A stretch of DNA of 62,831 bases, counting the filler, from Fonticula-like sp. SCN 57-25 (lineage: Eukaryota), in the NCBI GenBank assembly GCA_001724245.1. It is 8 parts of 8 records of this genome, joined end to end, with 100 filler letters (N's around TTAATTAATTAA, not from the genome) between each part and the next. Parts side by side here need not be neighbours in the genome. Positions count along the whole stretch, not along the records: positions 7,888 to 15,667 come from MEDX01000335.1; 7 more parts are not named here. The stretch is one strand, 5' to 3'. Below are positions 1 to 62,831 of the stretch, piece after piece. The first letter of the stretch is position 1. Each line of letters starts with the position of its first letter. The position numbers and the translations under genes were made by a program. Under the pieces are notes generated by a model, which had not been told where the DNA came from, did not search any database, and saw only the letters and a list, made by a program, of their open reading frames with translations.

Positions 1-799
1 AGCCGCGATGCCACGTCCGGGAAGGCGATCTGCAGCCGCGTGTGTATCGTCGTGTTGCCCTGCCCGCTGCACTTTACGCTCTGGTCCTGTGAGATCTTGT
101 TGTGCAGCGCGAGGAACGGCGGCCGAGCGCGGTCCACCATCGGACGCGGCCACGGCACGACGCGGTCATCGATCGACAGCGTGCTCGACGGGCCGATGCG
201 CACGTTGGGATCGCGAAGGACGGCGCCGTCTAGATGCACGCGGCCCTCGCTGAATAAAAGCGGGATGTAGACCGTGGGGCACCATAGGTTCTCCCGTAGG
301 ATCTGGTTCACCGACGTCGGCTCGCTGAGCACCCGGGCAAGGCGGGACATGGCGGGATCGGCCGCGCGCCAAACGTATCTGGTCACGTGATGTGGTTTGG
401 AAACCGATATCAGCACTGCATGAGTATGGGTCCATAGTGTCGAAGAGCATCAAAACACTTCAATGGCATTGCACAGACATGCCCTGTTTATTCTTCTTTG
501 CGGTATAGAAACTATATTTGCCCTTACAAAGGCTACATTCGACCTTTCATAAGGTTCCCGCTTTACTCTATGGCGAATCTTGCCTGTTTTGGCAATAGTT
601 CGTCCATTTATAGTCATTTGTCTCTATCGATTGGAAATTGATAACCCATTTATAGTCATTCTGCCCTTATCTGGCTCTCCATTTATGGTCATTTTATCCA
701 AATTGGGTCGGACATTACTTGCCCCTGAAGAAGAGCGGCACAAAAACCACAACAGACGGTGCGGAGGAGAAAAACACAACAGTCTGTGTGCCATCAACC

Positions 800-2065
800 A
801 TGTCGGGGTACCTCGGGGACCTGAGCCCCGACCAGGAGAAGGCGCTCGAGCAGTTCAAGGACAAGATGAAGGACTACCTTACCAAGCCTGAGCACAACGA
901 CCGCTACTGCCTCCGCTGGCTGCGCGCTCGCTCGTTCAATGTCAACAAGGCGACCGAGATGCTCACCAAGCACTTTGCGTGGCGCAAGGAGTTTGGCATC
1001 GACACGATCCTGGATGACTACAAGCCGCACGCTGTGCTGGACGCGTACCTGCCAAAGGGAACGCTGTACGGGCCCGACAAGGACGGCCGCCCCGTCGAGC
1101 TGCAAAAGATCGGCGCCATCGACACCCGCGGCATGCTGCAGTGCGCCACGGCCGCCGAGGTGCTGCGGTCCCACGTACGAGATGCCAACGGGAGACCATT
1201 GTACTGACACTGTTGTTGTAGACGTACAGCCTCGAGGTGCTTCAGCGCGAGATCAACAATGCGCAGGCGACGGACGGCGTGACCGTCATCGAGTCCGCGA
1301 CCGTCATCACCGATGCCCACGGCCTCTCGTCGCGCCATCTGTGGCGCCCTGGACTCAAGCTCTTTGTCGACATGATGGCCATCCAGCAGGACAACTACCC
1401 CGAGACGCTCGAGCGCGTCATCATCATCCGCGCGCCGAGCATCTTCCCCTTCCTCTTCAACATGGTCAAGGGCGTCTTTGACGCGCGCACGCGGGCAAAG
1501 TTTGACGTTGTCTCGGGCGACTGGCAGAAGCGCCTCAAAGAGTTTATCCCCGAGGTACGTCTTTCGTGTTTTTTAGTCTTTTTGTGGGATGCGCTGCTGA
1601 TGCCTGCTGCAGTCGTCGCTCCCGCCAGAGTACGGAGGCACCGCGCCCGGCTGGGGCAACGCCACACAGGCCGGCCTGGTCCCCAAGAGCCTCTACAAAA
1701 AGTCGGACGAGTCGTACCAGAAGCACAGCATCGGCGCCGGCAAGGCGCACCTGGTCGAGTTTGTCGTCGAGCGGCCCAACTCGATGATCGCGTGGGACTT
1801 TTTCACCGAAGAGTTTGACATTGGCTTTAGCCTGCTGTACACCGACAAGGACGAAGCGGTCAAGGCAAAGGAGATGGAAGAGGTGCACAAGTACGAGCGC
1901 TACCCCAACACAAAGAGTAACATCGAGGGCACGTTCGTCACGACCAGGATAGGCCGCTACCTGCTCCGGTTCGACAACACGTACTCGATGATGCGGTCAA
2001 AGACAATCATGTACAAGGTCGAGTGCGTGCTGCCCGACGAAAAGGTCATCGAGGACAACGTGTGA
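800..2065 (+). CDS. SEC14-like lipid-binding protein (CRAL-TRIO + C-terminal GOLD), 3 exons
   Basis: MSGYLGDLSPDQEKALEQF, LRWLRARSFNVNKA, QDNYPETLERVIIIRAPSIFP, LPPEYGGT, GRYLLRFDNTYSMMRSKTI. GT-AG introns 1175-1221 and 1555-1612 join the three ORF pieces in frame. Confidence 0.92.
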
Positions 2066-2908
2066 GGCGGGCGTCGTTTGTGTCGTGATAAAGTATCTTT
2101 TACATCGAGCCACTGAATTTGGTGAAATACCGTTCAGCGCGTGGCTTTTAACCAGTTTGTTTACATGAAGTTTTGTTGGTAGTATTGTTAAAGCGCGAAT
2201 AAATTGGTTTGCAGTAAAATACGGTCGAAAACGTCGTTTGTGCGGAAGGAAAAGTGTTCTAAATGGTGAGTGTAATGTTCAATGTGACAGATATCTATGA
2301 GAAAACAGAAAGTTATGTCTTCTAGTCCATTCGCTGTTGTTGTGTAGCAGTCTGGAAGGCGTTCGGGAGAGTTGACGCAATCGAAAGATGTCATAAAAGA
2401 GATAAGTGACAATGGTTTACATGGGAAGCTGTGGATAGATCTAGATCCAGAAATAGGAAATTTTTACTTGCTCACTGAATATGCTCATAAAGCAATTTTT
2501 TAAAGTGGAATAGTGTAGATAGTACTGAGAGCTTTTATATTTATTTATTTAGTTTTATAGTAATAATATAAACTGCCAAAGTTTTACTATTGACAACGAA
2601 TGTCCAGAATAATCAAATTGTGGACCAATCACAACACAGGTCACATACATTTCCACCAATCATCATCGATGTGCCGAGCAAATGCTTCAGGAGTCCAAGA
2701 TCGCACAACAGCGTATAGTAAAACTCTGCACATGCAAGCATATAGTGCCTTCATTCTACCCGGTTGACATACCCAATTGATATTCACCCTTTACAATATA
2801 TTTCTTTGTCGCCAACCCCCGCAAAGTCCATTGTTGCTTATTCATCCGCATCCACGTGGTCCCGAAGTACTCGTGACTCCCCCGTCGGTGCCCCGCCCCA
2901 TCAACACC

Positions 2909-4522
2909 ATGAAGGGTCAACTCTGGCTGGCGGCCCTCGTCGGCCTGCTCGCCTGCGCCTCCTCTGCGCGCGCCTCTCTCAAGGACATGGTCACCGCCGA
3001 TGGCATCTTTGTCCATCTCCATGCACTTGACGAGATTGCCAACCTTCCCTCGAACGAGGGATCCCGCGCCGTCTGGCTCGGCTACAATGACTCTGTCTCG
3101 TATGTCGTCGACATGCTCACGCAGCACACCGACTACCGCGTGTCCATCCAGCACCTTGAGGTCACCGTGAGCGAGTACCTCGAGACGCCCGTGCTCGAGG
3201 GCGTCTCCCCCCTCCAGGCCACCTTTGCCCTCAACGATGACTTTGTCGGCTATAACAATGGCGGCAGCGGCGATGTGACCGGCCCCGTGCAGCAGGTCTT
3301 TGGCGGCTGCAACATCGAGGACTTTGACGGTCTCCCCCGCAGCGGCATCTTTTTGATCAACCGCAACTCGCACCCTGCCCAGAACCAGACCTGCAGCTAC
3401 AAGATCCGCGTCGACAATGCCATCAGCTGGGGCGCGCAGGGCGTCATCGTGTACAATCCGACTGATGTCCTCCCCACTCTCGGCGGCGCCACCGTCGGCA
3501 CGCCCGTCCCCGTCTTTGGCGTCAACTCTGCCACCGGCAACTTTTTCTCCGAGCAGCTCGCCACCGGCACGATCCCGTACGCCCGCATGGTCTCCAAGAG
3601 CCGCGTCGCCACCTACCCCACCGTCAACGTGATCGCCGACACGCCCGCCGCCACCCACGACGACCGCATCGTCGTCGTCGGCGCGCACCTCGACTCTGTC
3701 CCCGCCGGCGCCGGCATCAACGACAACGGCTCGGGATCCGGCACCGTCCTCGAGATCGCCCTCCAGTTCGCCAAGCTCACCACGCCCGTCAACCCCGTCC
3801 GCTTCGCGTGGTGGGCCGCCGAGGAGTGGGGCCTCCTCGGCTCCGCGCACTACGTCGCCAACCTCTCGGACGACGAGAAGCAGCGCATCGCCTGCAACCT
3901 CAACTTTGACATGCTCGGCTCGCCCAACTTTATCCGCGTGCGTACTTGAAAGGCCAAAAAGCCTCAATACTGGCCCAATACGGGTCTTAGAATGATGCAA
4001 ACTGACGCGGTTTCCAGGGTGTTTATGATGGCCGCAATGGCCCCGCCGACGTCTCTGTCGGCTCGGGCAACATCCAGGGCCTCTTTGAGGAGCACTTCCA
4101 GGCCGAGGGCCTCACGTACGAGCCGACGCCGTTCAACGGCCGCTCCGACTATGGACCTTTCATCGAGGTACGGCGGGAAAAATATGCTTGTTTTATATGA
4201 AAAGTGGCTCATTTGTGGCTTAGAATGGCATTCCGGCGGGCGGTCTTGCTGCCGGCGCGGAGGAGATGAAGACGATTGAGCAGCGTGCGCTCTTTGGCGG
4301 CCTCGCCTTTACGCACCTCGACCCCTGCTACCACCGGTACGCACATTAATGACGTAATCCAATTTCCTATTGATTTGGCTAACAAAATGATAAAGTGCGT
4401 GCGACAATGTGGACAACATTTCGCGCGAGGCCATTGAGACGCTCGGCAGCGCCGCCGCGTACGTCACGGAGCAGCTGGCGTTCAAGGAGGACCTCAAGGG
4501 CTTCCTCGGCAAGTCGGCCTAG
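2909..4522 (+). CDS. Secreted M28 aminopeptidase with PA domain (aminopeptidase Y-like), 4 exons
   Basis: Signal peptide MKGQLWLAALVGLLACASS; GAHLDSV, GINDNGSG, WWAAEEWGLLGS, LNFDMLGSPN, GRSDYGPF, DPCYH-RACD. Introns about 3938-4017, 4168-4223 and 4337-4395. Confidence 0.92.
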
Positions 4523-4889
4523 AGGCGCCACGTGGCGCTGTGAAGCATAGTTTTGTCAATGTGATTCTGATTTGCATCGCGAGCGACGTGAATAGACATG
4601 GAACGGTAAATATGAAATGGACAGAAAAAAGTAAAGCTAAAGAAAGTGAACCAAAAAGTGACACAAGAGGACCAAAAAGTAACAAAAGTGGACCAAAAAC
4701 TCATTAGAATGAACCACAATGAACCAAAAATGTCGATATATAGGCAAAATACATTGTGTATGCGTACAGGCAGAAAGAGATAAATAAATGCAATGCAAAC
4801 CGGCAAATCAAATACAAGCAAGTCTAGCAGCGCCCTTTCAGCGCAAAACACTCTTCTAAAGCACTCATTCACACCACTTTTTACCACAC

Positions 4890-7787
4890 TTACTCTTCAA
4901 ACAGCGGATTCTTCACCACTTCCGACGACGTCGACATTGGCCGCCCCTCCTCGTCGCCCCTTCCCGCCCTCCTGGCCGGCGCCGCCGCCTCGGGGCTCAA
5001 GTCCTCAATCGACCCCGCGCCGCCCGCCGTCTCCACAAGGCCCGGCGGCAGCAGAAAGTTGCCACGTGACAGCCTTCTGACCAGCTGCGCCGCCCTCATG
5101 CGCACCTCTTCATCCTCACTTTTTGGTGCTGATGATGACACTGATGATGCTGCTGGGGTAAGTGGCTCGGGCTTGGCGGGGCGGCGGAGAAGAAAGGGAA
5201 GCGGCGACTGCGGCTCGTCGGTGATTTCAATGTCGTCGCACACGACAAAGGTGTCGGAGCGCTTTTCGCGGAAGGGTTCGGGGTCGGCGGCGTCGGCGGC
5301 GGAGAGGCCAAAGGAGCTCGTGCCGGTGTACGAGCGGGAAGGCGAAGATCCGACCTCTGAGAAAAGTGTGAGCGAAGAATAGGAACATAAAAGAAGTGGC
5401 AATGAAAGGGTGAAAAGTGGTAAAGAAAGGCCAGAAAAGAGTCATATAAATATAAAAATCATCCAAAAGTCATTCAAAATCATCCAAAATCATCCAAAAA
5501 CAACCAAAAACACCCAAAAATCATTCAAAAAACCCATCCAAAAACAGTCAAATTATGTCACACGTACCGTGGAAGAGCGGGTTGGCAAAGGTCGTGTCGA
5601 GGTCGTCGGGGTCGCCGAGGACGCCGTTCGTGCGGCGAATGTACGAGCGCATCAAAAGAGCGCCCTTTTTGCGCTGGCAGAAAAGACGGCGCTGCTCGCA
5701 TCGACGGAAGCGCTCTAGAATAAGTGAAGGAAAAGAGGAAGAAAAGTGGAGAAAAAGTGGAAAAAAATTGGAGAAAAGGTGGAAAAGAGCAGCAAATAAC
5801 ACAAAAAGCATCAAAAAAGTACCAAAAAAGAGTCAAAAGTAACAATAAAGCAAGAAAAAACACATTTCAACTGTCAGTTTAACGTCTTTCTCTTCCATTC
5901 CTCGCACCATCCGCCGTCAATCCACTCTGCTTCGCCCCCCTCCTCTTTTCAATCTCATTCAGCGACACCATACTCGTCGCATGCGTCATCCCCTGCGGCC
6001 TCTTCTCCCCCTTTCCTCCCCCCCCTCCCCTCAGCAGCGGGTGCGCATTGCTATCAAACAGCGACACGGACGACCGCTGCGACCCCTGCACCGACGCTGA
6101 CGTCATCATTGGCGCCAAATCGCCAAAGCTCTCGAGCGACGTCGCGCGTCTCGGCGGCGCCGTCCTCTGCACCGCGCGCTCACATGCATCAAACCCGACG
6201 TCCTCATCACTTATGCTCGCGTAAATTGCAGGAATGCGGCGGAATGTCTTTAGCATTCCCATCTCGGTGAGTGTTTGCGAGTCGCTTGGCAGTGTGACGC
6301 CCTTGAGGCCCGCCATGACGAGCATGCTTGGGAAGGGGTCAAGGATGGCTTGGAGAGGGTCGATGGAGGTGCCGCTCGAGGAGGACTTGACGGGGGAGGA
6401 GCCGAGCTCGTTAGTGAGCGAGTGCTGGCGGTTGGCGTGGCTCACAAAGTAGGGGAGGCGGCGCTCTTTTTGGTGGATTTCAAGGTCGCGTTGCTGCAGA
6501 AAATGTCAGTAATATGCACTTTAGGCACATGAAATGACCAAATGACCCATGAAAATGACTCATATGACCCATAAAAATGACCAATTTGACCCATAAAAAT
6601 GACCAAAACCCATAAAAATACTCCTTTTTTGCCCCATTTCAACCCCCGAATCAGCACATAATTCGTACCTTTCTCATAAATGACCTCACCTCCAGCTGCT
6701 GCTTCTTCCACAGCGCCCACCTCGACCTCTCCAGCACATCCATCATCCTCTCCCTCAGCGCCGGCGTCAGCCTCGGGTCATCCGCCGCCATGAACGACTT
6801 TAGCATTCCCGCCGGCGCGAGCAGCGGCATGGACGACTGCGCCGCCGCGGCCACTTTTTTGCGCGGCGGCGGCCGACTCGGCAAGTCCAGGCCGGCGACT
6901 TCGGTCAGCTCGGGGACGGACGTCGAGCGGCGGATGACGGAGATTTCGCCCATCTCGGCGGCAGAGTAGACGGCGGAGGAGTAGCGCGCGACGGGGACGG
7001 GGTGGGCGGACTCGGTGAGGGCGAAGGAGGGGGGGGTGGCGGGGGCCTGAAGGGTGTTGCGGACAAGCGTACTAGAAGGAGAAGTAAGTAACAGGATGAG
7101 AAACAGTAGCAGTAAGGGTAACAGAATCACGAAGAACATCAATACCAATATCAATACCAATATCATTCCCAATACCAATCATCAATCATCAACAAAAAGA
7201 ACCCATCAATCACGAGCAACAAATCCAAACATTTTACGTACGGCTTGTTGAAGCGCGTCTCGAGTGCCGCCGACAGCGTGCTTGCGTCATGCTCCCCCAG
7301 CCTCAGCGACCCCACCTGGCTCTCACTGACCGGGTACTCGTCATCTTCTTCCACCTCGAATGCGCCGTACTCATACTCTTCATCATCATAGGTCGGTGTG
7401 TAGGCCTCCTGGCCGCCGTCCCCGACGGGCACCTCGCGCGTGCGAATGTTGCTGACAAACCCTTTGCGGTCGCTGGAGGGAGTGGCGCCCCGGCGGACGG
7501 CGGCGGGGGTGTTGGAGGCGGAGGCGGAGAGGCGAAGGCCACTGTGGCGGTGGTACTCGCTCCCGGTCGCTGCTCAATGTTTAGTATCAACATGAAACAA
7601 ACGGTAACTATGAAACAAAATGAACCAAAATACATCAAACATGAAACAAAATCAACATAAAATGTATCAAACATGCATGAAATTCAACATGAAACTACTA
7701 CAAACACAACAGATTACGTACATTTTGTTGAGACTGCCGACACGCGACGGCCAGGGTGCGACAGCCTGTTGCCACTGCTCGACGACG
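4890..7787 (-). CDS. Hypothetical multi-exon protein, 5' truncated at contig end; Ser/Pro-rich, probably largely disordered
   Basis: GC-rich coding-like blocks (about 7560-7240, 7070-6670, 6500-5880, 5715-5567, 5355-4890) separated by T-rich GTACG...YAG introns; ends NPLFEE-stop. No family recognised. Confidence 0.6.
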
Positions 7788-7887
7788 NNNNNNNNNNNNN
7801 NNNNNNNNNNNNNNNNNNNNNNNNNNNNNNNTTAATTAATTAANNNNNNNNNNNNNNNNNNNNNNNNNNNNNNNNNNNNNNNNNNNN
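7788..7887. other. Artificial contig linker (N44-TTAATTAATTAA-N44)
   Basis: Six-frame stop linker. The same 100-nt block recurs at 15668-15767, 23548-23647, 31420-31519, 39282-39381, 47137-47236 and 54989-55088. Confidence 0.99.
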
Positions 7888-7919
7888 TGATTACTTGCAA
7901 TCATCACGTGCGTCTAGAG

Positions 7920-9932
7920 ATGGCCGAGCAGGTGAAGCAGCGCGCGTGTCTTATCGTGATCGACGGCTGGGGCGTCAGCGACGTCAAGGACGGCAACGGT
8001 GTGTCCCATATTTTTTCCCCTCTCTTTCGGTTGGTTTTTCCCCAAAGCTCGCTGGCTTACACGATGCGGTCCATTTAGCCGTCTACCATGCCAAGACCCC
8101 GGTGATGTCGGCCTTTGAAAAGAATGATCAGGTACGCCGCTCGCGCACTTGCTTGCCTGTTCTTTTGTTAACCCTATCCTCCTCTGTAGTGGACGACGCT
8201 TGCGGCGCACGGTCTTTCCGTCGGCCTCCCCGATGGCCTCATGGGCAACAGCGAGGTCGGTCACCTCAACGTCGGCGCCGGCCGCATTGTCTACCAGGAC
8301 ATTGTGCGGATTGATCTGGCTGTCCAGAGCGGCTCTCTCGCCTCGAACGCGACCCTGACGTCGGCCTTTGACCGCGCCAAGAGCGGCAACGGCCGCGTCC
8401 ACTTCCTCGGCCTTGTCTCGGATGGCGGCGTCCACAGCCACATCAACCACCTGCTCGCCCTCATGGACGCGGCCAAGGCGGCCAGCGTCCCCAACGCCTT
8501 TGTCCACTTTTTCGCCGACGGTCGCGACACCAAGCCGACGAGTGGCGGTGCGCCGCATGCTCGCACTCTTCTTTTCTCCTTGTTCTGACCTGTTTTGCCC
8601 TTCTTTTAGCCGGCTACGCCGAGCAGCTTGTCGGCCACCTCACCAAGATCGGCTACGGAAGCGTTGCCACGTGCACTGGGCGTTACTACGCGATGGACCG
8701 AGACAAGCGCTGGGAGCGCGTGCAGACGGCGTACGATGCGCTCGTTGACGGCAAGGGCGAGGCCGCGGACGATCTCGTCCAGGCCATCAAGAAGCGCTAC
8801 GCCGAGAACGAGACGGACGAGTTCCTCAAGCCGATCATCCTCAACCGCAACGGAACCATCCAGGGTGCGTTTCGTTTTATGCGGGGCGGAAAGGGGGGCT
8901 ATACTTGGCCAAGTCTTCCCTTTTACTGGTTGCTCACTCTTTGCCGCCAGACGGCGACACGCTGATCTTCTTCAACTACCGCTCGGACCGCATGCGCGAG
9001 ATCGTGCAGGCCTTTGGCATCCCCCCGTCGCCCTTTGCGACCCCCGTGACGGAGCGCAAGAACCTGTCCATCAGCAGCATGACGCGCTACAAGGGCGACT
9101 TCCCCTTCCCGGTCCTCTTTGAGGCGCAGTCCATGGACAACGTCCTCGCCGAGTGGCTCGCCAAGAAGAGCATCCCGCAGTACCACGTGGCAGGTGCGTG
9201 TAATGATGTCGACTGTCGCATTTACTTCTATTCGCATCCCAATGCTGACTACTGTTGATTGGCAGAGACTGAAAAGTACGCTCATGTGACGTTCTTCTTC
9301 AACGGCGGTACCGAGCGCGAGTTCCCCCTCGAGGTCCGCAAGGTCGTCCCCTCTCCCAAGGTCGCGACGTACGACCTCGAGCCCGCCATGAGCGCTATCG
9401 AAGTCGCGCGCGAGGTGGCGTCGGGCATTGCTGGCGGTGCTTACCCGTTCATCATGTGCAACTTTGCGCCGCCGGACATGGTTGGTCACACTGGCCAGTT
9501 TGACCGCGCCGTCCTCGGTGTGGAGGCCACAGGTGCGCTAGCTTTGCTGTTCTCGCACCGAGGCTAAAATGTTTTGTAGATGAGGCCATTGGTATCATTG
9601 CCGACGCCTGCAGGGCGCACGGCTACGTGCTGTTCGTCACTGCCGACCACGGCAACGCCGAGCAGATGTACAGCGAGACCGGCGGGCCGCACACGGCGCA
9701 CACCTGCAACCCGGGTGCGTGCTCGCTGCCTTTCCCTTTTCTTTTCTCATTCGATTGGCACTGACAATGAGGGGTAACAGTGCCGTTTGTCATGATGTCG
9801 GCTGACAACAAGTACAAGTTTGACCACGCCATTCCCAACCCCAAGCTTGCCGACTGCGCCCCCACCATCCTCGACGTGATGGGTCTCGACATCCCCAAGG
9901 AGATGGAGGGAAAGAGCCTGCTCCTCCACTAG
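7920..9932 (+). CDS. gpmI: 2,3-bisphosphoglycerate-independent phosphoglycerate mutase (iPGM), about 8 exons
   Basis: [109 protein letters not shown]. Confidence 0.96.
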
Positions 9933-10225
9933 GCGCTTGCTACTCTTATGCTCCCCTTATTCCAACACATTGATCCTTAATATATCGCCGGCTGCCGGTA
10001 AAACGCACACGAATGATGCCGTGGAAGGCAGAGAGGTTCCAAAGACCGGGATTATTAATAATCCCGCGTCACGTGATTTTTGAGGTTCCTCGACCAATCG
10101 GGAAGCTTCGGTGCAATAAAACCCGCTAGAGGGAGTACATATAACGGCCCTCGACACCCCGAGGAGCACCAGACGACTTTTGTCTTCTTCCCACCGCCAG
10201 CTTTCGCAAGCTCCTTTTCTTTACA

Positions 10226-10456
10226 ATGTGCCGCAAGATTGAGTGTGACCAGTGCCACCTGTGGACGTGGACCGGCTGCGGCCAGCACATCGACACTGCC
10301 CTCGAGGGTATCCCCGATGACGTACGCCCCTGCTGAGTATTGTGATAACATGCCGATGCTTACGTTGTGCTCTTTTCAATTTAATAGAAGATTTGCCGTC
10401 ACAAGTCGACTGGCAGCCGCAACCTGAAGCCGGTCGAGGGCCAGGCCAAGCAGTAA
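10226..10456 (+). CDS. 54-aa Cys/His-rich microprotein (CxxxxCxxC...TWxGCGxH type), 2 exons; absent from the ORF track
   Basis: Exon 1 10226-10321 MCRKIECDQCHLWTWTGCGQHIDTALEGIPDD; intron 10322-10387 (GTACGC...TAG); exon 2 KICRHKSTGSRNLKPVEGQAKQ-stop. Codons are C/G-ending like neighbouring genes. Confidence 0.8.
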
Positions 10457-10892
10457 GGTCACTTTGTTCGCTTCGTGGTCTTGTCTCGTTTGTTGAAATC
10501 TGTAGCTACATGGCTAGGTAGTGCGCCGATGCCGCTGACTGTTTAGGCGTTATATGCTTTGTGAGAAACGCAGTGGGATCACTGCTGTGACATAATATAT
10601 TTATACCAGCTCATTTAACGGGTCTCGCTGATGGGGTAGGGGTGACGTTGCCACCAGGTCCAACGATACCTGAATGTTACACGAAAGAAAAGCGGACCAC
10701 CGCACATCACCAGCAAATAACCAACATGATTTGGTTGTAGTGAGCCCTTTCTTTGTTGCTCTGGTGTGTGATATGTGCGCTCTCGTGCTCTCATTTGCGT
10801 TGCACCTTGGTCTTTGGTCTCTCTAGTTCCTCTTCTGATTATCTTCTGATTCGACTGATTTGACTGATTGGACCGAACCCACCGCAGCCAAG

Positions 10893-11282
10893 ATGGACGC
10901 AATCACAAAGTACATTGTGTCCAGCAAGGTCAAGTCCATGACCGGAGCCATGGGCTTTGACGACGACGAGGACGAGGAGGAGCAGCAGAAGAAGGAGCAG
11001 TCCAGAACGGTACGCCTCTTTCCTAGTGGGGAAAACCCTAGTTTGACGCGCTTGCCACAGCAAACGAAGGAGGAGATTGAGCGCGACCGCATCGCCGCGG
11101 AGCAGGCGGAGGCGAAGCGCCGCGAAAAGCACGAGGCGCGCCGCGAGGAGATGAAGAAGAAGCACGACGAGCTTCGCGACCGCTATAACCTCAAGGGCGC
11201 CCCTGGAACGACAAAGTACGCCGCGACACCCGGCAGTCCGACAACGCCAAAGGAGGAGGACAAGAACTGCGTCATTTTTTGA
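10893..11282 (+). CDS. Complexin-like protein (112 aa) with C-terminal CaaX box, 2 exons
   Basis: N-terminal MDAITKYIVSSKVKSMTGAMG, acidic linker, accessory/central helix ending ELRDRYNLK (cf. complexin IRDKYGIK/FRDKYRL), C-terminal CVIF. In-frame 51-nt intron 11010-11060. Confidence 0.78.
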   Translation: MDAITKYIVSSKVKSMTGAMGFDDDEDEEEQQKKEQSRTVRLFPSGENPSLTRLPQQTKEEIERDRIAAEQAEAKRREKHEARREEMKKKHDELRDRYNLKGAPGTTKYAATPGSPTTPKEEDKNCVIF

Positions 11283-11437
11283 GCGACGGCGGTGCCCGCA
11301 CTCTTTTCGCATCCAACTCTCCTTCTATCTATGCTCTAGTTTCGCTTTCGCTCTTGTAGTGTCTTTCCGTGTCCCTTTTGTGTACAATCCCTTCGGCGAT
11401 CAATGCAACAATGTCATATTCGTAAACGTCATTTTTC

Positions 11438-12261
11438 TTACATGAAATCGTCGTCGAGGTCGCGGCCGCGGTTGGACGCGTTGCTTGTGACGCGGCCAAG
11501 GATGGCGAGCTCGCTCATTTTCTTCTCGCTGTTGGCCGCGGCTTCCTCCAGGCGAGCTAAGCGGTCGAGTGAGTGTCAACGCCGGCGGTCCACATTGAGC
11601 CGTACCCTTCTCAGCGGCGCGCTCAGCAGCGGCGGCCTCGCGGCGCGCGCGCACCTCAGCAAGGCGCTTAAGGTCCGACTTTTCCTGCATCGCCCTCGCC
11701 GCATCGCTGCGCCGGTCGTACTCCGCCTGCTCGCTACACGGAACATGTCAGCAAAAAAAGCAATGTGCCAATGGCGTACCGAGGAGAAAGCTTCTTGACG
11801 GGGCGCCCGCCAGACGGGGCAGCGCCTCCGCGCCCCCTGCGTGCAGCGGCAGGGACACCGGCGGCGCGGTTGGCCGAGCTCGGTCCGCTTTCGCTGTCGC
11901 TGCTGTCACTGTCACTGTCATCACTGCTGCTATCATCGCTGCTGCTGTCATCGCTGCTGCTGTCGTCGCTGCTGCTGCTTCCGTCAGCCGCGGACGCAGG
12001 CGCCTTCTTCGCCTTGGCGACCGGGGCGGCCACCTTCTGCTCGGTCTCGCTCGAGGATGAGTCGTCCTCGCTGTCGGACGGCGGCATGTCCACCTTGCGA
12101 ACAATAAAACGATCCTCCATTTCCTCCTGGCTCATAGGGCCGCTGTAGCGTCCCGAGCTCCCCCCTCCGCGCCCTCCACGTGAAGCAGACTTTCCGCGGG
12201 ACGATGGCGCGCCACGGCTGCCACCGCGCCCACCCTTGGAGCGATCATCGTCGCGGGCCAT
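11438..12261 (-). CDS. PP28/PDAP1 (HASPP28)-like phosphoprotein, 3 exons
   Basis: RGG-rich N-terminus, DMPPSDSEDD plus Ser/Asp tract, then KLSPR...EKSDLKRLAEVRARREAAAAER, which resembles the PP28 motif ADLARLAxIRxxRE. Confidence 0.65.
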
Positions 12262-12351
12262 CGTGGTCGTTCAAGGATGCAAACTGCAAACAGGCAACTC
12301 GATCACATCCGGTCTTGTGGGGGGGCAGCAAAGCGCTGAAACAACACGGAG

Positions 12352-14273
12352 ATGGGCAAGCGAATTGCTGCGGTCCTGCTGCTGGCGGTCGCGCTTGTCG
12401 GCATGGCTTCTGCCAGTGCGCGCGTATGTGGCTTACTTTACATATCTGACCTATTATTGCGCAGGCGACTGGTCCGGCATCATGCAATCTGAGGTCAAGT
12501 ACCGTCTCACGGGCGTTGCGACCCCGGACTTTACGCGCTGGCTCGAGCGCAGGCAGTTTGACTTTAAGGTGGGCGGAGAAGAAGTCGAGGTACGAGCACT
12601 TCCATTTATTCACTATTTTTGTTGCTTATTTTTACTATAGATTTTTGTCAACACGCGCGACCTGAGCAAGATCCGCAAGGCTGGCTTCCATGTCATGATT
12701 GCAGAGACCGCCATGGTACGTCGCTGAGGCACGAGGGCCTTGAAGCTCACATGTGGGTTATACTAGCCTCTGACGGAGAAGATGCCCAACGACCTCGGCA
12801 AGTTTGTGCCTGGCCAGGCTCTTGCTCTTCCTGACGGGTACGCCTCTTGGCCCTGTTTACGACTCGCTAACGCGGCCGCCCCCTGGCAGCTACCTCGACT
12901 TTGACGACATCAACGCCTTCCTTGAGGACGCCGCTCGCCAGCACCCGACGCTTGCGTCGCTGGTGGACTCTAGCGTGTACGGCACCGGTGAGACTTATGA
13001 GGGCCGCACCATGCCTCTGCTCAAGATCTCGGGCAACGTTACGCTCGAGGAGGACGAGCCGGCGATCCTCATCAACGGCATGCACCACGCCCGCGAGGTT
13101 GTCACACCCGTCGTTGTCATGGACGTCATTTCCCGCCTTTTGAACGGCTATTCGACGTACGTTTGTGCTTTTTCGTGCGGCGCCGTCTAATGTATGTGCC
13201 TGCAGCGACGCCGAAATTCGCGCGATCGTCGACAACAATGCCATCTACCTCGCGCCCGTCTGGAACCCCGACGGCTACGTCTACGTGTGGACGGTGCGTG
13301 CTTCTTTCGAGGATATGTCTCCTAACGCGCGCTTAGAACGACAACATGTGGCGTAAGAACCGCAAGCCGAACGGCTCGTCGTACGGCGTCGACCTCAACC
13401 GCAACTACGACCTCGGCTGGGACAACACGTGCTCCGGCTCGTCCGTTCCGGCCTCCGAGACGTACAAGTACGGCCCTTGATGGGACGGCACAATGTGGAC
13501 TGGTACTGACGCGATGATCATTAGGGGCCCGACCGCTGCCTCCGAGGAGGAGACGCAGATCATGATGGACCTCTCGCTCAAGCTCAACCTCGCCAAGATG
13601 CTCGATCTCCACAGCTACGGCCGCGAGGTGCTCGTCTCGTACCTTTGCGAGCCCATCGACCGCGACTTTGACCAGTACATCTCGGACGTACGCGCCTCTC
13701 TTTTGGGTTCACGAATGACGGTGGCTGACGCGTGGCGCGGTTACAGGAGGGCGAGCGTCTCGGCGAGCTGGCCAACTATGGCATTCGCCCCCCGTCCGCG
13801 GACGGCGAGCACCAGGAGTGGACCATCGCGCGCGTCACGTCGTACGCGTTCCTTGCCGAGACTGCCAACGCGTTCCAGCCGCCGTATAGCGACGCCGTCA
13901 GTGAGGCCGAGCGCGTGTGGCCGCTGGTCAAGGTGCGCTACCTCTACTTTTTACGCCGCGGCTGACATTCGTAAAAAGTCGTTCCTCGAGACGCCCGCCC
14001 CGCTCGGCGGCCATGTTACGCTCAACGGCGAGCCGGTCGATGCCAAGATCCTCATCGAGGACTGGGACATTGAGTGGCACAGCGAGGGCGCGTTTGGCCG
14101 CTACCACATCTTCCTGCCCAACGGTGCGCTGCTTGGCCGGGTCGCCGCGTAGAATACTTACCTGCCGCGATATAGGTAACTATAACGTGACGTTTGTGGC
14201 GGAAGGCGAGGCCGCCTCCTTCAGCATCGATATTGATAACTCGGTGCCGAGCTTGTTTGACGTCGAGCTGTAA
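12352..14273 (+). CDS. Secreted M14 zinc carboxypeptidase with C-terminal beta-sandwich, about 10 exons
   Basis: Signal peptide MGKRIAAVLLLAVALVG; TYEGR, GMHHARE, WNPDGY, WRKNR, GVDLNRNYD, SEEET, DLHSYG, FLAETANAFQP. Confidence 0.92.
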
Positions 14274-14464
14274 TATGGACTGTGAAGCGTCCCTTAGTAA
14301 AGCTTTCCTTAGTAGAACACAGCCTTACCTATATCAAACATCATAAAAATGACACCACGATTGCAACAAAAAGTGCAAACTGCAAACAATCGTGCAAACT
14401 TGGACGCAAACTGTGCCTTAACCGCCGTGGCTGCCGGTGTGCACTCTGGGACGCTGAGCATTGC

Positions 14465-15667
14465 ATGAAGCAGTACGCCCCTCCTCCACTGCAGGATCCC
14501 GCTCATCGGGTTAACCCTTTTTGCTGTACGTTCATTGAACACTACAGGGCCGAGTTGGATCGCCGGAAAGTAAAAGGTCAAGCCAGATCGCCGTCGCCCA
14601 AGGCAGTGTCAGAGCCCAAGAAGCGGCCGCCCAGCGCCATGGTTGCCGCATTGCCACCGCGCGAGCGGCATCCGCGCCAGGCGCGCGATGCGGTGGAGGA
14701 GACGGAAGCCGCGGTGAAGGAGGCCGTGACGGCAGTGTCGTCGCGCGGCCGATCGCACAACAAGACCGCCACAAGCAAGTTCTATGGCCGTGCGCATATA
14801 TATCCTTGACGCGGCGTCGTCATCTAACGCGGGCGCAGCCCCCGAGACATGGATCACAGAAGACTATCTAATCGACGTGGAGCCTGACGAAAAGGTCCTC
14901 AGGAAATGTGTCATCCTCGAGCCCGTGATGCCGCGCAGCAAATCCATTCAGGCTACCGCGCCTGCTGCAGCCGCGCCGCCATCCGAAGAGATCGCTGTCC
15001 CGCTGTTCACAATAGTTGAGCATCGCCCCAGCGAGGTGCGTTCTTATCCCCTAGCCCGCGTCCGCTTACGTTCGTTTGTAGACGCGCCTATATACCCGAT
15101 CGCGTTCTCCGTCGCTGGCCGAGGGCGAGGACACGGACGACGAGTGCTTCCTCCTTCGGCATCGCCGCCACGAGATCCTCGAGAAGAAGCGCAAGAACCG
15201 CGACCGCGAGCGCCTCATCCACGAAATGTACATCCGCGAGCAGGATAATGAGCAGCGCGAGCGGCGCCTCTTGAACCAGCTCTTCATGCGGTCGCGCGGC
15301 GCCACCTTTTTCGCCGCCCAGGCAGCCGCGCTCCAGAAGGAACGGTCCGTTTCGCCGGGGCCCGCGCCCATTCTGCGTAAGCACAAGAGTAGTCCCGCGA
15401 GCCTCTCATCCTCCTCAGCGCCCGCGCCGACACCGACTCTCACTGCCGAGCAGCTCGCCAGCCGCGAGGAGCGTGTGACGAGACGAGGCGCGCAGCAGCT
15501 CGCCGGCGGGCACCCGTCGACCGCTGCCGCACCTGCTGCTCCCAAAAAGACAAAGTCGAAAAGCGCCGCCGCGCCGCCGCCGTCGTCCGGCAGCGCCAGC
15601 GCGGCGTCCGCGCTCGAGCGCGAGGAGCGGTCCAAGCGGCGCGCGGCGCTGCAGGAGCGGCCGCCGC
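14465..15667 (+). CDS. PEHE-domain (MSL1/KANSL1/Sas4-like) chromatin protein, 3' truncated; start uncertain
   Basis: EIAVPLFTIVE...EDTDDECFLLRHRRHEILEKKRKNRDRERLIHE (about 14985-15225) matches the PEHE pattern VPxW...EDLxDxxFxxRHxxxExxEKxRxxxD. Confidence 0.6.
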
Positions 15668-15767
15668 NNNNNNNNNNNNNNNNNNNNNNNNNNNNNNNNN
15701 NNNNNNNNNNNTTAATTAATTAANNNNNNNNNNNNNNNNNNNNNNNNNNNNNNNNNNNNNNNNNNNN

Positions 15768-20239
<4,472 letters not shown>

Positions 20240-20569
20240 GCGATGTGATTGGTGGAGAAGAAGATTAATGAGTCAGTGTTACATTTTAATAAGAAAGAGA
20301 TAATGGTTGTTTGAGTGATAGTCAGTATAGTATGGACAAGTATGAATAGCATCATATACAGTATGACAATAGTGTGTCAGACGTGTGGTCTATCAATACC
20401 ACTATGGATCACCCACGTCCTCATATGGATCATGTGACAATGACTAAAAGCACCAAAGCAGTATCATATTTCATACCGGTACAATGGGGGTACCGTATAG
20501 CATGGTCGTTCTTATACTAGCTTTATTGAATTGGATAGGTAAAAAGAAAAACAATGACAAGAATGAAGA

Positions 20570-22682
20570 TCAAGAAAAGACTATTTGATTCCCAATAGGA
20601 ATTGATCCTGTCCATGAGACCATCCACGTGGCCTTGTCACTGTCAGTTTCGTTTCGCTTTGCCTTGACAAGGTTGATAAACTTGACTGCATCTGGTACCT
20701 TGAGTGCTCCTTTGCCTGCTTCAATGACACGTGGCGGCGAAAGTGAACAAAGAGCAGCACCATGCCAGCAAGCAGAGGCAAGACAAGTAAAAGGAGCACC
20801 AAGTGACTTGATCCAGTTTGCAGTTTGCTTGTCATCCCATGAAAGAACACAGCCACGTGGCGGGGCAAAGTCTCTCTTGTCGCTAAGCTTGTGGTGCGCA
20901 ATGAACCCACGCAGTTGAAGTGCGGCGGCATCATTGAATGACACACCGTATTCCATCACGTGTTCAACATGGAGCATTGTCAGGGAAACACCGTTAATCT
21001 CCTTTAGGGAAGTTTGCAGTTTGCTCATACCGATGTCACAGAGCCATTCCATAAAGGCGTCACCGCGGACATCCTCTAATCCTGAAACAGATAAGCAATC
21101 TGTCAAGCTGTCAAGTGTCTGCGAGCACATATGAATGATGCCAAGCAAGGCATTGTGACGCTCCATCAGTTTTGTAAAATCACGTGACTGAGCAATATAC
21201 TCGGGAGTTTGCAGTTTTGAAAGTGCCTTTTTCTCGATCGCCACTGCCAAGACATTGTTAGTATTTGGCCACGTGATACTCAGTTCGCACATTTGGCCTC
21301 GAGGTCAGCAATGGATCGCTTCAGTTCCTGCTCACGTGACATACGCTGACGTAATCCTTTGTCTGCCTTTTCAAGCGATGCTTCAATCTCCTTCACTTGT
21401 GCCTCCGCCTCTGCCAGACGCTCGCGGACGCACACGTGGGCAGGAAGAGTCACTTGAGGGGCAGCGGAAAATGCAATATAAGGATCAGTTTGCCACAATT
21501 CAACTTGACCACGATCAAAACCAACAGTAATGTTGCCAGACGCAGCGTGGTACGACAATGATAACACCTGCATAGCAAAATGGGTGAGCAATATAAATAG
21601 ACAAAGCATGACACACCTGTCCACCACATTTATAGTTTGCAGTTTGCACTCCATCAGAGGTGCGCCAAATCTGAAGTGATTGATCATATGACCCAGTGAT
21701 CACGTGTGACTCGTCACCGAGAGAGGCGCCGCCGAAGACATGACTCGCGTGTCCCTTAAACATCACGTGAGGAGTGGATGGCCACGTGGTTCCATTTGGA
21801 ACACTCCAGATGGAAGCAGTCTTGTCGTGACTTGTGACCAATAGCATGCGGCCAGAGGGACTGAAGCAGAGTGAATTGATCTAGTATCAATTAGTAATGA
21901 GAATAAAAAGAAATGTATCATACAGTAGCAGAGTGATGCTTGTTGTATGATACTTGCGCCCACTTGACCTTGGGTGATTTAAAAATGTACACGTGGCCAT
22001 CACCACATCCCGCCGTAAGGATATTCCCGTCGGGTGAAAAGGCAACACTCCACACCTGACACTTTCGTGTGAGCAACAGCAAGTAATCATTCACAAACGC
22101 ACATAACTTAACAATCCAGTCAATGTTTGAATGACAGCATAGTTCTTTGATGGATCCAAGAGTGTCACTGCTTTGTCTTCTCCACCGACAGCAAGGATCC
22201 CACTGGGACTGAATGTGCATCCATACAACTAGACAAGGGGTGAGCAAAGAAAGAGCGCCAAAAATTGATGCATACAGGTTTGTTGATCTTGTACACCGTC
22301 GTGACCGTCGAGTGCGCATTGTTGTTTGTGACTTGGATGACACTGCCACTCCATGTCACGGCGACAAGACGCGTCCCGTCGGGCGACCACGCGACATCCC
22401 GCAACTTATTGTTGTGGTGTCAGAACAAAGAAGGACAAATGGGCACGTACACCACCACTATCACAATCCGCAGTGTACACTTTTTCCTGCGTGGCAATAT
22501 TGGTGATGCAGAGTGACTTGTCATCACTGCTAGTTGCCACCAAAGTGCCGTCGAGGGAAATCGCACACGCTCTCACCTGCAAACACAAGCAGCATCAGAC
22601 CAGCAGCACGTCAAAAGCAAGAAAGTCGTACTCGCTCTGTGTGCGGTGTAATAGTCGCCTTCTTGACCAGTTGATGCGCCAT
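20570..22682 (-). CDS. WD40-repeat + coiled-coil + tandem SAM-like domain protein
   Basis: VATSSDDKSL, DVAWSPDG, SVAFSPDG, TSHDKTASIW, FKGH...TGSYDQSLQIW; coiled coil ERLAEAEAQVKEIEASLE; SAM-like EWLCDIGM...INGVSLTML and SWDDKQTANWIKSLG...HGAALCSL. Confidence 0.8.
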
Positions 22683-23369
22683 TGCGTCCACCACTCTTCT
22701 CTCTTTCCCTTTCTACAACCTCAACAGCGGCCAACTCGCGATGCGCGCGCGGCGCGGGAAAACAAACGAACGGTCCTGTAAAGTCGGCCACGTGGGTGTG
22801 TAATTATGGTCACGTGATCCGATCCATTGAAGTCAAGTGTCGAGTCAGCATCCCAGCTGAGTCGACACTTGAGTCGACACAAGTCGACAGTGGCAGAGGG
22901 CAGGCGTGGTCTGATGAAGGTCATATGGGATGCCATTGGAAAGGCATCATTGTGCGGTCAACTTGTCTTTCATTCACTGCTTACACACGTGGTTGTTGTG
23001 GTGATTTGTCGGTGATTTGCGTTCCGGGATGCCCAGCAGCATGCCATCGCGCGCGCATGCCGTCGGTGCCCGCTCGTGATCGCCGTCGCTCGGGGCATCA
23101 CTGAGACCCGCACAAGGAATGGCCACCACTTTCATGTGATGCCGTGCACAAACTGGCAGGGGCGGCAGTCAGATCCGCTTTCGATTCTGCTAGCCAAAAG
23201 GGAGAGCAGTGAATCCATGGTGCTGATCGTAATCCATGGGCACAATAGACTATTATGCTACTTTGAGAAGTGGTAAGGAAAGACAACATTCATTAAAAAG
23301 GAAACAGAATTGCAAAAGTCACATGTTCATAAGGAGAGAAACACAGCACAGTGATAAATCTAATATTAT

Positions 23370-23547
23370 TTAGGCCTGATTGTCAATAGGGGTCGTTCCA
23401 CTCCACTTTGACACCCACGTGGCCTTGTCGCCATCCGTTTCATTTCGCATTTGTCGCACCAGTCCAATGAACTTGACTGCATCAGATACCTTGAGTGCTC
23501 CCTTGGATGCTTCAATGACACGTGGCGGCGAAAGTGAGCATAAGGCG
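23370..23547 (-). CDS. 3' end of a tandem paralog of the WD40-SAM gene, truncated by contig end
   Basis: ALCSLSPPRVIEASKGALKVSDAVKFIGLVRQMRNETDGDKATWVSKWSGTTPIDNQA-stop aligns with the C-terminus encoded at 20570-20760. Confidence 0.85.
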
Positions 23548-23647
23548 NNNNNNNNNNNNNNNNNNNNNNNNNNNNNNNNNNNNNNNNNNNNTTAATTAAT
23601 TAANNNNNNNNNNNNNNNNNNNNNNNNNNNNNNNNNNNNNNNNNNNN

Positions 23648-24797
23648 CACGTGCTTGCGTTTACTTTCGCCTTCCGAAAGCGAAGTTGCGACGGACGAGC
23701 CCGGCTGAGTAATATAAAAACGATCGTCGGCGGTCGCGGTCGGCTCAATTTGGCATTCGTGCTCGTGGCCCCAAAAGACAAGGTCGAGAAAGGAGGGTAG
23801 GAGGTGTTCGGGAATGTAGTTTGTGGGGCCGTGACGTGCTCTAGAGTTATTTTTAGCATGGAAAAAGAGAGGATAAAAGAGTGGAAAGTGTCAAAAAAGA
23901 GTACAAAAGTGTCAAAAAAGAGTCAAAAAAAGAGTCAAAAAAGAGTAAAAGTGTCAAAAAAGTGACAAAAAAGTGTCAAAAAAAAAAGAGTATAAATGTG
24001 CTTAAACATGCTCAAAAAATAGTCCATACCTGTTTTGGTGGATGACAAACATGTTGAAAAAAGAGTGTTCGTTTGTTGACGGCGTGGCAAAGTGCACGCG
24101 GCCGTTTCGGAACGTGCGGTGAAGTCGCTCGTCGCGCACATTGCCGAGGCCATAGACGGCCACGTGCGTGGCGCCTTTGCGGAGAAGCACGGGCGACACG
24201 GTGATGTCGTCGACCTGGCGGGCCTTGCCAAAGTAGTTGACCATGCCGGCGACGCTCAGCAGATCGAGCGCGCACAGGCCATCATTCTAGATCAAGATCA
24301 GCGGGAAAAGATCCAAGGAAAAAAAGGGGCGCACGCCGGCGGGATCGTCGTGGTTGCCGTGGATGCTAAAGCACGGGATGGACACGTTGAGGTTGGGGTC
24401 CTCGTAGTTGACGTTGCCGAATGTGTTGGTGAGAAAGTTGACGGCGGGATCGCTGAGAAGCTGGAGGGCGCAGGGGCGATCGCCAAAGCAGTAGCGGCGG
24501 AGGAGCTCCATCGTGTTGTAGAGGGTGCGGCGAGAGGGTTTGTTTTCGTGGAAGAGGTCGCCGCCGAGAAGGATCATGTCGACCTTGTGCTCGACGCTGA
24601 GCTGGAGAATCTCTTCGAATGAGGCGAAGGAATCTTTCCCGCGCACGGGATCCTCTTCAAGGTACCCAATGTGATTGTCGGTGGCTGGAAAAAAAAGCAT
24701 GGAATAAGCAAGAGAAAAGAACAAACTGCACAAAAATGCGCGTACTGATCATAATGCGGAGCACGTCGCTCTCGTCGTGGTTTCCTAGCGACGCCAT
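23648..24797 (-). CDS. MRE11: Double-strand break repair nuclease MRE11, 5' part
   Basis: [75 protein letters not shown]. Confidence 0.97.
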
Positions 24798-24934
24798 GGC
24801 GCGCGTTGCTTGATGCAGGCGGGCGCGCACCTGCCAACAAGAGAAACACTTGCAATCGACGTTTCCCGCCAAACTCTGTCCACAGTGCTGTGACAGTGTT
24901 GTTGGCTTGGCGATCATCCAAGGATCTGGCGAGG

Positions 24935-27900
24935 ATGCCGGCGGTGCCGCTGCCGTCAGGGCCCGACAACGGCCTTCCTATATACATTACATGTACGGCT
25001 GCGCGCTTGGTGCGCTTGAAGCGAGTTTGACAAAAGTTTTGTTTTAGATAAAGATGACAGCAATGTATGGCAGTATCTTGCGCCCAACTTTATGTCGCGC
25101 ATGCCGCTCAGGGACGTGACCATCAATCTCCCTACCGGACCGTACGCGCATTAAAGCGGCATCGCCGTAACTAACAGCGCCATCTCTGCCAGTCATGTCG
25201 TCTCGTCGCTCAAGCTTGTGCCGTCCAACATTCTCGGCCTGATTGCGTGGCAACCGCCAGCCGGCATGCCCGTGAATCTGCATCAGGGATCCTTTGTAAA
25301 CCTGTTCCTGGTCAGCAGCGAGGTACGATTTTAACAGATCATCCAGCATCATCTTTGTGTGCTAATGCACTTTTCAGAATAAGGATGACTGGAAAAAGAT
25401 CCGCACGTCGATCCGCGAATGGCAATCGATCGCCACCGATCGCCGCTTCCAAGATTGGTTCGTCGTCTACGTCAGCCTCGAGACATCCCGCCTCAAAAAA
25501 TTCAACATCTTTTCCACCTATGAAAAACTCAAGCAAGAATTCGGCAAAAAATGCCTCGTTTTCCGCCTCAGCGATGACGAGTCACAAAACATCGAATCGT
25601 GGGACGCGACATTCGATCGCGTTCGCCAGGCCGTCGCGACGGGCATCTCGGCGCAGGTGTCGCAGCTGATGGACGATGTCGCCAAGGGCTACGAAAAAAG
25701 AGGGCTTCCAGGCTGGAATTTTTTGAGACACTTTTGCTCGCTAGAGTGCCTCTCGGAATGGTACGTCGCGCTGGGGATGCGCAACCTCGCACTGCAGCAG
25801 TACCGCGATGTCGACAGGATCTTTCACCAGCTCGATGGTGCGCATCAAAAAAAATTTTTTTTGTGGCAAAACATAGTCAAAAAGGCTCATTTTATGCTCA
25901 TTTTTTGTGTGCTTTTTACTCATTTTCTGCTCACTTTTTGTGTGCTTTTAAATAGGCGTTGCGTCAGTTTCGAATGACTGGATGCAGACACTCGGCGGCG
26001 ATGCCCTTTTAGATGATTCGCTCGACGTTTTCGATATTCACCAAAAACCGCACCAAAAGGCCATTCTAGAGAATAATATCAGCGCATATGACTTTTCGTG
26101 CTTTATATTTGGAAAGCAAGCGCATCTTTTGCTTGCAATGGACAATGCAGTTGAGGTTATGAATGCGTGTGTGCCATTCGCACAGGGTCTCATCCGTCGC
26201 TTCTCATCTCAGGTACGAAAGTGGATATTTTGGGTGTAAAAAATTGGTCATTTTTATGGTAAATTGGTCACTTTTATGGTAAATTGGTCACTTTTATGGT
26301 AAATTGGTCACTTTTTGTGCTTTTATTGTTGTCACAATGAACATGATTTTGGTACTTTTTGGTGTTATTTGGTCACTTTTAGTCCATTTTTTGTTACTTT
26401 TTACCACTTTTTTACCACTTTTTAATGTCAATTCTCACTTTTTTTTTCCATTTTCAGCCAAATCTGCGCCCATACTTCCTTGAATCCCGCCTCTTTTCCT
26501 TTTGCCTCCGCGCCGTCCGCCTCCTCGACCGCTTCCGCCACTCCAGCCCCACCTTCAGTGTCGGCCCCACCCCACTCGACCCACTCACCCTATCAGAAAC
26601 AAACACTTTATACGCATCAAATAAGGGCGAATTACTCTTACTTGCACGACGACAACTCGATAGACTTGGCCTTTTAATGGGAAAAATTCCGTCTGTTTTG
26701 CCTTTTAGTGCTTATGGAAAAGTCAATGTTGCAAGAAGGGCAAGTTTGGATCGAAACAAGCCAATTGTACGATTTTGATTGTAAAAATCGCATGCGTTTT
26801 TTGATTGTTTTTGATTGTGAAAGTCGCATGCGTTATTTTGATTGTGAAAGTCGCATGAATTAGTCGCATGCGTTATTTTAAAAGTCGCATGCGTTAACGC
26901 AGGTGGGTAGGTGATGAGGCGATCGAGCATGATCACGATGCCGCGAGGGGATGATGATGTGATGCCGATCACGACACGTGATCTCGCAATGGCACTATGT
27001 GACACTGTCGCATTCGACAGACTATACGAGGTACGCGAGTCTATTTATAGAATTGATATAAATAGACTGATGACGTAATAGGAAATTACGATGGCTGCGT
27101 TGGAATGTGCGCAAGTGTCGCGGCAGCCTCATAGGGCAGAGACACTAAGATCGGATTTGGCGGCGCTTTATTTGTGCGAATAGAAGAGTTTGGGGTGGAA
27201 TCAGGGGTGGAATCAGGGGTGATTATGGATAAGTTGGGGGTGAAAGTATAATATTGTTGTTTGTGTGATGTTTGTATGGTGTATAGTGATTGTATAGTGA
27301 GGATTTTAGTGATGATAGAGTGATGGTTTTAGTGATGGTTTAGTGTCATTTTAGTATCATTTTAGTATCATTTTGGTATCATTTTGGTATCATTTTTGTA
27401 TCATTTTGTGTTATTATAGTATCATTTTGTATCATTTAGTATCATTTTGTATCATTTTACTGTCATTTTACTTACCACTCTTCTCAGTATTCGCGGAAGA
27501 TATTCCGAAGCATCCACCTATTTCCGCCCCCTTTCCCACTCCACTTCTTCAACAGGCTGGTCAATTCTATCAATCCACATGCAACTACGATTGGCTGAAT
27601 GTCAACTCAAAAGTGGCCAATTGCCGCAGTTCTTGCAGACATCGTTTGAGTTGATTGGATTGGGTGATTGTGTGGCGCCGATGGAGAGGAAGAGATTGGT
27701 GGGGGAGATTAATCACGTGTGTGAGACTATTAAAATTGGTACGATATAGTAGGGGAAAGTAGTGTGGGCAGAAGAGTATTATGTGTTAATTTAAAGTAGT
27801 ATTAATGTTCATTTCATGTACATAATGTTCTTTCGGTTTACTGTTCATGTACTGTTCATATAATATTCATGTACTGTTCATGTACTGTTCATATAATATT

Positions 27901-30094
27901 CATGGTCATTTCATGTACTGTTCATATACTTTTCATGGTCATTTCATGTACTGTTCATATAATTTTCATGTACTTCTCATGTACTTTTCATGTACAGTTC
28001 ATATGATTTTCATGTTTTGTTCATGTATTTTTAGTGTACTTTTCATGTACTGTTCATGTACTGTTCATGTACTGTTCATGTACTGTTCATGTACTGTTCA
28101 TGTACTGTTCATGTATTCTTCATGTACTGTTCATGTACTACTCATGTTCTTTCAATGTACTCTTCATATACTTGTCATGTACTGTTCATATACTTTTCAT
28201 CTTTCCTTGTACTGTTCAAGTTCTTTTCATGTACTTTGTGTCACTTTTCTCCCCCTTCTAACACCCCTCTCTAGTATCACGCCACTCATGTGACCCCGTC
28301 CTATCTGTCTCCCTCGCCACCACCCCAAATGGCACACTTCGCACCGTCCATACAACATCAAACATTCTCCAATTACGCGTCGAAATTGCAAGTAAATTCC
28401 CAGAGACACTTTTTCCCGCCACAATTAAATTATGCTTTCTTGGCCACGTGGACCTATCCTTAAGTGCCACAAATGTGTCATTATGGCCTGGGTCGAATCA
28501 GGTGCTGCTTGAATTGGCCAATCCGGAGATGAATGCTGATCTATTTGTGGATACACTTGAAGTGTGGCTCAGCCAATCAGTGTGCTTGTACAAGTCGTAT
28601 GTGGGGAAAGATGGAAGTGGATGTGTGCGTGTGTCACGTGATGCGCCGTCGTTGGCGGTGAGGTTGTTTTTGCCGGATCGCGCGGATTTTCCCGCCAAAA
28701 TGAGTGGTGTGGCGCAGTGCGTTCGCGCGCGAATTTCGACCAATCAGGATGTCGTAAAAATGGCGAATATTTCCTTATCTTCCAATGATGGTCTTTTGCT
28801 AGTGGAGGGCGCAAATGTTGCTATTTTGGTCACAGAGGGACCTCATGAATTGGCCACGTGGACAGGTGTGGTTGAGAATGGCTCTATTGGTGGAATTCCG
28901 ACACTTCCTCGCGGATGCGTTGTCAGCATTTTACTACCCGTTTCCGTTCCTCCCGCCAAACTGGAACATTTAGTGGATATCAAAATTGATTACGTGTCAG
29001 AAATTGATATAAAACGATCGCTTCGCCATTCGCAGCCGATCGACTTTGCACCCCCTGTGAGTGTCACGTGCGATGTTGTTGAGCTTGATATGGTGGCAAT
29101 AGTAAGGGTGAAGGTGTCGAGGGTTGATAGGGGAGAGAGGATTGCAGTGAGGGATGTTGTTATGGAGGCGGATGATAGGAGGGTGGTGGTGGATCAGCCA
29201 ATCAGAGAAGAGGTTATTATGGTACGAAGGAAAGAGTAGGGGAAGTGGAAAGAGGAATGATATGGGGAAGACAGAATGATATGGGAATGATATGGGAATG
29301 ACATGTTTATGTGACAATGTGTGATCATGTGTGATCATGTGTGACAATGTGAATGTGATAGTATGGCATGATTCATGTGTCAATATGGCTTGTTTTATGT
29401 GACAATATGGCATGATTCATGTGATAATATGGATGTTTCATGTGATAATATGTGCCTTTTTGTGTTGATGTATGGCATGTGGCCATATGGATTGTGACAA
29501 TTTTCCTTGTTTTGTATGACAATTTCTTTTTTCTGCCTTAATTATGTACATTATACGCTGACACACCATTAGCCATCCGGTGACTGTTCATTCCTCTTCC
29601 GCGTCTCCCCATTGGCCGACACGCGCCACCTCACCTTCCGCGCCCGCTACAAACAACTCCTTCCAGGGGACGACTCCACCCCAGACTCTGCCGCAGACTG
29701 GAGCAACGTCTCACACACAGTCACACTTTCACCACGTGGCCAAAAATTTTCCGTTTCTTTTTCTGCTGGTGAAACGACCAGTGTCAGCGTCCTTTTTCCA
29801 GTACAAGTTGCAATCTCGCGTGCAAACTGCGATGAAAAGAGGGGTTTTTTTGTGTCGCTGCGGCCACGTGAGCATGATTGGGTTGTGCAGGGGAGGTCGA
29901 GGTGTCACGTGATGTGTGAGGAAGGTGCAAAAGTTCAGTTTGCATTGTATGCGCTGAGGCCTGGGCAGTTGATCTTGCCAGAGGTGGTTGTTGAGGGAGA
30001 AGAGGGGGAAAAGATGAGCGTGATGCAAGTTGATAAGGCGAAAAGTGTTACTGTAAGGGCGCCGGAAGCGGCTGTTTCGCTTTGGGCGCCATAA
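24935..30094 (+). CDS. TRAPPC10: TRAPP II subunit TRAPPC10/Trs130-like, multi-exon
   Basis: IYITY-KDDSNVWQYLAPNFMSRMPLRDV, DWFVVYV, KRGLPGWNF...LALQQY, ISAYDFSCFIFGKQAHLL, LWPGSNQVLL, C-terminal DWVVQGR...LRPGQLILPEV. Confidence 0.8.
26775..26897 (+). repeat. Intronic minisatellite with TCGCATG core (5 copies)
   Basis: TGATTGTGAAAGTCGCATGCGTTATTT-like units fill a TRAPPC10 intron. Confidence 0.85.
27838..28235 (+). repeat. Intronic 11-mer tandem repeat (TACTGTTCATG)n
   Basis: Perfect and degenerate copies across about 400 nt of a TRAPPC10 intron. Confidence 0.95.
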
Positions 30095-30679
30095 TTGTAC
30101 AAAAATAAAGAGTGAGAATGAATTTGAAGGTACTTGAATTGAATAGGAAAGGGAAAGGAAAGTCATGTGTGAATGCCAGTTTTGAATGGAAAAAGTACTT
30201 GAATTGGACTTATAAAAAATAAAAATATTACACCTTCCCACGTGGATGACATACCCCAACTGTACTACAGTCTTTTAATGCTTCTTTTTCGACCTTTTTT
30301 TCCCTTTTAATAGCCCGTTCATCCCATGTTCGTCTGCCACCAATCAAGTACTGGTGGATTTAGTAAAAGTTGGAATGGAAAAGAAAATTTTACGCGGGAA
30401 CGGAAATCTCGAACCTGATTGGTCAATTTAAGCGCCGTTACGGTTTCGATTTTTTGTAAAAGTGCGCGGTTCTTTCTTGGTCTCTCTCGCGATCGGCAAC
30501 GGAGCGACGTCGTTTGGCCTGCTGAAACACAACTGCGGGCGTCCAGCGCAGCGACTAACACGGCAAGCGCCCACATTTTCTTTCCTGTTTTAGGTCTGTC
30601 AAATTCAGGTACATTTCCAATGCCCAATGCCGCAGCCATGCATGTGTGCTAACGGGATGCATGTCGAAAGGATCTCGGC

Positions 30680-31419
30680 ATGGCGGAGGCGTACAACAAG
30701 CTTGAAAAGATTGGCGAAGGCACGTATGGCGTCGTGTACAAGGCAGAGGTCCGCGCGACCGGCAAGATTGTCGCGATGAAAAAGATTCGCCTTCAGACGG
30801 AAAGCGAGGGTGTTCCGAGCACGGCGCTCCGCGAGATTTCCGTTCTCAAGGAGCTGCATCATCCCAACATCGTCGAGTGCGCTACTTTTTTTTGTGTCTT
30901 TTTGCGCTAATTATGCGCTTTAATAGCCTTATTGATGTTGTGCAGAGCGATGCCAAGGTTTTCCTCATCTTTGAGTTCCTCGATCGGGATCTCAAGCGCT
31001 ACATTGACCTCACCGCGTCATCGCCCGTGAGCATCAAGCTCGTCAAGGTACAAACTGTGCCAAATTTTCCTTTCCACTAAGCTCCTTTTCTAGTCGTATG
31101 TGTATCAAATTCTGCAGGGCCTCAACTATTCTCACGCGCGCCGCATCCTTCACCGCGATCTCAAGCCGCACAACCTCCTCCTCGATGAGGCCGGCACGAT
31201 CAAGCTCGCCGACTTTGGCCTCGCGCGCGTCTTTAGCGTGCCCGTGCGCGCCTACACGCACGAGGTCGTCACTTTGTGGTACCGCGCGCCCGAGATCCTC
31301 CTCAACTCGTCCAACTACTCGACGGCGGTGGACATTTGGAGTCTGGGGTGCATCTTTGCAGAGATGGTCAACCGCCGCGCGCTGTTCCAGGGCGATTCGG
31401 AAATTGACCAGCTTTTCCG
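30680..31419 (+). CDS. CDK1/2-like cyclin-dependent kinase with PSTALRE helix, 3' truncated
   Basis: [64 protein letters not shown]. Confidence 0.93.
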
Positions 31420-31519
31420 NNNNNNNNNNNNNNNNNNNNNNNNNNNNNNNNNNNNNNNNNNNNTTAATTAATTAANNNNNNNNNNNNNNNNNNNNNNNNN
31501 NNNNNNNNNNNNNNNNNNN

Positions 31520-33809
31520 ATGCCCGTCGGCGACGAGTTGAGTGTCTCGGGCATCGCGCCAAAGTGGAACGTGCAGCAGTACGCGAGCGTGCCGACGAGC
31601 GTCTGGAAGACGAGCGGCGGCCGGCGGATGCGCTGGTAGATTGGCTCGCCGCGCGCTTCGGCGGCAGCATCATGTTTCTATCGGTAGAAAGGGTGAGGAA
31701 AATAGGAAATGGGCCAATGGGGGCGCACGTCAATGATGAGCTGGCGGCGGAGAAGGTCGATTTGGTCGGCGAGCGTGTCGCGTTCGGCAGCAAAGATTTC
31801 GCCGTGGTGGTTCATGTACGCGTGGCACTGCTCAAAGGCGCCAAGGCGGTGCAGCGGCTACACGCGGTCAGTCAAGAAAAGCAAAAAAATATTTATGGCG
31901 CACGTCGGAGAGGCGGTAGCAGCGGCTCAGGCGAAGAAGGCCTTCGTCGTAGAGGCGGCCGACGGCTAGCAAAAGCCGCGACATTTCATCAAATTCATAC
32001 TTTTTGCGGTAATATTCTGCGGGAAAATATGAGGAAAGGACCAATAGGAAAGCTTTACGTACGTAGAAGAGCAGTGACGGCGGCCGGTCGCGTGCTCATG
32101 ACGCTGGCAAACCTCTTGTACTTTGACGTCCGCTATCACAACTGTCAGCACAAAAATCATTCACAAATCAACAACGAACCTGTAGATAGAGGCTGGCCTC
32201 GAGTATGGCGTCGCTGTAATTGCACGTAATTGAATAGTCTAGCATCTCGAGCTTTTCCCCGAAATCGCGAATGCGGCCAAACTCGTAGCTGCCGCCGCTC
32301 ATGAAGCGGTCAATGATTTCAATAGGGCTTAGCGTGGCCGGATTCTCTTCGCGCAGCTTTTTTATCTTTTTCTTTAGCAACGCATTCTCAGCTAATAAAA
32401 AAATGGTTAGAAGAGGAGCAGCAAGTGACTTGTGCGTACAAAGGACAGAGTCGATGTAACCGACCACGTGGGGAGGAAGAGCGTCGGCGTCGATCGAGGC
32501 GGCGCGCAGCATTGCCGACGTCGCGTCGATGGTCGGCTGGGACGCGCCGAGCACGGTCGATGCGGCAGACGCATTGGAACGGCGTGGCGGCGCCTCATTA
32601 GGCAAAGGCGATGCAGCAACAACAGCAGCAGCTGAAGAAGATGATGCAGCAGCAGCAGATGATGATGATGCAGCGGCTGAAGCAGATGATGATGCAGCAG
32701 ATGTCGCCGGTAGCGGTGACAGCGGCGAGATCATTGATGCAGGTCTCGGCGGCTGAGGTGGCGGCTGCGCCGCAGGCACCGCCATCGACATTGGCCGCTG
32801 CGCCGGTGCGCCTGCCTTTGCCGCTGGCGCAAACTCTGTCTGCGGCGATTCCATGAGCGACTCGTAGCTCGGCAGGATGGGCCGCGGCTTGGACGGCAGC
32901 GGCGGGGGCGGCGCGTCAGGATCATCGAATGGATTTGTGCTGGAAGAGGCGTTCAATGGGTCCTTGACGGCTGGAGCACTCGACCGCGCCGCGCTGATTG
33001 GCGTGCTAGGTTCACGAGGGCTTTCAAATGGGTTGGGGATTGGCTGGTCGTCGTCGAACGGGGTGCTGACTGGCCGGTTGTCATTCGGATTCTCGAACGG
33101 GTTGGGGATCGGCTCTTCAGTTGGGCTCTCGAACGGGTTGCTGCCGGGCGCAGGCGCCTTGCCTGCCGCGGCGCGGGAGACTGGAACAGCGCGAGGAGGT
33201 GCAGGCGGTGCGGCACGAGCGGGTGCAGGAGGAGCGCTGCTCGGCTCGCCAAAGGGAGTGGGCCCGGACGATGCCACTGCAGGTGACGCCGGTGCGTCGT
33301 CAAAGGGGTTCAGCGAGGATCCGCTCGATGAAGAAGATGCGCGAGCGGGCGTCGCGGGCGCCTTTGCCGCTGCGCCGGAAAAGTACATTGCAAGAAAAGA
33401 TCCGCTTGCAGGTGCCTCGGCGGGGGCGGCAGGGGAAGGGGCAGCGGGGGATGGGGCCGCCGAGGCCGAAGCAGGAGCAGCCGCGGCAGAAGAGGGAGAA
33501 GGGGCGACGGAAGGGCGCATGAGCGGCGCGGCGCTGTTGCCGCCTATCACTTCCCAGTTCTCGTTCGAGTTGGCTTCGGCGCCGCTGTCAATGTTGTCGA
33601 CCAGCAGATCACACTACGCATGGTCAGTCACGAGCACGCCGGTCCCTCGAGCGCACCTCCTCCATCTCGATGACCGCGTCGGCCTCCTGGACGTTGGTTC
33701 GCTCGCGCAGCAGCGCTATATAGTCGCCATCGTCTGACCTGGCGCCTGGTACGCCGGCCGCGCCGCGGCGGAACGAGCTTCCCGAGGCCAAGTTGGAGAA
33801 GGCGCTCAT
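31520..33809 (-). CDS. VIPAS39/SPE-39 (Vps16B)-like protein with NPF-rich N-terminal extension, 3' truncated
   Basis: Spliced SYEFGRIRDFGEKLEMLDYSITCNYSDAILEASLYLQ-RTSKYKRFASVMSTRPAAV resembles VIPAS39 YSLERFRSLQDKLQLLEEAV...NVITAVLIFLKRTL. Five NPF and two TPF motifs lie upstream. Confidence 0.62.
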
Positions 33810-34603
33810 CCCCGTCCGTTCACTTCGGCGACGATTGTGTTCGTTTGGTTTTGCGGCGGGAAATCTCCCCCAGTCCACCCCAGACTCTGCTCCCGCTATC
33901 GACCAATCAGCAATTCCGACGCAACAAATCGGCCATAAAAGTCACGTGACATTGGTGTGTTTTGATTGGCTAACCAGTCAAAGCCCAATTTTCACGCGAT
34001 TTGGTCCAGGCACCTAACCTACCCAAACCTACCAAAACGTACCAAGACGGACGCAAACCGACTTGCGTATCGGTTGATCGGCTGCCCGCGAAATTGTGGA
34101 AGTGACGGCCAAGAGCAGTTTTTTCCACCCCGGGACTTTCTACAACATCTGACCGTCAGGCGCCGCTCTCTTTTCCCAGCAGACGACGTCGGCAGTGCAG
34201 AAAAACACGCTTTAAAGAAGCAGAGCGCAGTATTTGCGTAGGCGACCGCGATTGTCGAGTTTTTTTGGGGAGGGTACGCACCACGTCATAGGTTGCGGGG
34301 GGATCGGGCGTGTTGTGGCGATGGGGTTGGCGGAAAGGGATGCGGCTGGGTGGACCGCGGGGATAGCCTTGTATCGTTGTGGCTTGCTGGTTAATATGGG
34401 CTTGTGCGGATATTTTATATCATTTGCATTGTTTTATACTAATCTTGGTCAATTCTGCAGCTCTGTTGGTGCGTTTTTCCTACCAGAATCGCTGGTGGTA
34501 TTGGCGATCCGAGGCAGATCCTTGCCGCCCTCTCTTCCTTTCGAGTGTGGCGCGTCCGTTATCGGTGCTCCACTGAACCAGAGAGCGCCGCTATCCCTGT
34601 GTG

Positions 34604-37600
34604 ATGGCATACGTGCTTAACGGTGTCCAATCGAGCAGTACTAGGAATAATAGCAGCGGCGGCGGAGTTGGCGCAGTAGGTAGCCAATTTACGCCCGCGC
34701 ACTCGCTTCTCAAAGTCGAGCAACCCTTTTCTTCTTCTCTTTCTCCCGCTACAGTCTTTGGTGATCTTGCATTGGTCCCCGAGTCGCCCGACGACGCCTT
34801 GTCGCCGCACTCGTCGCCGTACCTCTCCGACTCGAGCCCACTAGCGCATCTCGAGGAGGGCGACATGGCCACGGGCAGCTCCGGCTCGGGCGCCGACGCC
34901 GCGTTCCGCTTTGACGGCGCGTCACCAAACATTTTTACGCCGAGCGAGCAGCGCTACTTTAGCGACTTTCTCGATCAGCTGGCTAACAACGACGAGGCGC
35001 GCGTGATGCCCGCCTTGGACGGCACCTTTCTGCACCCCATGGGCCAGATGAGCGGCACCTCGCCGTTCCGCATGCCGCAGGCAGACATTTCGACCGCGCA
35101 GCACACGGCTTACGACGACCGCAGCGGCAGCCAGTTTGACCTCCACATGCAGGCGCACTGGCAGCAGCAGCAGCAACAGCAACAGCAGCTTCTCCAGCAG
35201 CAGCAGCACCTGCAGCGCCACGCGGCGCCGCCGTCGTCGGTGAACCCCTACGCCATGTCGGACCGCTCCATGCTCGGCACGACGCAAATGTCGCAGGTGT
35301 CGGGGCAGGTCGGCCCAGCGACGCCGGCGCCCAGGAACCAGCGCAGGACACCCGCGCGCGCCCCCGGTGGAGGTGTCAGCAAGGCCGGGCGCGTGCGCTC
35401 GGGCAGCGTCGGCGGGAATGGAACGCCGCCGCTGAACCCCGCGGCAATTGCGTCCGCGGCCGCCGCTGCCGCCGCCGCATCGAATGCCGCCGGCGGGCAG
35501 ACACCGCTCGGTCTCCCCATCCACCCTGTGCTGCAGAGCAATGTAAAGCCATCGCTGGCTCGCGGCGCGCGGCCGCAAAAGATGGAGGACGAGGACGAGG
35601 ATGATGATCTGAGCGACGACGCCCTGCGCAACAGCCAGCGCGAGCTGCTGACCGAGGAGGAGAAGCGCCAGAACCACATCAACTCTGAGAAGAAGCGCCG
35701 CAACAATATCCGCCAGGCCTTCAAGACGATGACGGACATTATCCCGTCGCTCAACGGCACAAATTACAGCAAGGCGACCATCCTCAACAAGGCGAACGAG
35801 TACCTCGTCCACCTCAAGGAGCGCAACAGCGCGCTCAGCTCGGAGGTGTACCGCCTTCGCGAGATGCTCGAGAAGCGCGGGATCGACTCTGCCGGCGCGT
35901 CCGCCGCTCCCGCCGACCCGCACGCGTCCGCCGCCCACAACGCCGCCGCCGTGCCGGCGAGCAGCGGGAGCACGCCCGAGGTGTCGTGGTCGCGCGGCAC
36001 GCCCGCCTTTTCGGACGAGGTCAAGATCTTTGTCGTGTGGTCGTGCTTCCTCATGGCCATGGTGAACCCGATCACGGGCGGCGGCGCGTCGGGCGATGAC
36101 ACTTCGTCGTCCGAGGTCGGCCGCTCGCTGCAGTCTGTCGCTGCGCCGTCGAGCTTTGACGCCGCGTGGCCCCTGCTGTCGGCGTTTGCGTCGTGGTTCT
36201 GGGTGGCCCGCTGGCTGTTTGTCGCGCTTGCGCTGTACATGTCGTTGACGCTCGACTACTTTGTCAAGCCCAACAGCAAGGCGTCGCAGCACGCGCGCGA
36301 GTACCGCCTCAAGGGCGAGAAGGAGCCGTTCTTCCGCCGCGAGCAGTACTTTTTGTCTGCGCTCTCGTCGCTCGGCAGCCCGCTGCCGTCGACCAACGTC
36401 GGCCTTGTGATGAGCCTCGTGTGGCAGGCGTCGCGGCAGCTTCTTCACCTTCTCGTGTTTGGCCGCGTCGTTGAGGCGTTCCTCGTGCGCGTCCGCCGCG
36501 TCGAGCCGTCCGTGTTTGAGCTGGCGCACAACTTTCACGCGCTTGCTCACCAGTACATTTCCTCTGAAGCCGTGCCGCTCAAGGCGTGGGTGAGCCTTCT
36601 TCGCGCGCTCAACCTTGCCGAGTGCACGTCGGCCGACAACAACCCGCTGCTCGCCGAGATCTACTCGTCCATCTCGTTCCAGGTCCAGTTCCACCTGCCC
36701 AACCTGTGGGTCTTCAAGCGTCTGGCGCGCCACTACCGCGCGCGCGCCGACGCGATCCGTGCGCGCGCCGACTGCTCGACCAAGACGCTCGGCTACGTGT
36801 CGATGCACGATGCCTTTGAAAAGATGGCCAAGGGCCACCTGACCGAGGCGGCCGTCGAGCTGCGCAACGTTGGGCGGCTCTTTATGGACTGTGGCCGCCA
36901 CCGCTCCGCCTGGGAGGTGCTCGTCTTTTACAGCCTCGCGCGCCACATTCGCGGCGAGGCGACCGAAACGCTCAAGGCCGCCGCCGAGATCCGCGACGTC
37001 TTTTCGGTGCACATTCGCGAGATGGCCCGCGGTGACGACGCGGAGAACGGCGACGTTGACCCCGACACGCGCAACATTCTCGTGAGCCAGCTGCTGTGGT
37101 CCGACATGCTGAGCTGCCTCGCGCTGCTCGAGACGCTCGACGTCGGGCAGGCCGCCGCGGTGCACGCGCGCGCCGCCGACCTTGCCAAGATGTGCAGATA
37201 CGACGAGGCAAAGTGGAGCGAGAGCGGGCACCTGCAGCAGGTCGTCTACCACGCGCTCACCACTGCCGTCCGCGGGCGGCAGGGCGACACCAAGCAGATG
37301 CTGGCCGAGGCGACCGAGGCGATCAAGCTGTTTGACAATGTGCAGCAGCCAATGTTCTTTGGCGTGTCGTACCTCGCGTACGTCCTCGTCGCCGACGCGC
37401 TCGTCGAGGCGTGGCTGCGCGCCGTCGACACGGCCGACACGGACGACGTGCCCACCATCGCCGCCATGCTCGCCGCCGTCTCAAGTCACCTCGCCTCCTT
37501 TACAAGCAACTTTGCGTTTGCCGAGCCGCGCTGCCTCACGGTCGCCGGCGTCGCCGAATGCCTCGCGGCAAAGGACGCCGCCACGACAGAGAGCGGCCGC

Positions 37601-37810
37601 GACAAGCTCAGGCGCGCAGCGGCCGCCGGCATGCGGCTCGACATGCCGCTCGACGCCGCGTACGCCGCCTTCTTTTACGAGCGGTTCAGCGACACGCCAG
37701 AGCTCGAGCAGATCACGCAGGCGAGGAGCGTGTGCCACAAATTGGGCGCAGAGCACAAGGCAAACGTCATCGAGCTCTATCTGCACACCAACTTTGGCAA
37801 GCGCTTCTAA
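34604..37810 (+). CDS. SREBP-like membrane-bound bHLH-ZIP transcription factor (start uncertain)
   Basis: bHLH KRQNHINSEKKRRNNIR...SKATILNKANEYL; TM1 ending MVNPI; luminal GRSLQ; TM2; SREBP-type C-terminal motifs RQLLHLLVFGR and ALNLAEC...LAEIY. Confidence 0.8.
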   Translation: MAYVLNGVQSSSTRNNSSGGGVGAVGSQFTPAHSLLKVEQPFSSSLSPATVFGDLALVPESPDDALSPHSSPYLSDSSPLAHLEEGDMATGSSGSGADAAFRFDGASPNIFTPSEQRYFSDFLDQLANNDEARVMPALDGTFLHPMGQMSGTSPFRMPQADISTAQHTAYDDRSGSQFDLHMQAHWQQQQQQQQQLLQQQQHLQRHAAPPSSVNPYAMSDRSMLGTTQMSQVSGQVGPATPAPRNQRRTPARAPGGGVSKAGRVRSGSVGGNGTPPLNPAAIASAAAAAAAASNAAGGQTPLGLPIHPVLQSNVKPSLARGARPQKMEDEDEDDDLSDDALRNSQRELLTEEEKRQNHINSEKKRRNNIRQAFKTMTDIIPSLNGTNYSKATILNKANEYLVHLKERNSALSSEVYRLREMLEKRGIDSAGASAAPADPHASAAHNAAAVPASSGSTPEVSWSRGTPAFSDEVKIFVVWSCFLMAMVNPITGGGASGDDTSSSEVGRSLQSVAAPSSFDAAWPLLSAFASWFWVARWLFVALALYMSLTLDYFVKPNSKASQHAREYRLKGEKEPFFRREQYFLSALSSLGSPLPSTNVGLVMSLVWQASRQLLHLLVFGRVVEAFLVRVRRVEPSVFELAHNFHALAHQYISSEAVPLKAWVSLLRALNLAECTSADNNPLLAEIYSSISFQVQFHLPNLWVFKRLARHYRARADAIRARADCSTKTLGYVSMHDAFEKMAKGHLTEAAVELRNVGRLFMDCGRHRSAWEVLVFYSLARHIRGEATETLKAAAEIRDVFSVHIREMARGDDAENGDVDPDTRNILVSQLLWSDMLSCLALLETLDVGQAAAVHARAADLAKMCRYDEAKWSESGHLQQVVYHALTTAVRGRQGDTKQMLAEATEAIKLFDNVQQPMFFGVSYLAYVLVADALVEAWLRAVDTADTDDVPTIAAMLAAVSSHLASFTSNFAFAEPRCLTVAGVAECLAAKDAATTESGRDKLRRAAAAGMRLDMPLDAAYAAFFYERFSDTPELEQITQARSVCHKLGAEHKANVIELYLHTNFGKRF

Positions 37811-38113
37811 TTCTGTCAACTTTTCTGTTATATCTTTGCATGGAATCCGCCGCCTTGACTTTTTTGCGTAGAGGCGACTTTCAGCTTTTGAGGCGTTCAC
37901 TTTTGCCTTTCGTTGTACAGTGACGTGTGGAAACACCGTTGAATCATAATAATAATATGAATCTCAAGTAATATCCTCATGGATATGCCTCTGTATTAGG
38001 CCACCATGTGCATTGTAAGTTCCCCTACTATACTCTCTCTCTATGAGGACAGCGCAAATGGCAAAATATGTGAAAGACGATTTATGTGACATTACAAACT
38101 AACCAATCACCCT

Positions 38114-38648
38114 TTAGATAATGCCCATCTACACGCGCGCACAGAGTTAGCCACCCGCATCTAACAAAAGAGATCATGTATCGTACCTTGTTGGCAATCT
38201 CAAGAGCATCCTGGTCGGCGTGGACGCGCACAAAGGCCTTCTTGTCGCCTCCGGGACGCACGAGCGTGTTGACCGACGTGGCCTTGATGTCGTAAAGCTT
38301 CTTCACGGCCTGCTTGATCTGGTGCTTGTTGGCACGGACATCGGCAATGAAGACGAGGGTCTGGTAGTCCTCAATCTTCTTCATGGCCGACTCGGTCGTG
38401 AGGGGGTACTTGATAACGGCAAACTCATCAAGGATGCGCTTGGCCTCGACAGCGTGGCGGGGGTACTTGGGCTGGCGGGGGATCGAAAGCGTCTTGGGGA
38501 GGTGGAAGGTCACCGAGGTGCGGAGGTTGCGAGCACCCTTCGAGGCGGTGCCCTTAACGACAGCCTTCTGGGCAGCCTGGGCCTGAGCCTTGGCCTTCTG
38601 AACGCCCTTACCCTTGGTGGCCGGAGCCGCCTTGGCAGCAGCCTTGGC
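38114..38648 (-). CDS. RPL23A: 60S ribosomal protein uL23 (L23a/L25); first exon not located, probably beyond the contig end
   Basis: [58 protein letters not shown]. Confidence 0.96.
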
Positions 38649-38794
38649 TACATCAGCAAAGCAACGTCAGTAATCAATCCAAAAAGCGCGATCAAACAAG
38701 CCCCAAACGATCACAAAACACACACAAAAGGCGCATAGAAGCGCAAACCAAAAGAGCAAGAGCGAGATCTCACACAACAGGAAAGGGTGGTAAT

Positions 38795-38868
38795 CAATGT
38801 CAGACTCAACGTTAACCTCATGAAATTGTCTGTCAGTACAGGTCTGTGTTGGAATATCATCATTCGAA
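38795..38868 (-). ncRNA. Intronic box C/D snoRNA, snR56/SNORD25-like
   Basis: Minus strand: box C ATGATGA, guide CACAGACCTGT-A-CTGA (D') complementary to conserved 18S ACAGGUCUGUG, C'-like ATGAGG, terminal box D CTGA. Lies upstream of the RPL23A acceptor on the same strand. Confidence 0.88.
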
Positions 38869-39387
38869 ACCACCCCTCCTATAGAAATCCCACCAAAGCA
38901 ACACCCTGTCATCCAGCAGCAACGGCACAGACGTGCGGATGCAGCGCCAGACAAGCAGGACGCCGCCGGATGGCGATGCTAGTCGATGGATGCCTCGTGC
39001 ATCCGACCGAGTTCTCCGTGGACCCAAACCGCCATCCGACCCCATAATCATCCAAACCACACACAACACAACACGTTCCCGTCCCTCTCCCCGGATGCCG
39101 CAGCAGGCCAGAGGCCCCGCTTCGCCAAAAGTAACGCACTGTCCTGCTTGGGGGCCATCGTCGATGGATGCGGCAGTAAAAGAGACCGAACGAACAGAGT
39201 GCCAGCAGCACAAAATCCACCCGGATCGTCTCTATGAGAGACGATTTCATGAAATGTTTGAAATGATGTGTCAGCGTTACGNNNNNNNNNNNNNNNNNNN
39301 NNNNNNNNNNNNNNNNNNNNNNNNNTTAATTAATTAANNNNNNNNNNNNNNNNNNNNNNNNNNNNNNNNNNNNNNNNNNNNTGATTT

Positions 39388-39461
39388 TGGGCCGGGGGAG
39401 AATCGAACTCTCGACCTCCAGATTATGAGACTGGCGCTCTAACCGACTGAGCTACCGGCCC
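39388..39461 (-). tRNA. tRNA-Met (CAT), elongator type
   Basis: GGGCCGG/CCGGCCC acceptor stem, GCTC/GAGC D-arm, anticodon loop CTCATAA with U31-U39, GTTCGAT T-loop, no encoded CCA. Confidence 0.96.
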
Positions 39462-39669
39462 ATAACAATAGGCTAGAAATAAAGTCTTTTATTTGTTTGA
39501 TTATGTTGGACTTGAATTTCTTTGAACTTCAATCCCTACTCTGACCTTTTGCATAGAAAAGACAGTCGCAGGCCACAAGCAGCCAAACAGGGTAGATCAC
39601 AAGAAAAATTCACAGATAAAATAATAGTAAAAGAATATTTATTTTAACAATTCGCAGGCAAATTCGAAC

Positions 39670-41194
39670 TTAACGATCTACATTTTCTGTCCTCCGCTCG
39701 CGGTCCTGGCGCTCGCCGCGCTGGCCGGCGTTGTCGCCCTTCCAGCGACCAGCCTGGCGCGGCTGGCGGTTGGAAGACTGCGACTGCAGGTTGTTGGACA
39801 TAAAGTGCGTGCGCCACGTCAGGGCGCGCGTCCTGTCGAGGACCTGCTGGTAGACATTGTGCGGAGGCTGACCCATGACGACGCAGTTGGTCTCAGAGTC
39901 GATCTTGGCATCCAATGAGGCATTGCGAATAAGGTTGACGATCCAGCGCTCGGCCTCATCGTTGCCCATATTCAACTTTTGAGCAAGCATGCCGAGGTCC
40001 ACGCGCTGGTGGATCTTGCAGTACGTCTCGAAAATGAAAAGGCGGGCATTCTCAACAAACTCGGCCTGGAGGCCAGAGATAAAGTAGTCGTTCGAGCAGA
40101 CCTGCTCGCATTCAAGCAGCTTTTGCTGGGCTCCGTCAAAGTCAAACTTGACGTAGACACACTCGAGGAACTGAAGGATGGGGTCAGTGTACGTCACCGA
40201 CTCCTGCTGGATCATCGCAACGATCTCGCGAAGCACATCCTTCCTCCGGCGGTGAATAATCACAACGGCAGCCAAGTAGCGCAGAATGTGCGGGCACGTG
40301 GTCTGGATCGTCTGGCGGTAGGTCGGCTGGAGCAGCGTGTCCAAAATGTGATCGCGGCCCTTGGGGTGCTGGAAGAAAATGTACAAGCCCCAGTGAATCA
40401 ACCAGGTGCGCTGCTGGAGCGCATGCAGGTGAGACTGAGCGCGCGAGTCAATGTTCTGGCGAAGGGTATTAAAATCCTCAAGGGCGACCTCCCAGTTCGA
40501 CTGCAGGATCTCGCAGGCGAGCTTGCCCCACAGCGAGCTAATGGTCTTCTCGGCATCCACCGAAAGAGCGCGATAGTGATACAAAAGCTCGGCAGCGGCA
40601 GAATAGTTGCCACACTCGTACTGGAACTTGGCGTAAAGGTACAGCTCGTTCAAATCAGCGGGGCTGATCTATATCGTGGTAATGGGCAGATGCACATTTA
40701 GCATGTAAATCGCATAGATCAAAGGGACGTACGCCGTGGTTCTCCTGAAGGAACTTGATGTTGTACATCTTATCCTGGCGGAGCTGAGCGAGCACAGCGG
40801 GCTGCTGGAAGAGCTCCACGACGCGCGCGGTCGTCTTCACAAAGTGCTGCAGCTTGGCCACGACAGCCTCACGGCGCTGAATCATATCTACAGGGGCGCG
40901 AGCAAAAAGAGAAAGAAAGGGAGAAAGTTAAAACACGCGCCACCTTTTATACGACTAAAGCGTACCAGCAGGCACCTCCTCCGTGTTGTGGAGCAGCTTG
41001 TACTGCGACACGGCGAAATCGACCATGTTGGTCTTGAGGCCGAGCTCGAGCTTGGCCTTGGTGATGTCGGCCGGAGCATAGACTGCGCGTTCTGTGTGAA
41101 ACTCAAGCAACGGAAAGATGAGATGCCTGTCTAGGGAGGCGCTCACCAGATGGATGATGTCGCGGCCCTCCGCGGCCGGCAGCGACGTCGCCAT
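39670..41194 (-). CDS. EIF3E: Translation initiation factor 3 subunit E (INT6), 3 exons
   Basis: LDRHLIFPLLEF, YAKFQYECGNYS, WGKLACEIL, QQRTWLIHWGL, YTDPI, ENARLFIFETYCKIH, AERWIVNLIRNA. Confidence 0.97.
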
Positions 41195-42277
41195 GGATGC
41201 GGATGGGACCTGTCGGATGCGTAGGCGCGTGTGCACGATTAGGGGATCAAGTGGATCAGAGGCGAAGTCAAATCGCATGCGATTAGCCTTTTGATAAAAC
41301 CACCATATATGACGTGGTCATTTTTGAAGGCAGCTGATGCTGATCCTGTCCGTATACCGCGCAATTGTAATATGCACACCGGCACGCAGCGCTCGACCAG
41401 GCTTCGACAGTGCACTGCTGTACTCTACCAACAAGCACAGCTTCGAGTCTTCCGGTCTTTTTCTTTTGAATTTCATAGATGAGGTTTGAATGTGTGAGAC
41501 CCTTCGTGTGCCACACTCTTAGGAATTAAAGCGCGGCACATAGCGGAGGCTCACAGCCCTTGCTTAAGGCGTAGGTTTGGTCTTCGCAGCGGGAACGGAC
41601 GACAGCGACATTAGGCTGCTGGGCGCCAACTATTTGCTGCATTGAGCAAAGTTTGACCAAAATGCCACGATTGTGAAAGCCACCCGATTACGACACCTTT
41701 TGGAGTGTGGGACGCGCGCTAAATAGTCCTAATTGTACCGAGCCCGCAGGGCTCTTCTAATCCAAAAGCCGGTCCCGCGGCCCTATTTCGCCACCTAAGA
41801 AACCCCTAAAACTAGTGTCATTTTGCTCGTGCGGCGTGGTAAAGTGAGTGTGCGCAGGTTTTGCTCGCCCATGGACCATTGCCCCCTTTCAAAATCGTCT
41901 CATACAGACCTGGTTCGAAAAATGAGAGCTGAGACGAAATCTGCTGTTTGCTTTTCTTCTTTTTCCGCTCTTTTTCCCTTTTTGTTTGTGTGTGTGTCGC
42001 GAGTTCGCCCGGTGCCTTTTGAGGGGAGTGACTCGACGGCTACGCGATCAAAGGTGGAAGCGGCTTGAGTGTTCAAACCGCCCTTCACCTTGACTCGTCT
42101 GCTCTTTTCTTTCTGAATCGGTACGTCTAGAAAGGGCATTGCGCGTGCAAAACACGGCGGACGAAAGTCGCCGATGGTTTGCCGCCGCGAGGCTTTTCCT
42201 ATGGTAAGACAGAGCGCTGACCTTGTCCCTCCTTTCTTTCCACCTTTCTGTTGCCATTTCAGAGTGCGCGGTCAAAC

Positions 42278-44766
42278 ATGTCGAACCAGAATGATATGAC
42301 TCCAAAGGAGGAGCAGGAGTCGCTCCTCGAGTCTGCGTTCGCCGTCGTCAAGGACCAGTCGTTCCTGATGAAGCGCTCGCTCGATGCGGGCAAGCTCATG
42401 GACGCGCTCAAGTACTGCTCGACGATGCTGTCGGAGCTGCGCACGGGCCTCCTGTCGCCCAAGTACTACTACCAGCTCTGTGCGTGCCGCTCAATCCCCT
42501 CGATGCCGTGCTGACCGATCTGTAGACATTATGATCTTTGACCAGCTTCGCCACCTGGAGGCGTTCCTGATTGAGGAGCACAAGCGCGGCAAGAAGCTGA
42601 GCGATCTGTACGAGCTTGTTCAGTACGCCGGCAACATTCTGCCGCGCCTGTATCTCCTCGTGACCGTCGGTGCCGTCTACCTTGAGACGCACGAGGCCCC
42701 CACGCGCGAGATCCTCACCGACATGGTGGAGATGTGCCGCGGCGTGCAGCACCCCACCCGCGGCCTGTTCCTCCGCAACTACCTTTTGCAGATGACCAAG
42801 AACAAGCTCCCCGATGTCTCGACGGGCAACACGTGCGCCTACTTTTTTTCTTTTTGGCAGCGATCTAACCCTTCTGCCCCTTTGCAGTCTCGGCAACGTG
42901 AACGACTCTATTCAGTTTGTGCTTGTCAACTTTGTTGAGATGAACAAGCTGTGGGTCCGCATGCAGCACCAGGGCCACTCCAAGGACCGCGAGCGCCGCG
43001 AGTCTGAGCGCCGCGAGCTGCGCATTCTGGTCGGCACCAACCTTGTGCGCCTCAGCCAGCTTGAGGGCGTCGACCTCTTGGTGTACAAGAAGACTGTCCT
43101 CCCCGCCGTCCTTGAGCAGATTGTGTCGTGCAAGGACCACATTGCGCAGGAGTACCTGATGGAGTGCGTCATCCAGGTGTTCCACGACGAGCTGCACCTG
43201 CGCACCCTGCAGCCGTTCCTTGACGCCTGCAGCAAGCTGCAGAAGAACGTCAATGTCAAGGGCATCATCATCACGCTGATTGACCGCCTGACGCGCTTCT
43301 CGGAGGACGTTGGCATCCCGTCCGACATTCCCCTTTTCGAGATCTTTTCTACGCAGATCGCTGCGCTCATCGAGGCGCGCTCGGACATGCCGATCGCGGA
43401 CGTTGTTGCGCTGCAGGTGTCGCTGCTCAACCTGAGCATCAAGTGCAACCCCGACAGCCTGGAGAGCACGAACAAGGTCCTCGCGATCACGTACAACAAG
43501 CTGCAGAGCTCGCCCGACAACAAGGCGCTCGACAAGACCAACACGGCGGCCGGCAAGCAGCTCATCCGCCTGCTCACAATCTGCGTGTCCAACTACAACG
43601 ACGTGCTCACGCTCCTCAATCTCGAGCACTACGCGCTCCTGCTGCCCTTCCTGTCGTACGACGGCCGCAAGCAGGTCGCCAACGAGATCATCCAGAATGC
43701 CCTCACGAACGGCACGCTCATCCCCGACGCTGCGCTCGCCAGCAAGCTGCTCGACCTCATCTCGCCGCTCGTGCGCGACGAGGAGGACCAGCCGAGCTCG
43801 CGCGACGAGGACGACTTTGTCACCGAGCAGCACGCCGTGGCGCGCCTGGCGCACCTCTTTGCCAACCCCGTGCTCGACGGCCAGTACCAGCTGCTCGTCG
43901 CGATCCGCAAGCACTTTGGCGCCGGCGGCGACCGCATCGTGTACACGCTGCCGCCGCTCATCATCGCCTCGCTGCGCCTCGCCGTGCAGTACTACCGCGC
44001 GCGCGAGAGCGACGAGAGCTGGGAGAAGAAGATCAATAAGGTGTTCCAGTTTTCGTTACAGACGACGCTCGCGCTCGTCAAGTCGGGCCACACAGACGTT
44101 GCGCTGCGCCTCTTTTTGCAATGCGCGCAGGCGGCCGACATTTGCGGCATCGAGTCGATCGCGTACGAGTTTGTGACGCAGTCGTTCCTGCTGTACGAGG
44201 AGAACGTTGCCGAGTCCAAGGCGCAGATCAACGCCATCATCCTGCTCGTCGGCACGCTACAGTCGATGCGCGTGTTTGGCGCCGAGAATGCCGACACGCT
44301 GACGACAAAGTGCGCGCTGCTCGCGACCAAGCTGCTGCGCCGCCCCGACCAGTGCGCCGCCGTGCAGCTCTGCTCGCACCTGTTTTGGCAGACGGCGCAG
44401 CCCGGCCGCGCCGCGCAGCCGCACCACAATGACGGCAAGCGCGTGCTCGAGTGCCTGCAGCGCTCGCTCAAGATCGCCGACGCGTGCATCGACCCGCCGC
44501 TCATCAAGGAGCAGCTCTTTGTCGACATCCTCAACCGCTACCTCTACTTTTTCGACAAGCGCAACGAGGCGGTCACGGTAAAGTACGTCAACGGACTCAT
44601 CGACCTCACCAACACGAGCGTCATGAACCTCGACGCGGTCGACGGCGCCGACGCAATCACCAAGTACTTTAAGAATACCGTGTCGTTCATCGCCTGGAAG
44701 AAGGAGTTCCCCAGCAGCGAGGGGCAGTCGTTCGCCGATATCGACACGAGCATCGTCCGCCTGTAG
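42278..44766 (+). CDS. VPS35: Retromer subunit VPS35, 3 coding exons
   Basis: [83 protein letters not shown]. Confidence 0.98.
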
Positions 44767-45262
44767 AGAGGATGCGAATAACGTGCACGAATCGGCGCGG
44801 GCGATGAGACAATGATTCGCCTGGCGCTGCTTTGTGCTTTTCGGTGCCTCTTTATATTCCATTTTCGTTTGCAAGGCGGCTTTTCCTCCTACTCTCCTTT
44901 CAATTATTTCACGTAGACTCTATTCTTTCCCGTTCTTGTCCTTTTTCTTCTTTTGTATCCTATGGGGATGCGCGCCCCCGCGTGCTTTCCCTCTCTGGTC
45001 TTTTGTTTGTAGAGGATTAATAAGAGACCGGGAAACGCAGTCTTTATTTCATGGAAGCAAGTATGGAAGCAAGTATGGCCCATATAATTATTGGTAAAGC
45101 ACCCAAAAGTATCATTTTTGGCACATCAATGGCCATTCATTCCATATCAATAGCCATTATGGCCCATCAATATTTCATTCTTTTTGCTTGTTTTACACCC
45201 TAGTCACACTTGACATGTCACCATAATAATATTTTTATTGATACAATGGCATCCAATGCCCT

Positions 45263-47136
45263 CTACTCATACACACTCTCTTCACAGATAGTCGACACAC
45301 ACGCAGCCACAGCCCGCCGCGCACGTCTGCCTCTTCCCAAACCACCCGACCATATGCGCCGCGTGCCCGCCATGCCCACAATTGACACACGCCACCACCT
45401 CACCCCTGACTCTGCCCCTGCACACGACACACGTGGCCACCGCCCGCATGCACCGCTTGCACATCGGGCCGTCCACAGCACGCCGGCACGTGACGCACAG
45501 CATCTCGACTGCGAGTGTGTCACGTGGCCCGCTGTCATCCAATGACGAAGGCAGGGGGGAAATGGAGGGGGAAGGGGAGACAAACTTTAGGATTTCGGCG
45601 CGCTGGTTGAGAAGGCCCCAGCCAAAGAGGATTTCGGCGTAGACGCGGCGGTAATAGTCGAGAAGAGGGCGGTCATCATCACTTAGGAAGCTGAAATGGG
45701 GTGAGAAAAGGAAGGTAAAGGTAAAGGTAAAGGGTAGACACATACTCATATTCATATTCATACACATACACATACACATACACATACTCATACTCATACA
45801 CATACACATACTCATACACATACTCATAATCATACAAGGCGCACCTTTTAAAGTCGTCTGGCTTGCCGTCGTCCAGCCCATTGGAAGCGTCGCGGCGTGA
45901 AAAGACGCATGATAGCATGGCGCCAGTCTGGACATCTCCAAGTGCGGCAAAGTGCCGAATCCTATCATGTGTCAGCAAAGTAGAAAGGGAAGCAACAAGT
46001 ACAAGAGTAAGTACAAGTACAAGAGTAAGTATAAGTTCAAGAGTAAGTACAAGAACATAGACATTAACAAGTACAAGTACAAGTACAAGTACAAGTATAA
46101 GTATAAGTACAAGTACAAGTACAAGTACAAGTACAAGTACAAGTACAAGTACAAGTACAAGAGTAGGTACAAGTACACGAGTAGATACAAGTACAAGTAC
46201 AAGTACATCAATGATACTCATGATACTCATGATACTCATCAATGACACTCATCAATGATACTCATCAATGACACTCATCATCAACATACAATAACAATAA
46301 CGATCTCTTCTACTTCTCTTCCTTCCTTCTCTTCCCTTCCTTTCCGTTCGTACATTGACCTCAACATTGACCTCCCCAGTGGAATCCTCCCCCACTCCAC
46401 CCCCGCCCCATTCACCTGCCCAGCCACGAGCAGCGCCGCCGTCCGCCACACCCGCACAAGGTCATACCGACCCGATCGCGCCGCCGCCGCCTCATTGGCT
46501 GCGCAGAGGGCCACGGGGTCGCCGTGGTCGACCACGCCTGCGGATTCGGCGAGGGAGCGCGAGATGGGCATGAGGAGGGAAATGTCCTTGATGGAGACTT
46601 GGGAGGTGACGAGGGAGCCGGCGGTGGCTGTTGTCGTGGGGTGATACATCATACTAGGGGAGAGTGAGAAGGAGAAGAGGGAGAAGGAGAAGAGAAAGTA
46701 TTATCAGATATACACAGGAATATACACAAGGTATGTGCACATATATACACACAGATATCGACAAGATGAACACATATATACATGCACACAGATATACATA
46801 CATACACACATACATACACATACACATACACACATACACACCCATTCTCACAGATATACAAACATACACACAGATACACTTACATACACAATATACCCAT
46901 ACCCATTCTTCCAACTGATACACAATCAACGAGTACGTACGATAATGGCGCAGTTGATGCAGGCTGATCCAATTCGTCTCCAAACGTATTCGGATTCTAT
47001 TCAAACCCGTTCATTAGCCCCCTTTAAACATCTATTCCCAACCAATCATCGCACGTTTAGCCTCTCTGCCGCCGCCAAAAACTGCGAGTCCGGCATGACA
47101 TCCCTCCTCAGCGACAAAAACCTCCTCATCTCCTCA
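45263..47136 (-). CDS. WDR59: GATOR2/SEA subunit WDR59 (Sea3), 3' part
   Basis: WGRIPLGRSML, GDVQTGAMLSCVF, YAEILFGWGLLNQRAEILKF, C-terminal RING CGHGGH...CAAGCGCVC. Confidence 0.85.
45995..46280 (+). repeat. Intronic (AAGTAC)n and (CATGATACT)n microsatellites; (CATACA)n in the neighbouring introns
   Basis: Directly visible tandem repeats inside WDR59 introns. Confidence 0.95.
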
Positions 47137-47349
47137 NNNNNNNNNNNNNNNNNNNNNNNNNNNNNNNNNNNNNNNNNNNNTTAATTAATTAANNNNNNNN
47201 NNNNNNNNNNNNNNNNNNNNNNNNNNNNNNNNNNNNAAGTGATGTATCTCCTTACCTCTCCCTGCCCTCCGCCATCCCATTCCCACAGTCAAAGGCCAGT
47301 TTTGGGTATAAGTTTTTTAGACAACAAGTGTACATCAATCCATCTCTCC

Positions 47350-48369
<1,020 letters not shown>

Positions 48370-48613
48370 TTTTTCAACGACTGACTAAACGCGCAACGCT
48401 GTGCGGATGAGTCTGGTCGGCGGCGATGGAGAAGAGGATGCTTCACGAGTCGAACACACCGTTCTTGAGGAGTCTGGATTTCGTCTCAACACCATGATTT
48501 CGACAAATCGCATGCGATTTCTGATTCTCGATTGATTGTTCAAAAATCGTCTCTGATTCTCCTGATCAGCCTCTGATTGCCTGCCGCCGTTGCTCGCGGG
48601 CCCTCGGCGAGAC

Positions 48614-49457
48614 ATGTTCTTCCTAGTGCGCGCCCGCGGCCGTGGCCATCGTGCTTTACGCTGACATGGTTGTGGTCATTGTGTTTTGCAGAAGGACTTG
48701 ACGCACGATCTCGTGCTTCATCCTCAGTACTTTGGGCCACAGCTCAAGGAGAACCTGTTGAAGAAGTTTCATCAGGAAGTGGAAGGCATGTGCTCGGCGA
48801 GGACGGGCCTCGTTGTAGCCGTGACGCAGGTCACGGACATTGCGCGCGGGCGCGTCCTCGAGGGCCGCGGGTTTGCGCAGTTTACGGTCAAATTCAAGGC
48901 GATCGTCCTGCAGCTGTTTGTCAACGAGGTGGTGCAGGCGGTCGTTTCCAACGTGCACGACGTACGCGCTGGCTCCTCTCCCCTGTGTGGTAGAAAAGGA
49001 TGACCAACTTTGTGCTCGTTTCCTTTCCCTTCTTTGCGTGTTGTCGCACAGGTCGGTCTCTTTGCCAACATTGGCCCCGCGCGCATCTTTGTCAATGCCA
49101 AGGGATTCCAGAGCGGCTACAAATACGACAGCGGCGCGGCCCCGCCAGCCTGGTTCTCTGACGACGACACAGTGCGCGCTCATTTTCCCTTCTTCTTTTG
49201 CCTGACAAGAGCGCGAATCTGCTAGCCTATTCGCGTCGGCTCAGAAGTCCGGATAAAGATCCTCAACCCCGGTGTGCAGGACGGCATGCTGGTACGCTTC
49301 AAGTTTTTGTTCAGAGTCGCGTGTCTAACTCTGCGATCTGCGTAGGTCGGTGTCGGTACAATGAAGGACACTTACCTCGGCGCCGGTGCGCACTCATTTT
49401 TATAGTCTCGACTCGCATGCTGACATTCACGATGTAGATGCCTCCATGGGGATGTAG
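48614..49457 (+). CDS. RPB7: RNA polymerase II subunit RPB7, 5 exons
   Basis: MFFL-KDLTHDLVLHPQYFGPQL, EVEGMCS, GLFANIGP, VRIKI, GTMKDTYLG. Confidence 0.92.
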
Positions 49458-49614
49458 ACGCGTCGCGTCAACTTGATCTGCAGCAGAGCGCAGCAGCGCA
49501 ACAAAAGAATAACTATTTTGTATATATACTCGTGTACTGTTTATGGATAAAATCTCGCTCGCAAACATTCCTTTGAGACATGCACTATCAATTCATTATA
49601 CACAACTGGCCACA

Positions 49615-50643
49615 TCATTTCGAAGCGCTTTCACTCTCGGCCGCGCGCAGGAACGCGGCGAGTTCCGTGTGCACCTGCGCGGGCTCTGGCGACGCGAGCA
49701 CCTCGGCGACGACTCCGCGGCGGTACCCGACAAATGTCGGCGGGGCGTACTTTTTGAGCAGCTCGTTATCGGCGTTCTTGTCTGCATCGACGTATGCACA
49801 CGCGACCCCCCCGCTCATCGCCGCCTCCACGAGCATCGCGTTGAGCGCATTGCACGCCGCCTTGCGCGTGTCGGTAAAGAAAATGAGCGCGGCGTCAGCA
49901 CCAGCCACGTGGCTTGATACGCTGTCCGCGGTCGCGAGGTGCGGCACAAACTCCTCGACGTCGCTCAGGTGGACGACGTCGCCGTGCGATTCTGCGTTGG
50001 CCGCACTCGTAGAGTCCGGGCCTTCTTTCGCGTGTGCGCCCACGCCGTGCGCCGTGAGGAGCGAGGGCATCGCCGAGGGGATCTGGCTCGGGCCCATCAC
50101 CCGCTCGATGAAGGGGCGCACCATCTGGCCCATCGGCGTGTTGATCAGATCCGACGGAAGAGAGACAATCGTTGGGTCGATCCCGCGGCCAACTAGAAAC
50201 TCGCACGCGCGGTCGCTAAAATGGTTGCAGTTGCGGTCGAGAAGATGATAGCGGCCCGCCCTAGATAAACAAAATAGCGCGTTAGCGGCATGCTTCCCCT
50301 GTGTCGGCAAGTGTACCCAAACTCCTCGAGGGCGACCAGATACTCGTGGAACAATTCCTGCGACACCTGCGTCGTGCCCATGTCGTCCACTCTTACCGGT
50401 GTCCCGTGGTGCGTTGCGCCCTATAACATAGCCTGTGAGATCGCGCATGCCGCTTGGCGCATGGTGACGTACAGGGACGGCGGTTTCGACACCAAAGCCA
50501 GAAAAGTAGTACTCGACGCCATAGACCACCACCGATGTGTGCCATATCCCGTCGAGGGGACGGCCAAGCAACATGGTTCCAAGCTGCCGCGCCATACCAT
50601 TCGTCAGGTCGTACACATAGAGCCGCACCGGCGCCTCCGCCAT
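49615..50643 (-). CDS. PPPDE/DeSI-1 peptidase with degenerate thioredoxin-like C-terminus
   Basis: VRLYVYDLTNGMA, GIWHTSVVVYG, YHLLDRNCNHFS (catalytic His and NCN). C-terminal ALIFFT...C...YVDAD...PPTFVGYRRG lacks CXXC. Confidence 0.88.
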   Translation of the reverse strand: MAEAPVRLYVYDLTNGMARQLGTMLLGRPLDGIWHTSVVVYGVEYYFSGFGVETAVPVRHHAPSGMRDLTGYVIGRNAPRDTGKSGRHGHDAGVAGIVPRVSGRPRGVWVHLPTQGKHAANALFCLSRAGRYHLLDRNCNHFSDRACEFLVGRGIDPTIVSLPSDLINTPMGQMVRPFIERVMGPSQIPSAMPSLLTAHGVGAHAKEGPDSTSAANAESHGDVVHLSDVEEFVPHLATADSVSSHVAGADAALIFFTDTRKAACNALNAMLVEAAMSGGVACAYVDADKNADNELLKKYAPPTFVGYRRGVVAEVLASPEPAQVHTELAAFLRAAESESASK

Positions 50644-50801
50644 CGTATGGATCAGGGAACGGATGTGCGCAAAAATGGCGGGAAACACAACTGCTCACGT
50701 CAGCATAAAGTCACGTGTCGAAGGGAGATTCCCGTGCAAACACCGCGGTCTGCTTTGCTGTGCAAACTGCGACGGGCGGGCGCGTCGCATAGATTAACGT
50801 G

Positions 50802-53800
50802 ATGGCGCAGGCGCCGGATAGCTCGGTGTACTTTTCATCATTCGAGCAGCAGCAGACGCGAGAATTTCGGAGTCATTTTGCGAGTCAAATATCCTCGAAC
50901 AGCACGAGTCCAGAGGCGATCAAGCTGCTTGTTGACCAGTTTTCGTACCTGTTAGTCAGGGAGGATAGCTACGCGCATGTCCTCGCCGATTCGGTTTCTC
51001 CCGCCTGCTGGCATACAACATTCTCGTCCTTTTACGAGTACAACTCGCAGCTAGATCCAAACTCGACTCCGCCGCTGCCCTCCCGGCCGCCTCCCTCGAT
51101 TCGCAAGCCCTCTCGCCTTCAGCGTCTCTTCAACCCCTCTCTGAGCGCCTCCTCCTCCTCCTCCTCCCTCTCATCCTCATCGAGCTCGTCAGTCGTATCG
51201 AGTCCGTCGCTCCCGGTCGGCTGCAAGATCAATGCCGATTTTTGTCTCTCGCGCACTCCTCTTTTCGGCCTCCAGTATTACACGGGGATGCTGAGCAAGA
51301 TGTCTCTGCGCCTGTCAGATCTCAACTGCGACATGTACGAGGCGCTTGCAAAGAATCACGCGTCGCGGCCCTTTGCGACGCACCTCATGCTCCACCTTGT
51401 TGCCATTCCTCTTCCCCTGCTGCAGCAAGCCGAAATTGGCTCGGCTCATAGCGCGACGGTGGGCGAGGGCACCAAGGGGGCGGCCAACCTGCGCCTTCTC
51501 TTCTCGCACCTTTGCTCTGTCCTGGTCAACTTTCTCGGCCGTGTTTCGGTTGACCGCGAAGCTGGCCACGCGCCGGACGCCGTCGAGTCGTCGCTTGACG
51601 GCGCGTCGTCGTTAATCGTCGAGTCGATCCGCCGCCTTTCCGAGCTTCTTTCGTCGGGCGCGCCGCTTGCACCCGCGCTGCGCGTCAACGCTACGCACCT
51701 TGCCGCCGTGCTGCTGTCGACGCTCGCTGCTTTGCCCGCGCGGAAAAACGCGGCGAGCAAGGCGCCCAACCTTGACAGGAGCGTGCTCGACCTTGTCCTG
51801 ACGGCCTCTGGCGACGCCCCGTGCATCGCGCACCTGCAAGCGACCAAGGTGTCGTCTCACCACGTAGTACCGCTGCTTGTGAGCCCGTTCCGCACAGGCG
51901 TGATGCTGGGCTTTTTGCTTCTCGCGCGCTGCCCGCCGACCGAGGAGCTGCGCTCGCTTGACCTTTTGCGTCGGCACGCCGAGCGGGGCATCAACCACCT
52001 GGGCGCGGGCGCCAAGGAGCGCGCGCAGTTTGGCGTTGCTATCATTAATGTGGCCGTGCCGTGCGTGCAGCACACTGACGCGAACGCCGTCGCGGGAGCG
52101 GTGCTCGACGCCATCGACCTCGTGCGCGACAAGTTTCCCGCGCTCGCTGCGGCGCTGCGGGACTGCCCGCCGGCCGTGCACGCCGACGCGGTGGCCGAAT
52201 ACCTTCTTGAGGCGCCGCGGCCGGCGGCGGACACGCGCGAGTCGGAAGAGGCCGAGAACCAGGCGCGGCAGATTGAGGAGGCGTTTGCGGCGCTCGAGCT
52301 GCAAAAGGCGGCGGCGCGGCGGGATCTTGCCGACGACGTTGCCGAGCCGACATTTGTGCTCAAGCTTCACCCGCGGACTGACCTGATGTTTGAGGAGGAG
52401 ATGTCGGCGTACCTGGTGGTGCGGCGGCAGTTTGCCAACGCGCAGCTGGACCTCGGGGAGCGCGCGGTGCTCGAAGCCCAGTGCATCGACGCCGCCATGA
52501 ACGGCCTCATGACGATCACGTACGGGTGGTATGTTGCGCTCTTGTCGACGGAGCAGCAGTCGGTGCCGCACAGCTTTCACGCGCTCCTCGCGAGGCTGCT
52601 CCCGTCGCTCCTCGTCTCGCTCTTTTCCGAATTTAGCAAGTTTGAGCAGGAGGTCTTGCACGACGCTATCCGGCCGCAGCTCTCGGACCTCGTCGCCGCG
52701 ATCGGCTGCAGGGACGGCGAGTGGACGACAAACTCGTTCTTGGAGTGCATGTCTGAGCTGTGGGGCTGCGCAAAGCAGTCCCTGATGAACGCGGCGCGGG
52801 CGCCCGGGACGCTGTACAACTTGGTCGACGCGCTCGTGGCGCTCTCGGTCAACGAAGAAGGCCAGGGCATCCTTCTTGGGTTTGCGCTTAGCATCGAGGA
52901 GGAAGAGTCCATGGAGGTCATTCGGCGCATCCAGGCGTCCACGCCGGTCGTGGTCAAGAAGCAGCCGGACGAGTCGGTCGAGCGGGAATACGACGAGTTC
53001 TTCAAGTCGTACCAGTACTACCCGGTGCACTGCGTGCCGCCGGCGCCGCCGGCGCCCGCCGAGCCGGTGCCCGAGGGCACCACACAATTGCAGCACTTTC
53101 TCAGCGGCTACCGGCGCGACCACCCGCGCATCGACAACCCGCTGCCGATGATCATCACGCCTACGAACCTGGTCGAGTCGTCGATGCAGTCCGTCGGCGC
53201 GCTCTCCGCCGAGCGGCTGCGCATCAGCACGCTGCGCGTGACGTTTGTGAGCGCCGAGGGCGAGGAGCAGGCGGGCATCGACCAGGGCGGCCTGCGCCGC
53301 ACGTGGATCGGCACGCTCGCGCCGCAGATGGCGCAGACGGGCACCATGCTCGGGCTGCTGAGCAGCACCGAGGAGGGGCAGCTCTTCATCCACCCGCTCG
53401 CGGATCTCATGCCAGAGGCGGAGGCGTACTTTACCCTGCTCGGCCGCGTCATCGGCCTCAGCATCACCAACGCGAACGACGCCATGCTCTTCCCGGTCGG
53501 CCTCGCGGCGCCCATGTACTCGCTCCTGCTCGGCCGCCCGCTGCGGACCGCGGATCACGACCTCTTGCAGGAGAACTTTTTGCGGGGCATGAAGCAGACA
53601 ATCTCTTCTATGGTGTCAAGCGGGGTGAGCGCCGAGGACCTCGCGCTCTACGACTCGCACGCGGTCGACCTCGGGGAGGACAAGCGCGCGCAGCTGTCGG
53701 CGCTAAAGGGCCGCTTTGGCAGCGGCGCAGCGCCAGAGTCCGAAGACATCGTCGACAAGAACGACGAGTGGCTCGCGCGCAACATCAAGATTGAGGGCAA

Positions 53801-54383
53801 CTATGGCACGCTCGAGTTTTCGCCAAATGGGTCCGAGACGGTCCTCGAGGCCGACATGATCTGCTCATACGCGATGAACATTGTGCGCTACAACTTTGGG
53901 CACTACTCGCCACGCTCCATGCGCGCCTTTGTAAACTCGTTCCGCGAGGTGTGCCCGCTGCGGTGGCTGACGCCGCTCGACCCCGTCTCGATGGCCGTCG
54001 CCGTCGAGGGCAGCCCCAACATCGACGTCGAGGACTGGCACAAGTACAGCAAGCACGAGGCCATGGGGGGAGTCGAGAACGCGACCGTCAAGCTGTTCTG
54101 GGAGATTGTGCGCGACATGGACGACGACGAGCGCGCCCAGCTGCTCTGCTTTGTCACGGCGCAGTCCAGGCTGCCGCCGGGCGGCTTTTCAAACCTGGTC
54201 AAGCCGTTCTGCGTGCACGTGCGCCGCGACTTTAAGGTGACGCCGGACACGGAGCCGCGCGCGCCGCTGCCGATCGCGCACTCGTGCTACAACCAGCTCG
54301 AGATCGCAGCATTTGAAAGCAAGTCAATCTTTGCAAGCAAGCTCAAGGAGGCAATCCACGTCACCGACTATTACCTCAAGTAG
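50802..54383 (+). CDS. HECT E3 ubiquitin ligase, single long ORF
   Basis: GIDQGGLRRTW, LGRVIGLSI, IDVEDW, VKLFWEIV, LLCFVTAQSRLPPGGF, LPIAHSCYNQL (catalytic Cys). Confidence 0.93.
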   Translation: MAQAPDSSVYFSSFEQQQTREFRSHFASQISSNSTSPEAIKLLVDQFSYLLVREDSYAHVLADSVSPACWHTTFSSFYEYNSQLDPNSTPPLPSRPPPSIRKPSRLQRLFNPSLSASSSSSSLSSSSSSSVVSSPSLPVGCKINADFCLSRTPLFGLQYYTGMLSKMSLRLSDLNCDMYEALAKNHASRPFATHLMLHLVAIPLPLLQQAEIGSAHSATVGEGTKGAANLRLLFSHLCSVLVNFLGRVSVDREAGHAPDAVESSLDGASSLIVESIRRLSELLSSGAPLAPALRVNATHLAAVLLSTLAALPARKNAASKAPNLDRSVLDLVLTASGDAPCIAHLQATKVSSHHVVPLLVSPFRTGVMLGFLLLARCPPTEELRSLDLLRRHAERGINHLGAGAKERAQFGVAIINVAVPCVQHTDANAVAGAVLDAIDLVRDKFPALAAALRDCPPAVHADAVAEYLLEAPRPAADTRESEEAENQARQIEEAFAALELQKAAARRDLADDVAEPTFVLKLHPRTDLMFEEEMSAYLVVRRQFANAQLDLGERAVLEAQCIDAAMNGLMTITYGWYVALLSTEQQSVPHSFHALLARLLPSLLVSLFSEFSKFEQEVLHDAIRPQLSDLVAAIGCRDGEWTTNSFLECMSELWGCAKQSLMNAARAPGTLYNLVDALVALSVNEEGQGILLGFALSIEEEESMEVIRRIQASTPVVVKKQPDESVEREYDEFFKSYQYYPVHCVPPAPPAPAEPVPEGTTQLQHFLSGYRRDHPRIDNPLPMIITPTNLVESSMQSVGALSAERLRISTLRVTFVSAEGEEQAGIDQGGLRRTWIGTLAPQMAQTGTMLGLLSSTEEGQLFIHPLADLMPEAEAYFTLLGRVIGLSITNANDAMLFPVGLAAPMYSLLLGRPLRTADHDLLQENFLRGMKQTISSMVSSGVSAEDLALYDSHAVDLGEDKRAQLSALKGRFGSGAAPESEDIVDKNDEWLARNIKIEGNYGTLEFSPNGSETVLEADMICSYAMNIVRYNFGHYSPRSMRAFVNSFREVCPLRWLTPLDPVSMAVAVEGSPNIDVEDWHKYSKHEAMGGVENATVKLFWEIVRDMDDDERAQLLCFVTAQSRLPPGGFSNLVKPFCVHVRRDFKVTPDTEPRAPLPIAHSCYNQLEIAAFESKSIFASKLKEAIHVTDYYLK

Positions 54384-55088
54384 TTTCATATTGTGTTCTT
54401 GATTCGTATTATATTCAAAGCATTGTAGTATATCATGGGCGCTCGTGCGGGGGCGAATGTACATATTTTTGGTCTATTCACGCGCGACATTACCCAAAGG
54501 AGCACCTACTGTACTTTATAAAGCAGGCGTCATTTCGGCCCATGTACAATTATAGAACGCCGAGGCGCCAAACGGGAAACGGTGAAATTAGCGGCGAATA
54601 CTCTTGCACCTACGATGATGCTATTCCTGTCAGGCAATCGCCCGCCCATATTGGCCATCATGCCTGCCTCGATTTCCTGGTGATCAAAAGGTGACCAAAA
54701 CAAATCAACAAAACACGTTTGCGTAGCAACTTACGCGTGTGCAGCGCAGCCAATCACAGGCGTCGGACGGTCCTTGGGGGGGTACCGTCTCGGTCCCGCG
54801 AGAGGATGGTACCACCCCCTTTGACCAATCACGTCGCGCGATCAACCTAAATTCCTCGGTTTTCGGTACGTGGGCGGCGTGCGCAGCAGAGAGGTGAGCG
54901 GCTAGAGCGACCAGCCGCGAAAACAACAACTTGCGCGTAGCTTGCTTCGCAGGAAGGGGGGTGTACAGAGAGCTGCGCTCCGCCTCTCNNNNNNNNNNNN
55001 NNNNNNNNNNNNNNNNNNNNNNNNNNNNNNNNTTAATTAATTAANNNNNNNNNNNNNNNNNNNNNNNNNNNNNNNNNNNNNNNNNNNN

Positions 55089-55186
55089 CGATCCGGATTA
55101 TCTTCTCCCCGGCACACCGTATATTCGCCATAACGTATGGAATTTGGCCGGCCCTAATTGTATACGTTTATCCGGGGTTGACTGTA
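55089..55186 (-). mobile_element. Probable terminal inverted repeat of a pogo/Tc1-mariner-like element, cut by the contig start
   Basis: Reverse strand reads TA-CAGTCAACCCCGGATAAACG, resembling pogo/Tigger ends with a TA target site. The partner end is not in the window. Confidence 0.4.
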
Positions 55187-55725
55187 TTGTCGATTTAGCG
55201 TTGTGGCGTTTTGTGGGGTCAGTTAAGATAAAATTTAGATAATAATGGCTGATATAGGTAGCCACATGCGTATTTTGTTACTGTGCTTAAAGGCGTTTGC
55301 GTTTGCTATAAGAAAAATTTTAAGCATATAACCTAAAGACGTGTGATCCTATCTGGGATATATGAACAGTAGTAGGTACTTTGCTTTTAAAGACTATTTG
55401 CAAATGGGCAGCGGCGCGAAAGGAAGCGGCTGAAAGATGGAAAAGAACAAAATGATACTCCTTAGTATTTCTCAAGCGAGCATGCTAAAATCGGCTAGAA
55501 AGGCATGTGAATGTCCATGTAGATATATGTCAAAATGTCAACATGTCATTGCAGATCCTCTTGCAGTACATTTTTAATGATAAAAATCTTTAGTAGGTAT
55601 ATATGTACTGCCTTACAGACATTATGCTCATAAGGCGGACGCTCTACATAACTGTTGTCGCTACACTGTCAAGCAGATGATGCTACATTGAGGTCGCCAA
55701 TGCATATGTTGACCCCGCGACGATC

Positions 55726-57138
55726 ATGGTAGCCGCCAAAGTGGTTCCGCTTGTAAAGTACAGTTCCATGGCTTCATTGCCCTGTTATATATTGTCTAAA
55801 GTCTGCACTTTCAAGGCTGGTTGGCCGTCTGCTCCCTTTCCCGCCCTCACAGATTCAACGGGGGGATCGCGTAAATCTACCTTGGAATGCCACGAGGGGT
55901 TAAAAAACAAGCTACCTATTAAGGATGACTTTGCACTGACTTTGCAGGTCATCGCTTCAAAAGTTTGCAGCAGGGTTGACGCCGCCGCCGCTGTTTTGCA
56001 GCGGGATTGGCCCAGCGGTGTTCTTCAGGTAATGATCGTAGCTGCACTACAACCGTTATTTGTTTGGTTCAGAAGCTTGCTGATGGGCGGAGAGGGGGTG
56101 AGGGCATCAGTTATTGTTGCCATCGCCATGGTTGTCTTGTCCTACTTGGTGCTCCAGATGGTGTCGGCCGGAGTCGCACAGGTGTACTCTGACAGTCTGA
56201 CCTTGTTTGGCGTCCCCGGTGCTGTTCTCTCAGCCATCCGCCAAGGCGCGGGTGCATCATTCTCGTGGGTTGGCTCGTCCGTCGCGCAGGCGACCGAATC
56301 TGCAGCGACTGGCTCGCTGGAGGCGGGGCGTGCGTTTGGCAAGGCGGTTATCAACGGCGTCGCCGTTGATCGGCTCCCCGATGTGGAGGGAGGCGATGTG
56401 GCAATTTCGCATTCCATAGTGGAGGCTGCAAGCGAGGGGGCGTATCTCAAAGTTGTGGACAGAATGGAATCGCAATGGCGAAAGATTTCGCCAATCTACG
56501 ATACGATGCGCGGCCTCGAGCTTTCCAACAAGCTTTCCAACGGGTTCGTCACCCAGCCCATGGAGAGCGTCGGCACAAAGATCGGTTTGGTCAAAAGTAG
56601 TTGGAGCGAGTGCAATTTAGACGCATCGAGCACCTTTGCCGACCTCGTAATTTTGTTTTCGACTCTTGCGGGAGACCTGACCGAGAAGCGCTATATTACT
56701 GTGGTCGAATTAATGTCGGATTCTTTGGGCGATCTGCATCAAATGTGCGGAAAGTCACTTATTCGGAGCAAGGAATTGGAAACCTCTGTGAGCGCCCTTC
56801 GAGAGTCGTTGTCAACAGCAAAAACTCAACTGACCGAAGCGGGCGAGCTTAAACGGGGCTACATCTATCAGAATTCGGATGCGGTCGCGATTAAAGACCT
56901 GCAGCAGTCGATTAGAGAGATTGACGATGGCGCTCGTTCGATTGTGGGTGAAGTGGACCGTGTTCTGCACAAAATCAGCCATTTCAAGCGCAAGGTTCAG
57001 GCTAGCAGTCGCGACCTCGACATTTCCTTCAAAATGTTGGCAAACCTCATTGGCGGTGTCTGCGCAAACTTTGAGTCGCATCCCAACACGGACGTCGGCC
57101 GGGCGTGTTCCAAGCACTTTGTTTCCAAATCTTCATAG
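55726..57138 (+). CDS. Orphan membrane-anchored coiled-coil protein A (true start may be about 56083)
   Basis: Long ORF with hydrophobic VIVAIAMVVLSYLVL, heptad-rich helical body and clear paralogy to 59106-59960. Confidence 0.75.
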   Translation: MVAAKVVPLVKYSSMASLPCYILSKVCTFKAGWPSAPFPALTDSTGGSRKSTLECHEGLKNKLPIKDDFALTLQVIASKVCSRVDAAAAVLQRDWPSGVLQVMIVAALQPLFVWFRSLLMGGEGVRASVIVAIAMVVLSYLVLQMVSAGVAQVYSDSLTLFGVPGAVLSAIRQGAGASFSWVGSSVAQATESAATGSLEAGRAFGKAVINGVAVDRLPDVEGGDVAISHSIVEAASEGAYLKVVDRMESQWRKISPIYDTMRGLELSNKLSNGFVTQPMESVGTKIGLVKSSWSECNLDASSTFADLVILFSTLAGDLTEKRYITVVELMSDSLGDLHQMCGKSLIRSKELETSVSALRESLSTAKTQLTEAGELKRGYIYQNSDAVAIKDLQQSIREIDDGARSIVGEVDRVLHKISHFKRKVQASSRDLDISFKMLANLIGGVCANFESHPNTDVGRACSKHFVSKSS

Positions 57139-57289
57139 GCATATCAGGTTATCGTGATGTGCGTTGTATTTTCTTGTCAACAACAATATATTTTATTCGA
57201 CCAGTCTTTCAAGCCAAATTATGGCATGTGTTTATCGAGTATAATACAATACACAATTACCAAAGTGCAGCAGAGAATGATACAGCCAA

Positions 57290-58649
57290 TCAAAGGTCGT
57301 TGCCAGTGCTCGCATCCTCTTGCTTGGCCTTGGCGACGAGCGTGTCCAATGAAGCATAGATTTTCTCGATGGTTTGCGTCATCTGCTCCAGATCCGCAGG
57401 CAGCACAATCATCTCTTTGAACAGTCGTTCAGAGTTGACCCGCTGAAAGTTGGACATGTTCGGGTACCGCGCAGGGCTAAAGTGGTTGCCAACAGTGGTC
57501 ATTGTGCGGGAGATCTCGCTAAAGTTGGCCTTTGCGGCGGCCATTGCGACCCTGAGACCCATGCGCAAACCACCTTCCTCCTTCAATTTGGTCTCACAGT
57601 ACGTCACTAAACGAAACAATAAGCAACATAACTCTAGAAATGCGTATGCTGCTTGCGTACCATACTGTTGGTGACGAATACAATCGGCGAGGTTCTCCAC
57701 AGTCGCAGCATATGTCGAAGCAACATCGGTGGTAGTGACGATGGTTGCCCCGAGACTCTTGACCAAGGCAGCCTCTTGCTTCTTGTTTGGCGAAATGGAG
57801 TATTCCTCGACGACGTTCGAAAGGCTATCGAGGTAGTCTTTCGAACGGAGCTTGATCACCTGGTCGGTAAGAGCATCCCTGAACGACATGACTTGGCCGT
57901 ACGCGATGGCATCGCGGTTGCGGGTAACGGAAGGGTAAGTTGCGTGTTTCGGGCCGGCGGGGCCGCGGGCATTGCCCATAAGGGAGCCCGCGCCAAGCAC
58001 AAGTAGGACGAGGAGGATCAACACTATTTCGCGCCAATACGAGTTGGTGGACAAAGACTGCCGCGCTTTCTGCAGGCGAGTAGTCGGCGGCACGCCCTGC
58101 ACGTCTGTGTCCGGCACGCCGGCCTTGTCAGTATCCCACACAAAGAAGGGCGTCTCCCGAGTCGCGGGCACTCCCGCCTTCTTCAAAATGTCCTCGCACA
58201 AAGCTGTGATGCTGCGTAACATATCCGTGAGGCTCAACTGGCCTTGAGGGTCACCGTGCGCCCTTGTCGGCGAGCCTAAAGATTGGCCGGGCGCGTATTG
58301 ATCGACCTGTTGCAACGCACCGTCGAGTTTCTTAAAGATAGCTGCAACATCTAGAAGTGTAAAGTGAGAACACCACATACCGTGATAGCCGCATAATAAA
58401 CATACCAGCCTTTTTAATTGGCAGCATCTTCTTCGCCTCATCCGTAAACGTGGTAACCATCGAGATTACCACAAGACGCTTGGTGTTGAACGCAGCCACA
58501 TCAGAATCGCTGGCCGCGGCCAAGTCTCCTATGGCCGTATCAACATAGCGAGCGAGCAGTCCAATATCGATCTGTTGGACGTGGCCCGAAGCCACCCTGG
58601 GCAGTTCCTGCGAGGCAGTTGAGGCTCTTGCTCTCCGCGTCGTCGCCAT
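57290..58649 (-). CDS. Orphan single-pass membrane helical protein C, probably 3 exons
   Basis: MATTRRARAS exon, GT-AG intron about 58352-58405, TM EIVLILLVLLVLGAG, helical C-terminal region. Confidence 0.65.
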
Positions 58650-59105
58650 TGCTGCCTGCTGCAAGACTGCTGCAAAGTCGAGGAAACAGGGGAAGATCGA
58701 AGAAAAAAAGAGATCTGTAGTGAGGAGACTCGAACGCGCGCCGATCAGATTGGCTGCTATAGAACAAGGTGTCAATGACTGTCAAAATGACTCCAGTATT
58801 GGTGGTGCAATATGGTGTACGTTGCACGAAGAAATACAGCGCGCGCTCTGTCAATAAAAGTGGCATAAATAGTAGTGATACCTATGCCCTATATGGAACT
58901 TTTTGAAATGCTGAAAGTGGGCGCCTATGTTGCGTCCCATTTTCTCCATGTTGTCAGGTCTTTTCCTTCATATGCCAAGGTGCATTACTCGTTATTATAG
59001 TACAAAGTCATTCAATATATGTGAGCAAAGATAGTAGAAGAGCCAGCCGCTTGGTCGCCTGTGATTTCCACAAGTACAACCTGTATCAAGGCGCCTTGTC
59101 TAGAA

Positions 59106-59960
59106 TCACGACTGGAAGCGTTTGGAACACGCCCGGCCGATATCTGTGTCGGGATGCAACTCGTAGCCGCTGCAGATATTGGCAACGAGGTTTTCCAACA
59201 TACCAAACGATATCTCGAGATCACGGTTGCTGGCCTGAACAGCGCGTTTGCATTTCTCGATTTTATGCAAAACACGGTCCAACTCGTGCACGATCGATCG
59301 AGCACCATCGTCAAGCTCTCTGACCGATTGCTGAAGGTCATTAATCGCCTTGCTGGCCGACGTCTGACGACCCCAGCTCTTTGTAAGCTCGCCCGCATCG
59401 GCAAGACGTTGTTTCGCTATCGACGAATGCTCTCGCAGATCCTTCACAGACGCTTCCAATTCCTTGCTCCGCGTAAAGGTGGTTTGGCAAAAGTCCTGCA
59501 GGTCACTCAAGGACTCTGTTATTCTTGCCTCTAGATAATGCAGGTTGGTAGCCATCAGCTCGAGGTTTGAAAAAGAAGTGACGATCTCTGCTAAATTGCG
59601 CGAAGCTACTTCGTGGCACTCGATCCAAAAGACGGCGACCAAACCGATCCTTGTGCGAACGCGGTCTATAGGCACGGTAACGAGCCCATCTTCAAGCTTG
59701 TTGGCAAGCTCAAGCTCACGCATATGACCATAGATCGAAGAGATTCGCCGCCAGGGAGCCACCATGCTGTCCCCGATCTCAACAAGTGCGCCGTTCGGTG
59801 CAAAGGGAAAATTGGAAGGCATGCCTGCGCTAACCAAACCATACGTTGTGTCAGGCGCCAATTGTACTGTTCCGGGTGACGCGTCCAAGCCTACATTATG
59901 GCCAACAAGGCCCACAGCGACGATGACAGCAGTAACGACCCCCAGCAACACCCCGCACAT
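59106..59960 (-). CDS. Orphan membrane-anchored coiled-coil protein B, paralog of A
   Basis: N-terminal hydrophobic VLLGVVTAVIVAVGLVG. Shares LELxNKL, IGLV, RSKELE, DLQQSxRExDDGARSIV and HPxTDxGRACSK with A. Confidence 0.75.
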   Translation of the reverse strand: MCGVLLGVVTAVIVAVGLVGHNVGLDASPGTVQLAPDTTYGLVSAGMPSNFPFAPNGALVEIGDSMVAPWRRISSIYGHMRELELANKLEDGLVTVPIDRVRTRIGLVAVFWIECHEVASRNLAEIVTSFSNLELMATNLHYLEARITESLSDLQDFCQTTFTRSKELEASVKDLREHSSIAKQRLADAGELTKSWGRQTSASKAINDLQQSVRELDDGARSIVHELDRVLHKIEKCKRAVQASNRDLEISFGMLENLVANICSGYELHPDTDIGRACSKRFQS

Positions 59961-60258
59961 CGTCCAGGTCGATCTTGCTGACACCCCGTTTGAGGAATCG
60001 GTCCCTGTGATTGGCTGAGCGTCACGCAAACATCGGTTCGATAAAAGTTAGCCTTTCAATGTTTCTGGGGCACACTGTACGGGGTGTGTTCAATGTAGTG
60101 CAAAGGTATTAAGCGACGCGCTACTATCACAGTGATTCGCGGGGTGTTTAATTGGCACTCAAAGTCCAGCTAACGGTCTTAATTCAGATATCAATTCGTA
60201 TATTAGGCAAGAACATGGGTACGGCTAAATGGCCAGGACTGAATATTAACAGCCTGGC

Positions 60259-60542
60259 CATGGCGGGGTGCTGAACATTGACAGCTTGGCAAAGTCCAAC
60301 CGGTTCGGCATGCCCTTTGTGACGATTACCGCCGTCAGGGAGCCGGGGCGGCCTTGTTGAGCGATGAACGAGGCCCAAGCTACACGTGGGTCTTCGACCA
60401 AATTGCCGCGTTGGTGAAGGGGTGGAGCTGGCAGGGGGTGGTCGTGGTCACCGACGCAGACGCGAGCATGGCGCTTGCCCTGCAAAACCGCGGTTGCTCT
60501 GCCGCGTCCACCTCCAACGAGACCTGGCACTTGCCTGCCTGA
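60259..60542 (+). mobile_element. Mutator/MULE (FAR1-like) transposase relic, frameshifted
   Basis: GGVLNIDSLAKSNRFGMPFVTITAV, frameshift, then AALLSDERGPSYTWVFDQI...VVVTDADASMALAL. Matches the MULE pattern D-x-T-Y-x-T-N-x-Y-x-M-P...ALLxDE..S.xW.F...TD.D.AM. Confidence 0.78.
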
Positions 60543-60998
60543 TGCTTGGCGGGAATCATCGGTTAGCGCAGACTAGGACGATGGCCTCAACCTCGGCGTC
60601 TGTATAGCGTCTTGTTCGTCATTCCTGCCCCTGGCATTACTGCGCGCGATTGTGTGTCATCATGAGGTGACCCGCATGGACGGGGCCGTGCGGGTCGCGC
60701 TCGGCGGCTCGGTATGCTTGGACGCATGCCAATTGCGGCCCAGATTCCACAACAATCACCAAATCCGGTATCAAATTTGATCCACATCGTCCAAAAATGG
60801 TAATTATGTCCATAACAGGAAACTGTTTATTATTAAGAAGCCACAGAAAAAAACGGTCCGCGTGTGTGTGTCTTTGTGTGTGTCACTGCGTGTGATCGGG
60901 ATCTGGTTTACGTGTTTCTTTCTGGTCACCTCGCACAGTTTCTTTATCGACGAGCACCCGCGTACCGGTTGTACTCGCGCCGTCGTCGGACCCCTAAT

Positions 60999-61867
60999 AT
61001 GAGTTTCCTCGGCTTGTACGCTCGCTCCCTCCATGTAGCATGTGTGGCCTGACGCTGCGTGCCTTTGCCTCCCGCCCACCCAGCAACAAGAACAAGACGT
61101 TCAAGCCGCACAAGAACATTAGCGAGAACAACTCGCGGCAGTACCAGCTGAAAAAGTATGCAGAGGCGACGCTCGGGTCGGGTAACCTGCGGCTCGCGGT
61201 GAGGCTGCCGGAGGGCGAGGACATTAATGAGTGGCTCGCGGTCAACAGTGCGCGCACCCCGGATGACGTGGCGCATGGCACTAACCCATGCGCTCCCCGC
61301 GCTTTCCTCGTTATTAGCGGTCGATTTCTTTAACCAGATCAACATGTTGTACGGCACGATCACAGAGTTTTGCACACCCCAAGAGTGCAAAGTCATGTCT
61401 GCCGGTGCAAAGTACGTCCCGCGATCCCGCCGTGATCGGCGCATTCCTTTTGGTTTCCGCGCCTGCTAACACGCTGCCGCGCTAGGTACGAGTACCTGTG
61501 GGCGGACGGTGTTCAATTCAAGAAGCCTGTCAAGGTCCCCGCGCCAGAGTACATTGACTACTTGATGACGTGGATCCAGGGCCAGCTTGATGATGAGTCC
61601 ATCTTCCCGTCCAAGATTGGCGTTCCTTTCCCGAAGAACTTTCAGCAAATAGTAAAAAACATGTTCAAGCGCCTCTTCCGCGTCTACGCGCACATTTACC
61701 ACGCGCATTTCCAAAAGATCATGTCGTTAGGCGAGGAGGCGCATCTGAACACGTCGTTCAAGCACTTTATCTTTTTCGTGCAAGAGTTCAAGCTGATCGA
61801 GACCAAGGAGTTGGGGCCGCTCGCTGAGCTCATTCAGTCATTGACGTCTGACAAGACGCCCAAGTAG
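60999..61867 (+). CDS. MOB1: MOB1 kinase activator, 4 exons
   Basis: [77 protein letters not shown]. Confidence 0.97.
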
Positions 61868-62231
61868 AGCAAGGAAGGAGGGAAGGAAGGAAGAAGCGCG
61901 GGCGTCGCTGTAGAGGCGTGAACCGGTGGGTGGCGGCTCGTTTATTGCGTGTGTTTTTCAACCCCTTTCACCTTATGCGCCCTGTAAGAACCTTTTAATT
62001 TGTTCCGCTCGTTCGCCCTAGCTGCTGCCCTTGCCAGAATTCCTTGAATTTGCCCAGTCTTCTTTCTTCTTTTTTGTTTCGTGGTGCTTTTGATAATGTA
62101 TTTGCTTACAATGGCTATTATGAGATATCGAAATAAATCTAACGCTGTTTATTCCTCAATATTATCACTCTCAATGACAATGATGTTGTACACATATTCT
62201 GTACTAGAACTACCGCAAAAGCACCTTTTTT

Positions 62232-62831
62232 TCACTTGCGGCTCCGCAGCAGCCGCGGCGGCTCAGCCGGCGCCTTTCCCTTTGTAACTTGCTTGGAAAT
62301 CGGTGCATTCTTGGGTGGCCGACCGCGCCTCTTTAGCGCCGGCACAACAACCTCCTCATGCTCATCATCTTCTTCCTCTTCCTCTTCATGGTCATCATCA
62401 TCTTCTACGTCATCATCATCTTCTACTTCTTCTTCATCTTCTACTTCGTCGTCTTGAAAGGCAAAGACATTTTTCGCGGCGGCGCCGATGAGCTCGATGG
62501 CTGCCCTCATGCGCGCCGCCTGCCTTGCCTCTTCCCTTGAAAAACGCTCACCGCCACTCGCCGCGCTCGCCGAAACAGCGCTCGCCGCCTTGTCAAATGT
62601 GCTTGTGATGGCGGGAAAGTGGCGGCGCGCGAACCGCACGCGCGGCAAAAACATCTTTTCGAGGTCGTCCAGGAGCGCGTCGAGCGTCGCGTAGCGCTGT
62701 TTTGTGACGCGCCAGCGTAAAAGTGGAAGCGAAAGTGACGAAGATTGTGTCGCGGTCGGCGCGGGGCCGCCGTCGGGAGGCGTCAAAAAGATGGCGTCCC
62801 AGTCGAGGCGCTCCACCGCCGTCATCATCGC
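62232..62831 (-). CDS. 3' end of a chromatin protein: degenerate bromodomain-like segment, acidic tract, AT-hook
   Basis: DAIFLTPP...LSLPLLRWRVTKQRYATLDALLDDLEKMF, D/E tract, KRRGRPPK. Confidence 0.5.
   Translation of the reverse strand, partial: AMMTAVERLDWDAIFLTPPDGGPAPTATQSSSLSLPLLRWRVTKQRYATLDALLDDLEKMFLPRVRFARRHFPAITSTFDKAASAVSASAASGGERFSREEARQAARMRAAIELIGAAAKNVFAFQDDEVEDEEEVEDDDDVEDDDDHEEEEEEDDEHEEVVVPALKRRGRPPKNAPISKQVTKGKAPAEPPRLLRSRK

Follow-up and report, generated by a model that had tools for sequence, protein, structure and literature searches.

The locus at positions 10893..11282 (+) of the window (the whole stretch of 62,831 nucleotides, filler included, that was analysed) encodes, as judged from its sequence, a hitherto undescribed, divergent complexin-family protein with a CaaX box. 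Few regulators set stimulus-controlled exocytosis apart from the constitutive form; complexins are among them, and for this reason the phyletic range of the family dates regulated secretion. The reading in which the encoded protein is a complexin-family, prenyl-anchored regulator of SNAREs is given a probability of roughly 78%; within it, the assignment to the family is more secure than the binding of SNAREs.

Read without splicing, the locus is a stop-free ORF of 129 aa. A GT..AG stretch of 51 nt (11010..11060 (+)), in frame and devoid of stop codons, lies within it, and splicing joins 39 and 73 codons into a 112-aa protein with CVIF at its C-terminus. Exon 1 (10893..11009 (+), 39 codons), whose ATG is in the context A(-3)/G(+4), accounts for the N-terminal motif of complexins (aa 1-21) and for the acidic stretch that follows it (aa 22-31); the intron, read from the sequence, is in phase 0, begins with GTACGC, ends with CACAG and carries a branch-like TTGAC whose A is located 15 nt from the 3' end; exon 2 (11061..11279 (+), 73 codons) specifies a long helix rich in charged residues, then a tail rich in Pro and Thr and finally the CaaX box, and is followed in the sequence by the stop codon TGA at 11280..11282 (+). 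This model bears out what a previous sequence-only reading of the DNA had proposed, namely a spliced protein of 112 aa ending in CVIF, a gene spanned as a whole by the coordinates 10893..11282 and an ORF track in which the 51-nt intron is hidden; in fact, ORF callers miss it because its length is a multiple of three and it contains no stop. A 51-mer that is in frame and has no stop would, as estimated by the analysts, arise by chance in about 1 case in 7.

Five lines of evidence indicate that the two-exon gene and its 51-nt intron are real. The GC3 is 0.85 in exon 1 and 0.80 in exon 2 versus 0.53 when the 51 nt are treated as coding. The window has four other mapped introns, of 46-86 nt, all of them starting with GTGCG and three of the four with a CTRAC-type branch site; two belong to the VPS35 gene (42480..42525, 46 nt, and 42833..42887, 55 nt) and were mapped by reading of the DNA and by tblastn of the VPS35 proteins of Capsaspora, Nk52 (Chromosphaera perkinsii, according to PMC5560861) and P0008 onto the window, and two belong to the gene of the cofactor-independent phosphoglycerate mutase, iPGM (8548..8609, 62 nt, and 8865..8950, 86 nt). 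On the Synaphin profile the exons abut, exon 1 covering positions 1-37 and exon 2 positions 36-78, so that the 17 residues encoded by the intron have no profile counterpart. Moreover, P0004, P0127, P0128 and P0129, which are relatives described below, show V-R (GTN CGN) at the same point, and the sequence beyond it diverges completely. It is decidedly unlikely that the 51 nt are retained and that the 129-aa read-through protein is the product or a regulated isoform: the 17 stop-free codons and the in-frame stretch that P0004 also reads through at the same place would agree with retention, but the drop in GC3, splice and branch motifs that are canonical for the window, and an insert with no counterpart in the profile and no conservation between relatives count against it, as do the readings of P0127, P0128 and P0129 past the same point, which differ and are not complexin-like. 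Both the protein collection and the ESM Atlas contain an entry identical to the 129-aa protein, and at the same position P0004 apparently also has an in-frame intron that is read through; similarity searches for the complexin family are therefore weakened by stored read-through proteins.

The gene is on the + strand. The GC content of the three codon positions in its frame (GC1/2/3 0.58/0.38/0.82) resembles that of VPS35 (0.60/0.34/0.90); the antisense ORF at 10842..11324 (-), of 161 aa, has values of 0.73/0.45/0.57, and the Pfam scan gave no family for it. Together with two other antisense shadow ORFs, 34925..37480 (-) of 852 aa and 51615..53615 (-) of 667 aa, it belongs to a set of frames lying opposite the complexin, bHLH and HECT genes, respectively; the 852-aa frame likewise gave no family in the Pfam scan, and the length of the shadow ORFs is due to the strong GC3 bias. 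On the same strand as these frames, the ORF of PP28, a casein kinase substrate phosphoprotein (11403..11747 (-)), converges on the complexin gene with about 120 nt between the stop codons.

The membership in the complexin family, already claimed from the sequence, is supported by the Synaphin/complexin HMM that had been proposed as a check. The searches used the read-through ORF or the single exons and not the spliced protein: the read-through ORF reached 39.9 bits on Pfam Synaphin PF05835, above the cut-off of 27 (E=6.3e-10, profile positions 1-78), and exon 1 (21.6 bits, E=2.9e-4) and exon 2 (16.9 bits, E=0.0077) each remained below the cut-off when taken alone, with DUF3824 ranking first for exon 2 at 18.9 bits. 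Synaphin was listed for all three pieces scanned, collinear on the profile (1-78, 1-37, 36-78), and the N-terminal motif, the end of the helix and the CaaX box are all found again in the relatives. The precomputed annotation of the protein collection already tags the read-through protein with PF05835. The three best clusters of look-alikes in the ESM Atlas are all complexins, with scores of 0.89, 0.81 and 0.80, which, being under 0.9, are a lead only by the tool's own rating. The best of them, a cnidarian-dominated cluster of 68 members that are 97% Synaphin, is the nearest by language-model features (192 of 256 in common) and its length of 111 aa nearly equals that of the spliced protein.

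As D, E, K and R account for 45% of the residues, a composition prone to spurious helix matches, it might be argued that an unrelated small, charged, low-complexity helical protein passes the Pfam threshold by composition, the more so as the acidic stretch of the same query led to matches at E<=0.001 with four long proteins and the language-model scores below 0.9 are leads only. Such a chance resemblance is very improbable, since exon 1 and exon 2 fall on neighbouring segments of a single profile in the expected order, the N-terminal motif, which is not charged, matches Synaphin in three separate sequences, the CaaX box and the helix end are conserved in P0004, and the charged PP28 ORF, scanned as a control, gave no Synaphin match at E<=10.

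The relatives of this complexin-family protein come from JGI, ENA and Logan records. An exhaustive phmmer search among 1.84 billion representatives at E<=0.001 gave six matches, corresponding to the protein itself, P0004 and four long proteins; P0004 (147 aa, 35% identity, E=9.2e-8) is the only complexin-sized match other than self. The motifs in common with P0004 are M-D-x-I-x-x-Y, then K-x-K-S, the acidic run, R-R-E-K, R-x-R-Y-x-L-x-G and the CaaX box; in particular, M1, D2, I4, Y7, K12, K14, the acidic run, R76 R77 E78 K79, R95, R97, Y98, L100, G102 and C126 V127 are invariant between the two. On the Synaphin profile P0004 scores only 10.8 bits (E=0.63). A profile built from the window protein and P0004 found five proteins at E<=10 among 2496 candidates and added P0127, P0128 and P0129 as homologues of exon 1; P0127 matches Synaphin positions 1-53 (24.3 bits, E=4.1e-5) and P0128 positions 1-40 (20.4 bits, E=6.5e-4), both below the cut-off of 27. 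The word-seeded search with the read-through ORF returned self only (1 of 21 candidates), and the scan of prokaryote genome contigs for complexin gave 601 pattern matches and no relatives. The four long proteins, P0002, P0003, P0005 and P0006, were rejected as homologues, each being matched repeatedly (8-12 stretches) via the acidic stretch (10956..10985), which draws compositional matches; by Pfam, two carry bacterial SdrD_B repeats and the other two belong to no family.

At the N-terminal end, the acidic linker described in the sequence-only reading was found again, with a net charge of -8 over spliced residues 22-31. The amphipathic character attributed there to the N-terminus is weak: residues 1-11 have a helical hydrophobic moment of 0.41, a value reached by 11% of shuffles, residues 1-18 one of 0.17, reached by 57%, and AlphaFold2, run on the read-through ORF, predicted no helix at the N-terminus.

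The AlphaFold2 model of the read-through ORF consists of one helix with disordered ends. This single long alpha-helix, assigned with DSSP, spans 11067..11192 (+), corresponding to read-through residues 59-100 and spliced residues 42-83, with a block pLDDT of 81-90. This is the known architecture of complexins, whose central helix is described in PMC5445133, and the predicted helix 42-83 is a candidate for the accessory and central (SNARE-binding) helix. The charged helix ending in LRDRYNLK, which had been noticed from the sequence, is recovered in the model, with LRDRYNL and then K at the end of the predicted helix; the motif (11172..11195 (+)) is aligned by phmmer to the squid synaphin residues I-R-D-K-Y-G-L-K. 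What the window protein has in common with squid synaphin A (PDB 1L4A chain E), a complexin helix solved on a SNARE complex, is R-R/K-E-K-H, close to where the central helix begins, and the R-D-(K/R)-Y-x-L-K end, whereas the middle of the helix differs; the alignment, in register over about 45 residues, is weak and not significant alone (E=3.2). In the phmmer searches against the PDB, squid synaphin appeared only at E=3.2 and 8.8, ranked third of three and second of two matches, and the profile of the window protein and P0004 found no complexin among its seven PDB matches at E<=10. As read from the alignment, which is in register at both ends, the spacing from R-E-E-M to R-D-R-Y is apparently 3 residues longer than in squid synaphin, so that the equivalents of several SNARE-contact arginines, whose positions are presumed from rat complexin-1, are uncertain.

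By its sequence, the central helix alone, the part that functionally defines the family, is not significantly complexin-like, and SNARE binding is for this reason only inferred. A protein that is related to complexins by descent, through its N-terminus and general layout, but no longer binds SNAREs, with a drifted central helix, a prenyl anchor and another partner, would account for this result, for the apparent difference in spacing and for a family signal that comes mostly from exon 1; it is nevertheless improbable, as P0004, despite 65% divergence, retains the end of the helix, which is the motif best conserved among complexins, and the alignment with squid synaphin is in register. Since the window protein and P0004 both keep this helix end, constraint on the same surface is argued, and the favoured reading is still that of a SNARE regulator. 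The Pfam scans of the window ORFs found no SNARE genes in the window.

The CaaX box CVIF (11268..11279 (+)), located directly before the stop codon, is a predicted prenylation signal; the sequence-only reading had claimed this motif, which is present at the exact C-terminus of the protein and is aligned with CVVM in P0004. The presence of F as the X residue is compatible with farnesyl or geranylgeranyl. With an identity of only 35% between the two proteins, the CaaX box that both retain is the best internal indication that attachment to a membrane matters. The tail, of about 25 residues, is Pro/Thr-rich with four prolines; AlphaFold2 predicts no helix after residue 100 (pLDDT 46-52), none of the best hydrophobic-moment windows lies past the helix end, in the tail, and, because no amphipathic helix is predicted there, the protein would be attached to membranes by its lipid anchor only.

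CaaX-anchored complexins occur in animals, as described in PMC5445133 and PMC13454271, and in the former a conserved amphipathic C-terminal region is reported even for CaaX complexins. The window protein is similar to these animal proteins (CPLX3/CPLX4 type and invertebrate isoforms) in its small size, N-terminal motif, helix ending in R-D-(K/R)-Y and CaaX box; in contrast, its Pro/Thr-rich tail of about 25 residues has no predicted amphipathic helix and its central helix is much more diverged. The X residue is M, Q or S in animal examples of CaaX complexins, unlike the F of the window protein.

Complexin was reported in the genomes of the unicellular Capsaspora owczarzaki and Monosiga brevicollis, and as apparently missing from Salpingoeca rosetta, by Burkhardt et al. 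2014 (PMC4137706); the Monosiga and Capsaspora complexins are also cited by Chen et al. 2026 (PMC13454271), who use Monosiga to argue that complexin arose earlier than synaptotagmin and who mention that Cpx3/4 have a CaaX anchor. These two species are unicellular relatives of animals, and the window gene is similar to theirs as a family gene in a unicellular organism, a comparison made from published reports; by VPS35 (52% identity with Capsaspora), the host is neither of the two. The single-sequence phmmer search at E<=0.001 listed no named animal, Monosiga or Capsaspora complexin and, because neither of the latter two appeared at this threshold in the exhaustive search, the window protein is considered distant from both. 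Yang et al. 2015 (EMBO Rep) are said to have described complexins in some non-metazoan unicellular organisms. In the literature searched, no report of complexin was found in Ichthyosporea, Corallochytrea, apusomonads, fungi or Amoebozoa, nor, more generally, outside animals, Monosiga and Capsaspora; domain databases may nevertheless contain proteins of this kind.

The window is eukaryotic and gene-dense, with a GC content of 53.6% and ordinary housekeeping genes, and the Pfam scans found no lineage-specific domains in it. Markers present in the window are VPS35, eIF3e, RPL18, RPL23A, an MRE11-like gene, TRAPPC10 and Mob1. The iPGM gene (8190..9564 (+)) has at least four exons separated by short introns; the distribution of iPGM in eukaryotes is patchy and the gene might help to place the host. 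A frame of 1077 aa (34577..37807 (+)) contains a bHLH-leucine-zipper that, among solved structures, is closest to Max and then to Myc (E=2.3e-11 to 1HLO), and this length is unusual for a protein with a Max-like domain. The only Rfam match in the window is a tRNA-Met (39387..39462 (-)) between the RPL23A and eIF3e genes; with Rfam and ARAGORN no rRNA was found in the window, the sole hit being the tRNA-Met. Three further long ORFs, at 55681..57135 (+), 32171..33613 (-) and 57293..58465 (-), are 485, 481 and 391 aa long, respectively, have no Pfam family at E<=1e-4 and may be either genes or shadow frames.

The position of the host was examined by means of VPS35, one of the markers suggested in the sequence-only reading. 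Among the best 120 of 2047 matches, self was followed by three further proteins at 65, 62 and 57% identity and then by Capsaspora (52%), Nk52 (51%), many animals (48-52%) and Balamuthia (49%); the same best 120 of 2047 included no named choanoflagellate, fungal or apusomonad VPS35. A quick tree was built from the spliced VPS35 of the window and 34 hand-picked matches, consisting of the three top ones, all the named non-animal ones and a spread of animals and other proteins; the removal of 15 rows nested in animals left 20 rows for a careful tree with Balamuthia as outgroup. In the careful tree the window and its three closest VPS35 proteins form a clade (support 100/100) that is sister to Nk52, Capsaspora and animals together (support 100/99). 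The AU test rejects a grouping of the window clade with Nk52 (p=1e-4), with Capsaspora (p=4e-5) or with Capsaspora and animals with Nk52 outside (p=5e-4), these results referring to one gene and to groups named after the tree was seen. Thus the suggested VPS35 tree, which covers a single gene and has no choanoflagellates, Corallochytrium, other ichthyosporeans, nucleariids, fungi or apusomonads, suggests a host outside Chromosphaera, Capsaspora and animals, and this single-gene placement is thinly sampled. On these sequence data the host seems to be neither an animal nor a choanoflagellate. Proteins of the host are present as identical entries in the ESM Atlas; the clusters obtained there for VPS35 were plant, fungal and arthropod and carried no taxonomic signal.

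Several named organisms were considered as the host and set aside. Thecamonas trahens (64.1%), Fonticula (67.9%) and Sphaeroforma (41.8%) differ in GC content from the 53.6% of the window, an argument that is only suggestive; Chromosphaera differs both in GC content (42.5%, again only suggestive) and in VPS35, which is 51% identical, and the VPS35 of Capsaspora is only 52% identical. Corallochytrium has 380 introns in 7,535 genes versus at least five introns in three genes of the window. A scan of prokaryote contigs with VPS35 found one locus (L001, 10001..12346, 43% identity over query residues 1-601), which is not a close relative; it lies on CBDCCT010000002.1, a 5.84-Mb contig titled Trueperaceae bacterium MAG that may be eukaryotic DNA under a bacterial name, because VPS35 is a eukaryotic retromer protein.

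As to the age of the family, the sequence-only reading had proposed an earlier origin of regulated secretion machinery if the organism lies outside Choanozoa. A deeper position of the host, below the split of Ichthyosporea, Filasterea and animals, is suggested by the VPS35 tree of one gene and few taxa; the novelty does not hold, as an origin of complexin before Choanozoa is not new once Capsaspora is already reported to have the gene. An origin deeper than Capsaspora is possible but unproven. The wider proposal, that the host lineage lies outside every characterised holozoan group sampled, as a deep holozoan or a non-holozoan opisthokont relative, and that a prenyl-anchored complexin pre-dates the Ichthyosporea/Filasterea/animal split and possibly Holozoa, is tentative and considered somewhat unlikely. 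If it were true, several lineages would have lost complexin, and its ancestral membrane tether would be the lipid anchor and not an amphipathic tail.

By analogy with animal complexins, the helix of the window protein would occupy the groove of the exocytic SNARE bundle as it assembles, and the N-terminal motif would help to drive fusion. The Cys of CVIF would be prenylated and the C-terminus successively trimmed and methylated, so as to hold the protein on the vesicle or plasma membrane. In a single-celled host, such a protein would likely speed or gate stimulus-dependent exocytosis and not synaptic release.

The gene may modestly widen the known range of complexin. With it, the family gains a clade of no fewer than three or four relatives, made up of the window organism, P0004 and the P0127/P0128/P0129 group, and on one marker this clade is placed outside Chromosphaera, Capsaspora and animals. 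The CaaX box, which is present in both members with a known C-terminus, would support an old, synaptotagmin-independent and membrane-tethered role of complexin.

What the first reader, a model, noticed from the sequence alone, without database searches (positions are those of the whole stretch)
34604..37810. SREBP-type membrane-tethered factor with an Arg-type, Ino2/Mlx-like bHLH
Seen: the C-terminal two-thirds has SREBP architecture, with TM1 carrying an NP helix-breaker (FLMAMVNPI), a short luminal loop with RSLQ, TM2, and a regulatory domain with RQLLHLLVFGR and ALNLAEC..LAEIY. The basic region reads SEKKRR. Established: SREBPs have a diagnostic Tyr (EKRYR) that allows SRE binding, and are cut by S1P at R-x-hydrophobic-x and by S2P near NP. 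Inference: the bHLH (LLTEEEKRQNHINSEKKRRNNIR) and an upstream TPSEQRYFSDFLDQL patch look more like fungal Ino2/Ino4 or Mlx-type factors. This could be an undescribed chimera, an E-box/ICRE-binding lipid regulator under regulated intramembrane proteolysis, or an ancestral pre-Tyr SREBP.
Basis: partly seen in the sequence, partly recalled or inferred. Interest (0 to 1): 0.8.

Follow-up and report, generated by a model that had tools for sequence, protein, structure and literature searches.

The report
Arginine-type membrane-tethered SREBP relative
This single-exon gene encodes a membrane-anchored helix-loop-helix transcription factor that shares its membrane hairpin and regulatory tail with the sterol regulators called SREBPs but has an ordinary E-box-type DNA-reading head, and it belongs to an old, apparently unstudied sister group of the SREBPs.

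Summary

- **Tail and membrane region are SREBP-like.** A search with residues 460-1068 alone, without the bHLH, recovered 15 proteins with the SREBP Tyr signature. It also recovered 5 Arg-type and 3 odd-type bHLH proteins. The cytosolic tail aligns end to end with the Tyr-type SREBP tail (hhalign E 1.2e-34; reversed control E 0.14).
- **Cleavage motifs are conserved.** In a 31-row family alignment the loop Arg is kept in 30 rows. The residue two positions later is L, I or V in all 31. The TM1 Pro is kept in 23.
- **The bHLH is not SREBP-type.** It has Arg where SREBPs have Tyr. It scores best against Max and just passes Pfam's Ino4 cut-off. It lies outside a well-supported Tyr-SREBP group.
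- **The two halves diverged together.** The tail tree also separates Arg-type from Tyr-type proteins, so this is not a recent chimera. Named relatives include Capsaspora and Olpidium proteins.

Most likely it is an ER-tethered bHLH-zipper protein that is cut loose and binds E-boxes. Whether it is actually cleaved, what it regulates and which partners it has were not tested.

The parts
34604..37810 (+). Whole gene: one uninterrupted ORF, 1068 codons plus stop (protein P0001)
   Evidence: aligned from residue 333 to 1057 with relative P0002 without intron-like breaks
34931..34993 (+). N-terminal conserved acidic/aromatic patch (residues 110-130, includes TPSEQRYFSDFLDQL); possible activation motif (inference)
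   Evidence: Also present in the Olpidium bornovanus fragment P0071: 9 of 21 identical, E 0.002 for that single pairwise comparison. No such match to P0002
35663..35815 (+). bHLH domain (residues 354-404)
   Evidence: Pfam HLH E 4.4e-10; bHLH_INO4 27.8 bits vs cut-off 27.5; best solved relative Max, E 1.1e-9
35675..35701 (+). Basic region H358-x3-E362-x3-R366, with R365 at the position that is Tyr in SREBPs
   Evidence: Sequence read directly. 14 of 15 Arg-type rows keep H-x3-E-x3-R; 19 of 19 Tyr-type rows have E-x-x-Y-R (counted by eye)
35804..35878 (+). Short leucine zipper (L404, L411, L418, flanked by L401, N408, V415, L422)
   Evidence: Heptad spacing read. The same residues make the lowest-error contacts in the homodimer model (fragment residue n = protein residue n+339)
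36020..36076 (+). Predicted transmembrane helix 1 (residues 473-491), preceded by K474 and ending in N488-P489
   Evidence: Hydropathy 1.68; AF2 helix 471-486. In 31 aligned rows the preceding residue is basic in 28, Pro is kept in 23 and Asn in 16
36122..36133 (+). R507-S-L-Q510 in the ~31-residue luminal loop (492-522); candidate site-1-type cleavage motif
   Evidence: Arg in 30 of 31 rows (the other row is gapped); L, I or V two residues later in 31 of 31. Cleavage itself not tested
36173..36253 (+). Predicted transmembrane helix 2 (residues 524-550)
   Evidence: Hydropathy 1.64; AF2 helix 517-549; 28 of 29 rows have hydrophobic peaks on both sides of the loop Arg
36269..37807 (+). Cytosolic regulatory domain (residues 556-1068), an all-helical TPR-like solenoid homologous to the SREBP C-terminal domain
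   Evidence: hhalign Arg-type vs Tyr-type profiles: 99.9%, E 1.2e-34, 460 columns; reversed control E 0.14. AF2 mean pLDDT 87.8, pTM 0.83, all helices. Foldseek finds TPR superhelices
36422..36466 (+). Family signature W-Q-x-x-R-Q-x-x-H-x-x-x-x-G (residues 607-621), just after an L-G-x-P-x-P motif at 590-595
   Evidence: Of 31 rows: R in 26, Q in 28, H in 29, G in 29. The motif is also shared with bacterial STAND TPR proteins
33941..33950 (.). Palindromic E-box GTCACGTGAC about 655 bp upstream of the ATG, between a CCAAT (33903-33907) and an inverted CCAAT (33965-33969); possible self-regulation site (speculative)
   Evidence: A single site, and CACGTG is common throughout this window, so it carries little weight

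Best explanation
The gene encodes a member of an old sister lineage of the SREBPs that has not, as far as I could find, been studied.

**Architecture (shown by sequence and models)**
- A long, low-complexity N-terminal region with one conserved acidic patch.
- A bHLH with a short leucine zipper.
- A two-helix membrane hairpin with a ~31-residue luminal loop.
- A ~510-residue helical regulatory domain.
- The hairpin and tail are homologous to those of SREBPs. The DNA-reading head is a canonical His-Glu-Arg E-box type, with Arg where SREBPs have Tyr.

**Mechanism (inferred by analogy with SREBPs)**
1. The precursor sits in the ER membrane, with both ends in the cytosol.
2. On a signal read through the tail or a tail-bound escort, it moves to a compartment holding the proteases.
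3. It is cut in the loop after the conserved R-x-(L/I/V)-x motif (R507-Q510).
4. It is then cut within helix 1, near the helix-breaking N488-P489.
5. The released fragment of about 470 residues enters the nucleus, dimerises through helix 2 and the zipper, and activates genes carrying CACGTG-type E-boxes rather than sterol-response elements.

**How likely each part is**
- Homology and architecture: about 0.95.
- E-box-type binding as a dimer: about 0.75.
- Release by regulated intramembrane proteolysis: about 0.6.
- A role in lipid or membrane homeostasis: about 0.35.
For: **1. The tail finds SREBPs on its own.**
- phmmer with residues 460-1068 against 1.84 billion representatives gave 56 hits at E <= 1e-3.
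- I scanned the 34 longer hits with Pfam. 23 carry an HLH domain N-terminal of the match.
- Of those 23, 15 have the E-x-x-Y-R SREBP signature, 5 are Arg-type and 3 have an odd basic region.
- One Tyr-type hit, P0037, matches solved SREBP-1a at E 1.2e-29.

**2. The tails are homologous end to end.**
- Arg-type against Tyr-type cytosolic profiles: 99.9%, E 1.2e-34, 460 columns over 1-507 of 513.
- The reversed-sequence control gave E 0.14.

**3. The hairpin and cleavage-type motifs are conserved.**
- Loop Arg in 30 of 31 rows.
- L, I or V two residues later in 31 of 31.
- Pro at the end of TM1 in 23 of 31, Asn in 16 of 31.
- A basic residue before TM1 in 28 of 31.
- Hydrophobic peaks on both sides of the loop Arg in 28 of 29 rows.

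**4. The bHLH is a standard E-box type.**
- It has H358, E362 and R366, with R365 at the SREBP Tyr position.
- Against solved structures the Arg-type profile scores Max 65.7 bits, Myc 49.4, USF2 42.4, SREBP-1a 36.7 and Ino4 34.4.
- In a 40-row, 85-column tree the 19 Tyr-type rows form one group (97/97) that excludes all 15 Arg-type rows.

**5. The two halves diverged together.**
- In the 37-row, 576-column tail tree rooted on bacterial TPR proteins, 9 of 10 Arg-type rows form one clade (96/98).
- 15 Tyr-type rows plus 2 fragments without a bHLH form another (96/96).

**6. The architecture recurs.**
- Seven other proteins combine an Arg-type bHLH with this hairpin and tail: P0002, P0063, P0008, P0009, P0010, P0024 and P0045.

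**7. A homodimer model passes its mark.**
- For residues 340-435 the score is 0.73 and the best of 3 controls is 0.02.
- On microbes the mark was reached by 21 of 30 proteins solved as pairs of one chain and by 0 of 23 solved as single chains.
- On eukaryotes it was reached by 17 of 29 pairs, but by only 1 of 7 with no older solved relative, and by 0 of 30 single chains.
- The runs agree in at least 92% of contacts, and the partner's pLDDT is at least 82.
- The lowest-error contacts are L404, L411, L418 and V415.
- bHLH-zipper dimers such as Max are solved, so the pass may only reflect that likeness.
Against: - No cleavage, localisation or DNA-binding data exist. Every mechanistic step is by analogy.
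- The Asn-Pro pair is not universal. The closest full-length relative, P0002, has S-T at those columns, and only 3 of 10 Arg-type rows have N-P, although 7 of 10 have Pro.
- The residue at the presumed cut position is Gln here, and that column varies across the family (Q in 10 rows, L in 8, others in 13).
- No gene for SCAP, Insig, a subtilase or an M50 protease lies in the 62.8-kb window. I scanned 91 of the 122 stop-to-stop ORFs of 130 aa or more. The rest were overlapping frames of genes already identified. The rest of the genome could not be searched.
- Pfam's fungal SREBP tail model (DUF2014) gives no hit at E <= 1.
- The solved Sre1 tail (5GPD, 5GRS) was found neither by the sequence profile nor among the 50 Foldseek rows shown.
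- Some fungi release SREBPs by other machinery, so conserved motifs do not prove which protease acts.
- The Tyr-type set was picked by similarity to this tail, which inflates apparent relatedness somewhat.
- The organism is unidentified.
Confidence: 0.62

Rival explanations
1. Same family and topology, but the N-terminal factor is released or controlled by other machinery than a site-1/site-2 protease pair. Candidates are a Golgi E3-ligase complex with a rhomboid or signal-peptide-peptidase-type protease, as in some ascomycete SREBPs, or proteasomal clipping. No SCAP-like escort would be needed.
For: - N-P is missing in P0002 and is present in only 3 of 10 Arg-type rows.
- The tail is a MalT-like TPR sensor fold that could bind a ligand or partner of its own.
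- Passages read in PMC3894159 say that Aspergillus SREBPs keep their tail although SCAP is lost.
- No protease or escort gene lies in the window.
Against: - The luminal Arg is kept in 30 of 31 rows, with L, I or V two residues later in 31 of 31, across Arg-type, Tyr-type and odd-type members.
- That is hard to explain unless a luminal, sequence-specific event is shared with animal-type SREBPs.
Confidence: 0.22
2. On origin: the family arose by an ancient domain swap. A Max/Ino4/Mondo-Mlx-type bHLH-zipper would have been joined to the membrane hairpin and tail of a Tyr-type SREBP in an early opisthokont. The alternative is that the family keeps the ancestral Arg state.
For: - In the bHLH tree the Arg-type rows do not group with the Tyr-type rows. 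Three protist Arg-type rows join the Mondo-like and Mlx-like comparators (84/71).
- This protein's bHLH-zipper scores 44.7 bits against a Max-like protein, and 29.5 bits or less against any Tyr-type SREBP.
Against: - The AU tests do not reject all membrane-tethered rows as one group (p 0.173), all Arg-type rows as one group (p 0.317), or this clan plus the Tyr-type rows (p 0.239).
- The tail tree rooted on bacterial TPR proteins makes the Arg-type (plus odd-type) and Tyr-type rows sister groups rather than nesting one in the other. That fits simple divergence with a Tyr gain on one branch.
- Only four non-tethered comparators were available, and they were chosen by similarity.
Confidence: 0.3
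3. It is simply this organism's SREBP orthologue with a Tyr-to-Arg reversion in the basic region.
For: The hairpin, loop motif and tail are all SREBP-like.
Against: - The differences span the whole bHLH, not one residue. SREBP-1a is only E 0.22 for this protein against 1.1e-9 for Max.
- The Tyr-type group (97/97) excludes it.
- The tail also falls in a separate, supported clade with other Arg-type proteins (96/98).
Confidence: 0.04
4. The open frame is an artefact: an assembly or gene-model fusion of a bHLH gene with a separate membrane-protein gene, or a non-functional relic.
For: Some relatives begin at the first membrane helix with no bHLH (P0007, P0004, P0041). Most look like fragments.
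Against: - The frame is uninterrupted in raw DNA.
- Seven other proteins from different sources have the same fused order.
- P0002 is collinear over residues 333-1057 at 37% identity.
- AF2 confidence for the tail is high.
Confidence: 0.02

Closest known systems
SREBP family (animal SREBP-1/2, fungal Sre1/SrbA)
   Same: - Same order of parts: N-terminal activation region, bHLH-zipper, two-helix hairpin with a ~30-residue luminal loop, large cytosolic regulatory domain.
- The tail is homologous end to end (hhalign E 1.2e-34).
- It shares the loop Arg motif, the Pro or Asn-Pro at the end of TM1, and the L-G-x-P-x-P and R-Q-x-x-H motifs.
   Different: - Arg365 replaces the defining Tyr.
- The whole bHLH is closer to Max than to SREBP-1a.
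- It lies outside the Tyr-type group in the bHLH tree and in a separate clade in the tail tree.
- There is no DUF2014 Pfam match.
- The predicted target is an E-box rather than a sterol-response element (inference from the residues).
Max, and the yeast Ino4 bHLH (Pfam PF23181)
   Same: - Max is the best solved match (E 1.1e-9, aligned over residues 346-416).
- It has the same His-Glu-Arg reading residues and a short loop.
- It reaches the INO4 Pfam cut-off (27.8 vs 27.5). For relative P0060, Ino4 is the second-best solved family after Max (32.9 bits).
- The homodimer model passes its mark.
- Passages read in PMC11739200 argue that Ino4 and Max may be counterparts.
   Different: - Max and Ino4 are small soluble partner proteins without membrane helices or a tail (recalled, not tested here). 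This protein has 1068 residues with both.
- The general HLH model scores higher than the INO4 model (39.7 vs 27.8 bits).
- The placement in the tree is unresolved.
Mondo/Mlx bHLH-zipper factors
   Same: - The basic regions of the protist Arg-type relatives (P0008, P0009, P0010) resemble those of the Mondo-like P0069 and group with P0069 and P0073 at 84/71.
- This protein scores 37.6 bits against P0069.
   Different: - This protein's own clan does not group with them.
- The labels Mondo-like and Mlx-like are my reading of the sequences, from recalled motifs.
- No membrane helix was predicted in P0069 or P0073.
C-terminal MalT-like TPR sensor domain of bacterial STAND proteins (cyclase or kinase + AAA_16 + TPR)
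   Same: - About 450 aligned columns with both Arg-type and Tyr-type tails (hhalign E 5.4e-45 and 9e-38; reversed controls E 0.34-0.35).
- Shared L-G-x-P-x-P and Q-x-x-R-Q-x-L-H-R-L-W motifs.
- MalT domain III is among the Foldseek hits (rank 28, TM 0.43 by target).
   Different: - The bacterial proteins have an NTPase and an enzyme domain and no bHLH.
- This protein has no AAA_16 match.

Membership tests
SREBP (strict sense) | Tyr in the basic region (E-x-x-Y-R), which allows sterol-response-element binding | tested here: not met
   E362-K-K-R365-R366. 19 of 19 Tyr-type comparators have Tyr at that position
SREBP (strict sense) | bHLH groups with SREBP bHLHs | tested here: not met
   The Tyr-type group (97/97) excludes it. 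SREBP-1a is E 0.22 against Max 1.1e-9. However, the AU test does not reject this clan plus the Tyr-type rows as one group (p 0.239)
SREBP (strict sense) | Two membrane helices forming a hairpin with a short luminal loop after the bHLH-zipper | tested here: met
   Hydropathy peaks at 473-491 and 524-550; AF2 helices at 471-486 and 517-549. Prediction only
SREBP (strict sense) | C-terminal regulatory domain homologous to that of SREBPs | tested here: met
   The tail-only search recovers 15 Tyr-type SREBPs. hhalign 99.9%, E 1.2e-34, 460 columns; reversed control E 0.14
SREBP (strict sense) | Luminal Arg-based site-1-type motif, and Asn-Pro in the first membrane helix | tested here: met
   R507-S-L-Q and N488-P489 are present. 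Arg is kept in 30 of 31 rows and Pro in 23 of 31. This tests the motifs, not cleavage
SREBP (strict sense) | Binding of the tail to SCAP, and signal-dependent ER exit | not testable with these tools
   No SCAP sequence from this organism. No SCAP-like gene among the window ORFs scanned
SREBP (strict sense) | Pfam DUF2014 in the tail (ascomycete SREBPs) | tested here: not met
   No hit at E <= 1. Passages read in PMC3894159 say basidiomycete Sre1 also lacks it, so it does not define the whole family
Ino4-type bHLH (Pfam PF23181) | Score at or above the curated cut-off of the INO4 bHLH model | tested here: met
   27.8 vs 27.5 bits. Relatives score 31.8 and 35.5. Max-, Mondo- and Mlx-like comparators score 16.5, 16.7 and 13.8. 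The pass is marginal, and the general HLH model scores higher
Ino4-type bHLH (Pfam PF23181) | Small soluble partner of Ino2 that acts on inositol/choline-responsive elements | not tested
   Architecture differs (1068 aa with membrane hairpin). No Ino2-like partner was sought. The INO2 model is below its cut-off (15.8 vs 23.4 bits)
Max | Orthology to Max | tested here: inconclusive
The tree leaves the Max-like row unresolved
STAND NTPases with MalT-like TPR sensor | AAA_16/NACHT-type NTPase domain N-terminal of the TPR sensor | tested here: not met
   No NTPase Pfam match in this protein. Only the TPR-like tail is shared

The most novel reading that the evidence does not exclude
SREBPs are one branch of a wider, older family of ER-tethered bHLH-zipper factors. 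This gene represents the branch that kept the ancestral E-box-reading Arg. On this reading the membrane hairpin, its luminal Arg cleavage motif and the tail all predate the Tyr switch that created sterol-response-element binding.

Two further points follow.
- The tail descends from the ligand- or partner-sensing TPR domain of bacterial STAND proteins.
- The small soluble Ino4-type factors of higher fungi could be truncated descendants of this tethered lineage. That would link the two classic lipid-regulating bHLH systems to one membrane-bound ancestor.
Probability: 0.3. Interest if true: 0.8.

Novelty: new variant of a known kind. Interest (0 to 1): 0.62.

Why it matters
SREBPs are the textbook case of a transcription factor released from a membrane by regulated proteolysis. 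Their Tyr-for-Arg change is treated as the family's hallmark.

A conserved sister lineage with the same membrane and regulatory module but an ordinary E-box head would show three things:
- The tethering and release machinery is older and more widely used than sterol-element binding.
- There is a natural experiment for what the Tyr switch changed.
- There is an unstudied membrane-to-nucleus pathway in unicellular relatives of animals and in early-diverging fungi.

The full-length similarity of the SREBP tail to bacterial STAND TPR sensor domains also suggests where that poorly understood domain came from, and that it may sense something itself.

The seven literature searches made for this found no description of the Arg-type family. 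The one search for the tail-to-STAND link found nothing relevant either. Most subscription journals are not in that library.

Tried and rejected
- **Near-length homologue search** with the whole protein found one relative only (P0002). The word-index search is insensitive for this protein.
- **Short-length search** with the bHLH found 10 unnamed close fragments and no named comparators.
- **ESM Atlas.** The tail gave only low-score leads of 0.80 or less. Vps35 was used to place the organism and gave no usable taxon.
- **uL23 neighbour against solved ribosomes.** Vertebrate chains score best, then plants, then fungi. This is too coarse to name a lineage, so the organism stays unidentified.
- **PDB sequence search with a tail-only profile (A2).** Only weak TPR hits appeared (SRP72, E 0.0018) and no Sre1 tail. 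The mixed profile A1 was swamped by bHLH hits.
- **Foldseek of the tail model** found generic TPR superhelices. The Sre1 tail entries named in PMC5099872 (5GPD, 5GRS) are not among the 50 rows shown.
- **AU tests on the bHLH** rejected none of three groupings, so the origin question stays open.
- **E-box count.** CACGTG is enriched across the whole window (55 found, 21.7 expected). The single upstream site therefore cannot be read as self-regulation.
- **Calls that gave nothing.**
  - Paper PMC4342549, on Capsaspora transcription factors, is not held.
  - 'CAOG_00228' appears in 0 papers.
  - No eukaryotic genome collection was available. SCAP, Insig, site-1 and site-2 proteases and a second, Tyr-type SREBP in this genome are therefore unchecked.
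  - No supplementary files were read.

Full report
**What is there.** Window 34604..37810 on the + strand is one uninterrupted reading frame of 1068 codons plus a stop. The surrounding DNA is eukaryotic and nuclear. The neighbours are split by introns and include a Sec14-like gene, an M28 peptidase, iPGM, an ABC transporter, TRAPPC10, uL23, a PCI protein, Vps35, eL18, a HECT ligase and Mob1.

- the acidic patch at residues 112-126
- the basic region with S-E-K-K-R-R at 361-366
- a first hydrophobic segment ending in N488-P489
- R-S-L-Q at 507-510
- R-Q-L-L-H-L-L-V-F-G-R at 611-621
- the A-L-N-L-A-E-C and L-A-E-I-Y motifs at 668 and 683

Pfam finds an HLH domain at 354-404 (E 4.4e-10) and nothing for the C-terminal 600 residues. 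A 19-residue hydropathy scan peaks at 473-491 and 524-550. One further peak at 916-934 lies inside the folded tail.

**The tail and membrane region are SREBP-like.** I searched 1.84 billion representative proteins with residues 460-1068 only, so the bHLH could not bias the result.
- 56 proteins matched at E <= 1e-3, 13 of them at <= 1e-10.
- I scanned the 34 longer hits with Pfam. 23 carry an HLH domain upstream of the matched region. Six are kinase- or cyclase-AAA_16-TPR or plain TPR proteins. Five have no Pfam family.
- Of the 23 with an HLH, 15 have the SREBP signature E-x-x-Y-R, five have Arg there (P0008, P0009, P0010, P0024, P0045), and three have an unusual basic region.
- One Tyr-type hit, P0037, matches solved SREBP-1a at E 1.2e-29, so these are real SREBPs.

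A 31-row alignment from just before the first membrane helix shows strong conservation:

| Feature | Rows of 31 |
|---|---|
| Basic residue before helix 1 | 28 |
| Pro at the end of helix 1 | 23 |
| Asn before that Pro | 16 |
| Arg in the loop | 30 (the other row is gapped) |
| L, I or V two residues after the Arg | 31 |
| Gly of L-G-x-P-x-P | 28 |
| R, Q, H, G of R-Q-x-x-H-x-x-x-x-G | 26, 28, 29, 29 |

Hydrophobic peaks flank the loop Arg in 28 of 29 rows that have sequence on both sides.

Taking only the part after helix 2, the Arg-type profile (10 rows) aligns with the Tyr-type profile (17 rows) over 460 columns, from position 1 to 507 of 513. The probability is 99.9% and E is 1.2e-34. With the target reversed, E is 0.14.

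AlphaFold2 on residues 456-1068, with a 23-row alignment, gives mean pLDDT 87.8 and pTM 0.83. It shows two long helices where the membrane segments are, a low-confidence loop between them, and then 24 helices in a solenoid. Foldseek finds TPR superhelices: Ctr9, APC5, RapF and MalT domain III. The Sre1 tail is not among the 50 rows shown. A sequence profile of the tail also misses it. The fungal DUF2014 model does not match either, but passages I read in PMC3894159 say that model is confined to ascomycete SREBPs.

**The DNA-reading head is not SREBP-like.** The basic region has H358, E362 and R366, with R365 where SREBPs have Tyr.
- Among solved structures this protein is closest to Max (E 1.1e-9). 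Myc follows at 9.5e-6 and Ino4 at 1.4e-4. SREBP-1a is only 0.22.
- A profile of seven Arg-type bHLHs scores Max 65.7 bits, Myc 49.4, USF2 42.4, Hms1 40.4, Cbf1 39.7, SREBP-1a 36.7, Ino4 34.4 and Ino2 21.3.
- Within the session's proteins, residues 346-426 score 44.7 bits against a Max-like protein (P0070) and 37.6 against a Mondo-like one (P0069). They score 29.5 bits or less against any Tyr-type SREBP.
The Pfam INO4 model is just reached (27.8 vs 27.5 bits). Two close relatives score 31.8 and 35.5, while the Max-, Mondo- and Mlx-like comparators score 16.5, 16.7 and 13.8. For relative P0060, Ino4 is the second-best solved family after Max.
- Passages I read in PMC11739200 argue that Ino4 and Max may be counterparts, which would reconcile the two signals.
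- After helix 2 there is a three-heptad zipper: L404, L411 and L418, flanked by N408, V415 and L422.
- A homodimer model of residues 340-435 scored 0.73, against a best control of 0.02 out of 3 controls.
  - On microbes the mark was reached by 21 of 30 proteins solved as pairs of one chain and by 0 of 23 solved as single chains.
  - On eukaryotes it was reached by 17 of 29 pairs, but by only 1 of 7 with no older solved relative, and by 0 of 30 single chains.
  - The runs agree in at least 92% of contacts, and the partner's pLDDT is at least 82.
  - The lowest-error contacts are exactly those zipper residues.
  - Because bHLH-zipper dimers are solved, this pass may only reflect likeness.

**The family and its history.** The bHLH profile search gave names:
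- P0009 is Capsaspora owczarzaki CAOG_00228.
- P0010, P0008 and P0024 carry the EukProt labels 'Opistho-2', 'Nk52' and 'Clim'. I recall these as Pigoraptor, Chromosphaera and Corallochytrium, but no call confirmed it.
- P0071 is an Olpidium bornovanus fragment. It also shares the N-terminal acidic patch (9 of 21 identical).
- Four chytrid proteins in the same search (P0074-P0077) are Tyr-type SREBPs.

In a bHLH tree of 40 rows and 85 columns:
- The 19 Tyr-type rows form one group (97/97) that excludes all 15 Arg-type rows.
- This gene's clan, including Olpidium, has support 94/92.
- Three protist Arg-type rows join the Mondo- and Mlx-like comparators at 84/71.
- AU tests do not reject all tethered rows as one group (p 0.173), all Arg-type rows as one group (p 0.317), or this clan plus the Tyr-type rows (p 0.239).

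In the tail tree of 37 rows and 576 columns, rooted on four bacterial TPR proteins:
- 9 of 10 Arg-type rows form one clade (96/98).
- 15 Tyr-type rows plus two fragments without a bHLH form another (96/96).
- The four odd-type rows form a third (100/100).
- Two chytrid SREBPs sit on a long separate branch, and P0045 is a long, unstable row.

Head type and tail therefore diverged together. This rules out a recent chimera and a simple Tyr-to-Arg reversion. It does not decide between an ancestral Arg state and an ancient swap. Most bHLH proteins have Arg at that position (established knowledge), so the simpler story is that Tyr was gained once on the SREBP branch.

**How it most likely works.**
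- *Shown:* the domain order, the homology, the conserved motifs and a confident helical tail.
- *Inferred by analogy with SREBPs:* the precursor sits in the ER with both ends in the cytosol. A signal read through the tail or an escort lets it reach the proteases. It is cut in the loop at the R507 motif and then within helix 1 near N488-P489. The released fragment of about 470 residues dimerises and activates E-box genes.
- *Against:* N-P is absent in the closest full-length relative. The presumed cut position is variable. No pathway gene lies in the window. Other release routes are known in fungi.

I put regulated proteolysis at about 0.6, E-box binding at about 0.75 and a lipid-related role at about 0.35.

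**Novelty.** This is a new variant of a known kind: an SREBP-superfamily member that fails the family's defining Tyr test. It is not unique to this genome. Searches for DUF2014/SREBP/bHLH, SREBP in stramenopiles, CAOG_00228, Capsaspora bHLH/SREBP, holozoan SREBP, SREBP/SCAP in protists and Ino4/SREBP phylogeny found no description of it. The key Capsaspora transcription-factor paper is not held, so it may mention the gene as an orphan bHLH.

**What stayed open.** The organism is unidentified. The rest of its genome could not be searched. No supplements were read.

Noticed in passing
window 36269-37807 (tail of the protein); loci L001-L007; L002:1124-5368: The SREBP-type cytosolic tail, in both Arg-type and true Tyr-type proteins, aligns over about 450 columns with the C-terminal MalT-like TPR domain of bacterial STAND proteins (cyclase or kinase + AAA_16 + TPR). 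hhalign gives E 9e-38 (Tyr-type) and 5.4e-45 (Arg-type); reversed controls give E 0.34-0.35. The motifs L-G-x-P-x-P and R-Q-x-L-H-R-L-W are shared. Relatives of P0036 lie in 7 Chloroflexota MAG loci. One full ORF there is Guanylate_cyc + AAA_16 + TPR_MalT. One literature search found no report of this link.
   Followed up: partly
window 33903-33969: A 10-bp palindrome GTCACGTGAC (33941-33950) lies between a CCAAT box (33903-33907) and an inverted CCAAT (33965-33969). It is about 655 bp upstream of the ATG, in the divergent intergenic region. It could be a self-regulation site, but it is a single site.
   Followed up: no
window, whole; densest at 20625-24166: CACGTG occurs 55 times against 21.7 expected. 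None of 100 shuffles reached 55. About 23 of the sites lie within 3.5 kb at 20.6-24.2 kb, which is not a tandem repeat. Unexplained.
   Followed up: partly
proteins P0018, P0025, P0033, P0040 (relatives, not in the window): A third subgroup has the same hairpin, N-P or T-P, loop Arg motif and tail. In the two members with a complete basic region (P0033, P0040), Gln replaces the DNA-contacting Glu. It forms a 100/100 clade next to the Arg-type group. Their source organisms are unknown.
   Followed up: partly
window 10839-11279 (+): An ORF matches Pfam Synaphin (complexin) at E 9.5e-10. It may be a true complexin-like gene or a charged coiled-coil look-alike. It might help place the organism.
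   Followed up: no
proteins P0007, P0011, P0013 (relatives): Some members of the Arg-type tail clade start at the first membrane helix with no bHLH. An Atlas lead pointed to a 635-aa oomycete cluster, but at a low score of 0.76. These may be truncated gene models or genuinely bHLH-less forms.
   Followed up: no
window 7788-55088, at regular spacing: Fourteen 44-base runs of N occur in pairs roughly every 7.85 kb. They look like masking rather than biology. None falls inside the gene studied.
   Followed up: no
window 34922-37252 (-): A 776-codon open frame runs antisense to the gene. This is expected for GC-rich coding DNA (62-63% GC here). The sense frame is the one supported by homology.
   Followed up: no
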